NCBI GenBank assembly: GCA_041690135.1
Contig: JAWLHY010000002.1
Location: 1,200,342 to 1,264,341 of the forward strand
DNA: 64,000 nucleotides
Reading direction: 5' to 3'
From: Armatimonadota bacterium
GTDB taxonomy: Bacteria; Armatimonadota; SYMT01
Shown: positions 1 through 64,000 of the stretch, in pieces
How the letters are laid out: each line of letters begins with the position of its first letter
Numbering within the stretch: the stretch's first letter is position 1
Notes under the pieces: generated by a model
Told to the model about the DNA's origin: nothing
What the model saw: only the letters and a program-made list of their open reading frames with translations
The model's database searches: none
Position numbers and translations under genes: made by a program

Positions 1-1
1 G

Positions 2-1465
2 AGCAGCCTGGCAAAGTTGCTGAATGGGCGCTGGGAACTGCCCCCGGGGAGCGAGCTTCGCAACGCCACCCTCTCTGCTGTGCCCTCGGCGCAGCGCGAA
101 GAGATCGAGTTGCTGCGCAAGGGGTTCAACGCGGCCTGCGCTCCCTGGCTGAACGTGGCTGCCCGAGCCCGCACGCAGGCGCTGGCCGAACTGAAGTCGC
201 GCACCTCCGCGGGGCGGGGCGCGGCGGCGGAGATTGACCACCTGCTGCGACGAACCGGCAAAGTGCCGGATCCCGGTCTGCAGATGTTATCCAGCCTCAG
301 CCAGGGGCAGCGCGAGCAGCTCTTGCTGAGCGGATTTCTCTACCTGCCCTTCGCCAGTATGGATGCGCGCCAGCAAGCGTTGATGCGTCTCTTCCTCCAG
401 GAGAAGGGGATGAAAGAGGCGGAGGCGCTGGCCCACCTGCAGAATGCCGGCCCCCTCTTCTATGCCGAGACGGACCCCTCTACCCTGACGCAGGCCCACT
501 TCGTGATGTGGTTCGACGGCAGCTTCCGCACGTTGACGGAACAGCCGCCCGTGACCCTTTACTCCCGCTCCGGGGGACCGGAGCGTTCGGTGCGTGCTTA
601 TCCCTACCCCGTAGCCGGCGGAGCAAGGCTGGACTACACCGCGGTGGAACGGCACCCACTGCCGCGAGAATTCCGATTCGATCCGGAAGAGGAGTATACC
701 TGGCCCACGATCCTGGAGGCCCTCTCCCGCACCACGCAGTTTGCCCTGGTTTCCGATTGCTTCCAGGCCTCGGAGGATGTGAAGCCGGTAGCCGGGCGCA
801 CTCTGCCCCAGGCCAACTTGCCGGGGGGACGGACCCTGGCGGGGGTGCTGGACGCGCTCTGCCAGCAGTACCGCCGCGTCTGGTGGGTGGAAGACGGCGC
901 GATCTTCCTGCGAGATCGGGAATGGTTCTTTCGCCGGCTGTACGAAGTGCCACCCGCGGTGGAGCAGTCGCTGGAACAGCACCTGAGCCAGCACGGAACA
1001 CTCCCGCCCGCCGGCCTGGCCCTGTTGGGACGCCTCACCAGCCGGCAGATCGAGGGCTGGAGCGTTGCCAGTGCCATGAAGGCCGGCAGCCCCATGGGAG
1101 CGCGCGGGAGCTTCTGGGGTCGGAAGGCGCAGCCTTACCTCGAGCTCTTTGCCAAATTGCCGCTGGTCAGCCAGGGGGAGGCGCACTCGGAAGGCGGTCT
1201 TCGCTTCGACCGGATGCCTCCCGCCGCGAAAACCGCGTTCATGCGGAACCTCCTCATCACCGAAGGCAACGAGGTGATGGAGAAGTTCCCGGAGGTCTAT
1301 TTGCGCATCCACCAGAGCGCTACCCCCGTTCCCGCGGGGAAACGGCAGTTGGGTCGCCTCACCCTGATGTTCACCTATGCACCGGAAGCGCGCTTCCTGG
1401 CCCGGTTCCAGATCCTTTTTCCACTTCCGGGAGGGACCCCGCAGGCCGGAGCCCCTCCCGGGTAG
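2..1465 (+). CDS. Hypothetical protein (5' end lies outside the window)
   Basis: Frame open from base 2 to TAG at 1463-1465; protein-like composition; same strand as the downstream operon. Confidence 0.75.
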   Translation, partial: SSLAKLLNGRWELPPGSELRNATLSAVPSAQREEIELLRKGFNAACAPWLNVAARARTQALAELKSRTSAGRGAAAEIDHLLRRTGKVPDPGLQMLSSLSQGQREQLLLSGFLYLPFASMDARQQALMRLFLQEKGMKEAEALAHLQNAGPLFYAETDPSTLTQAHFVMWFDGSFRTLTEQPPVTLYSRSGGPERSVRAYPYPVAGGARLDYTAVERHPLPREFRFDPEEEYTWPTILEALSRTTQFALVSDCFQASEDVKPVAGRTLPQANLPGGRTLAGVLDALCQQYRRVWWVEDGAIFLRDREWFFRRLYEVPPAVEQSLEQHLSQHGTLPPAGLALLGRLTSRQIEGWSVASAMKAGSPMGARGSFWGRKAQPYLELFAKLPLVSQGEAHSEGGLRFDRMPPAAKTAFMRNLLITEGNEVMEKFPEVYLRIHQSATPVPAGKRQLGRLTLMFTYAPEARFLARFQILFPLPGGTPQAGAPPG

Positions 1466-1583
1466 GCATCGGCCGGTAGCGCCTGCGCAGGGGGTAATGC
1501 CGCTTTCCGGAGGCTGCAGTTGGCGCTTTCTCTCGCTGCGGTGAACGAATGGTTTGCGATCTCGTCGGCCTGGAACCCAACCC

Positions 1584-2150
1584 ATGGAAAGCACACCTGT
1601 CCTTTTTGCGCTTGTTACCGGGCTGCAACTGCTGCTCGGCGGCAGTTGGCTGATGACGGCAGCCCGGAGTCGCTCCCAGGCCGGGGGCAACCGTCCGGAG
1701 ACGGCGCTGGCTCCCTGGGGCTTCCGGGAGAAACTGCGCTGCGCCGCCGAAGCCGCCACGGGGGTGTTGCTGGTGTTCGGGTTCCTCCCCGCAACGGCGG
1801 CGGGGTTGGGGTTGATCCTGGCCGGGCCGCGGTTGCTGTCCGAGGTGCGGCGCATGCGGCAGCGAGACCCGCTTCGCCACGCTCCATCCGGCGGGGCGGC
1901 TCCGGACGGTTGGGGCGTGGCATGGGCGGGCCTCTTCCTGGGCGCTCATCTCGTACTGATAGGGACACACGCCTGGGGAAACGGAGGGGGCGCATGGCTC
2001 GGCAGGCCCCACTGCCCCACCTGGCCGGAGGCGGCGCTGGCGTTGGCGCTGGTTGCGGGCGCCACGCTCTGCCTTCGGGCGCTGGAGTTCCTGGTGCGGG
2101 CTCGCGCGATCGCCCGCGGGCGGGTGGCGGGGCAGTACATGGGAATTTGA
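1584..2150 (+). CDS. MauE/DoxX-like membrane protein
   Basis: About four hydrophobic segments; 'AEAATGVLLVFG' resembles MauE/DoxX; next to MauD-like genes; ATG at 1584 chosen. Confidence 0.55.
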   Translation: MESTPVLFALVTGLQLLLGGSWLMTAARSRSQAGGNRPETALAPWGFREKLRCAAEAATGVLLVFGFLPATAAGLGLILAGPRLLSEVRRMRQRDPLRHAPSGGAAPDGWGVAWAGLFLGAHLVLIGTHAWGNGGGAWLGRPHCPTWPEAALALALVAGATLCLRALEFLVRARAIARGRVAGQYMGI

Positions 2151-2168
2151 CCGGAAGGAGAAGGCCCG

Positions 2169-2693
2169 ATGGATGGAAACGCGGGACCGCTGCTGCTGTT
2201 GCTCTGGCCGGTCGTGCTGCTGGAGGGGCTGGTGCTGCTCGTGTTGGGTCGCATCCTCTTCGGGTTGGATGCCGCGCGCCGTTCGTTTCTCCCGGCAGCC
2301 GGACCGGACCTGGGCAGCCGGCAGCCGCAGCCCCCGGCGAGCGGGGGTAACGCTGCTGCGGAACTGCGCGCCGTGTTGCTGCTCCCACGCGGCTACGGGC
2401 CCGGCGATGCTCCCGTCCGCTGGCTGGAGACCATCGGCGGGCGCTGGGGAGTGGCGCGGCTTGTTGTGCTCGCCGCGAAAGTGGCGGGCAACGGGGGGTA
2501 CCCCGGTGTAATCGGAGATCCGCAGCAGCGCTGGGCGCGGGCGTGGCATGCACCCTCCGTACCGTATGTGGTGCTTCTCGACCAGGAAGGTCGAGTCTGC
2601 GCCAAGGGGGTGGTCACTACCCCCTGGGATCTCGATCACGCCTGCCGAATGGCCGCGATGCGGTTGGATATGGCCCTCGGACGGGTGGAATAG
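2169..2693 (+). CDS. MauD-like membrane-anchored thioredoxin-fold protein (no CxxC)
   Basis: N-terminal TM 'LLWPVVLLEGLVLLVLGRIL'; C-terminal 'PYVVLLDQEGRVCAKGVV' like MauD; RBS AAGGAG upstream. Confidence 0.65.
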   Translation: MDGNAGPLLLLLWPVVLLEGLVLLVLGRILFGLDAARRSFLPAAGPDLGSRQPQPPASGGNAAAELRAVLLLPRGYGPGDAPVRWLETIGGRWGVARLVVLAAKVAGNGGYPGVIGDPQQRWARAWHAPSVPYVVLLDQEGRVCAKGVVTTPWDLDHACRMAAMRLDMALGRVE

Positions 2694-2724
2694 GGCGGCC
2701 CATGCCGCCGGGGAGACAGGCGCA

Positions 2725-3387
2725 GTGTTTATTATCACCTACACCGTGGCATGGCTGGCTAGCGTAGCGGTGGCCGCTTTGATCCTGGCGTTCCTGTGGG
2801 CGCTCGGACGCCTTCAGCAGCAAGGTGCTCCGGCCGTAGAGGACCCGGCCGGTTCCGGAGTCCAACTCGGCGCTTCCATGGTCGATCTCGGCATTCCGTG
2901 CCTTGCGGAACTGGCATGCCCCGCGGGTGGCCCCCCCGACTCCCGCACCGTGCTGCTGTTGCTCTTCCCCGGAACCCCGGAAGCGGCCGATCCGATTCTG
3001 CGCTGGACGTTGCCGCGCCTCCGGGAGAACGCCCTGCCGCTCCGGCTGCGGGTTTTCTTTTGCGAGGATGGCGAACTCACCCCGGAACTGCGCCGCGTGC
3101 TACGGGAGGGGGAGTGGTCCGCCGGTCATCCAGAACTGTCAGCGCTCACACCGCAGGGGCAGCCGGTAGTATTCGTGTTGGACCCGCAGGGCCTCTTATG
3201 CGCGCGGGGGATCCTTCGCTCCATTCGCACCCTGGATGCCCTTCTCTCCTTCCCCTCGGTGCCCTGGACCGCCAATCCAGTTCCCTCCCACTCTCCTTTG
3301 AGCTCGGTACCCCGCCCATCAGCCGGGCGTCAAGTCGAGCGGTCGCCGGCTCCCGCCCGACCGGTGAGGTCCTCCCATGCTGTTTGA
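2725..3387 (+). CDS. Second MauD-like thioredoxin-fold protein (no CxxC)
   Basis: GTG at 2725 after GGGAGA; N-terminal TM; 'PVVFVLDPQGLLCARGIL' motif. Confidence 0.55.
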   Translation: MFIITYTVAWLASVAVAALILAFLWALGRLQQQGAPAVEDPAGSGVQLGASMVDLGIPCLAELACPAGGPPDSRTVLLLLFPGTPEAADPILRWTLPRLRENALPLRLRVFFCEDGELTPELRRVLREGEWSAGHPELSALTPQGQPVVFVLDPQGLLCARGILRSIRTLDALLSFPSVPWTANPVPSHSPLSSVPRPSAGRQVERSPAPARPVRSSHAV

Positions 3388-5245
3388 TCTGCAAAGCGAC
3401 TCGTTGAATACCTTCCTTCCCGGGGCGTCGTACGGGATGTTGTGGCTGGTCCTGCTGTTCAACGTGGCCATGGCCGCGGCGCTCGCTCGGCTACTGCTGC
3501 GGGTACGGAACCGCTGGGATGAAGCCGCGCCCGTTCCCGCCGACCCGGCGAAACCTTCCGCGGTGCCCGTGCCGCCCCCGGTGAGTGCTCCGCCACCAGC
3601 GGACACCGCCCTCCGGGCCGCAGGTAAGGCTCGTTCCAATGGAGCGCGGCACGAGGGGGAGAGCAATATCCGGACGGTTCGGACGCCCCCGGAGTCACCC
3701 CGCTCGCGGAATGGGTCGGGGCATCAAATGGCGCTCCGGTATCCGGCGTTGCCGCGCAGCCGCCGCCTCGACACCGTTTCCGTGATCATTCCCACGGCCG
3801 ATTCTCCGGACCTGTTGCTCACCTGCCTCAGCACGCTCCGCCAGGCGCAGGGCTACCTGGGACTGGAGATTCTCTGCGTGTTCTCCGAGCCGGCGCGGCA
3901 GTCGCAGCCGATCTGCAGCCGGTACGACGCCCGGATGCTCCAGGCGAAGGGGCCGTTCTGCTTCTCCAAGAGCACCAACCTGGGCCTGCGCCATGCGACC
4001 GCTCCGGCCTGCCTGCTCCTGAACAACGACGTGACATGGCACCGGCACGGGGACCTGGAGCGGTTGGTCCGGAGGCTGGAGCAGCACCCGGAACTGGCGG
4101 CCCTGGGGCCGGTGAGCGACAACATCGGGAGCGAGCACCAGAAGCGGGACGGTCCGGACCCGGCAGGCGGCCTCATCGACCCGCGCTACGCCCTGATCGG
4201 GCACTGCGTGCTCTTCCGGCGCGAGTTGCTGGAAGGCGTCGGTAATTTCGACGAAGCGTTCCAGAACTACGGTTACGATGAGGTCGACTGGTTCTGGCGC
4301 CTGCGCCGGCAGGGTTACCGGTGGGCGGTCGATGAGACGGTATGGGTCCACCACGCCGGCACCGCCTCCTTCTCTTCCTCGGACGTGCGCGACGGGATCG
4401 GTCAGAGCCGCGCGTTGTTTACCCGCAAATGGGATGTGGACCCCATTGCTCCCGGCGTTTGGGACTGGCCCGCTCCGCTCGTCTCGATCGTGATGTCTTC
4501 CCACAACTGCGGACCGTGGCTGGACCGGTGCATGCAGAGCATCCGCGCGTGCGGCCTCACCGACTACGAGGTGGTGGTGGCCGACGACGGCAGTACCGAT
4601 GAGACCGTCTCCATTCTGCGGCGCTGGAGCTCGCTGTTGCCGCTGAAGTTCGCGGCTTTCAGCAAAGCGGAGAACGTGGCGCGGGCGAAGAACCGGGCGC
4701 TGCGGATGGCGTCGGGAAGGTACATCGCGCTGATGGATGCGGACGACGAGATCCACCCGGACCGGATTCCGCTGCTGTTTGCCGCATTACGGGACACGGG
4801 AGCGGATTTCGCCTACGGTGGTTTTGAGATCCGCCGCACCTTCGGAGAGGAGCAGCACGCCGTGATCAGCGCCGCGCGGTGGGACGCGGAGCAGTACGCC
4901 ACCACGGAGACGAACTGGGTGTGCCCCTGCGCCACGCTGTACCGGCGCAGCGTCCTGGAGGCGGGCCTCTTGTTCGACGAGTCGCTTCCGGCGTTCGAGG
5001 ACTACGAGTGGGTGCTGGCCACCAGCCGCGCCGGCTTCCGGATTACGGCGGTCCCCGGTCCCCCCTGCCACATCTACCACCAGCGAGGGAACACCACGCT
5101 CAACAGCTACGAGTGGCTTGCCTTGCGGGACGGAATTCGCGCCAAGCACGCCCTCCCGCAGCCGCCCGCAACCCTGGCCGACAACGGTCGGTTCGCCCAT
5201 GAGGAGAAAAACGGTGCGTCGACTTTTCGTCATCCCGGTCAATGA
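3377..5245 (+). CDS. Two-domain family 2 glycosyltransferase with N-terminal TM and Pro-rich linker
   Basis: Two GT-A domains: VSVIIPT...LLLNNDV...FDEAF..YGYDEVD and VSIVMSSHN...VADDGSTD...ALMDADD...FEDYEW; alternative start ATG 3728. Confidence 0.85.
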   Translation: MLFDLQSDSLNTFLPGASYGMLWLVLLFNVAMAAALARLLLRVRNRWDEAAPVPADPAKPSAVPVPPPVSAPPPADTALRAAGKARSNGARHEGESNIRTVRTPPESPRSRNGSGHQMALRYPALPRSRRLDTVSVIIPTADSPDLLLTCLSTLRQAQGYLGLEILCVFSEPARQSQPICSRYDARMLQAKGPFCFSKSTNLGLRHATAPACLLLNNDVTWHRHGDLERLVRRLEQHPELAALGPVSDNIGSEHQKRDGPDPAGGLIDPRYALIGHCVLFRRELLEGVGNFDEAFQNYGYDEVDWFWRLRRQGYRWAVDETVWVHHAGTASFSSSDVRDGIGQSRALFTRKWDVDPIAPGVWDWPAPLVSIVMSSHNCGPWLDRCMQSIRACGLTDYEVVVADDGSTDETVSILRRWSSLLPLKFAAFSKAENVARAKNRALRMASGRYIALMDADDEIHPDRIPLLFAALRDTGADFAYGGFEIRRTFGEEQHAVISAARWDAEQYATTETNWVCPCATLYRRSVLEAGLLFDESLPAFEDYEWVLATSRAGFRITAVPGPPCHIYHQRGNTTLNSYEWLALRDGIRAKHALPQPPATLADNGRFAHEEKNGASTFRHPGQ

Positions 5246-6104
5246 GTGCGCTTTCCAGGCTCGACGTCGCGAAGAGGTCCAAACAACACGACTGGCACTC
5301 TTGCAGCTGGCACTGGCGGCGATCCGCGCGCATGTGCCGCCCGGCCCTCTCCACCTGATGGTGGTCGCCTCCCAGACCTGCCCCGAAACCACCGAGTTCT
5401 TGCAGCAGGCTTATCGCGACGGCCGTATTCAAGACCTGGTGCTCTCCACGGCGAACATCGAGCACGGGATCGCCATGGATATTGCGACGCATCACGGCGT
5501 GAGCCGCTGGCACGACGTCTTCTACTGCCAGGATATGGACGTGGAGCTCCTCTCCGGCGACCTGATCGAGGGGGTGGAGACCCGCATCCTCCGGAAGCAG
5601 GCGGACGTGTTGTTCGACAGCCTCACCCCCATCACCCACTACGGGCACCAGGTCGTGCCTGCCCGCCCGCTCTGCTGCATGCTGGCCGGATCCTGCGCTC
5701 GTCGGGTGCGGTATCCCGTCACCTTCGAACACATCCAGGGAGAGATCGAGGGCCGCGACCGCTCGCCGCTCCGGCTGGACCGGATGTGGGGAGAGTGCGC
5801 GCGCGCCATCCGTCGGAACGACCCCGGCTGGGCCGGTGGGAAGGGGGCTCGAGAGTTTCATACCGACACCGGCTACGCCTTCATGCGCCTGGCGCCGCTG
5901 TGGGGGATGAAGGTGCTGCCGCTGCCCGAAGAGCTGCGCGATTGCTATGTCCACCGCGGCTATCTCTCCCCCCGATACGGGCTCTCGGATATCACTTACG
6001 GCGGTCGGTCGGTCGCGGAGCACCTGGACGAGGCCTGCACCCGGCTACGGGAGGTGTACGGGGAAGAGCCGGCATCCGGTTTGCGCGTGGCGTGCGTTCG
6101 GTGA
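5199..6104 (+). CDS. Hypothetical protein, possibly a divergent GT-A fold
   Basis: Overlaps the GT2 gene in the operon; DxD motif 'QDMDVE', 'NIEHGIAMD', 'HTDTG'. Confidence 0.6.
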   Translation: MRRKTVRRLFVIPVNECAFQARRREEVQTTRLALLQLALAAIRAHVPPGPLHLMVVASQTCPETTEFLQQAYRDGRIQDLVLSTANIEHGIAMDIATHHGVSRWHDVFYCQDMDVELLSGDLIEGVETRILRKQADVLFDSLTPITHYGHQVVPARPLCCMLAGSCARRVRYPVTFEHIQGEIEGRDRSPLRLDRMWGECARAIRRNDPGWAGGKGAREFHTDTGYAFMRLAPLWGMKVLPLPEELRDCYVHRGYLSPRYGLSDITYGGRSVAEHLDEACTRLREVYGEEPASGLRVACVR

Positions 6105-6125
6105 GGGGAGGAGAACCCGATTACC

Positions 6126-7169
6126 ATGCGAGTGGGTCACTTCATTTGCGGGCTGAACCCGTTCGGCACGGAACGCGTGCTGGAGACGCTGCTGCGCCAT
6201 CGCGGTCCCGCCTTCTCCGACCAGTTCGTGGTGAGCTACTGGGACGGCCCGATGCGCGCCGCGTACGAAGCGCTGGGAGTGCCGGTGCGGGTCTCGCGTG
6301 AGGAAGAGGACCTCCGCCGGTGGCTGGCGGAGGCAGACCTTGTCAACGTGCACCTGCTCTTCGCGTCGCAATTGCCCCCGGCGCTCGCCGGTGATTTCTG
6401 CCGGCCGCGGATCATCACCATCCATTGGGCGGCGCCGTTCCCGCCGGACTGTGCCGATCACTTCATCCCTACTTCCGCCGCCGCCCATGTGTTGCAGTCC
6501 GATCCGACCCGGTGCACCCTGATCGAGAATGGCGTGGACCTGGACCGGTTCGACGGCCGGCGAAAGTGGGCTTGGCGCTGCGCCATCACGCGGGTTTCGC
6601 GGCCGGAGAAGTGCGCGGAGTTCTTCTGGGAGGGACTAACGCCGGTGCTGGAGCGCCACCGCCGGGTCGAGCTCTGGCTCGTGGGTACGGAAGAATCGGA
6701 GGGGCCGGCACACGGGCGGGTTCGGCCTCTCGGCGTCGTCAGCGACGTAGCCGAGGTGCTCGCCCGCAGCCGCCTCTTCGTGCACACGCCCCGCCCTGGC
6801 GAGGGGGCCAAGGATCTCTCGGTGATGGAAGCGATGGCTATGGGTCTTCCTTGCGTGGGGAGCGACGTGCCGTGCGTCCGGGAGTCCGCGGGTGAGGGGA
6901 GTGGGGTATTGCTGGTTCCCTACAACGACGGTGCTGCGCTGGGGGCGGCCGTGGATCGGCTGCTGCGGGACTGGATGGAGGCGTCCCAGCGAGGCAAGGC
7001 GGCCCGGCGTTACGCCGTGGAGCACTTCGACATGCGCCCGCGGGTGCGTATGTACGAGCGGGTGTATGAAAAGGTCGCGCTGGCATCCGGGCGGATCACG
7101 GGCGGCGCCGCGTCGGAGGTGGGTCATCTAGCCGGCCCATCGGAAGCAGTGCTCACTGCATCCGGATAG
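6126..7169 (+). CDS. Family 4 glycosyltransferase
   Basis: GT-B motifs 'IENGVDLDRF' and 'SVMEAMAMGLPCVGSDV'; RBS GGAGGAG. Confidence 0.9.
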   Translation: MRVGHFICGLNPFGTERVLETLLRHRGPAFSDQFVVSYWDGPMRAAYEALGVPVRVSREEEDLRRWLAEADLVNVHLLFASQLPPALAGDFCRPRIITIHWAAPFPPDCADHFIPTSAAAHVLQSDPTRCTLIENGVDLDRFDGRRKWAWRCAITRVSRPEKCAEFFWEGLTPVLERHRRVELWLVGTEESEGPAHGRVRPLGVVSDVAEVLARSRLFVHTPRPGEGAKDLSVMEAMAMGLPCVGSDVPCVRESAGEGSGVLLVPYNDGAALGAAVDRLLRDWMEASQRGKAARRYAVEHFDMRPRVRMYERVYEKVALASGRITGGAASEVGHLAGPSEAVLTASG

Positions 7170-7213
7170 GGCAGGCTATGACACAAACAGTCCAGCCGTA
7201 ACGCAACAGGCGT

Positions 7214-8020
7214 TTACCCGGCGAACAGTCGCGGATACTCCGCGGCCATCTGGAGCAGTTCGTCGTTCGAATAGGTCCTTCGCACCACCGGCCGCCACTC
7301 GTTGGAAGAGAGCGAGAGATCCCAGGGGCAGATAGAGCGCACCCAGTCCAGGTGATCGCTCAACTGGCCGGTCTCCGGATCTCGGCGGGTGTAGTGGATG
7401 ATCTGGCAGTTATGGATGCGATCGTGCGGATCTTCGGACCCCAGGAGGCGGTCCATGTCGCGGATCAACAGCCGCTCGATCAGGTGCCGCGCCTCCCACA
7501 GCACGCCTTCGTGGCTCACCACCAGCGCCCGCTGCATCGCGTACTTGCGGTGCAGGATCTGCTGAATGCGGTCCCACTTCAGGGAGATATCCTCGAAGCC
7601 CTCACCTTGCGCCGCCCTCCACAGGTACGGGTAGCGCTTCCGCATTTCCAACGAGGCCCCGAAGCGCTCCACCTTCTCCTTATGAGGCAGCACCTCAAGC
7701 TCGCCGAGGCTACGCTCGCGGAGGTAGAGGTACGGATGCCACTGGGCGCCCGGAATTTCCAGGTAGGCCGCCGTCTCCATGGCGCGCACCCACTCCGAGG
7801 TGAGGTGGACATCGAAGGGTAGCTTCGCCTCCCGGCGCAGGAACTCTCCCGCCGCTTTAGCCTGCTCGATGCCCCGGTCCGTGAGGTGCCACTCCGAGCT
7901 GTGCCGGCTCAGGTGTTCGGGGGTGAACAGGCTATCATCCCCGGCGCGCGACCGCCGGTTGACCAGGTTTCCTTCGGATTCGCCGTGACGGACCAGGTAG
8001 AGATCTTCCGGCATGGGCAT
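7214..8020 (-). CDS. Histidine phosphatase / phosphoglycerate mutase family protein
   Basis: 'LVRHGESEGN' and 'VVSHEG' motifs; RBS AAGGAG before ATG 8020. Confidence 0.9.
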   Translation of the reverse strand: MPMPEDLYLVRHGESEGNLVNRRSRAGDDSLFTPEHLSRHSSEWHLTDRGIEQAKAAGEFLRREAKLPFDVHLTSEWVRAMETAAYLEIPGAQWHPYLYLRERSLGELEVLPHKEKVERFGASLEMRKRYPYLWRAAQGEGFEDISLKWDRIQQILHRKYAMQRALVVSHEGVLWEARHLIERLLIRDMDRLLGSEDPHDRIHNCQIIHYTRRDPETGQLSDHLDWVRSICPWDLSLSSNEWRPVVRRTYSNDELLQMAAEYPRLFAG

Positions 8021-8098
8021 GATTGCACTCCTTTTCCAACAAGCCTTCAGTTCTCTAACGAGCAAAGGACAGCTTCGGTTCGCATTTGCCGGCAGTTA

Positions 8099-8137
8099 TA
8101 TTTAGGTATTGACCTAAGTATCTGGCGGTGTTAGAGT
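8099..8137 (+). promoter_or_regulatory. Sigma70-like promoter overlapped by a palindromic operator (likely ArsR site)
   Basis: TTGACC (8109-8114), 17 bp, TAGAGT (8132-8137); inverted repeat TATTTAGGT-N4-ACCTAAGTA covers the -35. Confidence 0.6.
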
Positions 8138-8201
8138 GCGGATGGCGGTACTTGCCGGGTGAACGGCAAGTCGCCGGCCGTGCGAGGGGAGGAGGGTTTC
8201 G

Positions 8202-8540
8202 ATGACCGAAGTGATGGAGCCGATCGATCAGGTGTTTCGGGCGCTGTCCGACCCGACGCGCCGGCAGGTGCTGGCGCGGCTGAGCCGCAGCCCGGCCTCC
8301 GTAAGCGAGCTGGCGCAGCCGTTCGACATGGCCCTTCCTTCGTTCGTCCAGCACCTCCGCGTTCTGGAAGAGAGTGGTCTCGTGCGCTCCGCGAAGCGGG
8401 GCCGGGTTCGCACCTACCGGATCGCCCCGCAGCGCATGAAACTCGCGGAAGACTGGCTCGCCGAGCAGCGCCAGTTGTGGGAGCGCCGCCTCGACCAGCT
8501 CGACGCCTACCTGCTCGAACTCAAGGAGAAGAGTGAATGA
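8202..8540 (+). CDS. ArsR/SmtB family transcriptional regulator
   Basis: '[13 protein letters not shown]...VSELAQPF...[15 protein letters not shown]' winged HTH. Confidence 0.93.
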
Positions 8541-9049
8541 AACAGACCCCTCTGTCGGTACCGGACCCGGCCCTCGACCTGGTTCTGGAGCGTGTGATCG
8601 ACGTCCCGCGTGAGCTGGTGTGGGCCGCCTGGACCCAGCCCGAGCATGTCCGCGAATGGTTTACCCCGCGGCCCTGGACGGTCTCGGAGTGCGAGATCGA
8701 TCTCCGTCCCGGCGGGATCTTCCGCACGGTGATGTGCGGACCGGAAGGGGAAAGGTTTACGAACGTCGGCTGCTACCTGGAGGTGGTCCCGAACGAGCGG
8801 CTGGTCTGGACCGACGCCCTGCATCCGGGCTACCGCCCCGCGCCGGCCCAATCCGAGGGCTGCGGACTGTGCGGCTTCTTCACGGCGATTGTGGAGCTGC
8901 GGCCGGAAGGCGCCGGCACCCGGTACATCGCCACGGCACTGCACGCGGACGAGGCCGGCCGCCAGCAGCATGAGGAGATGGGCTTCTACGACGGGTGGGG
9001 TGCCGCCCTCGACCAACTCGTGGAGCTAGTCAAGCGCATGCAGCAGTAA
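8537..9049 (+). CDS. SRPBCC (Aha1-like) family protein
   Basis: '[17 protein letters not shown]...DLRPGG...[11 protein letters not shown]'; ATGA coupling to arsR. Confidence 0.92.
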
Positions 9050-9061
9050 CTTCTGGCTTGT

Positions 9062-9092
9062 CCCCGGCACCGGACGCTCTCCGGTGCCGGGG
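9062..9092 (+). terminator. GC-rich hairpin after the SRPBCC gene
   Basis: CCCCGGCACCGGA-cgctc-TCCGGTGCCGGGG; no U-tract. Confidence 0.4.
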
Positions 9093-9534
9093 CAGCCCTG
9101 GGGTGCCGCACGAATTATTCAGATATTCACCAGTCCCCTCGCGATCCTAGCTGGCCCTGCCGTTTGCCTTGCCCACCCGTACCTACCTTCTGCCCCAGGC
9201 GGGAGTCCCGACGACAGTCGGGTGCTTGCGACCTCCGCCCGCTGCTCCTGTCCTGCCAGCCGCAGTCAGACTCTGCCCCCTCACGGAGTCCCGGCTTCAG
9301 CCGGTTAGCTTGCGACCTTTGCCCCAGTTGCCCGTCCTGAGCCTCCGCAGCCATCTCGCTCCCGGCCCGCCACCTCGTACACGATGTCCCCTGCGTCCGG
9401 TCCTGCCTTCCCAGGATACGGCGCTCAGCCTATCTGGAGGCAGGTGCCGTGCGTCCTTTCCTCGAACTGCGCTCAGAGGGTGCCGCTCCTCCTCCGGAGC
9501 CGCACCTGGAGATCTCGAGAAAGCAGGTACCAGG

Positions 9535-10431
9535 ATGAAGCCGGAACGACCCTCCGTTTCCCCGGAAGCGATCGAGGCCTACAACCTCTACATCCACGGC
9601 AAGATCGACCGCCGCACCTTTATGGACCGGGTGGCGAGCCTTGCGACAACCGCCTTCGCCACTGCCGCCATCCTCGACCAGTTGATGCCGAACTACGCAG
9701 CGGCGCAGCAGGTGGCGCCGGAAGATCCGCGTCTCAAGACGGAGCGGGTGACCATCCCTTCTCCGCAGGGGAACGGCAGCATCCAAGGTTACCTGGTGCG
9801 ACCGGCCGCCGCGGCCGGAAAGAAGTTGCCGGCGATCATGGTGGTCCACGAGAACCGGGGTCTCAACCCGCACATCGAGGACGTTACCCGGCGGATCGCC
9901 CTGGAGAACTTCATGGCCCTGGCGCCCGACGGCCTCACTTCCGTGGGCGGTTACCCGGGTGACGACGATAAGGGCGGCCAGTTGTTCCGCCAGGTGGACC
10001 GGGCGAAGATGGCGGAAGACATGCACGCCGCGGCGGTGTGGCTGAAAAACCGGCCGGACAGCACCGGGAAGCTGGGCGTTACCGGCTTCTGCTTCGGCGG
10101 CGGTATTTCGAACCAGCTCGCAGTGCGGATGGGGACGGGCCTGGCCGCGGCCGTGCCGTTCTACGGCTCGGCGCCCCCGCTGGAGGACGTGCCGAAGATC
10201 AAAGCCGCGGTGCTGGTGCACCACGGTGAGGAAGACCGCCGCCTGGTGCAGGCGTGGCCCGCCCACGAGTCCGCGCTGAAGGCGGCCGGGGTTACCTACG
10301 AGGGCCACATCTATCCCGGCGCCGGCCACGGCTTCAACAACGACGCCACCGCCGCGCGCTACAAGAAGGATGCGGCCGACCTGGCGTTCAAGCGCACTAT
10401 CGCCTGGTTCAACAAATACGTCCGCGGCTAA
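9535..10431 (+). CDS. Dienelactone hydrolase family protein (YghX-like)
   Basis: 'YIHGKIDRRTF', 'VHENRGLNPHIEDV', nucleophile 'GFCFGG', 'GHGFNND'. Confidence 0.9.
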   Translation: MKPERPSVSPEAIEAYNLYIHGKIDRRTFMDRVASLATTAFATAAILDQLMPNYAAAQQVAPEDPRLKTERVTIPSPQGNGSIQGYLVRPAAAAGKKLPAIMVVHENRGLNPHIEDVTRRIALENFMALAPDGLTSVGGYPGDDDKGGQLFRQVDRAKMAEDMHAAAVWLKNRPDSTGKLGVTGFCFGGGISNQLAVRMGTGLAAAVPFYGSAPPLEDVPKIKAAVLVHHGEEDRRLVQAWPAHESALKAAGVTYEGHIYPGAGHGFNNDATAARYKKDAADLAFKRTIAWFNKYVRG

Positions 10432-10466
10432 CGGGTCGCAGCTAGCAAAGAAGGATCGAGAATCGC

Positions 10467-12569
10467 ATGCGGAGTTGGGGTTTGGCTCTGGTCGGCGCGC
10501 TGGTGGTGCCGTCGTACCTGGTCGTGGCGGGAGCGAGCGCGGAGCGGAAGGCGGAGAAGGGGACCGAGTGGGCCAGCTACGGCGGCGGACCCGAAGGCAT
10601 CCGCTATTCGCCGCTCGCCCAGATCAATCGCTCCAACGTCCAGCAGTTGCAGGTGGCCTGGACCTACGATACCGGCGAGGGCCCCGGCGGCACCCAGGCC
10701 CAGCCGCTGGTGGCCGGGGGCGTGCTGTACACCACCACTCCCCGTCACAACCTGTTAGCGCTGGACGCCGCCACCGGAAAGCAGCTCTGGAAGTTCGAGC
10801 CGGGCGTTACCGGGCGCGGGGCGAACCGCGGTGTTGCTTGCTGGGAGAAGAAGGGCGAGCGGCGCATCTTCACCTCGGTCCAGCACTGGCTCTACGCCGT
10901 GGACGGCGCCACCGGCAAGCCGATCCCCAGCTTCGGCAACCAGGGGCGGATCGATCTTCGCGAGGGATTGGGTCGCGACCCGGCGAAGCAGTCGATCCTC
11001 CTCACCACCCCGGGAGTGGTCTACAAAGACCTGCTGATCGTCGGTGGCCGCACCTCCGAGGGTCTGCCCGCCACCCCCGGCGACATTCGTGCCTACGACG
11101 TTCGCACCGGCAAGTTGAAGTGGTCGTTCCACACGATCCCCCGGCCTGGCGAGTTCGGCTACGAGACCTGGCCCCGGTACGCCTACAAGGTGGCCGGGTC
11201 CGCCAACAACTGGGCCGGGATGGTGGTAGACGTGAAACGGGGGATCGTGTTCGCCCCGACCGGCTCCTCGGCCATGGACTTCTACGGGGCGAACCGGGTG
11301 GGGGACAACCTCTTCGCCAACTCGCTCGTGGCGCTCGATGCGAATACCGGCAAGCGCAAGTGGCACTTCCAGGCCGTGAAACACGACATCTGGGACCGCG
11401 ACTTTCCCTCGCCGCCCGCCCTGGTGCGCGTGAAGCGCGGCCGGAAGTGGATCGACGCCGTGGCGCAGACCGCCAAGACCGGGCACGTCTACGTCTTCGA
11501 GCGGACCACCGGGAAGCCTCTCTTCCCAATCGAGTACCAGGAATACCCGGCGAGCGACACCCCGGGCGAGGTGACCTCAAAGACCCAGCCCCTGCCCACG
11601 AAGCCGGCGCCGTTCTCGCGGCAGTCCGTCACCGAGGCGATGCTGACGAACCGCACGCCGGAAGCGCGCAAGTGGGCCGTCGAGAAGTTCCGCACCTTCC
11701 ACGGCGGCACCCCCTTCGTGCCGTTCCGGGTGGTCCAGGAGACGATCATCTTCCCCGGCTTCGATGGCGGCGCGGAGTGGGGCGGCCCAGCGTACGATCC
11801 CGAGTCGAACCTCCTCTACGTCAACGCCAACGACCTGGTCTGGACCGCCAGCCTGGCCAAGAACGCCATCGCCAAGTCCGGCCGCCAGCTTTACCTGCAG
11901 CACTGCGCCAACTGCCACGGCGACACTCTGGCCGGATCCCCGCCGCAGATGCCGTCGCTGCTGAATCTGGAGCCGAAGTGGGACGTGCCCGCGATTGAGA
12001 AGATCACCCGCGAGGGGGCCGGACGCATGCCCGGCTTCCCGAACCTGACGGCGCAGGAGGTGCGGTCGGTCTCCGAGTACGTGAAGAGCGGCGAAAGCAA
12101 GGAAATCCAGCCGGACGAAGCCGCCGTGACGCAGCTCGACTACCGCTTCACCGGCTACAAGAAGTTCTACGATCCGGACGGCTACCCGGCGGTCGCGCCG
12201 CCCTGGGGCACCCTGAACGCCATCAACCTCAGCACCGGGGAGTACGCCTGGAAGATCCCGTTCGGCGAGTACCCGGAACTGGCTGCGAAGGGTATGAAGA
12301 ACACCGGCAGCGAGAACTACGGCGGCCCCGTGGTCACCGCGGGTGGCCTCCTCTTCATCGCCGCCACCAACTACGACCGCAAGTTCCGCGCCTTCGACAA
12401 AGCGACCGGCCAGCTTCTCTGGGAGACCACCCTGCCGTTTTCCGCCAACGCCACGCCGGCGGTCTACTCCGTCGGCGGCAAGCAGTACGTGGTGATCACC
12501 TCGGAAGGGTCCAAGAGCCGCCCCACCGATCCGAAGGGGAGCAAGGTCATCGCGTTTGCGTTGCCTTGA
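10467..12569 (+). CDS. PQQ-dependent dehydrogenase (glucose-DH-like) with an inserted c-type cytochrome domain
   Basis: Signal peptide; 'RYSPLAQIN..NV..L.VAWTY'; 'KWHFQAVKHDIWDRD'; heme motif CANCH. Confidence 0.9.
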   Translation: MRSWGLALVGALVVPSYLVVAGASAERKAEKGTEWASYGGGPEGIRYSPLAQINRSNVQQLQVAWTYDTGEGPGGTQAQPLVAGGVLYTTTPRHNLLALDAATGKQLWKFEPGVTGRGANRGVACWEKKGERRIFTSVQHWLYAVDGATGKPIPSFGNQGRIDLREGLGRDPAKQSILLTTPGVVYKDLLIVGGRTSEGLPATPGDIRAYDVRTGKLKWSFHTIPRPGEFGYETWPRYAYKVAGSANNWAGMVVDVKRGIVFAPTGSSAMDFYGANRVGDNLFANSLVALDANTGKRKWHFQAVKHDIWDRDFPSPPALVRVKRGRKWIDAVAQTAKTGHVYVFERTTGKPLFPIEYQEYPASDTPGEVTSKTQPLPTKPAPFSRQSVTEAMLTNRTPEARKWAVEKFRTFHGGTPFVPFRVVQETIIFPGFDGGAEWGGPAYDPESNLLYVNANDLVWTASLAKNAIAKSGRQLYLQHCANCHGDTLAGSPPQMPSLLNLEPKWDVPAIEKITREGAGRMPGFPNLTAQEVRSVSEYVKSGESKEIQPDEAAVTQLDYRFTGYKKFYDPDGYPAVAPPWGTLNAINLSTGEYAWKIPFGEYPELAAKGMKNTGSENYGGPVVTAGGLLFIAATNYDRKFRAFDKATGQLLWETTLPFSANATPAVYSVGGKQYVVITSEGSKSRPTDPKGSKVIAFALP

Positions 12570-12705
12570 TCCTGACCTCTGGATGGGGCTCGTATTTACG
12601 ACCTGACGGCCGTGTTTGACGAGGAAGTCAATCTTTGTGTTGTCTAATGACGAAGGTCGGCATCCTCGTTTTATGACAGCCATCAGATAGTCCCCCCGCG
12701 CCGTA

Positions 12706-12852
12706 AGGGTAAGGGGGAACTATCTGAACAGTCTTGACTACGCGGCACAAACCTGTTTTTCAATGCAGGTCAGCGAGCCTTGCCGGAGTGACGGCGCTTG
12801 CGCGGCCCCCCTCTGGGAATCCGTACCTGCTCAGTTACCTGCACAGACCCGT
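12706..12852 (-). mobile_element. MITE-like element, family B, copy 1
   Basis: Reverse-complement homolog of 14175-14322 and 22899-23062; TA at 12704-12705 and 12853-12854. Confidence 0.7.
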
Positions 12853-13895
12853 TAGTTTTCGCTGGGGAAGTAGCCGGGTGTTATCTCAACTGAGCCGGCA
12901 CTATCGCCTTCCACGCTCACTTTTAGACCATCGTGCCCGAACATCATTAGGCAGCGAATTCGTAGTTTCACGTCATCAGTGTCCTCCTGACATGGCCCGG
13001 AGGAGATAGTGCGAGAATCGCGGTCGTACTGGATCACTGAAACAAAGCGTCGAGAAATCCACTCACCCCGAACTTGGAACTGAAGTGAACCAGCCAGCCA
13101 GAAATCCGCTGCGCGTTCAACTTCATCTTCCATCCGAAACTGATCGAAGCAGGTGGTAGGGGCAACGATGCTTCGGAACTTGATTGCCAATTGCGCCTTC
13201 GGAGGAAGGGCTTCCAAACCAAGACGAACTGTTGAGAAGCCTGGTGCCGCCAGTCCGGTTCCTCTTGCAGTGCCACCTCCTGTGGCATTCACTTGGAGAG
13301 GAAACACTTGTGGTTTCCACGCAAGAACCAGACCGGGCGGCCCATCGACCCTACCGCCAGGCTTGATAAGTTCGGGGAACTGGAGATCCGCAACCAACTG
13401 CCGGAATGGACGGTTCGCTTGGTTCTGGATGACGAGCACGTGTTCCCGGAGCGTCTCGCAGTCCACGCCCGACACGCCGTCTGTTCCTGGCCAGTCCAGC
13501 GAAAGGCCAGCCCTCGTCTGTATCCGGATGAGTGGCAAGGGAGGGTTCCATCCCTCGCCATCGATCCATTGCTCGTGTAGACGCTTCCAATTCCGCAACA
13601 GCGTAGCGGGGTAGCGCGCTTCATCATCGTCCACTTTGTCGGCGTGGTCCGCGCATAGCCAGATCCCGTTCTCGGCACTCTTGCGTTGTTCGTCAGTTTG
13701 ATTGGGATCGAAACGGGGGCCATTCGGCGAGGCAGCATGGATGTGTGATGCTCTCCCGGTTCTCACCGCTCTTCCCGGATCTGTATGGGGGCCGGCTGTC
13801 AATCGACGACAGTCTGGGTTCGAGCAGATGTAGCAAGCCCTTTCCGCTAGGACGCGGCGAACCCTATCGCTGAAGTCACTTTCACGCCTAGCCAC
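12852..13895 (-). CDS. HNH-type nuclease domain fused to an unknown C-terminal domain
   Basis: 'CSNPDC...SHIHAASPNGPRF...NGIWLCADHADKVD'; GTG 13895 after AAGGGG (alternative ATG 13961); visibly lower GC. Confidence 0.75.
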   Translation of the reverse strand: MARRESDFSDRVRRVLAERACYICSNPDCRRLTAGPHTDPGRAVRTGRASHIHAASPNGPRFDPNQTDEQRKSAENGIWLCADHADKVDDDEARYPATLLRNWKRLHEQWIDGEGWNPPLPLIRIQTRAGLSLDWPGTDGVSGVDCETLREHVLVIQNQANRPFRQLVADLQFPELIKPGGRVDGPPGLVLAWKPQVFPLQVNATGGGTARGTGLAAPGFSTVRLGLEALPPKAQLAIKFRSIVAPTTCFDQFRMEDEVERAADFWLAGSLQFQVRGEWISRRFVSVIQYDRDSRTISSGPCQEDTDDVKLRIRCLMMFGHDGLKVSVEGDSAGSVEITPGYFPSEN

Positions 13896-14174
13896 GGGGG
13901 TCCCCTTCCAGATCACTCCAAGAACTCGAACTGTTGCTTGATTATATAGTCGTTTCAACATCGACGCAGATTTCGTCGCTTCAGCTTACTCTGCGACGTG
14001 TGGAAAGACTCTGTCCAATTCGCACGGTCCAGATCCTTACGCCCAGGGGTGAGAGGGTCCCAACCGTGGGAACGGGTGCGCAAGAAGAAGAGGTCACCAT
14101 TTGGGAATAAGCAATCCCCAAGGTCGCCATCATCCTCGTTCTACGATACCTAACGTGTGGTCCCTTCGTGCGCA

Positions 14175-14322
14175 AAGGGTTTGTGCAAGTAACTGGGCAG
14201 GTACGGATCCCCACAGGGGGGCCGCGCAAGCGCCGGCACTCCGGCAAGAATCGCTGACCTGCATTGAGAAACAGACTCGTAGCAAGAGGTCAGGGCCTGT
14301 TCAGTTACTCCCACCAACCTCT
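14175..14322 (+). mobile_element. MITE-like element, family B, copy 2
   Basis: Shares 'gtaactgggcaggtacgg...cactccggcaag..tcgctgacctgcattga' with other copies; TA at 14323-14324. Confidence 0.7.
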
Positions 14323-14368
14323 TAGTCACTCTCAAGCCCCCTCTCCATAGGGATAAGCTTGCGCCTTT

Positions 14369-14850
14369 GGCCCTGTGCTCGGCCTTTGATGCTCGTCCCT
14401 CGCTAGCGGCCGGCTGCGGGCGTGCGAGCTTCCGCCGTCTTCCCGCGCCAAAACCTGCGGATGGATTCAAGACGGCGATTCACGGGAGCCTGCAAGTGCC
14501 GTCGAGCGACCTCCCCCCTTCGGGGAGGTCACAATTGGGGGCGTCCGACACGCCCCCAGAGGTGGTGATTGCTGTTTGGAGCACGAGTAGATACCTAGGC
14601 CGTTGCCATCCTGTCCGATCCTTGGTGTCACAACGGATGCTAACCCGAGCCGGCCGGGGCCGGCACTTGTGGTCTCCCGGGGTACCCGCGTGCGGGTCGT
14701 GGGGGGACAGCTTGAAGGCACCGGTTCGCCACCCGTACACGCCCGGCAGAAGGCAAAGAGCCAGGCTGTCTCGCGGGAAGCTAGTCTTGCCAAGCACGCC
14801 CGGAGCCGGCCGCTAGCGAGGGACGAGCGTGAAAGGCCGAGCGCAGGGCC
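14369..14850. repeat. Family A long non-coding element, copy 1 (57-bp inverted repeats around hairpins)
   Basis: 14369-14425 and 14794-14850 are inverted repeats with 4 mismatches; internally homologous to 21549-22130; homology continues to about 14980. Confidence 0.8.
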
Positions 14851-15127
14851 CATTGACGCGGGAGGGTGGCGAGCCGGTGGCAAGGGCTGGGGGGGAACCA
14901 CGGGAGTCGCATTGGGAGAGGAGAAACATCAACGTTGCTGCTGAACCCAAAGGCTTTGCGGCAACACCACCTCCTGCGGAACGGAAAAGGTCCACGCCAC
15001 TCCAGCACGGCACTGCGTTTTGGGAGAGGTAAGGAGCCAGGACGCAACGAGGACTTCCCTTCCGCATGCCACAAATAATAGAGGAAACGGCAGGCGGGCA
15101 GATTCTCCGTCAGCCTGTGAAGTGGGA

Positions 15128-17563
15128 ATGGGAATGAGCCAAACCGCGAAAACGCTGGGGATCCTGGGGGCCCTCCTGGCGGGTGCGGCCCTGCATGCCG
15201 CGGAAACGCCCCAAGGACGCGTTCCGGCCAAGCCGCAAGCGCCCACGCCTGCGAAGGCGGCAGCCGCGGACCTGGCCACCGTGGCCCGGCCATTTCTGCA
15301 GGCGCACTGCCTCCGCTGCCACGGCGCTGAGCAGGCAAAGGCAGGACTGCGGCTCGACCGGATGGGGGCCGATCTTTCCCAGGCGGCCACGCTCCGACAG
15401 TGGCAGAAGATCGCCGCCCGGGTCCATGCCGGTGAGATGCCGCCGCCGGGACAGCCGCGACCGAAGCCCGAGTTGGTAACCGCCTTCCTCAAGCACCTCA
15501 CGCCCCGGCTGGACGAGGCCGCCGCAAAGCAGCGGGCGGAGGGGCGGGTGGTGCTGCGGCGCCTGAACCGGGTGGAGTACGAGAACACCGTCCGCGACTT
15601 GTTCGCGGTCCGCGTCTCCGTGAAGGAGATGCTGCCGGAGGACGCCGTTTCCCACGGGTTCGATAACGTCGGCGCCGCGCTCAACGTCTCGCCCGCCCAG
15701 ATCGAGCAGTACCTCGAGGCTGCTGACGCGGTCCTCGACGCGGCCCTGGAGCCGGTCCACCGCCTGGAGAGCACCACGCAGCGTTTCGAGCTCTACGACT
15801 CGCTCCCCTCGTGGTTCCAGCCGCGTGTCTGGAAACAGGAAGACGGCGTGGTGCTCTTCTCCCCGCAGCACGAGTCCGCCACCTGGCTCGGCAAGTTCCG
15901 CGCTCCGGCGCCCGGCCGCTACCGGTTCCGGGTCTCCGCCTCCACGCACAACTCGCAGGTGCCATTGCCCCTCGCCGTGCTCCTCGGCTACTTCAATGTG
16001 AAGGGCCGGCCGATCCAGCACCAGGGTTACTACGACGTGCCGCCCGGCCCACCGACCACCCTCCAGTTCGAGCGGCGCTTCCTGGCGAAGAACGACACGA
16101 TCAAGGTGGGTCCGGTGGACATGCCGTTCGTCTACCTCAACCAGCAGAAGATGCCGGGGTACCCCGGTCCGGGGCTGAAGATCCACTGGATCGAGATCGA
16201 GGGGCCCCTCCCGGAAACATGGCCCTCTGAGAGTTACCGGCGGGTGTTCGGAGACATGGACCCGAAGACCGGTACCCTGGCCGACGCGGAGCGGCTGCTG
16301 CGCGACCTCCTGCCCCGGGCGTTCCGGCGACCGGTGGCGGAGAACGAGGTCCGGCCGTACCTGGCGCTGGTCGAGGCGTCTCTCCAGTCGGGGCAGGGCT
16401 TCGCGGAGTCGCTGCGGGCGGGCATCAAGGGGGTGCTGGTCTCACCGAAGTTCCTCTACCTGCGCGAGCCCGCGGGCGTGCTGGACGACCACGCGCTGGC
16501 GACCCGGCTCTCCTACTTCCTCTGGAGCACGATGCCGGACGAGACTCTCATCGCGCTGGCCCGTAAAGGGGAGCTACGCCGCCCGGAAGTGCTTCGTGCC
16601 CAGGTGGAGCGGATGCTGGGAGACCCCCGGTCGTCGGCCTTCACAGAGAACTTCACCGGCCAGTGGCTCGGCCTGCGCAACATCGAGGCCACCACGCCCG
16701 ACAAGCAGCTATACCCGGAGTATGAAGAGCTGCTCCAGTGGTCCTCCGTGCGGGAGACGCAGCTCTTCTTCGACAAGCTGCTCCGCGAGAACCTGGGCGT
16801 GCGGAACTTCGTCGACTCGGACTTCGCGATGTTGAATGGCCGGCTGGCGAAGCATTACGGCATCCCCGGCGTCGAGGGGGTGAAGTTCCGGGAAGTTCCC
16901 TTGAAGCCGGAATACCACCGCGGCGGCGTGCTCACCCACGCCAGCGTCCTCAAGGTCACCGCGAACGGGACGAACACCTCGCCCGTGCTGCGTGGCGCCT
17001 GGGTGCTGGACCGGATCCTGGGCCAGCCGGCGCCCCCGCCGCCCGCGAACGTGCCCGCCATCGAGCCGGACATCCGCGGCGCGTCCACCATCCGCGAGCA
17101 GCTCGCGAAGCACCGGGAAGACCCATCCTGCGCCGACTGTCATGCCCGGATCGATCCGCCCGGCTTCGCGCTGGAGAGCTACGATGTGATTGGTGGGTGG
17201 CGCGACCGGTACCGGGTGGTCGCGGACCGGAAGGACTGGGTCAAGAACCGGGTGGGACCCCTCGCGCCGTACCTCGCCGCCTGGCAATACGGCCTGGGCA
17301 AGCCGGTGGAGGCGGGCGGCGCCCTGGCGGACGGCCGCGGGTTTACGGACCTGGCGGAGTTCAAAAAGCTGCTGCTGGCCCAGCCGGACCAGATCGCCCG
17401 AAACGTGACGGAGAAGCTGGCCACCTACGCCACGGGCCAGCCGGTGGGTCCCGGCGACCGAGCGGCGGTGGACGCGATCCTGGCGCAGACCCGGTCCTCG
17501 GGCTACGGCCTCCGTTCGCTCGTCCACGCGGTGGTCGCCAGTGACCTTTTCAGAAGGAAGTGA
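15128..17563 (+). CDS. DUF1592-type (DUF1587/1595/1592/1588/1585) protein with planctomycete cytochrome c domain
   Basis: Signal peptide, CLRCH, 'LRRLNRVEYENTVRDL', 'LATRLSYFLWS..PD', 'SPVLRGAWV', CADCH. Confidence 0.92.
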   Translation: MGMSQTAKTLGILGALLAGAALHAAETPQGRVPAKPQAPTPAKAAAADLATVARPFLQAHCLRCHGAEQAKAGLRLDRMGADLSQAATLRQWQKIAARVHAGEMPPPGQPRPKPELVTAFLKHLTPRLDEAAAKQRAEGRVVLRRLNRVEYENTVRDLFAVRVSVKEMLPEDAVSHGFDNVGAALNVSPAQIEQYLEAADAVLDAALEPVHRLESTTQRFELYDSLPSWFQPRVWKQEDGVVLFSPQHESATWLGKFRAPAPGRYRFRVSASTHNSQVPLPLAVLLGYFNVKGRPIQHQGYYDVPPGPPTTLQFERRFLAKNDTIKVGPVDMPFVYLNQQKMPGYPGPGLKIHWIEIEGPLPETWPSESYRRVFGDMDPKTGTLADAERLLRDLLPRAFRRPVAENEVRPYLALVEASLQSGQGFAESLRAGIKGVLVSPKFLYLREPAGVLDDHALATRLSYFLWSTMPDETLIALARKGELRRPEVLRAQVERMLGDPRSSAFTENFTGQWLGLRNIEATTPDKQLYPEYEELLQWSSVRETQLFFDKLLRENLGVRNFVDSDFAMLNGRLAKHYGIPGVEGVKFREVPLKPEYHRGGVLTHASVLKVTANGTNTSPVLRGAWVLDRILGQPAPPPPANVPAIEPDIRGASTIREQLAKHREDPSCADCHARIDPPGFALESYDVIGGWRDRYRVVADRKDWVKNRVGPLAPYLAAWQYGLGKPVEAGGALADGRGFTDLAEFKKLLLAQPDQIARNVTEKLATYATGQPVGPGDRAAVDAILAQTRSSGYGLRSLVHAVVASDLFRRK

Positions 17564-17567
17564 TCCG

Positions 17568-18845
17568 ATGAGCGTGAGAATTCCCCGACGCACCTTCCTC
17601 CGCGGGGCCGGAGTCACCCTGGCACTGCCGCTGCTGGAAGCGATGACCCCGTCCCGAGTGCGGGCCGCGGGCGCCGCTCCCATGGGGCCGCCCCGGCGGA
17701 TGATCTGCATCAACACCACGCTGGGCCTCCACACGCCCAACCTGTTCCCGGCGAAAGCGGGTCCGGACTACGAGCTGACGCCGTATTTGGAGCCGATTAA
17801 GGAGTTCCGCGGCGACTTCACGGTCTTCTCCGGTCTCTCGCACCCGCAGGTGGACGGCGGTCACACTTCGGAGCTCTGCTACCTCACCGCGGCGCCGCAT
17901 CCCACCGGGGACAGCTTCAAGAACACGATCTCCCTGGACCAGTACGCGGTGGAGAAGCTGGTTCCGGATACGCGGTTCGGCTCGCTGGTCCTGGCCTCGT
18001 CGCACAACGGGATCTCCATCACCCGCAGCGGGGTGCAGATTCCCGCGGAGCGAAGCCCGTCGCGCCTGTTCAAGAGCCTGTTCGTGGACGGGACCCCCGC
18101 GGAGGTGAACACCCGCGTGCAGCGGCTCAAACAGGGGCAGAGTATTATGGACGCCGTGCTGGAGGAAGCGCGGGACTTCCAGAAGGGCCTGGGCGCGCAG
18201 GACCGCACCAAGCTGGAAGAGTACTTCACCTCGGTCCGCGAGGTCGAGAAGCGGATGGTCAAGGCCCAGGAGTGGGCCCGTCGTCCCAAGCCGAAGGTCG
18301 GGGCGAAACCGCCCGTCGACATCAACAGCTCCGTGGAGGTGGTCGCGCGGGTCCGGCTGATGCTGGACATCATGCACCTGGCGCTCCAGACCGACTCCAC
18401 CCGCTTCATCACCTTCGCGCTGAACGGCCTCAACGCCGTGCCGGTGATCCAGGGCGTGACGCAGGACTGGCACAACCTCTCCCACCACGGCCAGGACCCT
18501 ACCAAGCTCGCGGAGTTGAAGGTGATCGAGATCCAGCAGATGGCGCTCTTCGGCGAGCTGCTCGCGAAGCTCAAGGGCACCCGCGAGGACGGGGGCACGC
18601 TGCTGGACCGCACCATCGTGCTGTTCGGCAGCAACCTGGGGAACGCCAGCAGTCACGATACCCGCAACCTGCCGATCCTGGTGGCGGGCGGCGGCTTCCG
18701 GCACGGACGGCACCTCGCCTTCGATCCGCGGAAGCACCCGCCGCTGTGCAACCTGTACGTGCAGTTCCTCCAGCGACTCGGGGCGGAGGTGGACGCTTTC
18801 GGCTCCAGCACCGGCACGCTGCCGGGCTTCGAGCTGTTGGCGTGA
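17568..18845 (+). CDS. DUF1552 domain-containing protein
   Basis: 'RRTFLRGAGVTLALPLLEAM', 'ALQTDSTR', 'HNLSHHG'; usual partner of DUF1592. Confidence 0.92.
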   Translation: MSVRIPRRTFLRGAGVTLALPLLEAMTPSRVRAAGAAPMGPPRRMICINTTLGLHTPNLFPAKAGPDYELTPYLEPIKEFRGDFTVFSGLSHPQVDGGHTSELCYLTAAPHPTGDSFKNTISLDQYAVEKLVPDTRFGSLVLASSHNGISITRSGVQIPAERSPSRLFKSLFVDGTPAEVNTRVQRLKQGQSIMDAVLEEARDFQKGLGAQDRTKLEEYFTSVREVEKRMVKAQEWARRPKPKVGAKPPVDINSSVEVVARVRLMLDIMHLALQTDSTRFITFALNGLNAVPVIQGVTQDWHNLSHHGQDPTKLAELKVIEIQQMALFGELLAKLKGTREDGGTLLDRTIVLFGSNLGNASSHDTRNLPILVAGGGFRHGRHLAFDPRKHPPLCNLYVQFLQRLGAEVDAFGSSTGTLPGFELLA

Positions 18846-18963
18846 TTCATTGGGTATATAAGGCAGATTGCCGTGAGTGGAGCTTCCTGGTGGTGTCATT
18901 CGAGAGTAGCCGCCCCATCGGCTTGAAGGGCAGCCGGTCCTTCGCCTTCGTGCTCCCATAACC

Positions 18964-19890
18964 ATGACGTACCGGCAACTCCTGCGAGACCAGTTCAGCT
19001 TCGGCCGCGAAACGTATGGGGCAGACTCCTATCCGATGCGCAAAGGCCTGCCCGAACTGGTGGCAGAGCTCGAAGAGGGTACACGGACGGACGCGAACTC
19101 GGACCTGCATTTCATCCTGTGTTTGCTCGCGTTCGCCCATCTCGGCTACCCTTGCAGCTTCGATACGCGGCAGATACTGCATCTGGGCGTGGATATCATC
19201 TTGCACTTCATCCGGGGAGAGTGGATCAAATATCGCCCGGACCTGAGCCCGACTATCGACAAACGCGCGGACAATCCGGAACTGGAGTGGTTCGGCGCCT
19301 TTCGCCAGGGCTTGTTGGTCTCCCTGCTGTCGGACCGGGAAGCCGGGCTGCGCGAGCTTGCCGATTGGCCCGAGCCCTGGATGGAGACCGATCACACGAT
19401 TCTGCCCGGGCTGCGCCTGGATCCGCTCTATGCCACGCTCTACCTGGTGATCGCCCACGAGTTCCGGTCTGTGCCGTTTGCCGATGTCGAACAACTGCGG
19501 AGTAAGCTCCAGGTCGCTCGCAAGAAGCCGCTCCAGCTCCTCCACGGCACCTGGGAAGCCGTGCTCGCACGGGACCAGGAAAGCTTCGCACAGGGGATTG
19601 TGAAATCGGTCCAGGAGTGGGAGCGCTCTTACGACGGACACTGCGCCCACCCCAAGAACTGCATCGCCGAAGACGCATCCGTGCTCCTCGCCGCCGGCCG
19701 CCGGTTAGGAATGGAGCTTCCCGAGTTCGAACCCGTGATTGCCGCGCGACTGCTGACGCGGGAGTCGATCCGGCTGGGAACCTGTCATGTGGACCTCCGG
19801 GCCGGCGACCGCTCCGGCGGGCCATCGGCGCCGCCGGACCCCTTTCGCAAACTGCTGACTGATTTCGGGATTGGTAGGCGGGACGACTGA
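18964..19890 (+). CDS. Hypothetical helical protein, possibly Imm49-like immunity protein
   Basis: 308-aa ORF; C-terminal 'LAAGRRLGMELPEFEPVIAARLL' recalls Imm49 termini (weak). Confidence 0.55.
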   Translation: MTYRQLLRDQFSFGRETYGADSYPMRKGLPELVAELEEGTRTDANSDLHFILCLLAFAHLGYPCSFDTRQILHLGVDIILHFIRGEWIKYRPDLSPTIDKRADNPELEWFGAFRQGLLVSLLSDREAGLRELADWPEPWMETDHTILPGLRLDPLYATLYLVIAHEFRSVPFADVEQLRSKLQVARKKPLQLLHGTWEAVLARDQESFAQGIVKSVQEWERSYDGHCAHPKNCIAEDASVLLAAGRRLGMELPEFEPVIAARLLTRESIRLGTCHVDLRAGDRSGGPSAPPDPFRKLLTDFGIGRRDD

Positions 19891-20176
19891 AAGCCGTCGG
19901 TCCGAACCTGGGGGTCATCCGATGTCGCTGCAACCCCACGTCTTTCCTATCGCCCGCCCCGACGAGGCGACATGGCAGAACCGGGGCAAGGCCTTCCGCA
20001 TGTCTCCTCTGGCGGGAGCCGATCGTCTTCTCCTGTTCGGAAGGCAACGCCTGGCCGCAAGGAGCAACGGAGCCTCGTGCAGAACTCTAAGGGAGTTTTC
20101 CGGTACCGGTCTTCGCAACCACTTCCAAGATCCCTTCCGCGTGCCGTAACGCGCGAGGTCCCGTTTAGAGGTCAAG

Positions 20177-21142
20177 ATGCCATCCACTCGACGTGAGATA
20201 TTGAAGCGTGCCGCCGCCGCGGGCACAGTTTCCCTGGCGGCGCTGGAGCCGCTGACTTCCGCTGCCGCGGCCTCCTCCATCCCGATGATCGACACCCACC
20301 AGCACCTGTGGGACGGCGAGTCCCTGCGCATCGCCTGGCTCAAGGACCCGGGCGCGGCCAAGGTGGCGGGCCGTCACAACATGGCGGACTACCTGCGCGA
20401 GGCGAAGGGGCTGGGGATCGTCAAGACCATCTACATGGAAGTGGATGCGGACGAGGACCAGCAGATGCGGGAAGCCCAGTTCGTCATCTCCACCTGCAAG
20501 GGCGGCAAGACCCCGATGCGGAAGGGGGTCGTCTCCGGTCGTCCCAACTCTCCCGGGTTCCTCAAGTACGCCGCCGCGCTGAAGGACTCCGAGTACATCA
20601 AGGGCTTCCGGCAGATCCTCCATCCCCCCAATCGCCCGCGCGGCCTCTGCCTGCAGCCGCAGTTCGTCAAGAGCATCCAGCAACTCGGAGAATGGGGCAA
20701 GAGCTACGATATTTGCATCCGCCCCGGCGAACTGGCGGACGGCTACAAGCTGGCGGACCTCTGCCCCAACACCAGCTTCATCCTGGACCACTGCGGAAAC
20801 GGTGAAGCGAACTGGGGCGGCAAGGGACCGGAATTCCAGGCCTGGAAGGACGGGATTTCCGAATTCGCCCTCCGGATGAATGTGAGCTGCAAGCTTTCCG
20901 GTGTGATCAAGACCTGCAAGGACACGCCGAACAAGGCCGCGCAACTCCGACCTCTCGTCGACCACGTGATCGACGCCTTCGGGCCGGACCGGGTGATCTG
21001 GGCCAGCGACTGGCCGGTCTGCGAGTTCACCGCCTCCCTGAAGGAGTGGGTGGATGTGGCGCACGCCCTCACCAGCGACCTGCCCAGCGCGGATCGGAAG
21101 AAGATCTTCCACGATAACGCGGTGAAGTTCTACCGCGTGTAG
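20177..21142 (+). CDS. Tat-exported amidohydrolase_2 family protein (lactonase-like)
   Basis: Tat motif TRREIL; 'IDTHQHLWD', 'ILDHCG', 'FGPDRVIWASDWP'. Confidence 0.9.
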   Translation: MPSTRREILKRAAAAGTVSLAALEPLTSAAAASSIPMIDTHQHLWDGESLRIAWLKDPGAAKVAGRHNMADYLREAKGLGIVKTIYMEVDADEDQQMREAQFVISTCKGGKTPMRKGVVSGRPNSPGFLKYAAALKDSEYIKGFRQILHPPNRPRGLCLQPQFVKSIQQLGEWGKSYDICIRPGELADGYKLADLCPNTSFILDHCGNGEANWGGKGPEFQAWKDGISEFALRMNVSCKLSGVIKTCKDTPNKAAQLRPLVDHVIDAFGPDRVIWASDWPVCEFTASLKEWVDVAHALTSDLPSADRKKIFHDNAVKFYRV

Positions 21143-21548
21143 GTGGCCTTTGCATGGAGGGGGCCCGTTCAAGCCGGGGCCCCTCCAACTGCGGCCTCTC
21201 CGACTAGAGTTCCCGCGCCATTGCTGATGCTTGGAACCAGGGTTACTTGTCACCCCAGTTCTGATCGCCCTCGCTCGCTCTGCGCCGCGGCAGTACCGGT
21301 TCTTGGTGAACGGTATGGTCTTTGTTATTGCACCGATGTAGGGCAGGTTTTCCGATGCCTGCCTGGCACTGGGTTCGCACCTGTCTTGCCGTGTGGGGCT
21401 CCGATTACCCTGGCCTATGCGAGGCCTTCCCGTCCGGTGTCGAGCATTGTGCTACGCTGGCTGCCCGGGTTTTTGTTCGCCTTGCTGACCAGCTACCGTG
21501 TAGTCCCCCCGCGCCCTAGTCACCCGCAGGCTCCCTCACGCGACAATC

Positions 21549-22130
21549 GGCCCTGCGCTCGGCCTTTCACGCTCGTCCCTCGCTAGCGGCCGGCTCCGGG
21601 CGCAAAATACGCAATTGGCTCCCCGCGTGAAGACTGGCGGCGTGGCCCAGATTGGCGGTTAACGGGAGCCTGCGGGCGCCGTCGAGCGACCTCCCCCTCT
21701 GGGGAGGTCACAAGAGGGGGCGTCCGACACGCCCCCAGTGATTCCGGTAGCCGCTCAACTGATGTCAACGATCCGCACTTCTGCCGAACCTGTGGCCGAC
21801 CTATCGGCTCGATGTGTTGCCCCGTTGGGTAACTCACTCGCGGGGGTCCGACACCCCAGGGGTCAGACGGCAGTCTGCTTTTCGTTCTGAACTCCATACC
21901 CTTGTATGTCCATCCGTCACCATAGGTTAGAACCGCCATCGAACCTCAGGCCGACGGGTCGGCCAGGATGTGGCTCCCCCTGGGGGGAGCGGCTTAAGCT
22001 GGAGAGGGGACGACCGTTCACGCCTGGCGGAAGGCACAGTGCCAGGCCGTTGCGCGGGAAGTTGATTTGCCAGGCACGTCCGGAGCCGGCCGCTAGCGAG
22101 GGACGAGCGTGAAAGGCCGAGCGGAGGACC
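21549..22130. repeat. Family A long non-coding element, copy 2
   Basis: Inverted repeats at 21549-21602 and about 22077-22130; same internal hairpins as copy 1; flanking homology from about 21490 to 22258. Confidence 0.8.
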
Positions 22131-22259
22131 AGACTCGCGGGAGGGCGTCCCCTCGGAGGTGAGGGCCGGGGGGACTTACCGGTAGCCGCAAAGCGAGAGA
22201 TGAAACACCACCGTTGTTGATGAGCTCAATGGTTCGCGGCACACCGCCCCCTGTGAAAG

Positions 22260-22847
22260 CTATCGCTCCGGCCGCTCCGGCAACTCCACCCGCGCATAGA
22301 TCTCTGCCAGCGAGAGCGTTATCTCCGCCACCGCATCCAGGGGCACGGCGGCATCGGGACCCTCGAATTCCTGAAATACCCATTCCTCTGCGCGTCGCTC
22401 GAACCGCTCGACGCGCATCCGATCTGAGGAGACCACCCAGTACTCTCGCAGCGAAGTTATGCGACGGTAGTGCCCAAACTTCGCGCCGCGGTCGTAGGCT
22501 TCGGTGGACGGAGAGAGGACCTCGATCAGCACGGCAGGATTGACCAGCGTGTTCGGGTCTTCGGGATCGAACTCTTCCGGGGCGCAGGCGATCGAGAGAT
22601 CGGGGTAGGTATAGAAGCCCAGGGTGGGGATACCGACCCTCTGATCGCTTCCAATGGGCTGACAGGGAGATGTGCGAAGTGCGGCCCAGAGTAGCCCGGT
22701 CAGGTTGGCAGTGATCTGGTTGTGCGCCCGTGACGCTCCGGCCATCGCGTAGAGCCGGCCGTTCACCAGTTCATGACGGATGGGAGAGTCTCGCTCGAAC
22801 GCCAGATACTCAGCGGGCGAAATGGATCGGTCTTCAGCGGCGGACAT
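22260..22847 (-). CDS. Uma2 family endonuclease
   Basis: 'EYLAFER...HELVNG..YAMAG...YTYPDL...IEVLSPSTEAYDRGAKF..Y'. Confidence 0.93.
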   Translation of the reverse strand: MSAAEDRSISPAEYLAFERDSPIRHELVNGRLYAMAGASRAHNQITANLTGLLWAALRTSPCQPIGSDQRVGIPTLGFYTYPDLSIACAPEEFDPEDPNTLVNPAVLIEVLSPSTEAYDRGAKFGHYRRITSLREYWVVSSDRMRVERFERRAEEWVFQEFEGPDAAVPLDAVAEITLSLAEIYARVELPERPER

Positions 22848-22898
22848 GGAGGCGAATCTCTTGGTGTTAGGTGTGGGGGCCAGGTCTTGTGGGAGCTA

Positions 22899-23062
22899 AG
22901 GGGTTGGGGCGAGTAACTGGGAAGGTACGGTTTCCCTGAGGGAGGCCGACACCCGCGCGCGGGTACCCGGCGCCGTCACTCCGGCAAGCCTCGCGGACCT
23001 GCGTGGAGAAACAGGCTTGTACCGAACGGTCAAAAACTGGCCAGATTCTTCCCCCAACCCCT
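22899..23062 (+). mobile_element. MITE-like element, family B, copy 3 (best-preserved terminal inverted repeats)
   Basis: TA|AGGGGTTGGGGcgagtaaCTGG ... CCAGattcttcCCCCAACCCCT|TA; internal homology to copies 1 and 2. Confidence 0.75.
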
Positions 23063-23150
23063 TAGTGCCGGCGAGTAAGGGTATGTCCCACCCCTCAATT
23101 GTAACAGTCCCTTTCGCTCTGGTCGGCACCAACGTACCGGATGTCTCGGA

Positions 23151-24836
23151 TCACTTCACCGCTTCGCCATCGTAAAGCGGCAGCATCACCCGGGACGGGT
23201 GCTTTGCGGAGAGGTGTATCGTATTCGTGGCCACGCGGCCCTTGCCGGGCGTAAAGTGCGGTTCGCCGGTGTTCGGGTTCGGCTCGAAGCGAGGGGCATT
23301 GGACGAGGAGACGGCGATCCGGATGCGGTGGCCCTTGTTGAACACCTGCGACGTGCTCCAGAGGTCCACGTTCAGCTCGTAGACCCTGCCGGGCTCCAGC
23401 AGCTCGCGCTTCGAGAAGCTCTTGCGGAGCGAGGCGCGTCGGATGCCGTCGGTCACTAGCAGGGAACGGCCGTCGGGGTAGACGTCCGTAAGCTTCACCG
23501 TAAAGTCGGTGTCCGGTCCGTCCGTGGAAACGTAAAGCTTTGCGGAGACGCGGCCGGTTACCTCCGCCGCCTGCATCAGCGGCTCGCTGGTGAAGACGAG
23601 GACGTCCGGACGGGACTCCACCGGGCGTTGGTCCATCGGCCCTTTGGCTATCCCCAGGTTCTGGCCGCCGGTCGTGGGCACCGGTTTCTCGGGGTCGTAC
23701 TTGTAGGTAAGGTCGCGCTCGCCGTCTGGCTTTTTCAACGAGAGCTTGCCGTCCGCGCGAAGATACAGCGGCGTCGGCGTGGAGGGGGGCGGCCACGTGT
23801 CCGCCGAGCGCCACGCGTTGCCCGGCGAGTCGGCCTCTCCCACCGCGCCCATCACATAGTAGTGGACCGGCTTCAGCTTTTCCACGGCCGGGTCCGGCTT
23901 CTGCGCCCAGTGCCCGATGACGTTCATCGGTGCGATGAGGTTGAGCGGTGCCTCGCTGGCTCCCGGGTACTCGACCTTCTCGGCATACGCGCCGTGGGCC
24001 TGCGGTCCGATCACCAGGAAGCACTTCCCCCGGGCGCCGGGCCCGCCCCGCTTCTGGATATTCACAAACGAGTTGATCGTCCCCTGGACGAAGATGTCGT
24101 GCCAGCCGCCGATGAACACGCCCGGAGCATTCACCTGCTCGGCATGGGCGTCGGCGCTGAGCCCCTGCCAGAATTCGTCGTAAGTGGGATGCGCGAGGAA
24201 CGTCTTCAGGTTGACGTCCTCCATCCGGGTAGCCTTGAGCCAGCCTTCCAGCAACTCCTTCCGCCACACGCCGCCCTGGTAAGCCGCCTGGTGGTAGTAG
24301 TCCGAAAAGGCCATAAGCACGACCTGGCCCTTTAGCGCTTCCGGGGCATTCGGCGCGGCCATGTTCTGCGTGATGCCCAGCGCGGAGGCGCCCCAGGTCA
24401 CCACCTTCCCATTCGACCACGGCTGCTTCGCGATCCAGCGGAGGGTATCGTGACCGTCCTGATGCTTGCCGCCCAGGCCGTCGTTCGCGAAGATGATGGC
24501 ATGATTCCCCTCCGAGGCGAACCGGCCGCGCATGTCCTGTGAGACCACGGCGTAACCCATGCGCCCCAGTGCTTCGAGCTGGGCTTTACCCACTCCCTTT
24601 CCGTAAGGGGTGCGGGCCAGGATCGTGGGGAACGGCGGCTGTTTGCCGGGTGGCACATACACGTCGGTCGCGAGCCGGATCCCGTCCGCCATCGGCACCA
24701 TCACGGTCTGCAGCCCGGCCTGACCCTTCCCTTGCGCCGCCGCGCGCACGCCCCGTCCGGCCGCACACCCTCCCAGCGCGGCCGCCGCCAGAAGGAGACC
24801 GATGCCGGTGACCCGAACGCCGAATGGGAGAGTCAT
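23151..24836 (-). CDS. CocE/NonD family hydrolase (secreted, possibly a lipoprotein)
   Basis: 'MADGIRLATDVY', 'RTPYGK', 'QDMRGRFASEG', 'WGASALG', 'GHRIRIAVSSSNAPRF'; RBS GGAGG. Confidence 0.92.
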   Translation of the reverse strand: MTLPFGVRVTGIGLLLAAAALGGCAAGRGVRAAAQGKGQAGLQTVMVPMADGIRLATDVYVPPGKQPPFPTILARTPYGKGVGKAQLEALGRMGYAVVSQDMRGRFASEGNHAIIFANDGLGGKHQDGHDTLRWIAKQPWSNGKVVTWGASALGITQNMAAPNAPEALKGQVVLMAFSDYYHQAAYQGGVWRKELLEGWLKATRMEDVNLKTFLAHPTYDEFWQGLSADAHAEQVNAPGVFIGGWHDIFVQGTINSFVNIQKRGGPGARGKCFLVIGPQAHGAYAEKVEYPGASEAPLNLIAPMNVIGHWAQKPDPAVEKLKPVHYYVMGAVGEADSPGNAWRSADTWPPPSTPTPLYLRADGKLSLKKPDGERDLTYKYDPEKPVPTTGGQNLGIAKGPMDQRPVESRPDVLVFTSEPLMQAAEVTGRVSAKLYVSTDGPDTDFTVKLTDVYPDGRSLLVTDGIRRASLRKSFSKRELLEPGRVYELNVDLWSTSQVFNKGHRIRIAVSSSNAPRFEPNPNTGEPHFTPGKGRVATNTIHLSAKHPSRVMLPLYDGEAVK

Positions 24837-25061
24837 GACCGCTGTTCCTCCACCTACCGCCTCCAACAGGAGCCTTGCTTCGGCAGTTGGCTGGCTGAGG
24901 TCCCGATCCCTGCCGGAACCCATCTAGCGTACTCCAAAGGCGGCAGATTCTGGGTGGGAATACTCCATTCGGTTTACTTTCTGGCGGGCAAGGAGGAAGC
25001 AGGTTGCCCGGATAAGAAAAGGACGGGTGTGCTACGATCCAACTGGCGTAAGGGGGAGCGA

Positions 25062-25766
25062 ATGAAACGGTGGTTCGCAGTTAGCGGGTTAGGGTTGTTG
25101 GCGACGTTACTGGGAGGCGCGCAGCCGGCCATGGCGCAGACGGTGCTGGCGGCAAGCCACTTTGACGCTGATCGCGAAGGCTGGGTGGCGCAGGATCTCG
25201 GCAGCCCGAACCCCGGTGCACCACCGGTTCATCTTGCCACCTACATTCCTACATACCAGAGCACCGGAGGTAATCCGGGCGGGCACCTGCAGTTGGGAGA
25301 CCCCACTGGGAACGCCTGGTACTGGTACGCCCCCGGCGCCTTCTTGGGCAATAAATCGAGTGCCTATGGGGGCACGCTCTCCTACCAGCTCAAGGTGACG
25401 GGTGGCACGGAACCATTCACGCAACCGGATGTGATTCTTGTGGGGGGCGGGCTGACGCTCGTCCGCGGGAACCTGGCGCCTCCCGGGTCGGTGAGTTTCA
25501 ACTCCTACCAGTTGAACCTCTCGGAGACGGGTTGGACCCGGAACGCCCTGGGAGGGGTGGCCGCTACAGACGAGGATATGAAGACGGTGCTGGGTAATCT
25601 CTCGCACCTCTATATTCGGGGGGAATACCGGGCCGGAACGGACACCGGCTATCTGGACAACGTGGTGCTGACCAGCGCGGCGCCGACCGCGGTCCCGGAG
25701 CCGGGCTCGCTGTTGCTCTTCCTGCCGGCCCTGGCGGCGGTAGTGGCGCTGCGGCGCAAGCAGTAA
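25062..25766 (+). CDS. PEP-CTERM sorted protein with a laminin IV (laminin B) domain
   Basis: Signal peptide; 'WYAPGAFLGNKSSAYGGTLSY...PDVILVGGG...LYIRGEY...LDNV'; C-terminal VPEPG, TM, RRK. Confidence 0.88.
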   Translation: MKRWFAVSGLGLLATLLGGAQPAMAQTVLAASHFDADREGWVAQDLGSPNPGAPPVHLATYIPTYQSTGGNPGGHLQLGDPTGNAWYWYAPGAFLGNKSSAYGGTLSYQLKVTGGTEPFTQPDVILVGGGLTLVRGNLAPPGSVSFNSYQLNLSETGWTRNALGGVAATDEDMKTVLGNLSHLYIRGEYRAGTDTGYLDNVVLTSAAPTAVPEPGSLLLFLPALAAVVALRRKQ

Positions 25767-25850
25767 TTGACCTCCCGTATACCCAAGCCGCTTCAACCAC
25801 CTACCGAACGTTTACTCTCCAAAGGGGGCCTGAACGCCGACTGCCGGCCG

Positions 25851-25890
25851 CCTGACCACCCGACCACCTGAACACCTGAACACCCGACCA
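25851..25890. repeat. 8-bp tandem repeat (CCYGAMCA x5) between convergent genes
   Basis: cctgacca cccgacca cctgaaca cctgaaca cccgacca. Confidence 0.8.
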
Positions 25891-25891
25891 C

Positions 25892-27490
25892 CTACTCCCC
25901 ATACACCACCGCCCCTAACAAGTAGCACTCGGTTCCGGATGAGCGCGAGTCCTTACCGGCGGTGGTGACCAGGCGGAGGGTATGTCTTCCCGGCTTCAGG
26001 CCGTAGATGTGCCACAGGCTGTCGTCGACGGTGTTCGGGGGGATGTAGAAGTCGACGGTCCCCGCCTTCTTTCCATCCAGGAACACATCGGCCCGGCCGC
26101 CGCTGGGGGAATGGGGTCCCACCAGCGCCACGCCGGTCCCCTCGAAGGAGAGGGTCCCCTCCTGGCCCGTTGAAGTGGTCAACTTGCCCCCGAGCGGCGT
26201 ACGATACTCGATTTTTCCGGACCGGTCACTCCACTCGCCGCGCCAGTTCCAGTCGGGGCCCGTGGCGGGGATAATCCGCAAGGGCCGGCCCATGCTCCAC
26301 TGCTCCAGCTTCGGCGGGCGCGGGGCCTGGTGGGGGACTGTGATTTCCGTATCACTCCAGCTTCCGCCCGCACGGGTCACCACCTGGCGGGCCCGGTTTA
26401 GTGTGGAGCGGATGATGTCGTTGAAGGAATAATTGGTGTAATCGAACTTCCGGCCGGCGAGCGCGGGCAGGCCGGACTTCCACTTCTCCGGAATGCGGTC
26501 ATACCCCAGCATCACCCCCAGCACCCCGGCAGCGCTGGCAGGGTTGCAATCCGAATCCTGGCCGCAGCGAGTGGAAATCTCCAGGGTCCGGCCGAAGTCG
26601 CCGTCGCCATAAAGCATCCCGATGGCGATGTAGGCGCCGTTCAGACGGGCGTCGATATTGAAGGGCTGGAGCGCACCGCCCGAGCAGGAATCGTCGCGGT
26701 CCCACCGTTCCTGGACCTTCTGCCAGGTCAAGCGCCATTGCTTCGGTTCGTCGCGGTGCCAGGCCAGCACGTCCCGGATGATCCGGGCGTACCCGCTCCG
26801 CGGCGGGAGCGAGGCGAGGCCCAGTTCCACGATGCGGCGGGGATCTTTTTCAAAGAAGGCGGCGGAATACATGGCGGTGACGAAGGTGCCGCCGTAGAGG
26901 CCGTCCCCATGGTTCATCACCCGGCCCACCCGCTCGCAGAAGCGGCTGGCCTCCCGCGGCAGACCCGGCGTCATCAGGCCGATGAAGTCCGCCTCGATCT
27001 GGAAGTCGATGTCGTTGGCGTGGAGGTTGTACTTCGGGTGTCCGGACCACGGCGCGGGCACGCCGGCATTCAACAACCGGCGTGCGGCCGCGTTGGCGTG
27101 CCAGAGCTGGTACTTCGAGTCGCGGAAGGCTTCACCGTACTGCTGCGTGGTGGCGTCCAGCCCCACGCGGTCCATCACCTCCGCGAAGGTCATCTCCACG
27201 TAGAGGTCGTCCTGGTGGAGCGTGTTCTCGATCTGCTCCGGCTTCCAGGGGATCTCCCCGTCGATCGTACGGCCCAGGTAGCGGAACTCGGTGGGGGCGC
27301 CGTACGCCACACCGATCATCTGCCCGGCCCAGCCACCGCGCACGCGGTCCTCCATCTCCGCCGGCCGCATCCGTCGGAGCGGTTCGGTCGGTCCAGCCGT
27401 GGATGCAGCGGTGAATAGCAGTCCCGCGGCAGCAAGGAGCGCGCTGGAAGCGGTGGCCGTCGTGGAGCGACGGAAGGATCTGTTACTCAT
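25892..27490 (-). CDS. Secreted ADP-ribosylglycohydrolase family protein with C-terminal beta-rich domain
   Basis: 'GGWAGQMIGV.YG.PTEF', 'QDDLYVE', 'GQDSDCNPA'; N-terminal signal. Confidence 0.85.
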   Translation of the reverse strand: MSNRSFRRSTTATASSALLAAAGLLFTAASTAGPTEPLRRMRPAEMEDRVRGGWAGQMIGVAYGAPTEFRYLGRTIDGEIPWKPEQIENTLHQDDLYVEMTFAEVMDRVGLDATTQQYGEAFRDSKYQLWHANAAARRLLNAGVPAPWSGHPKYNLHANDIDFQIEADFIGLMTPGLPREASRFCERVGRVMNHGDGLYGGTFVTAMYSAAFFEKDPRRIVELGLASLPPRSGYARIIRDVLAWHRDEPKQWRLTWQKVQERWDRDDSCSGGALQPFNIDARLNGAYIAIGMLYGDGDFGRTLEISTRCGQDSDCNPASAAGVLGVMLGYDRIPEKWKSGLPALAGRKFDYTNYSFNDIIRSTLNRARQVVTRAGGSWSDTEITVPHQAPRPPKLEQWSMGRPLRIIPATGPDWNWRGEWSDRSGKIEYRTPLGGKLTTSTGQEGTLSFEGTGVALVGPHSPSGGRADVFLDGKKAGTVDFYIPPNTVDDSLWHIYGLKPGRHTLRLVTTAGKDSRSSGTECYLLGAVVYGE

Positions 27491-27502
27491 TGACTCTAGT
27501 CC

Positions 27503-28159
27503 TCACACTGCGGATGGGTTCCGGAGGAAGCTCAGCGTCCTCTCCCAGGCCAGGCCGGCAGCGGCGCGGTCGTAGGCGTCCGTGCGGTCCGGCTCGCAGA
27601 ACCAGTGGCCCGTGCCGGGGTAGCGATGGAAGGTCACCGGGCGGCCAGCCCGGCGAAGGGCCTCTTCCAGATGGTCGACGTTGCCGGCCGGTTCGAACGG
27701 ATCGTCCTCCGCAAATTGGCCCAGGTACGCGGCCCGGGAGTTGCGGCAATCGTCGTCGCCGGTGCCATAGTAAAGGACCACGGACTGGATGAAGTCAGCC
27801 TGGGTGGCGGCGAGTTCGAGCGCATAAAAGGCGCCCAGGGAGAAGCCCACGACGGCCAGACCATCCTTCCTGCATCCGGTCCGCTCGTGGAGATTCCGGG
27901 CTGCCTCGGCGATCTCCGCCCGGGCGCGAAGCGAGTCGGCTTCGAGGGTCTCGGCGAGTGCCTCCGCCTCCGGGACGGTCGTCGCGACCTTGCCATGGTA
28001 GAGGTCCGGCGCAAAGGCGACGTACCCGGCGTCGGCAAGTTGCGTGCAGACCGACCTGATCGTGTCGTTCAACCCCCACCAGGCGTGAAGGACCAGCACC
28101 CCCGGTCCGCTGCCGGTGGGTGGGATGGCGAGGAAGCCATCAGGTTGAGACGTGGACAT
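27503..28159 (-). CDS. Dienelactone hydrolase family protein
   Basis: 'VLHAWWGLN', 'GFSLGA', 'YPGTGHWF'. Confidence 0.9.
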   Translation of the reverse strand: MSTSQPDGFLAIPPTGSGPGVLVLHAWWGLNDTIRSVCTQLADAGYVAFAPDLYHGKVATTVPEAEALAETLEADSLRARAEIAEAARNLHERTGCRKDGLAVVGFSLGAFYALELAATQADFIQSVVLYYGTGDDDCRNSRAAYLGQFAEDDPFEPAGNVDHLEEALRRAGRPVTFHRYPGTGHWFCEPDRTDAYDRAAAGLAWERTLSFLRNPSAV

Positions 28160-28178
28160 TAACTCCTCCCGGTCTGGA

Positions 28179-29405
28179 TCAGCGAGTGTTGGTCAGGATG
28201 CTGGCTATCAGGCGTTCGACGGCGTCCCGGGCGCCATGGGTGCTCACCGCCGAGGCCAGGATGTGGGCGCGTTCGGTCACTCCAGGTTGAAGAGCTTGCC
28301 CGAGTGCGTCGGTCAGCGATTCGGGTGTTGGCGTGCCCGGTGCGTGCGCGGCGCCGATACCGAGGCGCTGGACTCGCTCGGCCCAGTAGGGCTGGTCATA
28401 GACCTGGGGCAGGACGAATTGCGGCACACCGGCCAGCGCAGCGAGGGTGGTCGTTCCCGCGCCGCCGTGGTGGACGACCGCGGCCAAGCGTGGGAAGAGC
28501 GCCCGCAGGTTGGCCTCCCCGATCGCCAGGCAGTCGGGTGCATCGTCGATGAGCGACAATTCGGCCCATCCCTGCGACACGATCGCCCGGCACCCGAGGG
28601 CGCGCGCCGCCTGGATCATCACCTGGCTGAGGTCCTGCGAGGCGTGCGTGCTGCCGAAGCCGAAGTAAACGGGCGGCTCACCCGCGCTGAGGAACGCCTC
28701 CAACTCGGGGGAGAGGGGTCGTTCGTCCGGCAAGACCCAGGCGCCGGTCTGCACTACGGAGAGTTCCGTGGGCTCGGGCCAGGGCGCCAGGGTTGGGTCG
28801 GCGGCCAGCCATGGCCGGTCAGTGAAGATGTGGTGGCGCACGTTGTCGACCGGCGGCAGCCCGGCGGAAACGCGGTGGGAATTGAGCGCGGCGCTCCACA
28901 TGCCGTTCCAGCGCTGGGCATCATGCGCCCAGAGTTCGCGGTTGTCGACATCGGATGCGGTCGTCGTTCCCTGGCCGGGCCACGGAATGGGGGCGTGGTG
29001 GGGCGAGGGGAGCACGGTCGGGCAATAGGCGGCGAAGACGTAGGGGATCCCCAGCCTCTCCGCCACGGAACGTGCGGCGAGTTGTAGGGCGGTGGCTCCC
29101 ACGATGAGGTCGCACCCCTGCGCCGCCGCCGTGACGGTTTGGAACTGGGTGGCGATCGTGGCTTCCGCTATCTGGCGCAGCATCTCGGGCGTGGGCGGAG
29201 TTGCCGCGGCAGGGGGACGCGCGGCCGCTTGGCGCAACTCGGGACCGATGGGCGTAACGGAGAAGCCGAAGCTTTCGATCCACTCCCGGAAGTCGGGCGG
29301 CACGCAAAAATGCACGTCCTGACCGAGAGCCCGCAATTCCATTCCGAGCGCCACCAACGGCTGGACATCCCCCCGCGAGCCAATGGTCGAAAGCAATATA
29401 CGCAT
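28179..29405 (-). CDS. Family 1 glycosyltransferase, Rgt (rifamycin GT)/GtfA-E-like
   Basis: 'MRILLSTIGSRGDVQP', 'TDRPWLAADP', 'QTGAWVLPDERPL', 'VHHGGAGTT', 'DQPYWAERV'. Confidence 0.85.
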   Translation of the reverse strand: MRILLSTIGSRGDVQPLVALGMELRALGQDVHFCVPPDFREWIESFGFSVTPIGPELRQAAARPPAAATPPTPEMLRQIAEATIATQFQTVTAAAQGCDLIVGATALQLAARSVAERLGIPYVFAAYCPTVLPSPHHAPIPWPGQGTTTASDVDNRELWAHDAQRWNGMWSAALNSHRVSAGLPPVDNVRHHIFTDRPWLAADPTLAPWPEPTELSVVQTGAWVLPDERPLSPELEAFLSAGEPPVYFGFGSTHASQDLSQVMIQAARALGCRAIVSQGWAELSLIDDAPDCLAIGEANLRALFPRLAAVVHHGGAGTTTLAALAGVPQFVLPQVYDQPYWAERVQRLGIGAAHAPGTPTPESLTDALGQALQPGVTERAHILASAVSTHGARDAVERLIASILTNTR

Positions 29406-29436
29406 GAAAGACCTCCCAACTTTCCCAGACGAGCTA

Positions 29437-29907
29437 GGTTTACGGCCCGAGGGGCGCGGGCGCCGGATACCCGCGGAGTGGGTGTGGGCAGTCGCCGTCC
29501 GTAGCCGGAGCACCCACTTGTGGGTCGTCACTCGTCCAGCCGTAAACCCCGCCTAATCCGTGTGGGTCTGGTGCAAAGCCCAACGGCGCCGGCCCTACCC
29601 AAGAGGCCCTATGCTTCGCCGCGTGTACTCAAGCCCCGGCTACAAACGGCCGCTGTCCAACGGCGCCTGCGGTACCCAAGCGGCTCAAGCCGCGGCTACA
29701 CAAGACGAAGCCGACCTCCGTCGGCTAGAAACCTTGAAACGCTGGTGTTTCTCGGGTTGGCAAGCATTTGGATTGTGACGGATCCTTCTTCTCCAATTAC
29801 TAACCCTGCGCACGGAGCCGACGGAGGTCGGCTTCGCTGTTTGTAGCCGCGAGTTTAGTCGCCCAGCCGAGGTGTAGCCGGGGCTCCCACTTGTGGGTCG
29901 TCACTCG
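29437..29907. repeat. Cluster of GTAG-type REP-like palindromes (BIME/REPIN-like)
   Basis: Direct repeat 29501-29534 / 29874-29907 starting GTAGCCGG; inverted pair CGAAGCCGACCTCCGTCGGCT (29706-29726) / AGCCGACGGAGGTCGGCTTCG (29817-29837). Confidence 0.7.
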
Positions 29908-29940
29908 CCCAATATACTCGGCTTACCGATGCGCTACCGG

Positions 29941-31446
29941 TTACCGTGCCGCCCCCGGCCGCCGGGCGGCGCGGCCACTCGGTTTCGCGGGGTCATAGCG
30001 CGGGTTGGGGGTGGTGAACTTCGCTCCCACTTCTTGCTGCCACTGCTTCAGTTCTGCCTGCAACTGCCGCACGCGGTCGGGGTGCTCCCGGCTCAGGTCG
30101 CGCTGTTCCCCGGGGTCGGAGCGGAGGTTGTAGAGCTCCACGGTCGGGCCCTCGTCCCAGGCGACCAGTTTCCAGTCGCCCCGCACCACGGCTGATCCGG
30201 GAGCGCCGCCCTGGTTGCCGTAGTGGGGATAATGCCAGAACAGCGACCGCTCCGGCAACGGGCTCGTGCCGCGCAGCAGCGGAACCAGACTGCGGCCATC
30301 CAGCTTCACGCTGGCCGGCGCTGGGGCCTTCGCGCCTTCCAGCAGGGTGGGGAAGAAGTCGGGGCTGGATACCGGCGTGTCGATCTGCTTTCCGGGAGCG
30401 GCCACCCCCGGCCAGCGGATCAGGAGCGGCTCCCGGATGCCTCCCTCGTACAGCCAGCCCTTCCCGCCTCGCAGCGGGCTGTTGGAGGTGGGCCAACCTT
30501 CGCTGGTGGAAAGCCCCCCGTTATCGGAGGTGAAGACCACAATCGTGTTCTCGCGCAGCCCCAGCTCGTCTACCTTGCGCAGCACCTTGCCCACCGCCTG
30601 GTCCATCGCCTCCACCATCCCGGCGTAAACAGCGTGTTCCTGCACCAGCCGGACGTCCCGCTCGCCCTCACGGCCCCACTTCGCGGTCAGTCCCAGCCGC
30701 TGCCGTTTGGCCTCGTATTTCTCCTTCAGGTCCGGTCGCGCCATCAGCGGCGTGTGCACGTCGTAGAAGGAGAAGTAAGCCAGGAACGGCTCCTTGCGGT
30801 GGGCCTCCATGAAGCGGTTGGTCTCGGTCGCCAGCCGGTCCGGCAGGTGCTCGCCGGGAGGGCCGTCCTCCAGGCGGGGGTTCCCGTAGGGGGAGAAGTA
30901 CTTCCCGCCCCCGTAGGGACCGCCGCGCTCGTGGCCGCCCCGGTTCACGTCGAACCCCTGCTTCTCCGGATAGAACGGCTCGTTGCCCAGGTGCCACTTC
31001 CCGGCGAAGAAGGTGGCATACCCGGCGCCCTTGAGCGCCTCCGCCAGCGTCACCTCTTCCAGGCCCAACTCCAGACGATAGGGAGCGGGGAGAAGACGGG
31101 TGTTGCGGTTCCAGCGGTCCGGCTGCGCCGCCCCGATGTAATCCGTAACGCCCGTGCGCTGGGGATAGCGGCCGGTCAGGATCGAGGCCCGGGTGGGGGA
31201 GCAGACCGGGCAGGCGGCGTAGGCGCGGGTGAACCGGGCGCTTTCCTGGGCCAGGCGGTCGAGGTTGGGGGTCTCGTAGAAGCTGCTGCCGCTGAAGCCG
31301 AGGTCACGAGCCCCCAGATCGTCCACGAGGAAGAAGAGGATGTTGGGTGGGCGGTCGGCGGTGGCCCGGCGGGCTGCCAGCAGCGGCATGGCGAGCGAGG
31401 CGAGCAGCACCCCGGCGCCCGCGAGCAAGCGATGGAACCTCTTCAT
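29941..31446 (-). CDS. Sulfatase (Cys-type, S1)
   Basis: 'PNILFFLVDDLG', 'CSPTRASILTG', 'GKWHLG', 'TSDNGG'; signal peptide. Confidence 0.95.
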   Translation of the reverse strand: MKRFHRLLAGAGVLLASLAMPLLAARRATADRPPNILFFLVDDLGARDLGFSGSSFYETPNLDRLAQESARFTRAYAACPVCSPTRASILTGRYPQRTGVTDYIGAAQPDRWNRNTRLLPAPYRLELGLEEVTLAEALKGAGYATFFAGKWHLGNEPFYPEKQGFDVNRGGHERGGPYGGGKYFSPYGNPRLEDGPPGEHLPDRLATETNRFMEAHRKEPFLAYFSFYDVHTPLMARPDLKEKYEAKRQRLGLTAKWGREGERDVRLVQEHAVYAGMVEAMDQAVGKVLRKVDELGLRENTIVVFTSDNGGLSTSEGWPTSNSPLRGGKGWLYEGGIREPLLIRWPGVAAPGKQIDTPVSSPDFFPTLLEGAKAPAPASVKLDGRSLVPLLRGTSPLPERSLFWHYPHYGNQGGAPGSAVVRGDWKLVAWDEGPTVELYNLRSDPGEQRDLSREHPDRVRQLQAELKQWQQEVGAKFTTPNPRYDPAKPSGRAARRPGAAR

Positions 31447-31578
31447 CCGATCCTCCCCACCCGCCGCTGTTTCCTCGGCGCACCCGCGGGATCTCCAATG
31501 TCCCGCGCGCCAGTTCGGCGTCACCAGGAGAGTTTCGCGTAGTGAGACTCAGATTCATTCCCGCCTTGTACCCCAGGA

Positions 31579-31992
31579 TCAAGGCTTTTGGGGTTTCCAG
31601 AACTCACCAAGACGGAACTGGTACGTCACGCCCTCGCCGACCTGGCCATTTCCCCAGAGGGTGAAGACGGTATCCGCCACCTTCTCTTCTGGAACCGTGA
31701 AACGGAAAGTCCAGAGCTTGCCGTCTTCCTCCAGTTTCACCGGCGTCCCCAGGCTCTTCCGCTCTGTCTCCGAGTTTGTGAGAAAGGCTCGCCGCCCGGG
31801 CAGGGAGATGTTGCGGACATCCCGCTGGATCACGAACTCCACGCTGTCGTTCCGCGCCTCGCGGGCCTTCAGCCGGAACGTGCCCTTCTCGATGTTCTGG
31901 GGGGTCACCTTCGCCAGTGAGGTGAGCGCCCACGCTGCCGAGCTTCCCGCCAGGAGCCCCGCCGCCGCGAGCCCCGCGAATAATCTTTTCAC
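31579..31992 (-). CDS. Small secreted hypothetical protein (paralog of 36279-36677)
   Basis: Signal peptide; shared motifs 'VTP.N', 'VEFVI.RDV', 'SLGTPVKLE', 'WTFRF', 'GEGVT'. Confidence 0.8.
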   Translation of the reverse strand: MKRLFAGLAAAGLLAGSSAAWALTSLAKVTPQNIEKGTFRLKAREARNDSVEFVIQRDVRNISLPGRRAFLTNSETERKSLGTPVKLEEDGKLWTFRFTVPEEKVADTVFTLWGNGQVGEGVTYQFRLGEFWKPQKP

Positions 31993-32148
31993 TCTTTGCC
32001 TCCTCCTCTCCGGCGCGTTCCCGCGCCTCTCCGGGTTACTGCCGGATAGATGCGAGGCGGCCCGGGAAGGTTACACCGCGCCGGAGAGAGCCCCGCGGCC
32101 GATGCCGGGAGCCCCGGCATGGTTTTCAAAGGCGCTCTCGCGCTGCGG

Positions 32149-34146
32149 CTAACCTGCGTCGGGAAGCAGGCTCCGCAGCGCGCGGGCGGCCTGGCGAGCC
32201 AGTTGACCTCGGGTCGGTGTCGTGCCTTCCAGGTGCAGTTCCGCGGAGACCTCCGGGCGAGCGCCGATCGGCCGCACCTCCGCGAGCCGCATGCGGACCG
32301 CCTCGATCTCCGCGGGTCGCGTTTTTCGCTCCGGCCCAAACTCCGGCCCCGGCGAGTCCATCAGGCCGTAGAGGGTAGCGAGCTGGACCTCCTTCCAGGT
32401 TTGCGTGCCGTGTGGGAGATCGGGATAGTAGTCAAGGGAGAGGGTGCTGCCGGCATCCAGGAGAGTCTCCTGGACGAGGAGGGGCGGGACTGAACCCGGC
32501 GCGCACCGCAGGTGGACCGCCAGGGCGGCGATGGCGCCGGCGGCCTGTCCGGTAAGCATCGTGCTGGGTTGGAGGCGGGTGGCGCCGCTCGCCAGCCGGG
32601 ACTGCGACAGGTTCTTCTCCGCGGCCACGAAGCCGTCCACCCCCTCCGGGGTGAAGCATTCGAACGGGATCTGGAACGGACCGTAACCCCACTGGATCCA
32701 CCGGGCCGGGAGGTCTTCCGGCAGGTCCAGGTCCGCTTCGATGGAGGTGGCGGGGTCCAGCGCGCCGTGCACGTCGATCGGGTAGTCCCCGAGAGCCACG
32801 GCCGTTGGGAAGCGGACCGGGCGGTTGGCGCCGTTGCGGCGGATGTCGCGCGCCTTGAGGGCATAGGCTCCCACGATCCGGCGGCTCTCTCGCACGTAAG
32901 CCATCACCGGGAAGTGATCCAGCACGTCCCGGTAGGGCGCCAGCTCGGGCCGGCGGCGGATCAGCGCAACATTCCGGGCGCGGTTGTACGGGGTGTTGTA
33001 GCCGAGGTCGTCGGCCACGGACCAGTCCGTCTTGCCGAGGACGTTCTGGAAGTAGTAGATCACCCCCAGGGTTCGGAGACGGCACTGCACCTCCGCCTCT
33101 TCTCTACGGCGGGGGTCCTCCACGTCGCGGGCATCGAAGGGGTGGTCATTCGGTGTGAAGTTGATATGGGTCCGTGTGAGGGGGAGATCGGTGCCGTTCC
33201 GCGCGTTGAGCGGCAGGGCGGAGTCCGGCATCCCGCGATACCGGAGGAAGCGGGTCCAGTTCCACGGCCGGCGCGGGGAGCCGTCCCCCTCCAGGGAGAG
33301 GTGGCCGCGGAGCTCGCGCTCGTGATAGCCGGGAGGGGGAGTCTTCACCCGTAGCCGCTCCGGGGCACCGCCGGGATAGTGCCGGATGCTGGCGGTCCAG
33401 GTATTCGGCTGGACCGGTGGGGCCGGGTCGCCCTCGCCCCATGGGCGGTCCCAGATCCGGTTCCCCAGCCGGTAGCGGAGCCCGGCCAGCGGCAACAGAT
33501 CGCCGTACTCCGTGGCATCGATCAGGACCGTGGAGGCGATCCGCCGCGTGACAGGGCGCGCTCCGCCCTCAATCGAGAGCGTCACGCCGGTGATCCGGTC
33601 GCCTTCCCGCTGGACCCGCGTCACCTCCGTGCGGAGCGAGAGATCGAGCACCACGGCTCCCCGGCCGGGAAACCGGAGCCGGCGCGTGTCTCGCAGGATG
33701 TCGTACAGGAGTTCCTGGGCGACGTGTGGCTCGACGGAAAAATGGTCTTCCGATACCGCGCTGGTGTCGGTGGACTGGCCGAGAGCGCGGTAAAAGGCCA
33801 CCGCGCGCCGGTGGAACTCTCCGTAGACGCCGCGCTCCCGGACGCGGGCGCGCGGGGGGTATCCCTCATCCATGCTGGAGACGCCCGCCGCGGTCATCTG
33901 GCCGCCGATCCAGTCGGTGGACTCCACCAGCAGCACGCTCGCACCCAGCCGCGCCGCCTGAAGCGCGGCCGCCGCGCCTCCGGTCCCCGCCCCGGCCACG
34001 ATTACGTCGTAGTGCTCCCGCAGCCGCTCGGGCGGAGTGCCGTGAGTCTTACTGGGGTCGGGGGTGCCTCCGCCCTGTGCCCAGCCGGGTAATGGGCCCA
34101 GCAGCGAAAGCCCGGCCCCCTGCATCACCTGTCGTCGTGTCGTCAT
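32149..34146 (-). CDS. Tat-exported FAD-dependent oxidoreductase
   Basis: TRR Tat motif; 'DVIVAGAGTGG', 'WIGGQMTAAGVS', 'IDATEYGDL', 'YVRESRR', 'TRLQP'. Confidence 0.9.
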   Translation of the reverse strand: MTTRRQVMQGAGLSLLGPLPGWAQGGGTPDPSKTHGTPPERLREHYDVIVAGAGTGGAAAALQAARLGASVLLVESTDWIGGQMTAAGVSSMDEGYPPRARVRERGVYGEFHRRAVAFYRALGQSTDTSAVSEDHFSVEPHVAQELLYDILRDTRRLRFPGRGAVVLDLSLRTEVTRVQREGDRITGVTLSIEGGARPVTRRIASTVLIDATEYGDLLPLAGLRYRLGNRIWDRPWGEGDPAPPVQPNTWTASIRHYPGGAPERLRVKTPPPGYHERELRGHLSLEGDGSPRRPWNWTRFLRYRGMPDSALPLNARNGTDLPLTRTHINFTPNDHPFDARDVEDPRRREEAEVQCRLRTLGVIYYFQNVLGKTDWSVADDLGYNTPYNRARNVALIRRRPELAPYRDVLDHFPVMAYVRESRRIVGAYALKARDIRRNGANRPVRFPTAVALGDYPIDVHGALDPATSIEADLDLPEDLPARWIQWGYGPFQIPFECFTPEGVDGFVAAEKNLSQSRLASGATRLQPSTMLTGQAAGAIAALAVHLRCAPGSVPPLLVQETLLDAGSTLSLDYYPDLPHGTQTWKEVQLATLYGLMDSPGPEFGPERKTRPAEIEAVRMRLAEVRPIGARPEVSAELHLEGTTPTRGQLARQAARALRSLLPDAG

Positions 34147-34253
34147 CTTCACCCTCCACCGCTTCACACACCGTATCTACTTCCCGGCGCTGCGCCCTCG
34201 GACCTCCAGGTTCTGCTTGCGCCGTGCCGGCGGGCCGTGCTAGGCTAGGGGCA

Positions 34254-34307
34254 ATGATTTCCCGTCTCACCCTTTGCCCCATCGCGATTATTTCGTCCGT
34301 CAATTGA
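34254..34307 (+). CDS. Putative ilvA attenuator leader peptide MISRLTLCPIAIISSVN
   Basis: 17 codons with 4 Ile (I-A-I-I cluster), directly before a terminator and ilvA. Confidence 0.7.
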   Translation: MISRLTLCPIAIISSVN

Positions 34308-34377
34308 CGGACGGTTTTTCGCGCGACATTCAGTTGAACAGCCCCGCGAAGGCCCTCCGTCCGGAGGGCCTTTTTTG
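34294..34377 (+). terminator. Attenuator: pause hairpin and intrinsic terminator
   Basis: Palindrome CGTCCGTCAATTGACGGACG (34294-34313); terminator AAGGCCCTCC-GTCC-GGAGGGCCTT-TTTT (34349-34376). Confidence 0.8.
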
Positions 34378-34392
34378 TTGCTCCATCTTGCT

Positions 34393-35646
34393 ATGCCACA
34401 CCCGGAATTCAGCCTGGACCTGATCCACGAGGCGACGGAACGCCTCCGGCCCATCGTGACCCGCACGCCACTGGAGCGCAACGAGCGTCTTTCCCGACGT
34501 TACGGCGCGGAGATCTTCTTGAAGCGGGAAGATTTGCAGGTGGTACGGAGTTATAAGCTGCGCGGCGCGTACAACCGGATCGCCGTTCTGACCCCGCGCG
34601 AGCGGAAACGGGGGGTGGTGTGCGCCAGTGCCGGCAACCACGCGCAAGGGGTAGCCTTTGCCTGCGCCCGGCTGGGTATCCCAGGTACCGTCTTCATGCC
34701 GGCCAATACGCCCCGGCAAAAGGTGGCGCGGGTCCGTTCCTTCGGCGGTGCGACGGTATCGGTCCGCTTGGCCGGGGATACCTTCGATGCCGCCAAGGAC
34801 GCGGCACTGCGGGAAGCCGCCACGACCGGAGCCGCCTTCATCGACCCGTTTGACGATGCGCGGGTCATTGCCGGGCAGGCGACGGTGGGCGTGGAGATCG
34901 TGGCGCAAGGAGCTGCGCCGGCGGATTGGGTAGTGGGACCGATTGGCGGTGGCGGGTTGATGGCCGGGTTGGGCATCTATCTCAAGCACGTTTGGCCCAC
35001 CGTGCGCCTGGTGGGTGTGGAACCCGAGGGAGCCGCCTCGATGGAGGCCGCCTTTACCCACGGCGGGCCGGTGACGTTGGAGACGCTGGACACGTTTGTG
35101 GATGGGGCGGCCGTGCGGCGGGTGGGGGCTCTCCCTTACATGCTGTGCCGGGCGGTGCTGGACGGCCTGCAAACAGTGGAAGCGGGGGCCAACTGCAGCA
35201 CCATGATCGAGCTGTACCAGAACGAGGGGATCGTAACCGAACCGGCCGGCGCGCTCGCCATTAGTGCCCTGGACGCTCTGGCGGACGAGATTACAGGGCA
35301 GCGGGTCGTCTGTATCGTCAGCGGGGGCAATAACGACCTGGCCCGCTATCCGGAGATTCTGGAGCGCAGCCTGGTTCACCAGGGCCTGAAGCACTATTTT
35401 CTGATCGACTTTGCGCAGCGGCCCGGCGCCCTGCGCCGCTACCTGGACGAAGCGCTGGGGCCGGACGACGATATCACCCTCTTTGAATACGTGAAGAAGA
35501 ACAACCGGGAGTTCGGGCCCGCGCTGGTCGGCATTGAACTGGCGGACCCGGACCAACTCTCGCCGCTGCTGGCCCGGATGGACGGCCTGGGCATGGCTTA
35601 CGAGCGGCTGGACCCCGCCAACCCACTGCGGCGGTTCCTGGTGTAA
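34393..35646 (+). CDS. ilvA: Threonine ammonia-lyase, biosynthetic (short form)
   Basis: 'LKREDLQVVRSYKLRGA', 'SAGNHAQG', 'SGGNND', single ACT-like C-terminal region. Confidence 0.95.
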   Translation: MPHPEFSLDLIHEATERLRPIVTRTPLERNERLSRRYGAEIFLKREDLQVVRSYKLRGAYNRIAVLTPRERKRGVVCASAGNHAQGVAFACARLGIPGTVFMPANTPRQKVARVRSFGGATVSVRLAGDTFDAAKDAALREAATTGAAFIDPFDDARVIAGQATVGVEIVAQGAAPADWVVGPIGGGGLMAGLGIYLKHVWPTVRLVGVEPEGAASMEAAFTHGGPVTLETLDTFVDGAAVRRVGALPYMLCRAVLDGLQTVEAGANCSTMIELYQNEGIVTEPAGALAISALDALADEITGQRVVCIVSGGNNDLARYPEILERSLVHQGLKHYFLIDFAQRPGALRRYLDEALGPDDDITLFEYVKKNNREFGPALVGIELADPDQLSPLLARMDGLGMAYERLDPANPLRRFLV

Positions 35647-35852
35647 GGGTTGCGGGTCCTACCCCTTTTCGCAAGATCCGGTACGGGGTCGTTCGCGACA
35701 GACGCGGCTGGCCACACGACTGTAAGGCTGCGTGCCAGATCTTGACGAAGTTGGACCGCCAACCCGGCTTGACGGGCGATCGTTCAGAAAGCTCGCTTCC
35801 ACCGGGAACGCCTCCGGACTACACTGATTGAGAATACATGTTGGGAGCCTTC

Positions 35853-36275
35853 ATGATCAGACCCTATGAGAGCGGCGATACCGAAGCGATCATTGACGTG
35901 TGGTATCAAGCATCCATCCGTGCCCACGACTTCGTGCCGGCCGAATTCTGGGAAGCGGAAGTGGAGAATATACGGAACACGTATCTCCCCCTCGCACAGA
36001 CCTGGGTCTACGAGAGCGATGGTAAGGTCGTTGGGTTCATCTCTCTCCTGGATGATCACATCGGAGGGCTCTTCGTACATCCGGAGCAGCAGGGAAAGGG
36101 TGTTGGGACGGAGCTCATTCAATTTGCCCGGGAACTGCGAGGCTGGCTGTCACTCCTGGTATTCAAAGAGAATGCCCGGTCGCGCGCTTTCTATGAGAAG
36201 TGTGGATTCAGCGCGAAGGAAGAGAGCCTTCATGAGCCCACGGGCTGCGTTCAGGTGAGAATGGAACTCCCGTAG
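35853..36275 (+). CDS. GNAT family N-acetyltransferase
   Basis: 'LFVHPEQQGKGVG', 'N.RSRAFYEKCGF'. Confidence 0.9.
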   Translation: MIRPYESGDTEAIIDVWYQASIRAHDFVPAEFWEAEVENIRNTYLPLAQTWVYESDGKVVGFISLLDDHIGGLFVHPEQQGKGVGTELIQFARELRGWLSLLVFKENARSRAFYEKCGFSAKEESLHEPTGCVQVRMELP

Positions 36276-36278
36276 CGC

Positions 36279-36677
36279 TCATCGAAACTCGCCCATGTGG
36301 AAGCGGAACGTCACGCCTTCACCGTATAAGCCCTGCCCCCACAGGGTGAACTGGCGTTTTGCGACCTCTTTCGCGGGAACCGAGAAGCGGAAGGTCCAGA
36401 GTGTGCCGTCCCGCTCCAGCTTCACCGGCGTTCCCAGGCTCCGCGAATTGACGGCGAGTGTCGAGACGTAGCCGCGGGATCCGGGTCCCTTGATGCCGCT
36501 CACGTCCCGGCGGATCACGAACTCCACATGGTGGTCGCCGGACGCTTTGCTGGAAAGCTGGAAGCCATGTTCCTTGAGGTTCTTCGGCGTCACGTGTACG
36601 AGCGCGGTGTCCGCGCGGGCCGCGGTGGTGACCCACAAGAGGCCTGCTGCGGCCAGACCAGCAACAATCCATTTCAT
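36279..36677 (-). CDS. Small secreted hypothetical protein (paralog of 31579-31992)
   Basis: Signal peptide and shared motifs; RBS GGAGG. Confidence 0.8.
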   Translation of the reverse strand: MKWIVAGLAAAGLLWVTTAARADTALVHVTPKNLKEHGFQLSSKASGDHHVEFVIRRDVSGIKGPGSRGYVSTLAVNSRSLGTPVKLERDGTLWTFRFSVPAKEVAKRQFTLWGQGLYGEGVTFRFHMGEFR

Positions 36678-37140
36678 CTTTCACCTCCCCGACCCGGGGC
36701 GCTCGCCTGTGCCCTTGTGGTCCCATCCGGTTAGATGCGAGGCGTTCACGGAGGTTACGCTGGTGCCGCTGGCTCATTCTAATCTGGAGCCCATCGAGAA
36801 GCACTGGCTGCGGTCCGGGTGGCTCTCAAGTACAGGGGTTGGCCGCTGTCCGGCCACATCGCCACGGTTGGCACCTGCCAGTGCCTGGGAAGCGGTGTTT
36901 CCCATCCGCGGTACGGCTCCGCCGCGAAACTCAGCGAGGCCGTGCTGGAAATGCTGCGTGGGGCGGATGCGTCCGCCTTCCTCCAGGTGGTGGGCCCGGA
37001 GGGTCCGTTCCACGGTACCGATGCCCATGTCGCGGTCGGCTACCGGCTTCACTCCTGTTCCTGGTACGGCCGGGGTTCTGGCTGTCGTTCCGTCACATCT
37101 ACATCGGCAAGTAGGGCTGGAATTTCTCGAGGATACAGAA

Positions 37141-37710
37141 GTGAGAACCGACGAGATCAAAGATCGCGACAGCTTGCTCTCCGCACTGCGAGGGGGACTG
37201 GAACCGGAGTATCTCTTCTTCTGGGGGCACAAACCTCTGCCGGGAGGGAAGATCGGTAAACCCTGTCTTTCGCAGTGGTGGCCGGCGACCTTTACCCTGG
37301 AAGGCGAGCGCTATCCCACGGCCGAGCACTTCATGATGGCCGAGAAGGCGATGCTCTTTGAAGATGCCGAGGTGCGAGCCAGGATTCTCCAGGCGGCGAG
37401 CCCCAGCGCCGCGAAGCGGCTCGGTCGCCAGGTGCGGGGGTTCCAACAAGACCGCTGGGAAGAGGCGCGCAGCGAAATCGTGGTCCGGGGCAACCTCGCC
37501 AAGTTCTCGCAGAACCCCCTACTGCGCGACTTCCTGCTCGACACGGGAGATCGGGTGCTGGTGGAGGCGAGCCCCGTGGACCGGATCTGGGGCATCGGCC
37601 TGGCTGCCGATGATCCCCGGGCGGAGAACCCGGAGCAGTGGCGGGGTCTCAACCTGCTCGGCTTTGCCCTGATGGAGGTCCGGTGGTTGCTACGGGAGCC
37701 CGCAGAATGA
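37141..37710 (+). CDS. NADAR (YbiA/DUF1768) family protein
   Basis: 'LFFWGH...CLSQWW...TAEHFMMAEKA...KFSQN...LVEASPVDRIWGIG...GLNLLG'. Confidence 0.92.
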   Translation: MRTDEIKDRDSLLSALRGGLEPEYLFFWGHKPLPGGKIGKPCLSQWWPATFTLEGERYPTAEHFMMAEKAMLFEDAEVRARILQAASPSAAKRLGRQVRGFQQDRWEEARSEIVVRGNLAKFSQNPLLRDFLLDTGDRVLVEASPVDRIWGIGLAADDPRAENPEQWRGLNLLGFALMEVRWLLREPAE

Positions 37711-37784
37711 CGCTCCCGGTAGTGCACAGGCACCTCCGCAGAGTATGCGGGAACTGCGAGCATTTCTTACTACTGGAGAAGCCT

Positions 37785-38024
37785 ATGCCACGTCCACGTC
37801 CGCGAGTTGTTCCGGTCAAGCTCCCCTTGTTCGATTATGAAGGCTGGGCCGCGCGATTGGTGAAGAGCATCCGTCACGGCCAACCCGTGGAGGCTGCCAT
37901 CGGCTCGGTGGAAGCGTATGCGCGAGAGGTGCGGGATGTCGAATGCGCCCGCGAGGCCGCACGCCTAGTGGGATTTGACGCGGACCAGATCCGGACCCGC
38001 TCGTTCACGGCAACTGAGGTCTGA
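37785..38024 (+). CDS. Small hypothetical protein
   Basis: GGAGA RBS before ATG 37785; 79 aa; no recognisable motif. Confidence 0.4.
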   Translation: MPRPRPRVVPVKLPLFDYEGWAARLVKSIRHGQPVEAAIGSVEAYAREVRDVECAREAARLVGFDADQIRTRSFTATEV

Positions 38025-38038
38025 ATGTAGAAGCGTGA

Positions 38039-39091
38039 CTACCTGCCTTCCAGCAGGCGGATCAGCGCTTCGAACTCTGCCACGCGCTCCGGGGTCATGT
38101 ACCCGGGCCTCATCTCCATGTTTGCCTGAAGCTGATCCCGGTGGTATTCCGGGGCGCTCAGTTCCCGTCCGTTGCGGACCTGAGGATCCGCTCCGCGCGC
38201 CAGCAGCAGGCGCCCCAACTCCGGATAACGCGGGCTCAGATACATCAGCGGAGTGCTGCCCGCGTCACCCTCCATCGTGTCCTGCGCGTTGGGATCGGCG
38301 CCCCGATCCAGCAGGAGACGGGCCGTTTCGATAGCGCCCCGGTTTGCCGCCCACATCAGCGGCGTGGCGCCGCGGTCGTCGCGGGCGTCCACCTCCGCCC
38401 CGCGGTCCAGCAGCGCCCGCGCGACCTCGACCAGTTCACGCATCGCCGCCAGCGAAAGGGGTGGGGTGGCTTCATCCCCCGCGGCATTCACGTCCGCGCC
38501 CCGCTCGATCAGCAGGAGCGCCGCCTCGGTGTGCCGGCCCTGGATCGCAAGGTGGAGCGGCGTGAACCCGTACCGGTCCCGGCAGTTCACCGGTTCCCCG
38601 CGGGCGAGCAGCTTTGCGATTTTGGCCGTGTCGCCCGCCTCCGCCGCCTTGAGCAGGGGGGAGTAACGCTTTCGCGGGACCTTGACCCCATCATCCACCT
38701 GCTCGGCGGTCACCTCCCCGCGCGGCTCGGTGGGGAAGAGATCGATGCGGATTCCTGTCTCGTCTGCGTACGCGTCGAACGCCCCCTCACCGAGGCCGTC
38801 GCTCCACTGCGCGCGGGTTTCCTCCACCAGCGCCGCCAGTTCCCGCGGCTTGAGTGCTCGCGGGGCGTGATACTCCGTCACTACCCGCAGACCCCCTGGC
38901 TCGGGCTTGAAGGCGATCTGCAAACTCCCACCGATGATCCCGATCTCGTCGAGCGGCGGCGTGTCCAGGTAGTTCGAGCACACGTCGTCGTCATACCGGA
39001 CACCGTCGAGTTGTCTCAGGCGTTCCGGACTGGTGATCTCGGTCCCTCCGGAGTCGAATGCGGCAGCCGGGCCGGTAATTATAATCTTCAT
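38039..39091 (-). CDS. Ankyrin repeat protein with an unknown N-terminal domain
   Basis: About five ankyrin repeats (e.g. 'GFTPLHLA', 'GATPLMWAA'); N-terminal 'QWSDGLGEG' domain. Confidence 0.88.
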   Translation of the reverse strand: MKIIITGPAAAFDSGGTEITSPERLRQLDGVRYDDDVCSNYLDTPPLDEIGIIGGSLQIAFKPEPGGLRVVTEYHAPRALKPRELAALVEETRAQWSDGLGEGAFDAYADETGIRIDLFPTEPRGEVTAEQVDDGVKVPRKRYSPLLKAAEAGDTAKIAKLLARGEPVNCRDRYGFTPLHLAIQGRHTEAALLLIERGADVNAAGDEATPPLSLAAMRELVEVARALLDRGAEVDARDDRGATPLMWAANRGAIETARLLLDRGADPNAQDTMEGDAGSTPLMYLSPRYPELGRLLLARGADPQVRNGRELSAPEYHRDQLQANMEMRPGYMTPERVAEFEALIRLLEGR

Positions 39092-39107
39092 TGCTGAACA
39101 GTCGGGG

Positions 39108-40226
39108 CTAACCCGAGATCGACACCGGCGCTCCGTCGGACCGGGCGGAGCGGAGACAGGCGTCCAGCGCGCGTTGGGTGATCAGGCTGATCCGTCCCCA
39201 GGAAGCATCCCGGCGCCCTTCCAGGACCAGCCGCGAGAAGTCCGCGAACAGAGCGGATTCTTGCGAGCCGGGCGCGTTGTTGGACGGCTCTTCCACCTGG
39301 CGGGCTTCCCGGCCGGCGTGCATATCCGCCCGGCAGCCGTCGATCTCAAAGCGGGAGCGTGTCACGGTGTACTCGGTGGCCCCGCCAGCGTAAGGCAGTA
39401 CGAAGTCGGAGAGCTGCAAAACCCCCTTCTCACCACTCACCACCGCCCACTGCGCGTGCGCCGCCGTGAACGAGCAGTAGAAGGAAGCGCTCACCCCGCC
39501 CGCAAACTCCAGCGTGCCCGAGAAGGCCAGCGGAACGGGCGGGACCTCTGCGGAAGGCTGGGCTTCGGCGTGGATCCGGCCGGTCGCGGTCAGCGGCTCG
39601 ACCTCTCCCATCGCCCAGAGGGTGAAGCGCAGGTTGTACCAGCCGAGATCGCCCAGGCAGCCCAGTGGCTCCAGCTTTCCGTGGGCCCGGATGTTGGTTT
39701 GCTCGAAGTCGGTATCCGCCAGGAAGCTGAACTGGGAGGCGATGTGGCGGATCGGGCCCACCTCCTGGTCCACCACCGCGCGAAGCTGCTGCAGGCGCTT
39801 CCCGTGCATGAACATCACGCCGTCCATGAACTGCACGCCGTGCCGCTCGCAGGCCGCGAGGATCTCTTCCACATCCCCGGCGTCGCAGCCGATCGGCTTC
39901 TCGACCAGGACGTGCTTCCCGGCCTCGGCCGCGCGGATCACCCACTCCTTGCGCAGGCCGGTCGGCAGCGGGATGTAGACCGCGTCGATGTCCGGTCGTC
40001 CCAGCAGCTCTTCGTAGCTCCCCAGCGCCTCCGGCTTTTCCGGGTGCGGCACCTGCGCCTGGCATTCATCCACAAAGGCCTGGGCCCGTGCCTGGTCGCG
40101 GCTGGCCACCGCAACGAGGACCGCGTTGCCGGCGTCGCGGATCGACTGCCAGTTCTTCCGGGCAATGAAAGCCGCGCCGAGGATACCCCAGCGGCAGGCG
40201 GGAAAGGTGGAGGTAGATGGATTCAT
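39108..40226 (-). CDS. Gfo/Idh/MocA family oxidoreductase
   Basis: 'WGILGAAFIA', 'DAVYIPLP', 'AGKHVLVEKP', 'GCLGDLGWY'. Confidence 0.92.
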   Translation of the reverse strand: MNPSTSTFPACRWGILGAAFIARKNWQSIRDAGNAVLVAVASRDQARAQAFVDECQAQVPHPEKPEALGSYEELLGRPDIDAVYIPLPTGLRKEWVIRAAEAGKHVLVEKPIGCDAGDVEEILAACERHGVQFMDGVMFMHGKRLQQLRAVVDQEVGPIRHIASQFSFLADTDFEQTNIRAHGKLEPLGCLGDLGWYNLRFTLWAMGEVEPLTATGRIHAEAQPSAEVPPVPLAFSGTLEFAGGVSASFYCSFTAAHAQWAVVSGEKGVLQLSDFVLPYAGGATEYTVTRSRFEIDGCRADMHAGREARQVEEPSNNAPGSQESALFADFSRLVLEGRRDASWGRISLITQRALDACLRSARSDGAPVSISG

Positions 40227-40526
40227 AGGGCTTGGGTGTCCTTCGGAAGGGGAAGGGCGGGGGACTGGCTCGATGACCATGATATCCTCCCGGCCGTCCA
40301 AGGGCGAAGAGCGATCCGCCGCAGCCTGCTTCGAACGCGGCGCAGTCAGTCTGCGCCGCGTTTCCTTAAGGGGGTAGCAACTACACTGACATACCGACTA
40401 TCCTATCCGGTGAGGGCGGCCCACGAGAATGCTGCTTGGATCTCCGCTTCACGCAGGCCGGGGGTAAGTCAAAAGCAGCGCGGGGGCTGCGGGGTGAGGC
40501 GCCTGCGTTACGAAACGGGGTGCTTG

Positions 40527-41972
40527 TTGAAGCCATTCATCGCAGAAGAGAATCCGGTCGTCGCCGGAAGTGAGGAACTCACCCCGTCGGCGCGGTGGGC
40601 ACTCGCCAGCCTTTCGCTGTCCATGCTGATGCCCTCGCTCGCCACCAGTATTGCGAACGCGGGATTGCCGACGCTGGCCCACGCGTTCACCGCCTCCTTT
40701 CAGGAGACCCAATGGGTTGTGCTCGCCTATCTTCTCGCGATCACCACCCTGGTCGTCAGTGTCGGGCGGCTCGGTGACCTGATCGGGCGCGGACGGCTTT
40801 TGCTGGCCGGCATCCTTCTGTTCACGGTGGCTTCGCTCCTGTGTGGCGTTGCGCCCACCCTCTGGCTGCTAAGTGCGGCCCGGGTGGCACAGGGAGTCGG
40901 CGCGGCGATTATGATGGCCCTCACGGTGGCCTTTGTTGGGGAAACGGTGCCGAAAGCAAAGACCGGCAGCGCCATGGGGCTGCTCGGAACGATGTCGGCG
41001 CTCGGCACCACGCTCGGCCCATCGCTCGGCGGCGTGCTGATCGCCGGGCTCGGCTGGCGGACCATCTTCTTCGTCAATGTGCCGCTGGGCATCCTCAGTT
41101 TCCTTCTCGCGCATCGCTACCTGCCCGCCGATCGCCCGAAGCCGAAGACGGATCGGGCGGGTTTCGACAGTGCGGGAACGTTTTTGCTCGCGCTGACGCT
41201 TGCCGCCTATGCGCTCGCCATGACGATCGGCCGCGGCCATTTCGGTCCGCTCAACATCGCTCTGCTGTTGGCCGCCGTCTGCGGAGTCGGCTGCTTCGTG
41301 CTCATCGAGTCGAGAGTTGCATCGCCGTTGATTCGGCTGGCGATGTTCCGCGATCCAGTGCTGAGTTCGAGCCTTGCGATGAGCACGCTCGTCTCGACGG
41401 TGCTGATGGCCACGCTGGTGGTCGGACCGTTCTATCTCTCCCTGGCTCTCGGGCTGAAGACGGCGCTCGTGGGGCTTGCGTTGTCGGTTGGCCCGCTGGT
41501 CGCCGCGCTGACCGGCGTGCCCTCCGGCCGTATCGTGGACCGCCTGGGCGCACCCCGCATGACCCTGGTTGGGCTCGCCGGAATAGCGGGCGGCTGTTTC
41601 GTTTTATCCATGCTGCCGATGCGATACGGTCTCGTCGGCTATCTGGCCCCCGTCGTTGTGGTGACCGCCAGCTATGCTCTGTTCCAGGCGGCCAACAACA
41701 CGGAAATCATGACGGATATTCGCCCGGACCAGCGGGGGGTAATTTCCGGTCTGCTCAATCTGTCGCGCAATCTCGGACTCATCACGGGGGCATCGGTCAT
41801 GGGCGCCGTGTTTGCGGTCGCATCGGCGACGACCGACATCACGACGGCGTCCCCCGAGGCCGCCGCCGCCGGCATGCGGATGACGTTCGCTGTTGCGGCA
41901 GTTCTGATCGTGGTCGCGATCGCTATCGCCGTTGGGAGCCGTGCTCTCTCGCGGCACCGTGCAGGTGAGTGA
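40527..41972 (+). CDS. MFS transporter (DHA2-type drug efflux)
   Basis: About 14 TM segments; motif A 'GRLGDLIGRGR'; 'LGWRTIFFVNVP'; start (TTG) uncertain. Confidence 0.88.
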   Translation: MKPFIAEENPVVAGSEELTPSARWALASLSLSMLMPSLATSIANAGLPTLAHAFTASFQETQWVVLAYLLAITTLVVSVGRLGDLIGRGRLLLAGILLFTVASLLCGVAPTLWLLSAARVAQGVGAAIMMALTVAFVGETVPKAKTGSAMGLLGTMSALGTTLGPSLGGVLIAGLGWRTIFFVNVPLGILSFLLAHRYLPADRPKPKTDRAGFDSAGTFLLALTLAAYALAMTIGRGHFGPLNIALLLAAVCGVGCFVLIESRVASPLIRLAMFRDPVLSSSLAMSTLVSTVLMATLVVGPFYLSLALGLKTALVGLALSVGPLVAALTGVPSGRIVDRLGAPRMTLVGLAGIAGGCFVLSMLPMRYGLVGYLAPVVVVTASYALFQAANNTEIMTDIRPDQRGVISGLLNLSRNLGLITGASVMGAVFAVASATTDITTASPEAAAAGMRMTFAVAAVLIVVAIAIAVGSRALSRHRAGE

Positions 41973-42062
41973 GCGTAGGCGCGGTCGCCGCTCCGGTTAG
42001 AATAAAATGGCTAACACGGCGGTTCCTCGTTTCCGTCGGTCTCGGGAGGAGAGAGGGTATTT

Positions 42063-43436
42063 ATGTCCGTCTTCCGCATCCTGCTGTGCATCGTCGCGCT
42101 GATCCCCCTCCTGCAGTCCTCGATTCCAGGCGAAGGGGCTTCGGCAGCGCGAAAGCCCAACGTTCTCGTCATTGTCGCCGACGACCTCGGCTACGCCGAC
42201 GTCGGTTTCCAGGGACTCTCGAAGGACGTCAAGACCCCCCACCTCGATTCCCTCGCCGCCGGCGGGGTGCGGTTCACCAACAGCTACGTTTCCGGCTCCC
42301 TGTGCAGCCCCACGCGCGCGGCGTTGCTTACCGGCCGGTACCAGCAGCGGTTCGGGTTCGAATACAACGACGGTCCGCAGGTACGCGATCTGTTCGGCTT
42401 ACCGGTGGATCAGGTCACGCTCCCGCAGGTACTCAAAGACGCGGGATACGCCACCGGGATGGCTGGGAAGTGGCACCTGGGCCATGGGTTGGAAAAACAC
42501 CCGACGCGGCGCGGCTTCGACACGTTCCTGGGCTTCATTGGCGGAGCCCATGCCTACAACCGGGTCGGCATGGGTCCCAACGCCGTCCAGCACGGCACCG
42601 AGCCGGTGGCGCAGGTGGAGTACCTCACCGACGCCTTCACACGCGAGGCCGTGGAGTTCCTCGACCGCCAGGCCACAGCGCGGAAGCCGTTCTTCTTCTA
42701 CCTTGCCTACAACGCCGTCCACACGCCGATGCAGGCGCCGCCCCGGTACCTGGAACGCTTTGCGGACGTTGCTGATCCGAAACGCCGCTCCCTCCTGGCC
42801 ATGCTCTCGGCGCTCGACGACGGCGTCGGCCGGGTCGTGGGCAAGCTCCGCGAGCACCGGCTGGAGGAGAACACCCTCATCTTCTTCCTGAGTGATAACG
42901 GCGCTCCAACCCAGGGCAACGGCTCGCTGAACACGCCGCTGCGGGGCGTGAAGAACACGCTCTGGGAGGGCGGCGTGCGCGTCTCGACGCTGGTGCAGTG
43001 GAAGGGCACGCTGCCGGCCGGCAAGGTTTACGAAGATCCGGTGATCCAACTCGACCTCATGCCGACGGTGCTCACCGCGGCCGGCGCGCCGGCGCCGAAG
43101 AACGTGAAGCTCGACGGCGTCGATCTCGTGCCGTTCCTCACCGGCCGCAAGAAGGGCGCCCCACACGACGCACTCTACTGGCGCTACGACGAGCAGTGGG
43201 CGATCCGTGGCGGCGACCATAAACTGGTCCGCGCCGACACGACCCGGCCGCCGATGCTGTTCGACCTCTCGAAGGACCCGGGCGAGTCCACCGACCTCGC
43301 GGCCCAGCAGCCGGAAATCGCCCGGAAGCTTCAGGCCAAATACGACCAGTGGAACCGGTCGCTCCCCGCTCCCCGCTGGCGGGACCTCGCCGAGGCCCGG
43401 GCGGGGAACCGCCGCGCCCAGGAACACTCCCCGTAG
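42063..43436 (+). CDS. Sulfatase (Cys-type, S1)
   Basis: 'PNVLVIVADDLG', 'CSPTRAALLTG', 'GKWHLG', 'LSDNG'. Confidence 0.95.
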   Translation: MSVFRILLCIVALIPLLQSSIPGEGASAARKPNVLVIVADDLGYADVGFQGLSKDVKTPHLDSLAAGGVRFTNSYVSGSLCSPTRAALLTGRYQQRFGFEYNDGPQVRDLFGLPVDQVTLPQVLKDAGYATGMAGKWHLGHGLEKHPTRRGFDTFLGFIGGAHAYNRVGMGPNAVQHGTEPVAQVEYLTDAFTREAVEFLDRQATARKPFFFYLAYNAVHTPMQAPPRYLERFADVADPKRRSLLAMLSALDDGVGRVVGKLREHRLEENTLIFFLSDNGAPTQGNGSLNTPLRGVKNTLWEGGVRVSTLVQWKGTLPAGKVYEDPVIQLDLMPTVLTAAGAPAPKNVKLDGVDLVPFLTGRKKGAPHDALYWRYDEQWAIRGGDHKLVRADTTRPPMLFDLSKDPGESTDLAAQQPEIARKLQAKYDQWNRSLPAPRWRDLAEARAGNRRAQEHSP

Positions 43437-43622
43437 CTTGATGTCGACCCTCTCTGCCGTTCGTAAAGGTTGCCGCCGTCCAGGAAGAACTGTAAGGCGA
43501 TCGTAGGACGCAGGGAACGGGTCGCTCGGGTGCGCAAAACGCGTCGGATTTGGCATCATCCAGGTAAGGGTCGCCCTGGACCACCGGAGCCGCGCCACGG
43601 CATGCGCGCAAGGAGGAAGGCT

Positions 43623-43943
43623 ATGCGCTTCTTACTGAAGGTCAACATCCCCGTGGAAGCCGGGAACGCGGCCGCGAGGGCTGGAAAGCTCGGGGAGACG
43701 ATCCAGGAGATTCTGTCGGACCTGCAGCCGGAGGCCGTCTATTTCACGGACGATAACGGCCAGCGTTCGGGCTTCATCTTCTTTGAGATGCAGGACGCTT
43801 CCCAGATTCCGTCCATCGCGGAGCCATGGATGCTCGCGTTCAATGCGAGTATCGAGCTGCACCCCGTCATGATCCCGGAAGACCTGGCCAAGGCGGGCAG
43901 CGCTTTCGAGGCGACAGTCAAGAGGTTCGCCGGAACGACTTGA
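43623..43943 (+). CDS. Small conserved protein (DUF3303/GYD-like ferredoxin fold)
   Basis: 'MRFLLKV.IP.EAGN...PEAVYF...G.R...SQIP.IAEP...PVM..EDL'; RBS AGGAAGG. Confidence 0.75.
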   Translation: MRFLLKVNIPVEAGNAAARAGKLGETIQEILSDLQPEAVYFTDDNGQRSGFIFFEMQDASQIPSIAEPWMLAFNASIELHPVMIPEDLAKAGSAFEATVKRFAGTT

Positions 43944-43979
43944 GCGCCGACGAACCGCAATGCTGGGGTTCGCGGTTAA

Positions 43980-44150
43980 GCGAAGCCACGGGGGCGGACT
44001 TCCCGTGGCTTCGCTGCTCCTCGACGACGTAGGTCTCTATCGCCGGCCAGGCACCCCTCCACCACGGCCGCGGGTACGACCGCAACAGTGGGTTCCCGAG
44101 TCGGCGCAGGTTTACGCCCGGGTACCCACGGAGTGGGTGTGGGTGCCGAC
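43980..44150. repeat. REP-like palindromes related to the 29.4-kb cluster
   Basis: Hairpin GCGAAGCCACGGG...CCCGTGGCTTCGC; 'ggtttacg' and 'tacccacggagtgggtgtggg' match 29437-29488. Confidence 0.55.
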
Positions 44151-44207
44151 TTTGTGCCTCTTCAGCGTGCGCCTTCTAGTCGCCTACTTACAAGTGCGGC
44201 TGTTGTA

Positions 44208-45566
<1,359 letters not shown>

Positions 45567-45821
45567 CTATTCACTTCTATCAAGACTGGTTTCCGCCAAG
45601 GTGTGCTACTCGAGGTCCGAAGAGCTGGCGGCCGTGCTCCCGATGCGGACATGACGGGGTTAGTGTATCGTCTACACTAACCGATTCAGTAACCGGACAG
45701 CAGAGACGACGCCACCCCGCAGCGCCAAGCTCCTCGCGTACATGGATGCAAGGAGAGAGTATTCTAAGAAGTAAGGCCGCCCCGCGGATCCGACGCGAGG
45801 CGGGGTAGACGGGGTGAGGCG

Positions 45822-46859
45822 ATGAGCCTGCAGCAGCTGTTGGGGGTTGAGCTGCCGATCATTCAGGCGCCGATGGCCGGAGTTCAGGACCATGCGCTGG
45901 CGGCGGCCGTGTCGAACGCAGGGGGTCTGGGTTCACTGCCGTGTGCGATGCTCAGCCCGGAGGCCATGCGCCAGGAACTGGCGTCCCTGGCGGCCGAGAC
46001 GAACCAGCCGTTCAACGTTAATTTCTTCTGCCACACGCCTCCCCAGCCGGACGCGGCGCGCGAGGCGGCCTGGCGTGCGGTCCTGGCGCCCTACTATGCC
46101 GAGGTCGGGGTGGATCCGTCCGCTATCCCCGAAGGGCCGGTCCGGGCACCGTTCATCCCGGAAGCCGCCGACGTCCTGGCGGAGTTCCGGCCAGCTGTGG
46201 TGAGCTTTCACTTCGGTCTTCCCGCCCCGGACCTGCTCGCCCGCGTGAAGGCCTGGGACGCGAAGGTTCTGGCCACTGCAACAACGGTGGCGGAGGCGCG
46301 ATGGTTGGAAGCTCGAGGCGTCGACGCAATCATCGCGCAGGGGCTGGAAGCCGGCGGGCACCGGGGGATGTTCCTCTCGGAAGACCTGACAACGCAGGTC
46401 GGCACCCTTGCCCTGGTACCGCAGATCGTGCGAGCGGTGAAGGTGCCGGTCATCGCCGCGGGAGGGATTGCAGACGCACGCGGCGTAGCGGCCGCGCTGG
46501 CGCTGGGTGCTGCGGGGGTGCAGGTCGGTACCGCGTACCTGCTCTGTCCGGAAGCCGCCACCACCCCCATTCACCGCGCGGCACTGAAGAGTAATGGCGC
46601 GTGCCACACCGCCGTGACGAACGTGTTCTCGGGACGACCGGCACGCGGAATCGTTAACCGCATTATCCGTGAATTGGGGCCGACCAGCCCCGATGTACCG
46701 CCGTTCCCGCTCGCCACGGCTGCGTTGGCTCCCCTGCGGGCGAAGGCGGAGAGCCAGGGGAGTGGGAACTTCTCACCCCTCTGGTCCGGTCAGAACGCCT
46801 GCGGGTGCCGGGAGATTCCCGCGTCCACGCTCACCCGTGAACTGGCCGCAGGTCTGTGA
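45822..46859 (+). CDS. Nitronate monooxygenase family flavoprotein
   Basis: 'PIIQAPMAG', 'QGLEAGGHRG', 'IAAGGIAD', 'FSGRPARG'. Confidence 0.92.
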   Translation: MSLQQLLGVELPIIQAPMAGVQDHALAAAVSNAGGLGSLPCAMLSPEAMRQELASLAAETNQPFNVNFFCHTPPQPDAAREAAWRAVLAPYYAEVGVDPSAIPEGPVRAPFIPEAADVLAEFRPAVVSFHFGLPAPDLLARVKAWDAKVLATATTVAEARWLEARGVDAIIAQGLEAGGHRGMFLSEDLTTQVGTLALVPQIVRAVKVPVIAAGGIADARGVAAALALGAAGVQVGTAYLLCPEAATTPIHRAALKSNGACHTAVTNVFSGRPARGIVNRIIRELGPTSPDVPPFPLATAALAPLRAKAESQGSGNFSPLWSGQNACGCREIPASTLTRELAAGL

Positions 46860-47061
46860 CCCAGGTTGTGCGGTTCCGATTGTCGGCCCTGTGGCTCCCG
46901 TGATGCGGGTCGCCTATTGAAGGCGATAATGCGGCAGCGTCCGCCGACATTGTCCGGACGGAGCCTGGGCCGCGTAACGCCGGTGATAAGAACGGCCGGT
47001 GCCATGCATCGCCTCGCATGGAGGGCACCGGTCGCTTGCGGCTCTGCGCTGGCAGAAAGGG

Positions 47062-48093
47062 CTATGTAGCCTGGAACAGCGTCGCGGTAACGCGGCAGGC
47101 GCCGCACCAGAAACCGTAGTCCACGCCGCCGTACTCCGCCACGGGAAAGTGCCACGCATCGAAGCCGAGTTGCACCACGAAGGTCATGCGACCACCACAG
47201 CCGAGGCAATCCGGGTGGGCCGGCTGCTGGAGCCACAGCGGCTCACCTCCCAATGCCGGCCGGAAGAACGACCCGTCGGATAGGGCATCCGGCGCGTGCC
47301 AGAGAATCCCCGAGGGCGGGCTCCCGGGCTCGGGCGAGCGGTCCTCGTCCCGATCGGCCGAAGGTCGGTTCAGGCATCCGACCCGCCCCTCGACTCGCAC
47401 AAACAGCGGCTCGTGCATCACACAGTGAAGGCAACGATAGAAGGGGAGTCCGTCGCGAGGCGCGTCCGGTGGACCTGCGTCGCGCTCCAGGCGAATGAGG
47501 ACGCCCAGCCCACGCCGGCAGTTGGGGCAGGCCGGGCCGCGCTCCCGAGGCAGCAGTTCGGTTCGGGCGTATTGGCGACCCACGTACGCGCCGTAGTTGG
47601 GCTCCGGGAACGGGGAAAGTGGGCGCCCTGCCGCGGCCCGGAGCTCGTCCGATGGCGCGGGCGAGTACCCGAGCCGGCGCAAGGTGTGGACGATCCGGGT
47701 TTCCAGCTCACTCCAGCGGCCATCCCTTGCGAGCCCTGGATCGTCCGTGAGGTGCTTCAGGAGTTCGGGATCTTGCTGGATTGCAACGATCAGGGGCAGC
47801 GCCTCTTTCAGTTCGTACGACTCGCAGAAGGCCATGGCCCGGTCGCGGACGGTACCGGCCGGGTCCGTTGCCAGCAGCTCCATTACGCGTCGCCGCAGGG
47901 GTTCGGAAGGGCGCCTGCGCAAGTTGATGAGTGCCTGAATGCCCACGCAGCGAACTTCCGGACGTGGGTCATCTAGGAAGCCGCCCAGAACCACGGAGGG
48001 GTCGCCGGGACACGAGCGGACGCGTTGGCTCCATTCGCGCCAATTTTCGCGTGGGTGCCAGTCCCAGAACTCGGGTTGCAGGAAGTCCGTCAC
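47062..48093 (-). CDS. Hypothetical protein with HEAT-like repeats and several CxxC motifs
   Basis: HEAT-like 'DDPRPEVR' and 'TDPAGTVR'; CPNC, CLHC, CLGC, CGAC; 'LGGEPLWLQ'. Confidence 0.7.
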   Translation of the reverse strand: MTDFLQPEFWDWHPRENWREWSQRVRSCPGDPSVVLGGFLDDPRPEVRCVGIQALINLRRRPSEPLRRRVMELLATDPAGTVRDRAMAFCESYELKEALPLIVAIQQDPELLKHLTDDPGLARDGRWSELETRIVHTLRRLGYSPAPSDELRAAAGRPLSPFPEPNYGAYVGRQYARTELLPRERGPACPNCRRGLGVLIRLERDAGPPDAPRDGLPFYRCLHCVMHEPLFVRVEGRVGCLNRPSADRDEDRSPEPGSPPSGILWHAPDALSDGSFFRPALGGEPLWLQQPAHPDCLGCGGRMTFVVQLGFDAWHFPVAEYGGVDYGFWCGACRVTATLFQAT

Positions 48094-48186
48094 TACCGGT
48101 CTCCTAATCTCGGGACGGAAAGGAAGGTTATTCGCGCTTGGTCCGGTAGATGTGGATCCGGGGAGCGGTGTTCGGGCGGTGTCCCG

Positions 48187-48873
48187 TCAGGCTTGGCGAG
48201 CGACCATCTCCCGGATCCAGATCGGGGCGAAGGGCGAGGTGCAGCCCTTGGAGCACGGATAGTCGCGGTAGAGACCCAGCCTCTCGCCGATAGCGAGGGC
48301 CCGCTCGCGATGCTCCGCGAAGTGGATGCCGATCTCCGCGAGGCAGAAGTTCATCGTCCACTGGGCGGGGGCGGGCGCGCTGGGCATCTCGCGCTCGATG
48401 CGATCCAGCAGGCCGCCCAGGTCCAGCCCTTCCGGAGCTTTGACGATGCGCTCGGCGGTGAGGCTCCAGCCTGCCCGCGCCACCCAGGGGTGCGCGGAGT
48501 CCATCCAGCGCTCCCGCACCGCTTCTTTGCCCGGGTGCTGCTTGACGACGTAGCTGGTGAGCCAGTCCGCGAGCTGCGGGTAGGTCACTGCCGAGGTCAT
48601 CCGCTCCAGCTCTTCCTCGGTTAGCTGCTTCGGCTTCATGATCAGGGTCGCGAGAAGCATCGCGTCGACGTTCCCCGTCGCCCACAGTTCCAGTCCCAGC
48701 TCGTGGTTGGCCTTGATCGACTTGGCCAGCGTGCGAATGTCGCCCATCTTGACCCCGAACTGGTTCTCCGGGGCGCCGTTCCGCGTGTTCATCTCGCGAA
48801 CCTTGGCGTGGCCGCAGGCTTCCAGGGCCTTCAGGACTTCCGCCACCGTCTGCGGAGGCTGCGAACTGCTCAT
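48187..48873 (-). CDS. DNA alkylation repair (AlkD-like) protein
   Basis: 'FGVKMGDIR..AK', 'QWTMNFCL..IGI', 'KGCTSPFA'. Confidence 0.88.
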   Translation of the reverse strand: MSSSQPPQTVAEVLKALEACGHAKVREMNTRNGAPENQFGVKMGDIRTLAKSIKANHELGLELWATGNVDAMLLATLIMKPKQLTEEELERMTSAVTYPQLADWLTSYVVKQHPGKEAVRERWMDSAHPWVARAGWSLTAERIVKAPEGLDLGGLLDRIEREMPSAPAPAQWTMNFCLAEIGIHFAEHRERALAIGERLGLYRDYPCSKGCTSPFAPIWIREMVARQA

Positions 48874-49205
48874 GCCGGATCTCCTTGCTCTGTTGAGGGG
48901 CTCAAGGCGCCGGGCCGTGCTGGTCGGACCTCGAGTTGTAGCGTCACCGGATCTCCCGGTCCGAGACCGAGCGCATTGCGGACGCCGTCCTTCAACGGCA
49001 CCACGTAGCTCCCCGCTTTCGGGAACAGGGAAGTCTTCCACTCGGTCGTACCGATCCGCGCCGTAACCGGGATCATGCCCCAGCCGTAGGTCACCATTCC
49101 GGACACCGCTTTCAACTCGCGACCCACTTCCTCGGGGACCGTCACGAAATGGTAAGGAGAGGGCCCACGCCAGTGCCAGACTTCGGCGGTGAAAGTAAAG
49201 GTCAT
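48870..49205 (-). CDS. DUF1905 domain-containing protein
   Basis: 'FTAEVWHWRGPSPYHFVTVP...GWGMIPV.ARIG...TSLFPK'; ATGA overlap with the next gene. Confidence 0.88.
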   Translation of the reverse strand: MTFTFTAEVWHWRGPSPYHFVTVPEEVGRELKAVSGMVTYGWGMIPVTARIGTTEWKTSLFPKAGSYVVPLKDGVRNALGLGPGDPVTLQLEVRPARPGALSPSTEQGDPA

Positions 49206-49492
49206 GGTGGCGGCTGGAAGGCTGTCCGGATCTCTTACTGCTGGCGCTCCAATGGGGGTTGCAATCGGCGATTTTAACAGCCCTCGCCAATCCACCCGTT
49301 GGTTCTTCCCTCCGCAACCTCCGTCCTCCTGGCTTGATCGAGGGCTCACTCCCGGCGACCGCCCCAATTCCGCCCTTTGGTCGGGATTGAGGCCGGAATG
49401 CTCGTCCACTGGTTGAGAAGCCCCCTGCTTGGAAGGATGCCGCCAAGGGCATATACAGACCTTGGGCACCCTGAACCAGCCGCAGCTGCGTA

Positions 49493-49605
49493 GGGAAGAA
49501 TATCGGAGCTGAACTCTGGCCGCTCGCCAAGCGCCTGTATCTCGACACAGGTCCACGAGGCTTGCCGGAGTGATCCTTATGGGCCTCCCTCCGGGAAACC
49601 GCACC
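49493..49605 (-). mobile_element. Degenerate family B MITE, copy 4
   Basis: 'caggtccacgaggcttgccggagtga...ggcctccctccgggaaaccg' matches the reverse complement of copy 3. Confidence 0.55.
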
Positions 49606-49920
49606 CGTTCCGTGGATTGCACTTGCCGCATACAAGAATCCTCTCGGTGCCTTCCTCTCGCGCGTGTTCCATGTTGGTGATCCAAAGATGCGGAGAGAAC
49701 GGCACCCGCTGGTGTCAAGGCGGTGCGAACTGTCAATCGCACCGGGAAGTGTGGGTGATGTCCCGCATGCGTTCCGCGCCCCGTATAACGGGAGTAGGTG
49801 CTGGATCGCCACCAACTCGATGAGGAGACTCTCCGGGCCTTATCCGGCGGTGCTTTCCGGCCGGAGAATTCTTTCCAGGAGATAGGCACAACCCTGCCGG
49901 TGCGGTATAATCCCATTGAA

Positions 49921-49939
49921 GATAATGAAACTCGTTCTC
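49921..49939. promoter_or_regulatory. Fur/PerR box upstream of the Fur-family gene
   Basis: GATAATGAAACTCGTTCTC, 15/19 match to GATAATGATAATCATTATC; TATAAT just upstream. Confidence 0.6.
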
Positions 49940-49953
49940 ATTTTGGATATCTC

Positions 49954-50325
49954 ATGATCCGGCAGACGAAACAGCGGCAGGCAATCCTGGAGGTCGTCGA
50001 GAGATCCCACGACCATCCCACGGCGGCGCAGGTCTACGAGCGGGTGCAGCAGGTGCTGCCCGGCGTGGGCTACGCCACCGTTTACCGCAACCTGGCCGCG
50101 CTGGCGGAGGAGGGGATGATCCAGGAGATCCGGGTGGGCGAAGTTACCCAGTACGACCGGCGCTCCGACCGGCACGACCACGCCGTATGCGGCCGGTGCG
50201 GCAAGCTGGTGGACGTGATGGTGCCCCTGCCGTCCGAGGTCGTCCAGGCCGTGTTGGAACAAAGCGGATTCCAGGTGGCGGGCCACCACACGGAAGTCTT
50301 CGGCCTGTGCGCCGACTGTCGATAG
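49954..50325 (+). CDS. Fur family transcriptional regulator (PerR/FurA-like)
   Basis: 'TKQRQAIL', 'HPTA', 'ATVYRNL', 'HDHAVCGRCG', C-terminal CADC; upstream of katG. Confidence 0.92.
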   Translation: MIRQTKQRQAILEVVERSHDHPTAAQVYERVQQVLPGVGYATVYRNLAALAEEGMIQEIRVGEVTQYDRRSDRHDHAVCGRCGKLVDVMVPLPSEVVQAVLEQSGFQVAGHHTEVFGLCADCR

Positions 50326-50339
50326 CTTCTCTTTTTTAG

Positions 50340-52901
<2,562 letters not shown>

Positions 52902-52931
52902 TCGTCCGCCGGAGGCTCGGGCCGATTTAAC

Positions 52932-52985
52932 CGCCAAGAACGCAAAGAGCGCAAAGTGCGCCAAGAACGCAAAGGGAACAAAGAA
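52932..52985. repeat. 9-bp degenerate tandem repeat (CGCMAAGNN x about 6)
   Basis: cgccaagaa cgcaaagag cgcaaagtg cgccaagaa cgcaaaggg aacaaagaa. Confidence 0.75.
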
Positions 52986-53158
52986 GAATAGCCCGACTCT
53001 TGTCGGCAGAATAAGTAAAAAAGGCGGTTAGTCCAAAGGGTGGGGTGCATACCCCGCCCTTTTTTCGCATGGTCGCGGTAACCCTCTCCTGACCAGCCAA
53101 AGCCACCGGTTACACACACCTTCCCTTCCGCGCCTTTCCGCGTTTTCCGCGGTGGAGA

Positions 53159-53656
53159 TCAGTTATCCGACGTCTCCTCGCCCAGTAGATGCCGGGCCGA
53201 GTAGATCTGCCCGGTGTGGTAGGCCAGGTGGAACACGGCGTACTCCAGGTACTCGGCGTAGGTGAAACCAGTAGGGCAGCCCGGGATGCGCGTGGCCGGG
53301 TCCGGGTTCTGAGCCCGGAAGTGCGTCAGCGTCTCCTCATGGACCCGCAACAGCTCCTGGCAGACCTGCTCCGCCGTCATGGCCAGGTGCTCCTCCGAGG
53401 GCGTGGTTTCCAGGTTCGTTGAGTAGTAGCGGAACCGCGTGTCGATCAACGGGCTGCTCACCCGGCACCGTGCGGGGTCGGGGCCGTCGCCCGCCAGGCG
53501 GGTGGCCTCCCAGAAGGCGTGATGGCCCGCCAGTTCCCCCGCGGAAAGCAGTCCGGGTGCCGGCCGTTTCCAGACGTGTTCGTCCGCCAAACCTTCGAAG
53601 GCGATCTTCAGCTCGTAGTAACCCAGCTCCAGTAGTTTCAGGCAGGCTTCAACCAT
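53159..53656 (-). CDS. DinB family protein
   Basis: 'LSAGELAGHHAFWE' and 'FHLAYHTGQI' His motifs. Confidence 0.85.
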   Translation of the reverse strand: MVEACLKLLELGYYELKIAFEGLADEHVWKRPAPGLLSAGELAGHHAFWEATRLAGDGPDPARCRVSSPLIDTRFRYYSTNLETTPSEEHLAMTAEQVCQELLRVHEETLTHFRAQNPDPATRIPGCPTGFTYAEYLEYAVFHLAYHTGQIYSARHLLGEETSDN

Positions 53657-53972
53657 TTCACGCTTCTCCGGAATCCCTTGTCACTTTCGGAATACGGGGT
53701 GACGTTCCCTACGGTCGGGATGCCAATCCTCCCGGCACCACATACGCGATGGGTAGAGAGGTAACTGCACAGGTCTGATCCCGGCGCGCGCTGCTGTTAG
53801 CCCCGGGGCATGCTTGGAGCATCGCCGTCGATTGAGTCTCATCGCCGTAACAACACCAACTGTCCGCGACGGCGCCAGCCCGAGGGTCCGGGGATGGGGT
53901 CGGAATGGGTGAGGGCGGAATACAGAGCGGCCCCTCACGCGGTGTTGCGCACCCTGGGGGAGTTGAGCATGT

Positions 53973-54902
53973 CTACCGACTTCCGAGACGGCGATACTGT
54001 GCGGGCGTAACACCCATGAGGCGGCGGAACACTTTGCCGAACGCAGTCTCGGACTCGTAGCCGACGGCGTCGGCGACCGCCCCTAGTTTCAAGTCGGGCT
54101 GCTCCCGCAGCAGGCTGGCCGCACGCACCATGCGCCACTCCGTGAGGTGGTCCATCGGCGTGCTCCCCACCAACTCCTTGAACCGGGCCGCGAACGCCGA
54201 GCGGGACATGGAGACCGCGTGGGCCAGCTCCGGCACGGTCCAGGCGCGGCCGGGCTCCGTATACATTAGCCCCAGCGCGGCTCCCATCTGGGCATCCGCG
54301 AGGGCTCGCAGCCAACTGGCTTTCTCCCCCGGAGTGGGTGAGTTGATGCGCGTCCGCAGCGCATGGATGAACAGCACCTCTGCGAGCCGATCCACCACGG
54401 CGGACGAGCCCGGCTGGCCCTGCACGATCTCCGCCTCCACAAACTGCAGGGTGGATTGGAACCATTGGGGGGAGTGCGCGCCGGGCGTGGATACGTGAAT
54501 GACCGGCGGCAGGTAGCCCGCCAGCCACTCGCTTTCCGGGGTGGCGAAGCGGAAACATCCCGCAATCACCGACGTGCGTATCCCGCCTGCGCCATACGTG
54601 ATGAGTCGAGAGCGCCGGAACTCCTCCTCCGAGACCATCTCCTCCATGGCGCGCAGATGGATCTCGGGACTGCTCCGGAGGGAGTAGGTTCGGGGGGCCG
54701 ACAAGAAGACGAAGTCGCCCCCCACTAGCGGCACGAGCGGCTCCTGATCGTCCACGCCCAGGAAGCAGGCCCCGCGGGTCACCATCAGGCAGATGCCCTT
54801 TTCGCCCGGGAACTGGAACCCCCAGGGTGCCGCGAACTCCAGCCGCCCGTAGAGCTTCCCTTCCGTCCGGAGCCGATCTGCCATTTCCGAAAGCGGATCC
54901 AT
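53973..54902 (-). CDS. AraC family regulator (cupin plus HTH)
   Basis: 'MDPLSE', 'WTVPELA..VSMSRSAFAARF', 'VGYESETAF'; divergent from the SDR operon. Confidence 0.93.
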   Translation of the reverse strand: MDPLSEMADRLRTEGKLYGRLEFAAPWGFQFPGEKGICLMVTRGACFLGVDDQEPLVPLVGGDFVFLSAPRTYSLRSSPEIHLRAMEEMVSEEEFRRSRLITYGAGGIRTSVIAGCFRFATPESEWLAGYLPPVIHVSTPGAHSPQWFQSTLQFVEAEIVQGQPGSSAVVDRLAEVLFIHALRTRINSPTPGEKASWLRALADAQMGAALGLMYTEPGRAWTVPELAHAVSMSRSAFAARFKELVGSTPMDHLTEWRMVRAASLLREQPDLKLGAVADAVGYESETAFGKVFRRLMGVTPAQYRRLGSR

Positions 54903-55020
54903 AGAGGCAATCCTGGCGTTATGAACGCAAAATATGGCGTCTTGACGTCTCATGCGCTGTCGATGCTGGCGTATTATACAGCAGAACCGCAGCGATGTGC
55001 TGCGCAATGGAGAGAGAAGA

Positions 55021-55464
55021 ATGAGAAGCGCTATCGGCAAGAGGCTGGCGACGGATCGCTGGTCGCGTTGGAGCCTGATCGCAGGCATCGCACTTTCCAC
55101 GGCGCTCGCCGGAATCGCAGGAGGACTCCCGGGTGCGCTGGCGGGAGGAACTGCCGCCGTCCGGCCCGAAAGCCCCAGACCGGCGTACGTCATCTTCATC
55201 CGGGAGCGGACGCGAGACGCGGCAGAGCTCAAGACGTACTCGACCAAAGCCGCAGCCTCATTGGAGGGACACCCGGTCACCATGCTGGCGGTCTACGGGC
55301 GCCAGGAGGTGCTGGAAGGACCGGAGACCGAGGGAGTCGTCATCGTGCGCTTCCCCTCCTTCGCGGCAGCGAAGGCGTGGTACGATGGTCCGGCGTATCG
55401 CGCGGCACGGGAGCACCGCTTCCAGGGTGCGGACTACCGCGCCCTCCTCGTGGAGGGCCGCTGA
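55021..55464 (+). CDS. DUF1330 domain-containing protein with N-terminal signal/TM
   Basis: 'AYVIF...EVLEG...VIVRFPS..AAKAWY..PAY..AR..R'. Confidence 0.85.
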   Translation: MRSAIGKRLATDRWSRWSLIAGIALSTALAGIAGGLPGALAGGTAAVRPESPRPAYVIFIRERTRDAAELKTYSTKAAASLEGHPVTMLAVYGRQEVLEGPETEGVVIVRFPSFAAAKAWYDGPAYRAAREHRFQGADYRALLVEGR

Positions 55465-56246
55465 TGTCGCCCGTCGCGAATGAGCTTGTGGGAAAGCGCG
55501 CCGTCGTCACAGGGGGAACCCAGGGCATCGGCGCCGCCATCGTCGAGCGTCTCCACCAGGGCGGGGCGATGGTGATGACCGCGGCCCGCCGCCCGCCGGA
55601 GAACCGCTCCGACGCGGCGCTTTTCGTGGAGGCCGACCTCAGCACCGCGGCGGGGGTGACCCGGCTGGCCGAGGCGGTCCTGGAACAGCTCGGCGGGGTG
55701 GACATCCTGGTCCATACCGTGGGCGGCACCTCGGCGTCGCCCGGAGGAGCCCTCGCGCTGACCGACGCGCAGTGGCAGGCGGACCTGGACCTCAACCTCT
55801 TCCCGGCGGTCCGCCTGGACCGGGCGCTGTTGCCGTCCATGCTGGAGCAGGGCTCCGGCGTGATCGTCCACATCTCCTCGATCCAGACCCGGATGCCGCT
55901 GAAGGAGACCGTGGCCTATGCCGCAGCGAAGGCGGCGCTGAAGAGCTACAGTAAAGCCCTTTCCAACGAGCTCGCGCCGAAAGGGGTCCGCGTGGTCGCG
56001 GTCGCGCCCGGGTTCACCGCGACGGATGCGGCGGAGCGCCTGCTGGAGCGGATGGCGCGGGAGGCGGGCTCCGACCGCGACGCCGCACTCCAGGTGCTGA
56101 TGAGCTCACTTGGGGAGATCCCGATGAACCGGCCGGCTCTACCTTTCGAGATTGCGGAGGTGGTCGCTTTCGTCGTCTCCGACCGCGCCTCGTACCTCAC
56201 CGGCACCGAAATCACCGTGGACGGCGGCACCGTCCCCACCCTCTGA
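55464..56246 (+). CDS. Short-chain dehydrogenase/reductase
   Basis: 'VTGGTQGIG', catalytic 'YAAAK', 'LTGTEITVDGG'. Confidence 0.93.
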   Translation: MSPVANELVGKRAVVTGGTQGIGAAIVERLHQGGAMVMTAARRPPENRSDAALFVEADLSTAAGVTRLAEAVLEQLGGVDILVHTVGGTSASPGGALALTDAQWQADLDLNLFPAVRLDRALLPSMLEQGSGVIVHISSIQTRMPLKETVAYAAAKAALKSYSKALSNELAPKGVRVVAVAPGFTATDAAERLLERMAREAGSDRDAALQVLMSSLGEIPMNRPALPFEIAEVVAFVVSDRASYLTGTEITVDGGTVPTL

Positions 56247-56256
56247 GGAGGCAACG

Positions 56257-56586
56257 ATGACCGACATTCTGAACCCCACCATAGCCGGTTACCTCGCCGA
56301 TATGAACAATCGCGACAACGAGTCCCTGGTCCGCCGGTTCACGCCGGAGGCGGTCGTGATCGACGAAGGGGAGACCCACCGCGGTCCCGAGGAGATCCGC
56401 CGATGGCTCGCCAGAGTGCAGGCGGCCTTTGAGTTCACTCTCGAGCCGCTGCGTGCGGAGCAGCAAGGAGACGAAGCCATCGTGACATGCCGGACTACCG
56501 GAACCTTTCCGGGCAGTCCGGTGGACCTTCGGCACTGTATCACGCTGACGGGCGATCGGATTGCCGCCTTGACGATCCGGGCTTGA
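56257..56586 (+). CDS. SnoaL/NTF2-like protein
   Basis: 'FTPEAVVIDEG.THRG...GTFPGSPV.L'; RBS GAGGAGG. Confidence 0.88.
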   Translation: MTDILNPTIAGYLADMNNRDNESLVRRFTPEAVVIDEGETHRGPEEIRRWLARVQAAFEFTLEPLRAEQQGDEAIVTCRTTGTFPGSPVDLRHCITLTGDRIAALTIRA

Positions 56587-56674
56587 GGCCCGGTGGGGGG
56601 GCTCTGTATAAATGCCAGGCGGAGGGGCTTCCGGGCGGCAGCCCTCTCCGTCTGGCATTCCTGGAATAGGTCGG

Positions 56675-56890
56675 TATCAGAAGCCCCGGATCGTGCTCAT
56701 CCCCGGCACCACTAAGCGGCACTGCCTGCAAAAAAGCGTCGCAGCGGCGTCAGCGGTACTGACCGCGGAGGATCTCCGCGATATCGAGAGGGCGGCGTCC
56801 CAGATCCAGGTGCACGGGGCGCGTCATTCCGAGGGGCGTTATTCCGAGGGGCGTTACTCCGAGGCCGCGCAGCGCATGATCGACCGCTGA
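56675..56890 (+). pseudogene. C-terminal fragment of an aldo/keto reductase with a 15-bp triplication
   Basis: 'QKPRIVLIPGTTK..L....A...LT.EDL..I...G.RYSE'; repeat at 56821-56865; no N-terminal part. Confidence 0.7.
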
Positions 56891-57235
56891 GCTGCGCCTC
56901 CGGACCGACGTCAACAGGCGGAAGGACCTTCATCCTTCCGCCTCCATTGGCCCAACCTGAGCCACATCCGAATTGGCTAAAGTCCAGAGTGGGAGATGGG
57001 ACTCGAAACCGCTCCAACGACCCCAGGAGTTGCTCAAGGTGGGCCAGGGGCTGCCCGGTGGCGACTCGTCGAGCACGTAGTCACCGATGCCCGCACGCGG
57101 GCACCCGGCGTCCAGGTGCGTGGCAAGTTCGAGCCGCTGCCGCTCACCGACGGATAGCGTAGTGAGCGACTGGCCGAAGCGGAGGTAGCCGAGCCCGACG
57201 GCTATGTGCGGACTCTTGTTAGCTTTGGGGCCGGT

Positions 57236-57718
57236 TCAGAGCGTCCGGGCGAGGGCTTCGAGCTGGTTGGTCGTCTGTTTCCAGCCCTCCTGGAAGCCCA
57301 TCCCCTCATGCTGTTTCCGCGCCTCCTCGGTCCAGTGCAGGGCGCGCACGACATAGCGGGTCTTGCCGCGTTCATCGGACATCTCGATGATCGTGGTCAT
57401 GAAAGGGACGACCGCGGGTTCGACGGCGGGGATCCAACCCGGGGTAAAGGCGTTGGTGAACACCAGCCGCTGCTCCGGAACCGCTTCCAGGAACACTGCG
57501 ACGCCATCGGACACCTCGCCGTGCGGACCGTGCATCACGATATGAGATGCGCCGCCGCAGCGCGGCTCCAGAATCTTCACCTCGGTGGTCCAGGACGGGG
57601 GTGCGAACCATTGCTCCAGCAGCCTGGGCTCCGTCCAACAGCGCCACACCTTCGCGCGCGACGCGTCCAGCAGACGCTCCAGCCGTAGTTCGTATTCTCC
57701 CGTCCTATCGTGGCACAT
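57236..57718 (-). CDS. SRPBCC family protein
   Basis: 'LERLLDASRAKVWRCWT', 'HEGMGFQEGW'. Confidence 0.88.
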   Translation of the reverse strand: MCHDRTGEYELRLERLLDASRAKVWRCWTEPRLLEQWFAPPSWTTEVKILEPRCGGASHIVMHGPHGEVSDGVAVFLEAVPEQRLVFTNAFTPGWIPAVEPAVVPFMTTIIEMSDERGKTRYVVRALHWTEEARKQHEGMGFQEGWKQTTNQLEALARTL

Positions 57719-57832
57719 CCGATTTTCTCTACTTCCCCGCGTCTCACCCATTAACGACTGCTTTTCGGAGACGACCAACCGGTCCAGCAGACCCAGTACC
57801 TCCCCTTAAACCCCGGACCAACTGCCTCCGAA

Positions 57833-58174
57833 TCAGCCTGCAGGCAGAGGCAGCCCGAGACGCTCCGCAATCCACGCGGTCTCCCCGGCACTCCAGGGGG
57901 GCGGAGGCATCACGGAATAATCGATCTCGGAGTCGTAACCACCGCGCTCGTAGGCGAGGGTCATCACCTCCTGCAGATCGAGGGCCGCATCCGGGTCCGG
58001 AGGAAGCAGCGGGACTGGCACCACGGGCAGGGTGTCGGATACCTGGATAGGCCAAACCGGCGCGCGAGGCCGGTTGCTCGCCCGGCTCAGGACGACATAA
58101 TAGGGGGCCGGGGGTGGCGGCGGCTCTACGGGGGGACGCTCACCGGAGCGCAGCAGGTCGATCTCCAGCAGTTT
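57833..58174 (-). pseudogene. C-terminal fragment of a DUF4058 family protein
   Basis: 'LLEIDLLRSGER...LPVVPVPLLPPDPD..LDLQ...Y..IDY'; begins right after the stop of the upstream gene with no N-terminus. Confidence 0.7.
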
Positions 58175-58564
58175 CTACTTCAACCGCTCCAATTGACCCT
58201 TCCGCCGCACCAGGTTCTTGTAGTCCCACTGGACCTCTCTCGCCTCGGCCAGCCAGCGTGCCAGCTTCTCCGTATCGACCTGCCGCACCTCCGTATACCG
58301 GGCTTCCGCCGCCTTGAAGCTGCCTTCTTTGGCCAGCCCCTCCTGCTGGAATGACTGCCCGCTCCAGAACAGCAGGCGCACGTAGTTCTTCAGCTTGCTG
58401 TAACCGACGATGGGGTTCCCCTCCAGGAACCAGACCGGGTGGGCGTGCCAGACCTTGTTCTCCGCCTCCGGGAGATGGCGCTCGATCTGCTCCGCCAGCA
58501 GTTCGCAGATTTCCCGGTCGCCCGGCGCCTGGGCCTCGTTGTACTTCCTGGTATCGGTGTGCAT
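58175..58564 (-). CDS. DUF1801 (YdhG-like) domain-containing protein
   Basis: 'AENKVWHAHPVWFLEGNPIVGYSK...LLFWSGQSF...QWDYKNLV'. Confidence 0.9.
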   Translation of the reverse strand: MHTDTRKYNEAQAPGDREICELLAEQIERHLPEAENKVWHAHPVWFLEGNPIVGYSKLKNYVRLLFWSGQSFQQEGLAKEGSFKAAEARYTEVRQVDTEKLARWLAEAREVQWDYKNLVRRKGQLERLK

Positions 58565-58575
58565 AGCTCTTTCTC

Positions 58576-59226
58576 TCATTCCTCCACCGAGATCAGCTCC
58601 TGCTCCAGTTCCTCGATCGTGGGGAGGGCGGTGCGGATCTCCTCCGGAAGGCTACCGGTGAGTTGATAGGTGGAGATCCCCATTGGCGTCGACAAATTCC
58701 GGAGTGAGTACTCGACGACCACCTGGTTCTTCGACTTGCAGAGGAGAAGTCCGATGCTGGTTGCGTCATCGGGATGTCGCAAGAGGTCATCTACCACCGC
58801 CTCGATCTCTCGCTCTTCCGCCTCCTTGCCAAGGGACAGGAAATCGAAGTTGTAAGGGTCTTTGAGGAGCTGTGCGGCCAGATCGGACTGGGGAGCGGGG
58901 AGCACCCTCTGGAAGTTGGTAACGGCTTGCCCCTGGCGTTCGTGAAGGCGGCTCTCGATGTGGATCTCCAGAACATTCCGGCTCCAGCCATACTCAATGG
59001 CCTGCCGGGCGTACCAGACACGCTCATCCGGGGTGCTCAACCGGTCCAACAGGCGGACATTGTGACCCCAAGGGATTCGTCCAACAACTTGTTGGACAAT
59101 TGCCTCGTCGGGCCACGCCTCCGCAAAGGCTCGCATATAAAGCAGGTTGGAACGAGAGAACCCCTTCATGGCGGGGAACTCGTGCCGGAGGTCCTGGGAC
59201 AGGCGCTCGATGACCTTCGCTCCCCT
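58576..59226 (-). pseudogene. YhcG/DUF1016 PD-(D/E)XK protein, 5'-truncated with an internal deletion
   Basis: 'GFSRSNL.YM', 'IPWGHN', 'KDPYNFDFL', 'IGLLLC'; the usual ELG.GF...DLLFYH...IELK block is missing between EREIE and AVVDD. Confidence 0.8.
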
Positions 59227-59319
59227 GGGAATTGTGCAACAACCTGTTGCACAGTTCCCCGTGCGGTAGATAGTTTCCCAATGATGCGCGCACGGCCCCA
59301 CCGAAGTGGCACTCGTCCC

Positions 59320-59455
59320 TTTCGCCCCCTTTTCCGCGTCATTCCGCGCATTCCCATACGGGCAAGCTCGCGGGCAATCCAAGATCGCAGTCTCCTTCCG
59401 CTCTGCTTTGTTCCTTTCCGCATTATTCCGCGTCGTTCCGCGTGTTCCGCGGGCA
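59320..59455. repeat. Low-complexity TTCCGCG 9-10-bp period repeats (also at 53126-53153)
   Basis: Repeated ttccgcgNN units. Confidence 0.6.
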
Positions 59456-59499
59456 ATCCCGAGCCGCCGGTTCGCTTGGCAATTACAGACAGCCGCAAG

Positions 59500-60123
59500 T
59501 CAGGAGCTGACGTAGGCTGCCAGGTGCTGGCCCGTGAGGGTGGAGCGCGCCGCCACCAGGTCGGCCGGGGTGCCTTCGAACACGACCCGACCGCCGTCGT
59601 GGCCGGCGCCGGGCCCGAGGTCGATGATCCAGTCCGCGTGGGCCATCACTGCCTGGTGGTGTTCGATCACGATTACGGACTTTCCGGAGTCGACTAGCCG
59701 GTCCAGCAGCCCCAGCAGTTGCCGGAGGTCGGCCAGGTGGAGGCCGGTGGTCGGTTCGTCGAGGACGTAGACTCCGCCGTCGGTGCCCATGTGCGTCGCA
59801 AGCTTGAGCCGCTGCCGCTCGCCGCCGGAGAGGGTGGTGAGGGGTTGGCCCAGGCGCACGTAGCCGAGGCCCACGTCCGCCAGGCGCCGCAGGATCGCGT
59901 GCGCGGCGGGAGTCTTCGCGGGGCCGCCGGCGAAGAACTCCTCGGCCTCGGTCACCGGGAGGTCGAGCACCTCGGCGATGTGGAGACCACCCAGGCGGTA
60001 GTCCAGGACCGCTGCCTGGAACCGCTTCCCCTCGCAATCCTCGCACACGGTGCTGACGCCGGCCATCGTTACCAGGTCGGTGTAGATCACCCCGGCGCCG
60101 TTGCAGGTGGGGCAGGCGCCTTC
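59500..60123 (-). pseudogene. C-terminal fragment of a UvrA-like (class II/DrrC-like) ABC ATPase
   Basis: 'GACPTCNG...CEDCEGKRF', 'LSGGERQRLKLA', 'LDEPTTGLH', 'IEH'; homology stops at about 60123. Confidence 0.85.
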
Positions 60124-60188
60124 GACGAACCGCACTATGTTGGCAACCGCTGCTATGCAGGCTTGACAGCCGGAAGAGGTTATGTCTT

Positions 60189-61457
60189 ATGTCAATGAGT
60201 GTGTCGTGGAAGGCGGGAAATACGGAGATTCTGCAGCGTACCGTCGCGCGGGCGCTGCAGTTCATGAGCGTCCACGAGGGCCAGGTCCTAACCAAAGGAA
60301 TCGTAGGGCTGGAATTCGCCGACACCGTTCTCGCTCATCATCTAGCACTGCCGGGCGTTCGCCAGCGTGACGAGGCTCGTGGGCTGGTACATCAGGCGCT
60401 AACGAAGCTGCCGTTACAGCCGCAAAAGGATCTTCCAACTCTAGCTGCATTGATCGAGGAGGAGCTAAAGCAGCGGACCGCACAGCGTTCGAACGAGTTT
60501 CGACTTCTAATGCCGCTGAACGTGCGTCGCGAGCACGCGGCGAAAAGACGATCCGTCACGTTGCTTGGGACTGAGTTGCGGTTTACCTCATGGCGCCAAA
60601 TCCGGCGCGGATTTGACTTCGAAGAATGGAAAAGGAATATCGAGATCTTCGCTGAATGGCCTCAAGACTTATTCTCGGAACACGTGCCGGTGATGACTAA
60701 GATCCGCGCTAGGGATGTTGACACCGCCCTTCGGGTCGGGTCCGAAGCGTTCGAGATGCTCCGTTCGCTGTTGAACCTTTCCGTTCAGTTCGAGCGCGTG
60801 CAGATAGTGTCCGGCGGTCACGTTAGGCCTTTGGGTGGAATCCTTGAGTGCCCCGTGGGCGGTGTGTTTGACGCCTCCGGAGCATATGTTAACTATTTTA
60901 CATCGCCGCACTCGTACCGCGGCGAGGGTTCGGTGAAACGTGACGCGCCATCGTTCGAGCGGATCCGGTTCCTGTTGAAGGCGCTTCGAGATGCGCCGGA
61001 CGAGAGGAGCACTACGGCGCTGCTGAGGGACGCGGTTTCCGGCTATGGGAGAGCGCTCGACTCGAGTGCGCCCTGGGAAGCCTTTCTCGCGCTTTGGCAA
61101 GTCCTTGAGCGGATTACTTTCCCCGGCCAAGAGCGTTACGCTATGGACGACGTATGCCGCCGTGCCGCGGTCTTGGTGAGAGGCGAGCCGTTGCTGGAAG
61201 ATGTTTTGCCGGCTTTGTCGGCAGTTAGGAACGATCTGGTGCACGCTGGGAAATTCCACGACTGGGGAGACCAAGACGTGCGACTGCTCAAGATGCTAGT
61301 GGAGTTCTCCATCCGAGGTCTACTTCGCATCCGCATGCGCCTGCCGAAAATCGCGGACCTGATGATCTACTACGATCAGTCCCGCGTAGCACGCGGCAAC
61401 CCGAGGGACCTGGAAGCAAAGATACGAATTGGGAAGCTGGTTCTCCGCAGCAAGTAA
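60189..61457 (+). CDS. HEPN domain protein (ApeA/MAE_28990-like), putative defence RNase
   Basis: C-terminal 'AFLALWQVLERI...VRNDLVHAG' (RxxxxH); visibly lower GC. Confidence 0.75.
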   Translation: MSMSVSWKAGNTEILQRTVARALQFMSVHEGQVLTKGIVGLEFADTVLAHHLALPGVRQRDEARGLVHQALTKLPLQPQKDLPTLAALIEEELKQRTAQRSNEFRLLMPLNVRREHAAKRRSVTLLGTELRFTSWRQIRRGFDFEEWKRNIEIFAEWPQDLFSEHVPVMTKIRARDVDTALRVGSEAFEMLRSLLNLSVQFERVQIVSGGHVRPLGGILECPVGGVFDASGAYVNYFTSPHSYRGEGSVKRDAPSFERIRFLLKALRDAPDERSTTALLRDAVSGYGRALDSSAPWEAFLALWQVLERITFPGQERYAMDDVCRRAAVLVRGEPLLEDVLPALSAVRNDLVHAGKFHDWGDQDVRLLKMLVEFSIRGLLRIRMRLPKIADLMIYYDQSRVARGNPRDLEAKIRIGKLVLRSK

Positions 61458-61555
61458 GGGCTGAAGTTGTGGCGCGACGCAACCCCTCGACTTGCTGGTC
61501 CTTGCCAGTCATCCGCATCTTCCCGAGGTAATCCGGCGGCTCCTACACAAAAGCA

Positions 61556-64000
61556 ATGAATTATCCCCAACTCATAGCTCAACTAGCAACTGTGCAGCCG
61601 GTCTCCGAGACCGAGGTGCGAACCAAGATCGCCATACCTCTTTTCTCGGCTCTGGGATGGAAGGATGCCGGTCGAGCCGAAGAGTTCCCGGTTTACGGGC
61701 ACGGTGGTGGCACGGCGCTCCCGCCTAAGTTCGCAGACATCCTTTACTTCAGCAGTGACGACCACCCAAGCCATAGAGACCGAAGCCAACGGCAGTGGGT
61801 GATGGAACACTCGCTGCTCGTGGTGGAACTCAAGAAGCCTTCCGAGACCATTGAAGTCGAAGGACAGGCGCAGTTCTACGCAGTCTGGACACGAGCACCG
61901 TTCTATGTCATCACGAACGGACGCGAACTCGCCGTCTACCGCATCGAGCCATTCTTTCATGACGTGTTGGAGCTCTGCTTTCCTCTGTGCGAACTCGCCA
62001 GCCACTGGCAGAAACTCAAAGGCCTGCTTGCTCCAAGCAATGTCGCCGAATACTGTATCGCCAACAAGCTCAAGGCCATCAATCCCGCAGAAAGCAGATA
62101 CGGGGATTACGTGAGCGCTTCCCTGCTTCTCTACGATGCCAGACTTCGGCAGTCGCTCTCGCGCTCTGTCACCGCGCACTCCGGGCTGCCCACCCTCGCT
62201 GCACCAATCTGCCTCAGCGCGCCCGATCCCGCATTTTCAGAGGTGAGTGCAGCGCCCTATGCGGAGGTCGTGGAGCAGCACCGCACTTGTGTACTGCTGT
62301 CGGAACCAGGAGGCGGCAAGACCTACCTGCTGCAACTCATCGCACGCGACGCGTTCGCCGCCAATCTCCAGTCAGAAGCCAATCCTGTTCCGGTCTTCAT
62401 CCCGGCGAAGCTTTGGAGCCGCTCGTTCCGGCACCTCGCCCAGGCGGTTCACCAGGCGGTGCGCCCGTTCTCTCCGGACTCGTTACTAGTGGAGGTCGAG
62501 GCCGAACTCCGTGCCGGGAGATTCCTCATCTTAATTGATGGCTTGGATGAAGTCCTCCAAGCACCTGACGCCCTGACCTACGAAATTCTTCAGATCGCAC
62601 AGTCGACCCGATCGCGGCTGATCGTGACGTGCCGCTCCAGCGACTACCATCAGCAGTTGCAAGACCAGTTCGACGCCTTTGTCATCGATCCGCTCACTCC
62701 GGAGCAGATTGAGCAGTATGCCTCCCGGGTCTTGGGCCGAGCCGGCGAGCACTTTCTCTATTCCATCGGCCCCGACCTGTCTGATCTGGTCCGCAACCCA
62801 CTGCTCCTGATGATGACCATCTTGGTGATGGACAGAGCGCCAGGACACCGCCTTCCCAAGAACCGCGCTAACCTGTATCGGCACTTCGCTACCCTGCTCC
62901 TCACCGAGTGGCAGGCGCGCCGAGCCGATGAGGGAGCCTTTGTTGTTGATCAGGAAACGAAAGAAGCAGCCCTGGCGCAATACGCCTGGCAGACCCGGAG
63001 ACGGATCCCCTCCGATCGGGTCCTCAACGCAGCTATCCAAGCGCAGCATCCGATTTGGCCGGCGCCAATGGTTCGACGGGAGTTGTTGAAGTCTGGGCTT
63101 TTGGTTCCCACGGCTCACGGGCCTGATTTCTTTCATCCTTCGTTCCGGGAGTTCTTTGCTGCACTTCATCTGGCGACCAGCCCGGACGCAGACGTACGCT
63201 CGTTCATCGAGTCGGAGCACCGTGACGACCGCAGTAGGGAGGTTTTCGCCTTCCTGGCGGGTCTCCTACAGGATGCTGACCGACAGGCCCTTCTACTCGA
63301 CTTCTTGGAGGAGGCCAACCTCCGGCTGTATCGGGCGTGTCTTTTGTCTCGTTTCGAACGGATTACGGGCGGCCCGGCGTCGTGGAGCGCCAGCCAATCC
63401 TTTGACTACCTCAACCAACTGCGGCTCACCTACGAGCGGATCGTCGGCGCGCTGTTTCCTGAGATCAAGCTCTTGCTGCCACCCTGGAACGCTGCGGATG
63501 ACGTACCCCAAGAAGCGGCATATGGTTATGAGCTCCAGATCGAGGGCGGAATTGACCCTACGGTTCCTTCTGCGGCCTACGAACTCCGAGCGGTAGCACC
63601 GACGGATCCGACACCACGGGTTGTAGTCAGAGAGTTCCGCGGAGTCCCATTCATCACCATCGGCGGGGCAGATGGTGCACGGCACACCATTGCTCTTTCC
63701 AGTTTGTCCCTTGGCAATCAGAGGAGCCATGACCTTCGTTACGCCGATCAAGGGCTAGATAGTGCTAGGGAGATAGCCTTTAGGGAAATCCGTAAGTCGG
63801 TCTACTCTCTTCTTGATGCCCGGAGGCTCGGATACGCCGCGAGCTACTACCTGATCTGCGAATCGGCGGAGCGTTACCTTCAATCGCTAAACCATGCCGC
63901 GAAGCGCAAGCGCAGTGCTGAATTTAGGGAGCTCCGTGATCTTTCCTTGTACACTGTCCCGCTTGACCACATCCTGCACCTGCTCGTAGGCTGGTATGAG
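61556..64000 (+). CDS. HsdR-N-like PD-(D/E)XK nuclease fused to a NACHT/STAND NTPase (3' end outside the window)
   Basis: My translation: 'SETEVRTKIAIPLFSALGW...ADILYF...VVELKK...QAQFY...ITNG'; Walker A 'SEPGGGKT'; Walker B 'LILIDGLDEV'; 'IVTCR'; 'NPLLL'; 'FFHPSFREFFAA'; no stop seen before the window end, so absent from the ORF track. Confidence 0.88.
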   Translation, partial: MNYPQLIAQLATVQPVSETEVRTKIAIPLFSALGWKDAGRAEEFPVYGHGGGTALPPKFADILYFSSDDHPSHRDRSQRQWVMEHSLLVVELKKPSETIEVEGQAQFYAVWTRAPFYVITNGRELAVYRIEPFFHDVLELCFPLCELASHWQKLKGLLAPSNVAEYCIANKLKAINPAESRYGDYVSASLLLYDARLRQSLSRSVTAHSGLPTLAAPICLSAPDPAFSEVSAAPYAEVVEQHRTCVLLSEPGGGKTYLLQLIARDAFAANLQSEANPVPVFIPAKLWSRSFRHLAQAVHQAVRPFSPDSLLVEVEAELRAGRFLILIDGLDEVLQAPDALTYEILQIAQSTRSRLIVTCRSSDYHQQLQDQFDAFVIDPLTPEQIEQYASRVLGRAGEHFLYSIGPDLSDLVRNPLLLMMTILVMDRAPGHRLPKNRANLYRHFATLLLTEWQARRADEGAFVVDQETKEAALAQYAWQTRRRIPSDRVLNAAIQAQHPIWPAPMVRRELLKSGLLVPTAHGPDFFHPSFREFFAALHLATSPDADVRSFIESEHRDDRSREVFAFLAGLLQDADRQALLLDFLEEANLRLYRACLLSRFERITGGPASWSASQSFDYLNQLRLTYERIVGALFPEIKLLLPPWNAADDVPQEAAYGYELQIEGGIDPTVPSAAYELRAVAPTDPTPRVVVREFRGVPFITIGGADGARHTIALSSLSLGNQRSHDLRYADQGLDSAREIAFREIRKSVYSLLDARRLGYAASYYLICESAERYLQSLNHAAKRKRSAEFRELRDLSLYTVPLDHILHLLVGWYE

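Follow-up and report, generated by a model that had tools for sequence, protein, structure and literature searches.

Bacterial NACHT proteins (bNACHT) are described by Kibby et al. (10.1101/2022.07.19.500537) as swapping effectors and as being encoded by genes that seldom lie in operons; the effector of bNACHT25 is an Mrr-like REase in the same account. Lee et al. 2026 (PMC13581612) report 589 clades and apply two criteria, a nuclease effector domain and neighbouring defence-type genes. Among HEPN proteins, ApeA is presented as a single-protein tRNA anticodon nuclease (10.64898/2026.01.26.701840).

Here we describe a locus from an Armatimonadota genome (GenBank assembly GCA_041690135.1) in which a putative ApeA-like HEPN gene (ORF1) is followed by a putative nuclease-NACHT gene (ORF2). 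The stretch analysed, referred to as the window, comprises 64,000 nucleotides of contig JAWLHY010000002.1. We conclude that the locus is a foreign cassette, inserted at a uvrA-like hotspot, that probably carries two autonomous single-gene anti-phage candidates. Neither protein scores above the cut-off of any named defence model, so defence is a predicted role for both.

ORF analysis of the window together with the downstream sequence shows that both genes are intact and share one orientation (Table 1). The initial annotation had reported ORF2 as a frame of more than 800 codons from the ATG at 61556, 98 bp after a co-oriented HEPN gene, and had advised retrieving the sequence beyond it. The frame indeed stays open for 815 codons in the window, and with the retrieved sequence ORF2 is completed at 1015 aa. 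A 933-aa version in the protein collection (P0002) starts 82 codons downstream of the start supported by homologues. Both proteins are full-length relative to their families and have confident predicted folds.

Table 1. Features of the cassette and of its two proteins (nucleotide positions are those of the window)
Feature	Position	Strand	Details
Displaced copy of the uvrA-like 3' end	59500..60124	-	last 625 nt; 85% identity to the end of the intact gene
ORF1	60189..61457	+	422 aa; ATG start
ORF1 N-terminal alpha/beta region	residues ~1-260		fold without assignment
ORF1 C-terminal HEPN domain (predicted)	residues ~270-390		RNDLVH at 347-352
Intergenic gap, ORF1-ORF2	61458..61555	+	98 bp
ORF2, part in the window	61556..64000	+	ATG at 61556; 815 open codons up to the last base of the window
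ORF2, complete	ends at window-equivalent 64603, 603 bases past the window (L002 5556-8603)	+	1015 aa
ORF2 PD-(D/E)xK nuclease domain (predicted)	residues 1 to ~165		followed by a linker
ORF2 NACHT, NBD-HD1-WHD-HD2	residues ~235-600		
ORF2 C-terminal region	residues ~610-1015		mixed alpha/beta; presumed sensor

The two genes occupy one 4.5-kb cassette that lies between two copies of the 3' end of a uvrA-like gene, with the displaced copy forming its left boundary. As the initial annotation had noticed, both are lower in GC than their surroundings (58.1% for ORF1 and 58.2% for ORF2, against 65.1% for the genome), a composition of 59% or less being found in 1.2% of 3020 3-kb windows of the genome. 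Their GC3 values are near-identical (0.67 and 0.66). Among the 400 other genomes of the phylum, the ORF2 family is absent (E <= 1e-30) and the ORF1 family occurs in one, and the insertion site is unoccupied in the relatives G086 and G005. The GC content, the near-absence of the two families from the phylum and the empty sites show that the cassette is of foreign origin, and ORF1 and ORF2 were transferred together; both families are patchily distributed and have moved horizontally. The 3' end of the uvrA-like gene, at its stop codon, is a recurrent insertion hotspot, small in size, with duplicated gene ends on either side of its varied cargo. The region also holds several gene fragments, namely parts of uvrA, a DUF4058 fragment of 62 aa and an ORF whose DUF1016/YhcG domain is covered in part.

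Judged from its sequence and model, ORF1 appears to be an ApeA-like HEPN protein and a predicted RNA cutter. The RNDLVH motif that the initial annotation had pointed out in the HEPN gene is well conserved: in 65 family members R347 and H352 never vary and N348 hardly does, giving RNxLVH as the family motif. ORF1 carries this motif (R-x4-6-H) in a HEPN fold of four helices. Of the top 15 VIA-align rows, 14 are HEPN domains or the helical substrate-binding domain of nucleotidyltransferases, aligned in every case at residues ~270-390. ORF1 has no Pfam match at E <= 1, HEPN_Apea (PF18739) and ApeA_NTD1 (PF18862) included, and one of the 65 members matches HEPN_Apea (E 0.05). PADLOC returned no family for ORF1, while nine of its families, none of them ApeA, were matched by single family members. 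The nearest named Atlas clusters (scores 0.90 and 0.88) contain HEPN_Apea in 15-17% of their members. Foldseek searches with the ORF1 model gave nothing meaningful against the PDB (best E 0.1) or the BFVD viral structures (best E 0.037).

A word-indexed homologue search returned ORF1 alone, as if it were an orphan; we rejected this reading as a sensitivity limit of that search, because full HMMER searching found 734 representative clusters at 50% identity. These unnamed proteins of ~430 residues make up a large ApeA-like HEPN family that has a confident model and no Pfam entry, which we flag here. The family has no match in phages and none in viral contigs, and a plasmid search gave one record with the ORF1 query and none with the P0012 or P0045 queries.

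With respect to ORF2, sequence comparisons point to an HsdR-N / type IIG-like PD-(D/E)xK nuclease fused to NACHT, a bacterial NLR-like architecture. The nuclease motifs read from the DNA by the initial annotation (E42/E43, D61, E91-L92-K93, Q104, Y108 and T120-N121-G122) are invariant across seven relatives, and D61, E91, K93, Q104 and Y108 are also invariant across 20 N-domains. The N-domain combines the catalytic D...E-x-K signature with the PD-(D/E)xK fold; against Pfam HSDR_N_2 (PF13588) ORF2 scores 19 bits, with a cut-off of 25, and the relatives P0004-P0008 have PF13588 as a precomputed assignment. The full NACHT module that had been reported was recovered by Pfam PF05729 (46.3 bits, cut-off 26.7), with GGGKT (252-256) as Walker A and DGLDE (328-332) as Walker B. 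The C-terminal region, described from the start as unrecognised, has no Pfam match, and an Atlas search with residues 600-1015 gave no more than a lead (top score 0.88). ORF2 displays a three-part layout of N-terminal effector, NACHT and conserved C-terminal region, the last of which may act as the sensor.

The Avs1-Avs5 models of PADLOC do not hit ORF2, and EruA (NCBIfam NF058535) aligns with the NACHT part only, scoring 53.4 bits where its cut-off is 1000. Profile searches of PDB sequences with full-length ORF2 and with the N-domain alone gave no usable match. The ORF2 family is undescribed in the literature searched on HSDR_N + NACHT and on EruA + NACHT + phage. Full-length hits to named systems, listed by the initial annotation as a refutation, were obtained for neither ORF1 nor ORF2 in PADLOC, NCBIfam or Pfam.

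The ORF2 family is rare, and its neighbours differ between loci. We scanned the neighbourhoods of eight relatives with Pfam or PADLOC and found defence-type genes next to five of them: an Mrr nuclease, PIN and an AAA_21 ATPase (L003), SIR2 and HerA (L037), DndB (L008), AbiEi (L035), and Fic with a serine recombinase (L012). At the remaining loci the neighbours are DUF2971 (L010), a UDP-galactopyranose mutase (L009) and, at L011, an AAA_13 ATPase together with a large AAA/NPHP3_N protein. Since the neighbours vary across the eight loci, the ORF2 relatives have no fixed partner. A sister branch (four loci, L004-L007) has the same NACHT and C-terminal region as ORF2 but carries an Avs1b-like protease as its N-domain (9.4e-21 against Avs1b, the likeness being confined to the first 237 residues). 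Upstream lies an Avs1a-like MBL gene (PADLOC 1.8e-89) of 405-408 aa, whose end overlaps the start of the NACHT gene or stops 11 bp short of it. ORF2 and this branch thus present a case of effector swapping, as Kibby et al. report for bacterial NACHT proteins. The separately encoded upstream partner also means that two-gene forms exist in the ORF2 lineage.

This sister arrangement, with a conserved upstream partner similar in size to ORF1, is one of several observations that would fit a functional two-gene system. In such a co-transferred dual-nuclease module, the NACHT protein would sense infection, fire its DNase and activate, or be backed by, the ApeA-like HEPN RNase; alternatively, ORF1 would guard ORF2 against phage inhibitors. 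One trigger could then reach two nucleic-acid targets, or a HEPN back-up could fire when phages inhibit the NLR, making this a lineage-specific two-gene NLR system that is so far undescribed. The genes share a cassette between two uvrA 3'-end copies, their GC and GC3 match, and the gap between the two co-oriented frames contains no uvrA fragment or att-like remnant. A consensus scan of the gap, which performed no better than on shuffled sequence, predicted neither a terminator-like nor a + strand promoter-like site. The shared cassette, the matching composition, the common orientation and the lack of a predicted terminator would also fit an operon.

The linkage tests argue against this arrangement, which we consider unlikely. 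Searched by tblastn, ORF1 has no counterpart at the 90 loci with ORF2-family or N-domain relatives (0/90, best E 4.8). The ORF1-family profile is absent from the genomes with ORF2 relatives (0/5 plus 0/2, or 0/7), and from all 401 genomes in the phylum to which G401 belongs, G401 being the Ammoniphilus genome with the closest named relative of ORF2. From the ORF1 side, we located five other places of the family (G234, G816, G828 and two Salinibaculum plasmid copies) and examined the neighbours at four, namely the first three and one plasmid copy. No NACHT gene lies beside the G234, G816 and G828 members (Pfam-scanned neighbours) or, according to the annotation, near that plasmid copy. This side of the test is thin, because just five other places were located and four had their neighbours examined. 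Furthermore, ORF2 already contains an effector domain of its own, and fused, longer forms of the ORF1 family were not found (among the top 150 hits, no protein exceeds 484 aa), although this is weak evidence. ORF1 and ORF2 are not a conserved pair, and a conserved two-component system is not supported. The initial annotation had asked for this co-occurrence check and had offered either an undescribed two-component system or two adjacent independent systems; the former gained no support from it, and the latter is now favoured.

As two autonomous anti-phage candidates, the proteins may work as follows, and we infer triggers, substrates, oligomerisation and phage protection for both. If ORF2 behaves like Avs and bNACHT proteins, its C-terminal region would detect a trigger that comes from the phage. 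NTP-dependent oligomerisation through NACHT could then assemble the N-terminal PD-(D/E)xK nuclease domains, which would degrade DNA and stop the infection or kill the cell. ORF1 is a probable dimer, formed via its HEPN domain, with a composite R/H active site. Its N-terminal two thirds may inhibit the HEPN domain until an infection cue arrives; once activated, ORF1 would cleave RNA (in ApeA, tRNA anticodon loops), leading to abortive infection.

It is also improbable that one or both genes serve outside anti-phage defence, with ORF1 as a HEPN toxin or RNA-processing enzyme and ORF2 as a non-defence NACHT signalling ATPase. Consistent with such roles, no defence-specific model reaches its threshold for either protein, and the ORF1-family genes of G234, G816 and G828 are surrounded by metabolic or housekeeping genes. 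Against them stand the restriction-modification genes that adjoin the ORF1-family members of G816 and of the Salinibaculum plasmid, and the patchy, horizontal distribution of both families. ORF2 additionally has a nuclease effector domain, and five of its eight scanned relatives have defence-type neighbours, the two features that Lee et al. take as criteria. Finally, we regard it as highly improbable that the genes are decaying cargo, inactive yet intact-looking in a scrambled hotspot, a reading to which the gene fragments of the region and an internal TAG in the G234 relative of ORF1 would lend themselves, since both frames have family-typical length, every invariant catalytic residue is kept and both folds are confident.

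Compared with known systems, our two single-gene candidates each resemble a described type. ApeA, in the account of Ec2ApeA (PDB 9hxb; 10.64898/2026.01.26.701840), places a C-terminal HEPN domain after non-catalytic domains, as does ORF1, and is a stand-alone gene, as are those of the ORF1 family. The RNxxVH of ORF1 aligns with the catalytic R502 of Ec2ApeA, as does the conserved helix-1 motif (L.LWQ.LE) with its counterpart there. However, the match of the ORF1-family profile to this solved structure is limited to the HEPN helices (E 1.2e-4), ORF1 is shorter (422 against 593 aa), and its N-terminal part is alpha/beta, in contrast to the mainly helical make-up reported for ApeA. The Avs1 system (Avs1a MBL-fold plus Avs1b protease-STAND) finds its likeness in the sister branch, whose NACHT and C-terminus match ORF2; ORF2 itself has neither the protease domain nor the MBL partner.

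The REase-bearing bNACHT proteins, bNACHT25 among them (10.1101/2022.07.19.500537), and the nuclease-bearing Avs proteins of Lee et al. 2026 (PMC13581612), as described there, have the same three-part layout as ORF2, and are likewise single-gene units in defence-type contexts with effectors swapped among close relatives. In contrast to them, the predicted nuclease of ORF2 belongs with the HsdR-N / type IIG N-terminal domains and not with Mrr or Cap4, its C-terminal 400 residues are mixed alpha/beta instead of TPR or LRR repeats, and no full-length PADLOC Avs/bNACHT-type or NCBIfam equivalog model matches it. Because both architectures have been described in kind, the novelty is modest and consists of new members of the ApeA-like HEPN proteins and of the REase-NACHT bacterial NLRs; current views are not overturned. 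ORF2 adds a clade of NLR-like proteins with an apparent HsdR-N-type effector, an unrecognised non-repeat C-terminus and clear effector swapping, and could therefore serve in the search for a new phage trigger.

The window corresponds to G000:C2:1200342-1264341. ORF1, the candidate HEPN RNase gene, and ORF2, the PD-(D/E)xK (HsdR-N-type) nuclease-NACHT gene just downstream, were found as the initial annotation had described them, 98 bp apart. No terminator-like site was seen in this gap by a consensus scan that overall did no better than on shuffled sequence. The ORF2 frame is open at the window's end, and the downstream sequence retrieved from L002, a 20-kb stretch around that end, completes it to 1015 aa.

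The NACHT module of ORF2 is recognized by Pfam (5.3e-12; 46.3 bits against a cut-off of 26.7), and a match to HSDR_N_2 at residues 58-131 falls below threshold (19 bits against 25). PADLOC returned weak matches to N-terminal regions of restriction-modification enzymes and nothing else, while NCBIfam gave EruA alone, as a partial match confined to the NACHT module (53 bits; cut-off 1000). Five relatives spanning the full length, with 35-40% identity and including one from Ammoniphilus sp. YIM 78166, came out of a word-indexed search, which also returned one fragment and ORF2 itself as a 933-aa call. The seven aligned sequences are collinear from residue 1 through the end, and their invariant residues include E42/E43, D61, E91-L-K93, Q104, Y108, and TNG120-122 as well as GGGKT 252-256, DGLDE 328-332, R360, and H527. 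This collinearity, together with the invariant residues, favors the 1015-aa start rather than that of the 933-aa call. The last 400 residues form a conserved mixed alpha/beta region with no Pfam match; the AF2 model, from a 21-sequence alignment, has a pLDDT of 79.5. Elsewhere in the genome, another long open frame (G000:C1:206997-208256; L098, L099; 1193 aa) shows weak NACHT-type similarity to the ORF2-family profile.

ORF1 gave zero matches in Pfam, PADLOC, and NCBIfam, and the word-indexed search returned ORF1 itself and no relatives. A full HMMER search of 1.84 billion representatives recovered 734 proteins with E <= 1e-3, of which 197 reach <= 1e-10 and 36 reach <= 1e-30; among the best 150 of the 734, nearly all are 400-450 aa long, with a maximum of 484 aa. 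An alignment of 65 family sequences shows no variation at W303, R347, and H352 and almost none at N348, corresponding to the HEPN RNxLVH motif. The family profile matches Ec2ApeA, a solved ApeA (PDB 9hxb), over two HEPN helices (E 1.2e-4), and pairs R347 with R502, the residue changed in the ApeA catalytic mutant according to a preprint (10.64898/2026.01.26.701840). The nearest Atlas clusters are unnamed, of about 415-447 aa, and the nearest named ones bear HEPN_Apea. Pfam HEPN_Apea itself touches 1 of the 65 members (E 0.05), and MauJ weakly touches 8. Because the profile match and the nearest named Atlas clusters point one way and the Pfam counts the other, ORF1 is, as judged from sequence, of the ApeA kind but outside the ApeA family by current models. 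The HEPN and nuclease-NACHT assignments made initially both proved right.

The two genes lie in a recurrent insertion hotspot at the stop-codon end of a uvrA-like gene. On the plus strand the order is a DUF1801 gene, a DUF1016/YhcG-like ORF, a 625-nt uvrA-end copy, ORF1, ORF2, a 108-nt copy, ORF3, and the intact uvrA-like gene, so that three uvrA-like 3' ends bracket two cargo slots. All the 3'-end copies end at the TGA stop. The empty site is seen in two relatives (G086 and G005), where the uvrA stop is followed by the DUF1801 gene within about 75-115 bp, and in G021 other cargo of 1062 bp sits between 107-nt uvrA-end repeats that are 91% identical. No integrase was seen among the scanned ORFs near the hotspot. 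The two 625-nt copies in our genome are 85% identical to each other, against 77-85% to orthologues of other genera; they are mutually as distant as those orthologues, and one therefore came with foreign DNA. The decayed uvrA-like and DUF4058 fragments, and a gene order unlike that of G021, point to repeated rearrangement around the hotspot.

Features of the hotspot and of related loci. Positions beyond 64000 are window-equivalent, i.e., window numbering carried past the window's end.
Feature	Window position	Other locus position	Strand	Details
ORF1	60189-61457		+	422 aa
ORF2	61556 (ATG)-64603		+	1015 aa
ORF3	64948-65937	L002 8948-9937	+	329 aa; pentapeptide repeats then Ion_trans_2 channel domain
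Intact uvrA-like (class II UvrA) gene	66375-68879	L002 10375-12879	-	834 aa
uvrA-like 3'-end copy, last 625 nt	59500-60124	L002 3500-4124		85% identical
uvrA-like 3'-end copy, last 108 nt	64670-64775	L002 8670-8775		76% identical
DUF1016_N/YhcG PDDEXK nuclease-like ORF	58576-59382		-	268 aa; partial domain coverage; GC 59.6%
Decayed fragments of uvrA-like and DUF4058 genes	57021-57200 and 57833-58021			
Intact DUF4058 copy		L002 14543-15400		
uvrA-end repeats, G021		L112 8654-8760 and 9716-9822		107 nt
Sister-branch loci		L004 6214-10604; L005 5977-10367; L006 280-4661; L007 5986-10169		MBL gene + protease-NACHT
N-domain-only proteins		L013-L019, L039-L081 (e.g. L039 7920-9476)		rest of protein without Pfam match

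ORF3 has a GC content of 51.5% and occupies its own slot adjoining the uvrA-like gene. It matches the Hailong effector HalA weakly in NCBIfam (35.9 bits; cut-off 250), and may be a further defence effector that disrupts membranes but lacks its partner. The DUF1016_N/YhcG-like ORF is flanked by the DUF1801 gene and the displaced uvrA fragment; G086 and G005 lack it at this position.

ORF1 and ORF2 are alike in GC (58.1% and 58.2%) and GC3 (0.67 and 0.66, against 0.90 for the uvrA-like gene). Their single slot and equal composition show joint transfer, or at the minimum that they now share one hotspot slot; joint function does not follow. The initial annotation had left the choice between an undescribed two-component system and two adjacent independent systems, and co-occurrence across genomes revealed no conserved linkage from either side. 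By tblastn, the best ORF1 match in all 90 ORF2-side loci had an E of 4.8. The ORF1-family profile found nothing in the five genomes with the closest ORF2 relatives, the two with the sister branch, or the 401 of the phylum of G401, the Ammoniphilus genome with ORF2's closest named relative. At E <= 1e-30 the ORF2 family turned up in none of 400 other genomes from the window's phylum, and the ORF1 family is patchy there (1 of 400, and 3 of the 67 genomes in the order to which this match belongs). Five other ORF1-family places were located, two of them copies on a Salinibaculum plasmid, and neighbours were viewed at four. One copy, TAG-interrupted, lies between URO-D genes (G234); another has a URO-D gene and a methylase-Mrr fusion as neighbours (G816); a third lies between PfkB kinase and AdoHcyase genes (G828); and the plasmid record annotates restriction-modification genes close to one of its two copies. 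No NACHT/STAND gene was seen at these four places. Longer fused forms of the ORF1 family were likewise not found, which is weak evidence.

These observations favor two autonomous single-gene candidates travelling together, for which we infer a role in defence: ORF2 as a REase-NACHT bacterial NLR candidate, and ORF1, from a large unnamed family, as an ApeA-like HEPN nuclease candidate. A cooperative two-gene system appears improbable; the two genes do share a slot, but a conserved pair lacks comparative support (0 of 90 loci, 0 of 7 genomes).

The ORF2-family scan yielded 23 loci from genome contigs and 67 from metagenome contigs, 22 of these covering most of the protein; neighbours were listed at 19 and scanned with Pfam or PADLOC at eight. 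Recognized defence-type genes adjoin five of the eight, in sets that vary by locus: Mrr nuclease upstream with PIN and an AAA_21 ATPase downstream (L003), SIR2 and HerA (L037), DndB (L008), AbiEi (L035), and Fic with a serine recombinase (L012). The other three have DUF2971 (L010), UDP-galactopyranose mutase (L009), and an AAA_13 ATPase with a large AAA/NPHP3_N protein (L011). Additionally, the ORF2-type nuclease N-domain alone heads proteins of ~500 aa on many gut Clostridia contigs (~44% identity), which may form a separate nuclease-effector family.

A sister branch of four loci (Peribacillus, Niallia, a Lutibacter MAG, and Planococcus) has the NACHT and C-terminal region in common with ORF2, and carries instead an Avs1b-like protease N-domain (PADLOC 9.4e-21). 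Directly upstream is an Avs1a/LmuA-like MBL gene (405-408 aa), whose end overlaps the start of the NACHT gene or precedes it by 11 bp. The branch thus resembles the two-gene form of Avs1, but its sensor is different and much shorter than the PADLOC Avs1b model (1924 positions). In their preprint, Kibby et al. (10.1101/2022.07.19.500537) describe bacterial NACHT genes as rarely in operons, and those operons as poorly conserved; bNACHT25 has a REase effector, and effectors are swapped on a conserved NACHT-plus-sensor chassis. The effector swapping of the ORF2 family matches the pattern described there.
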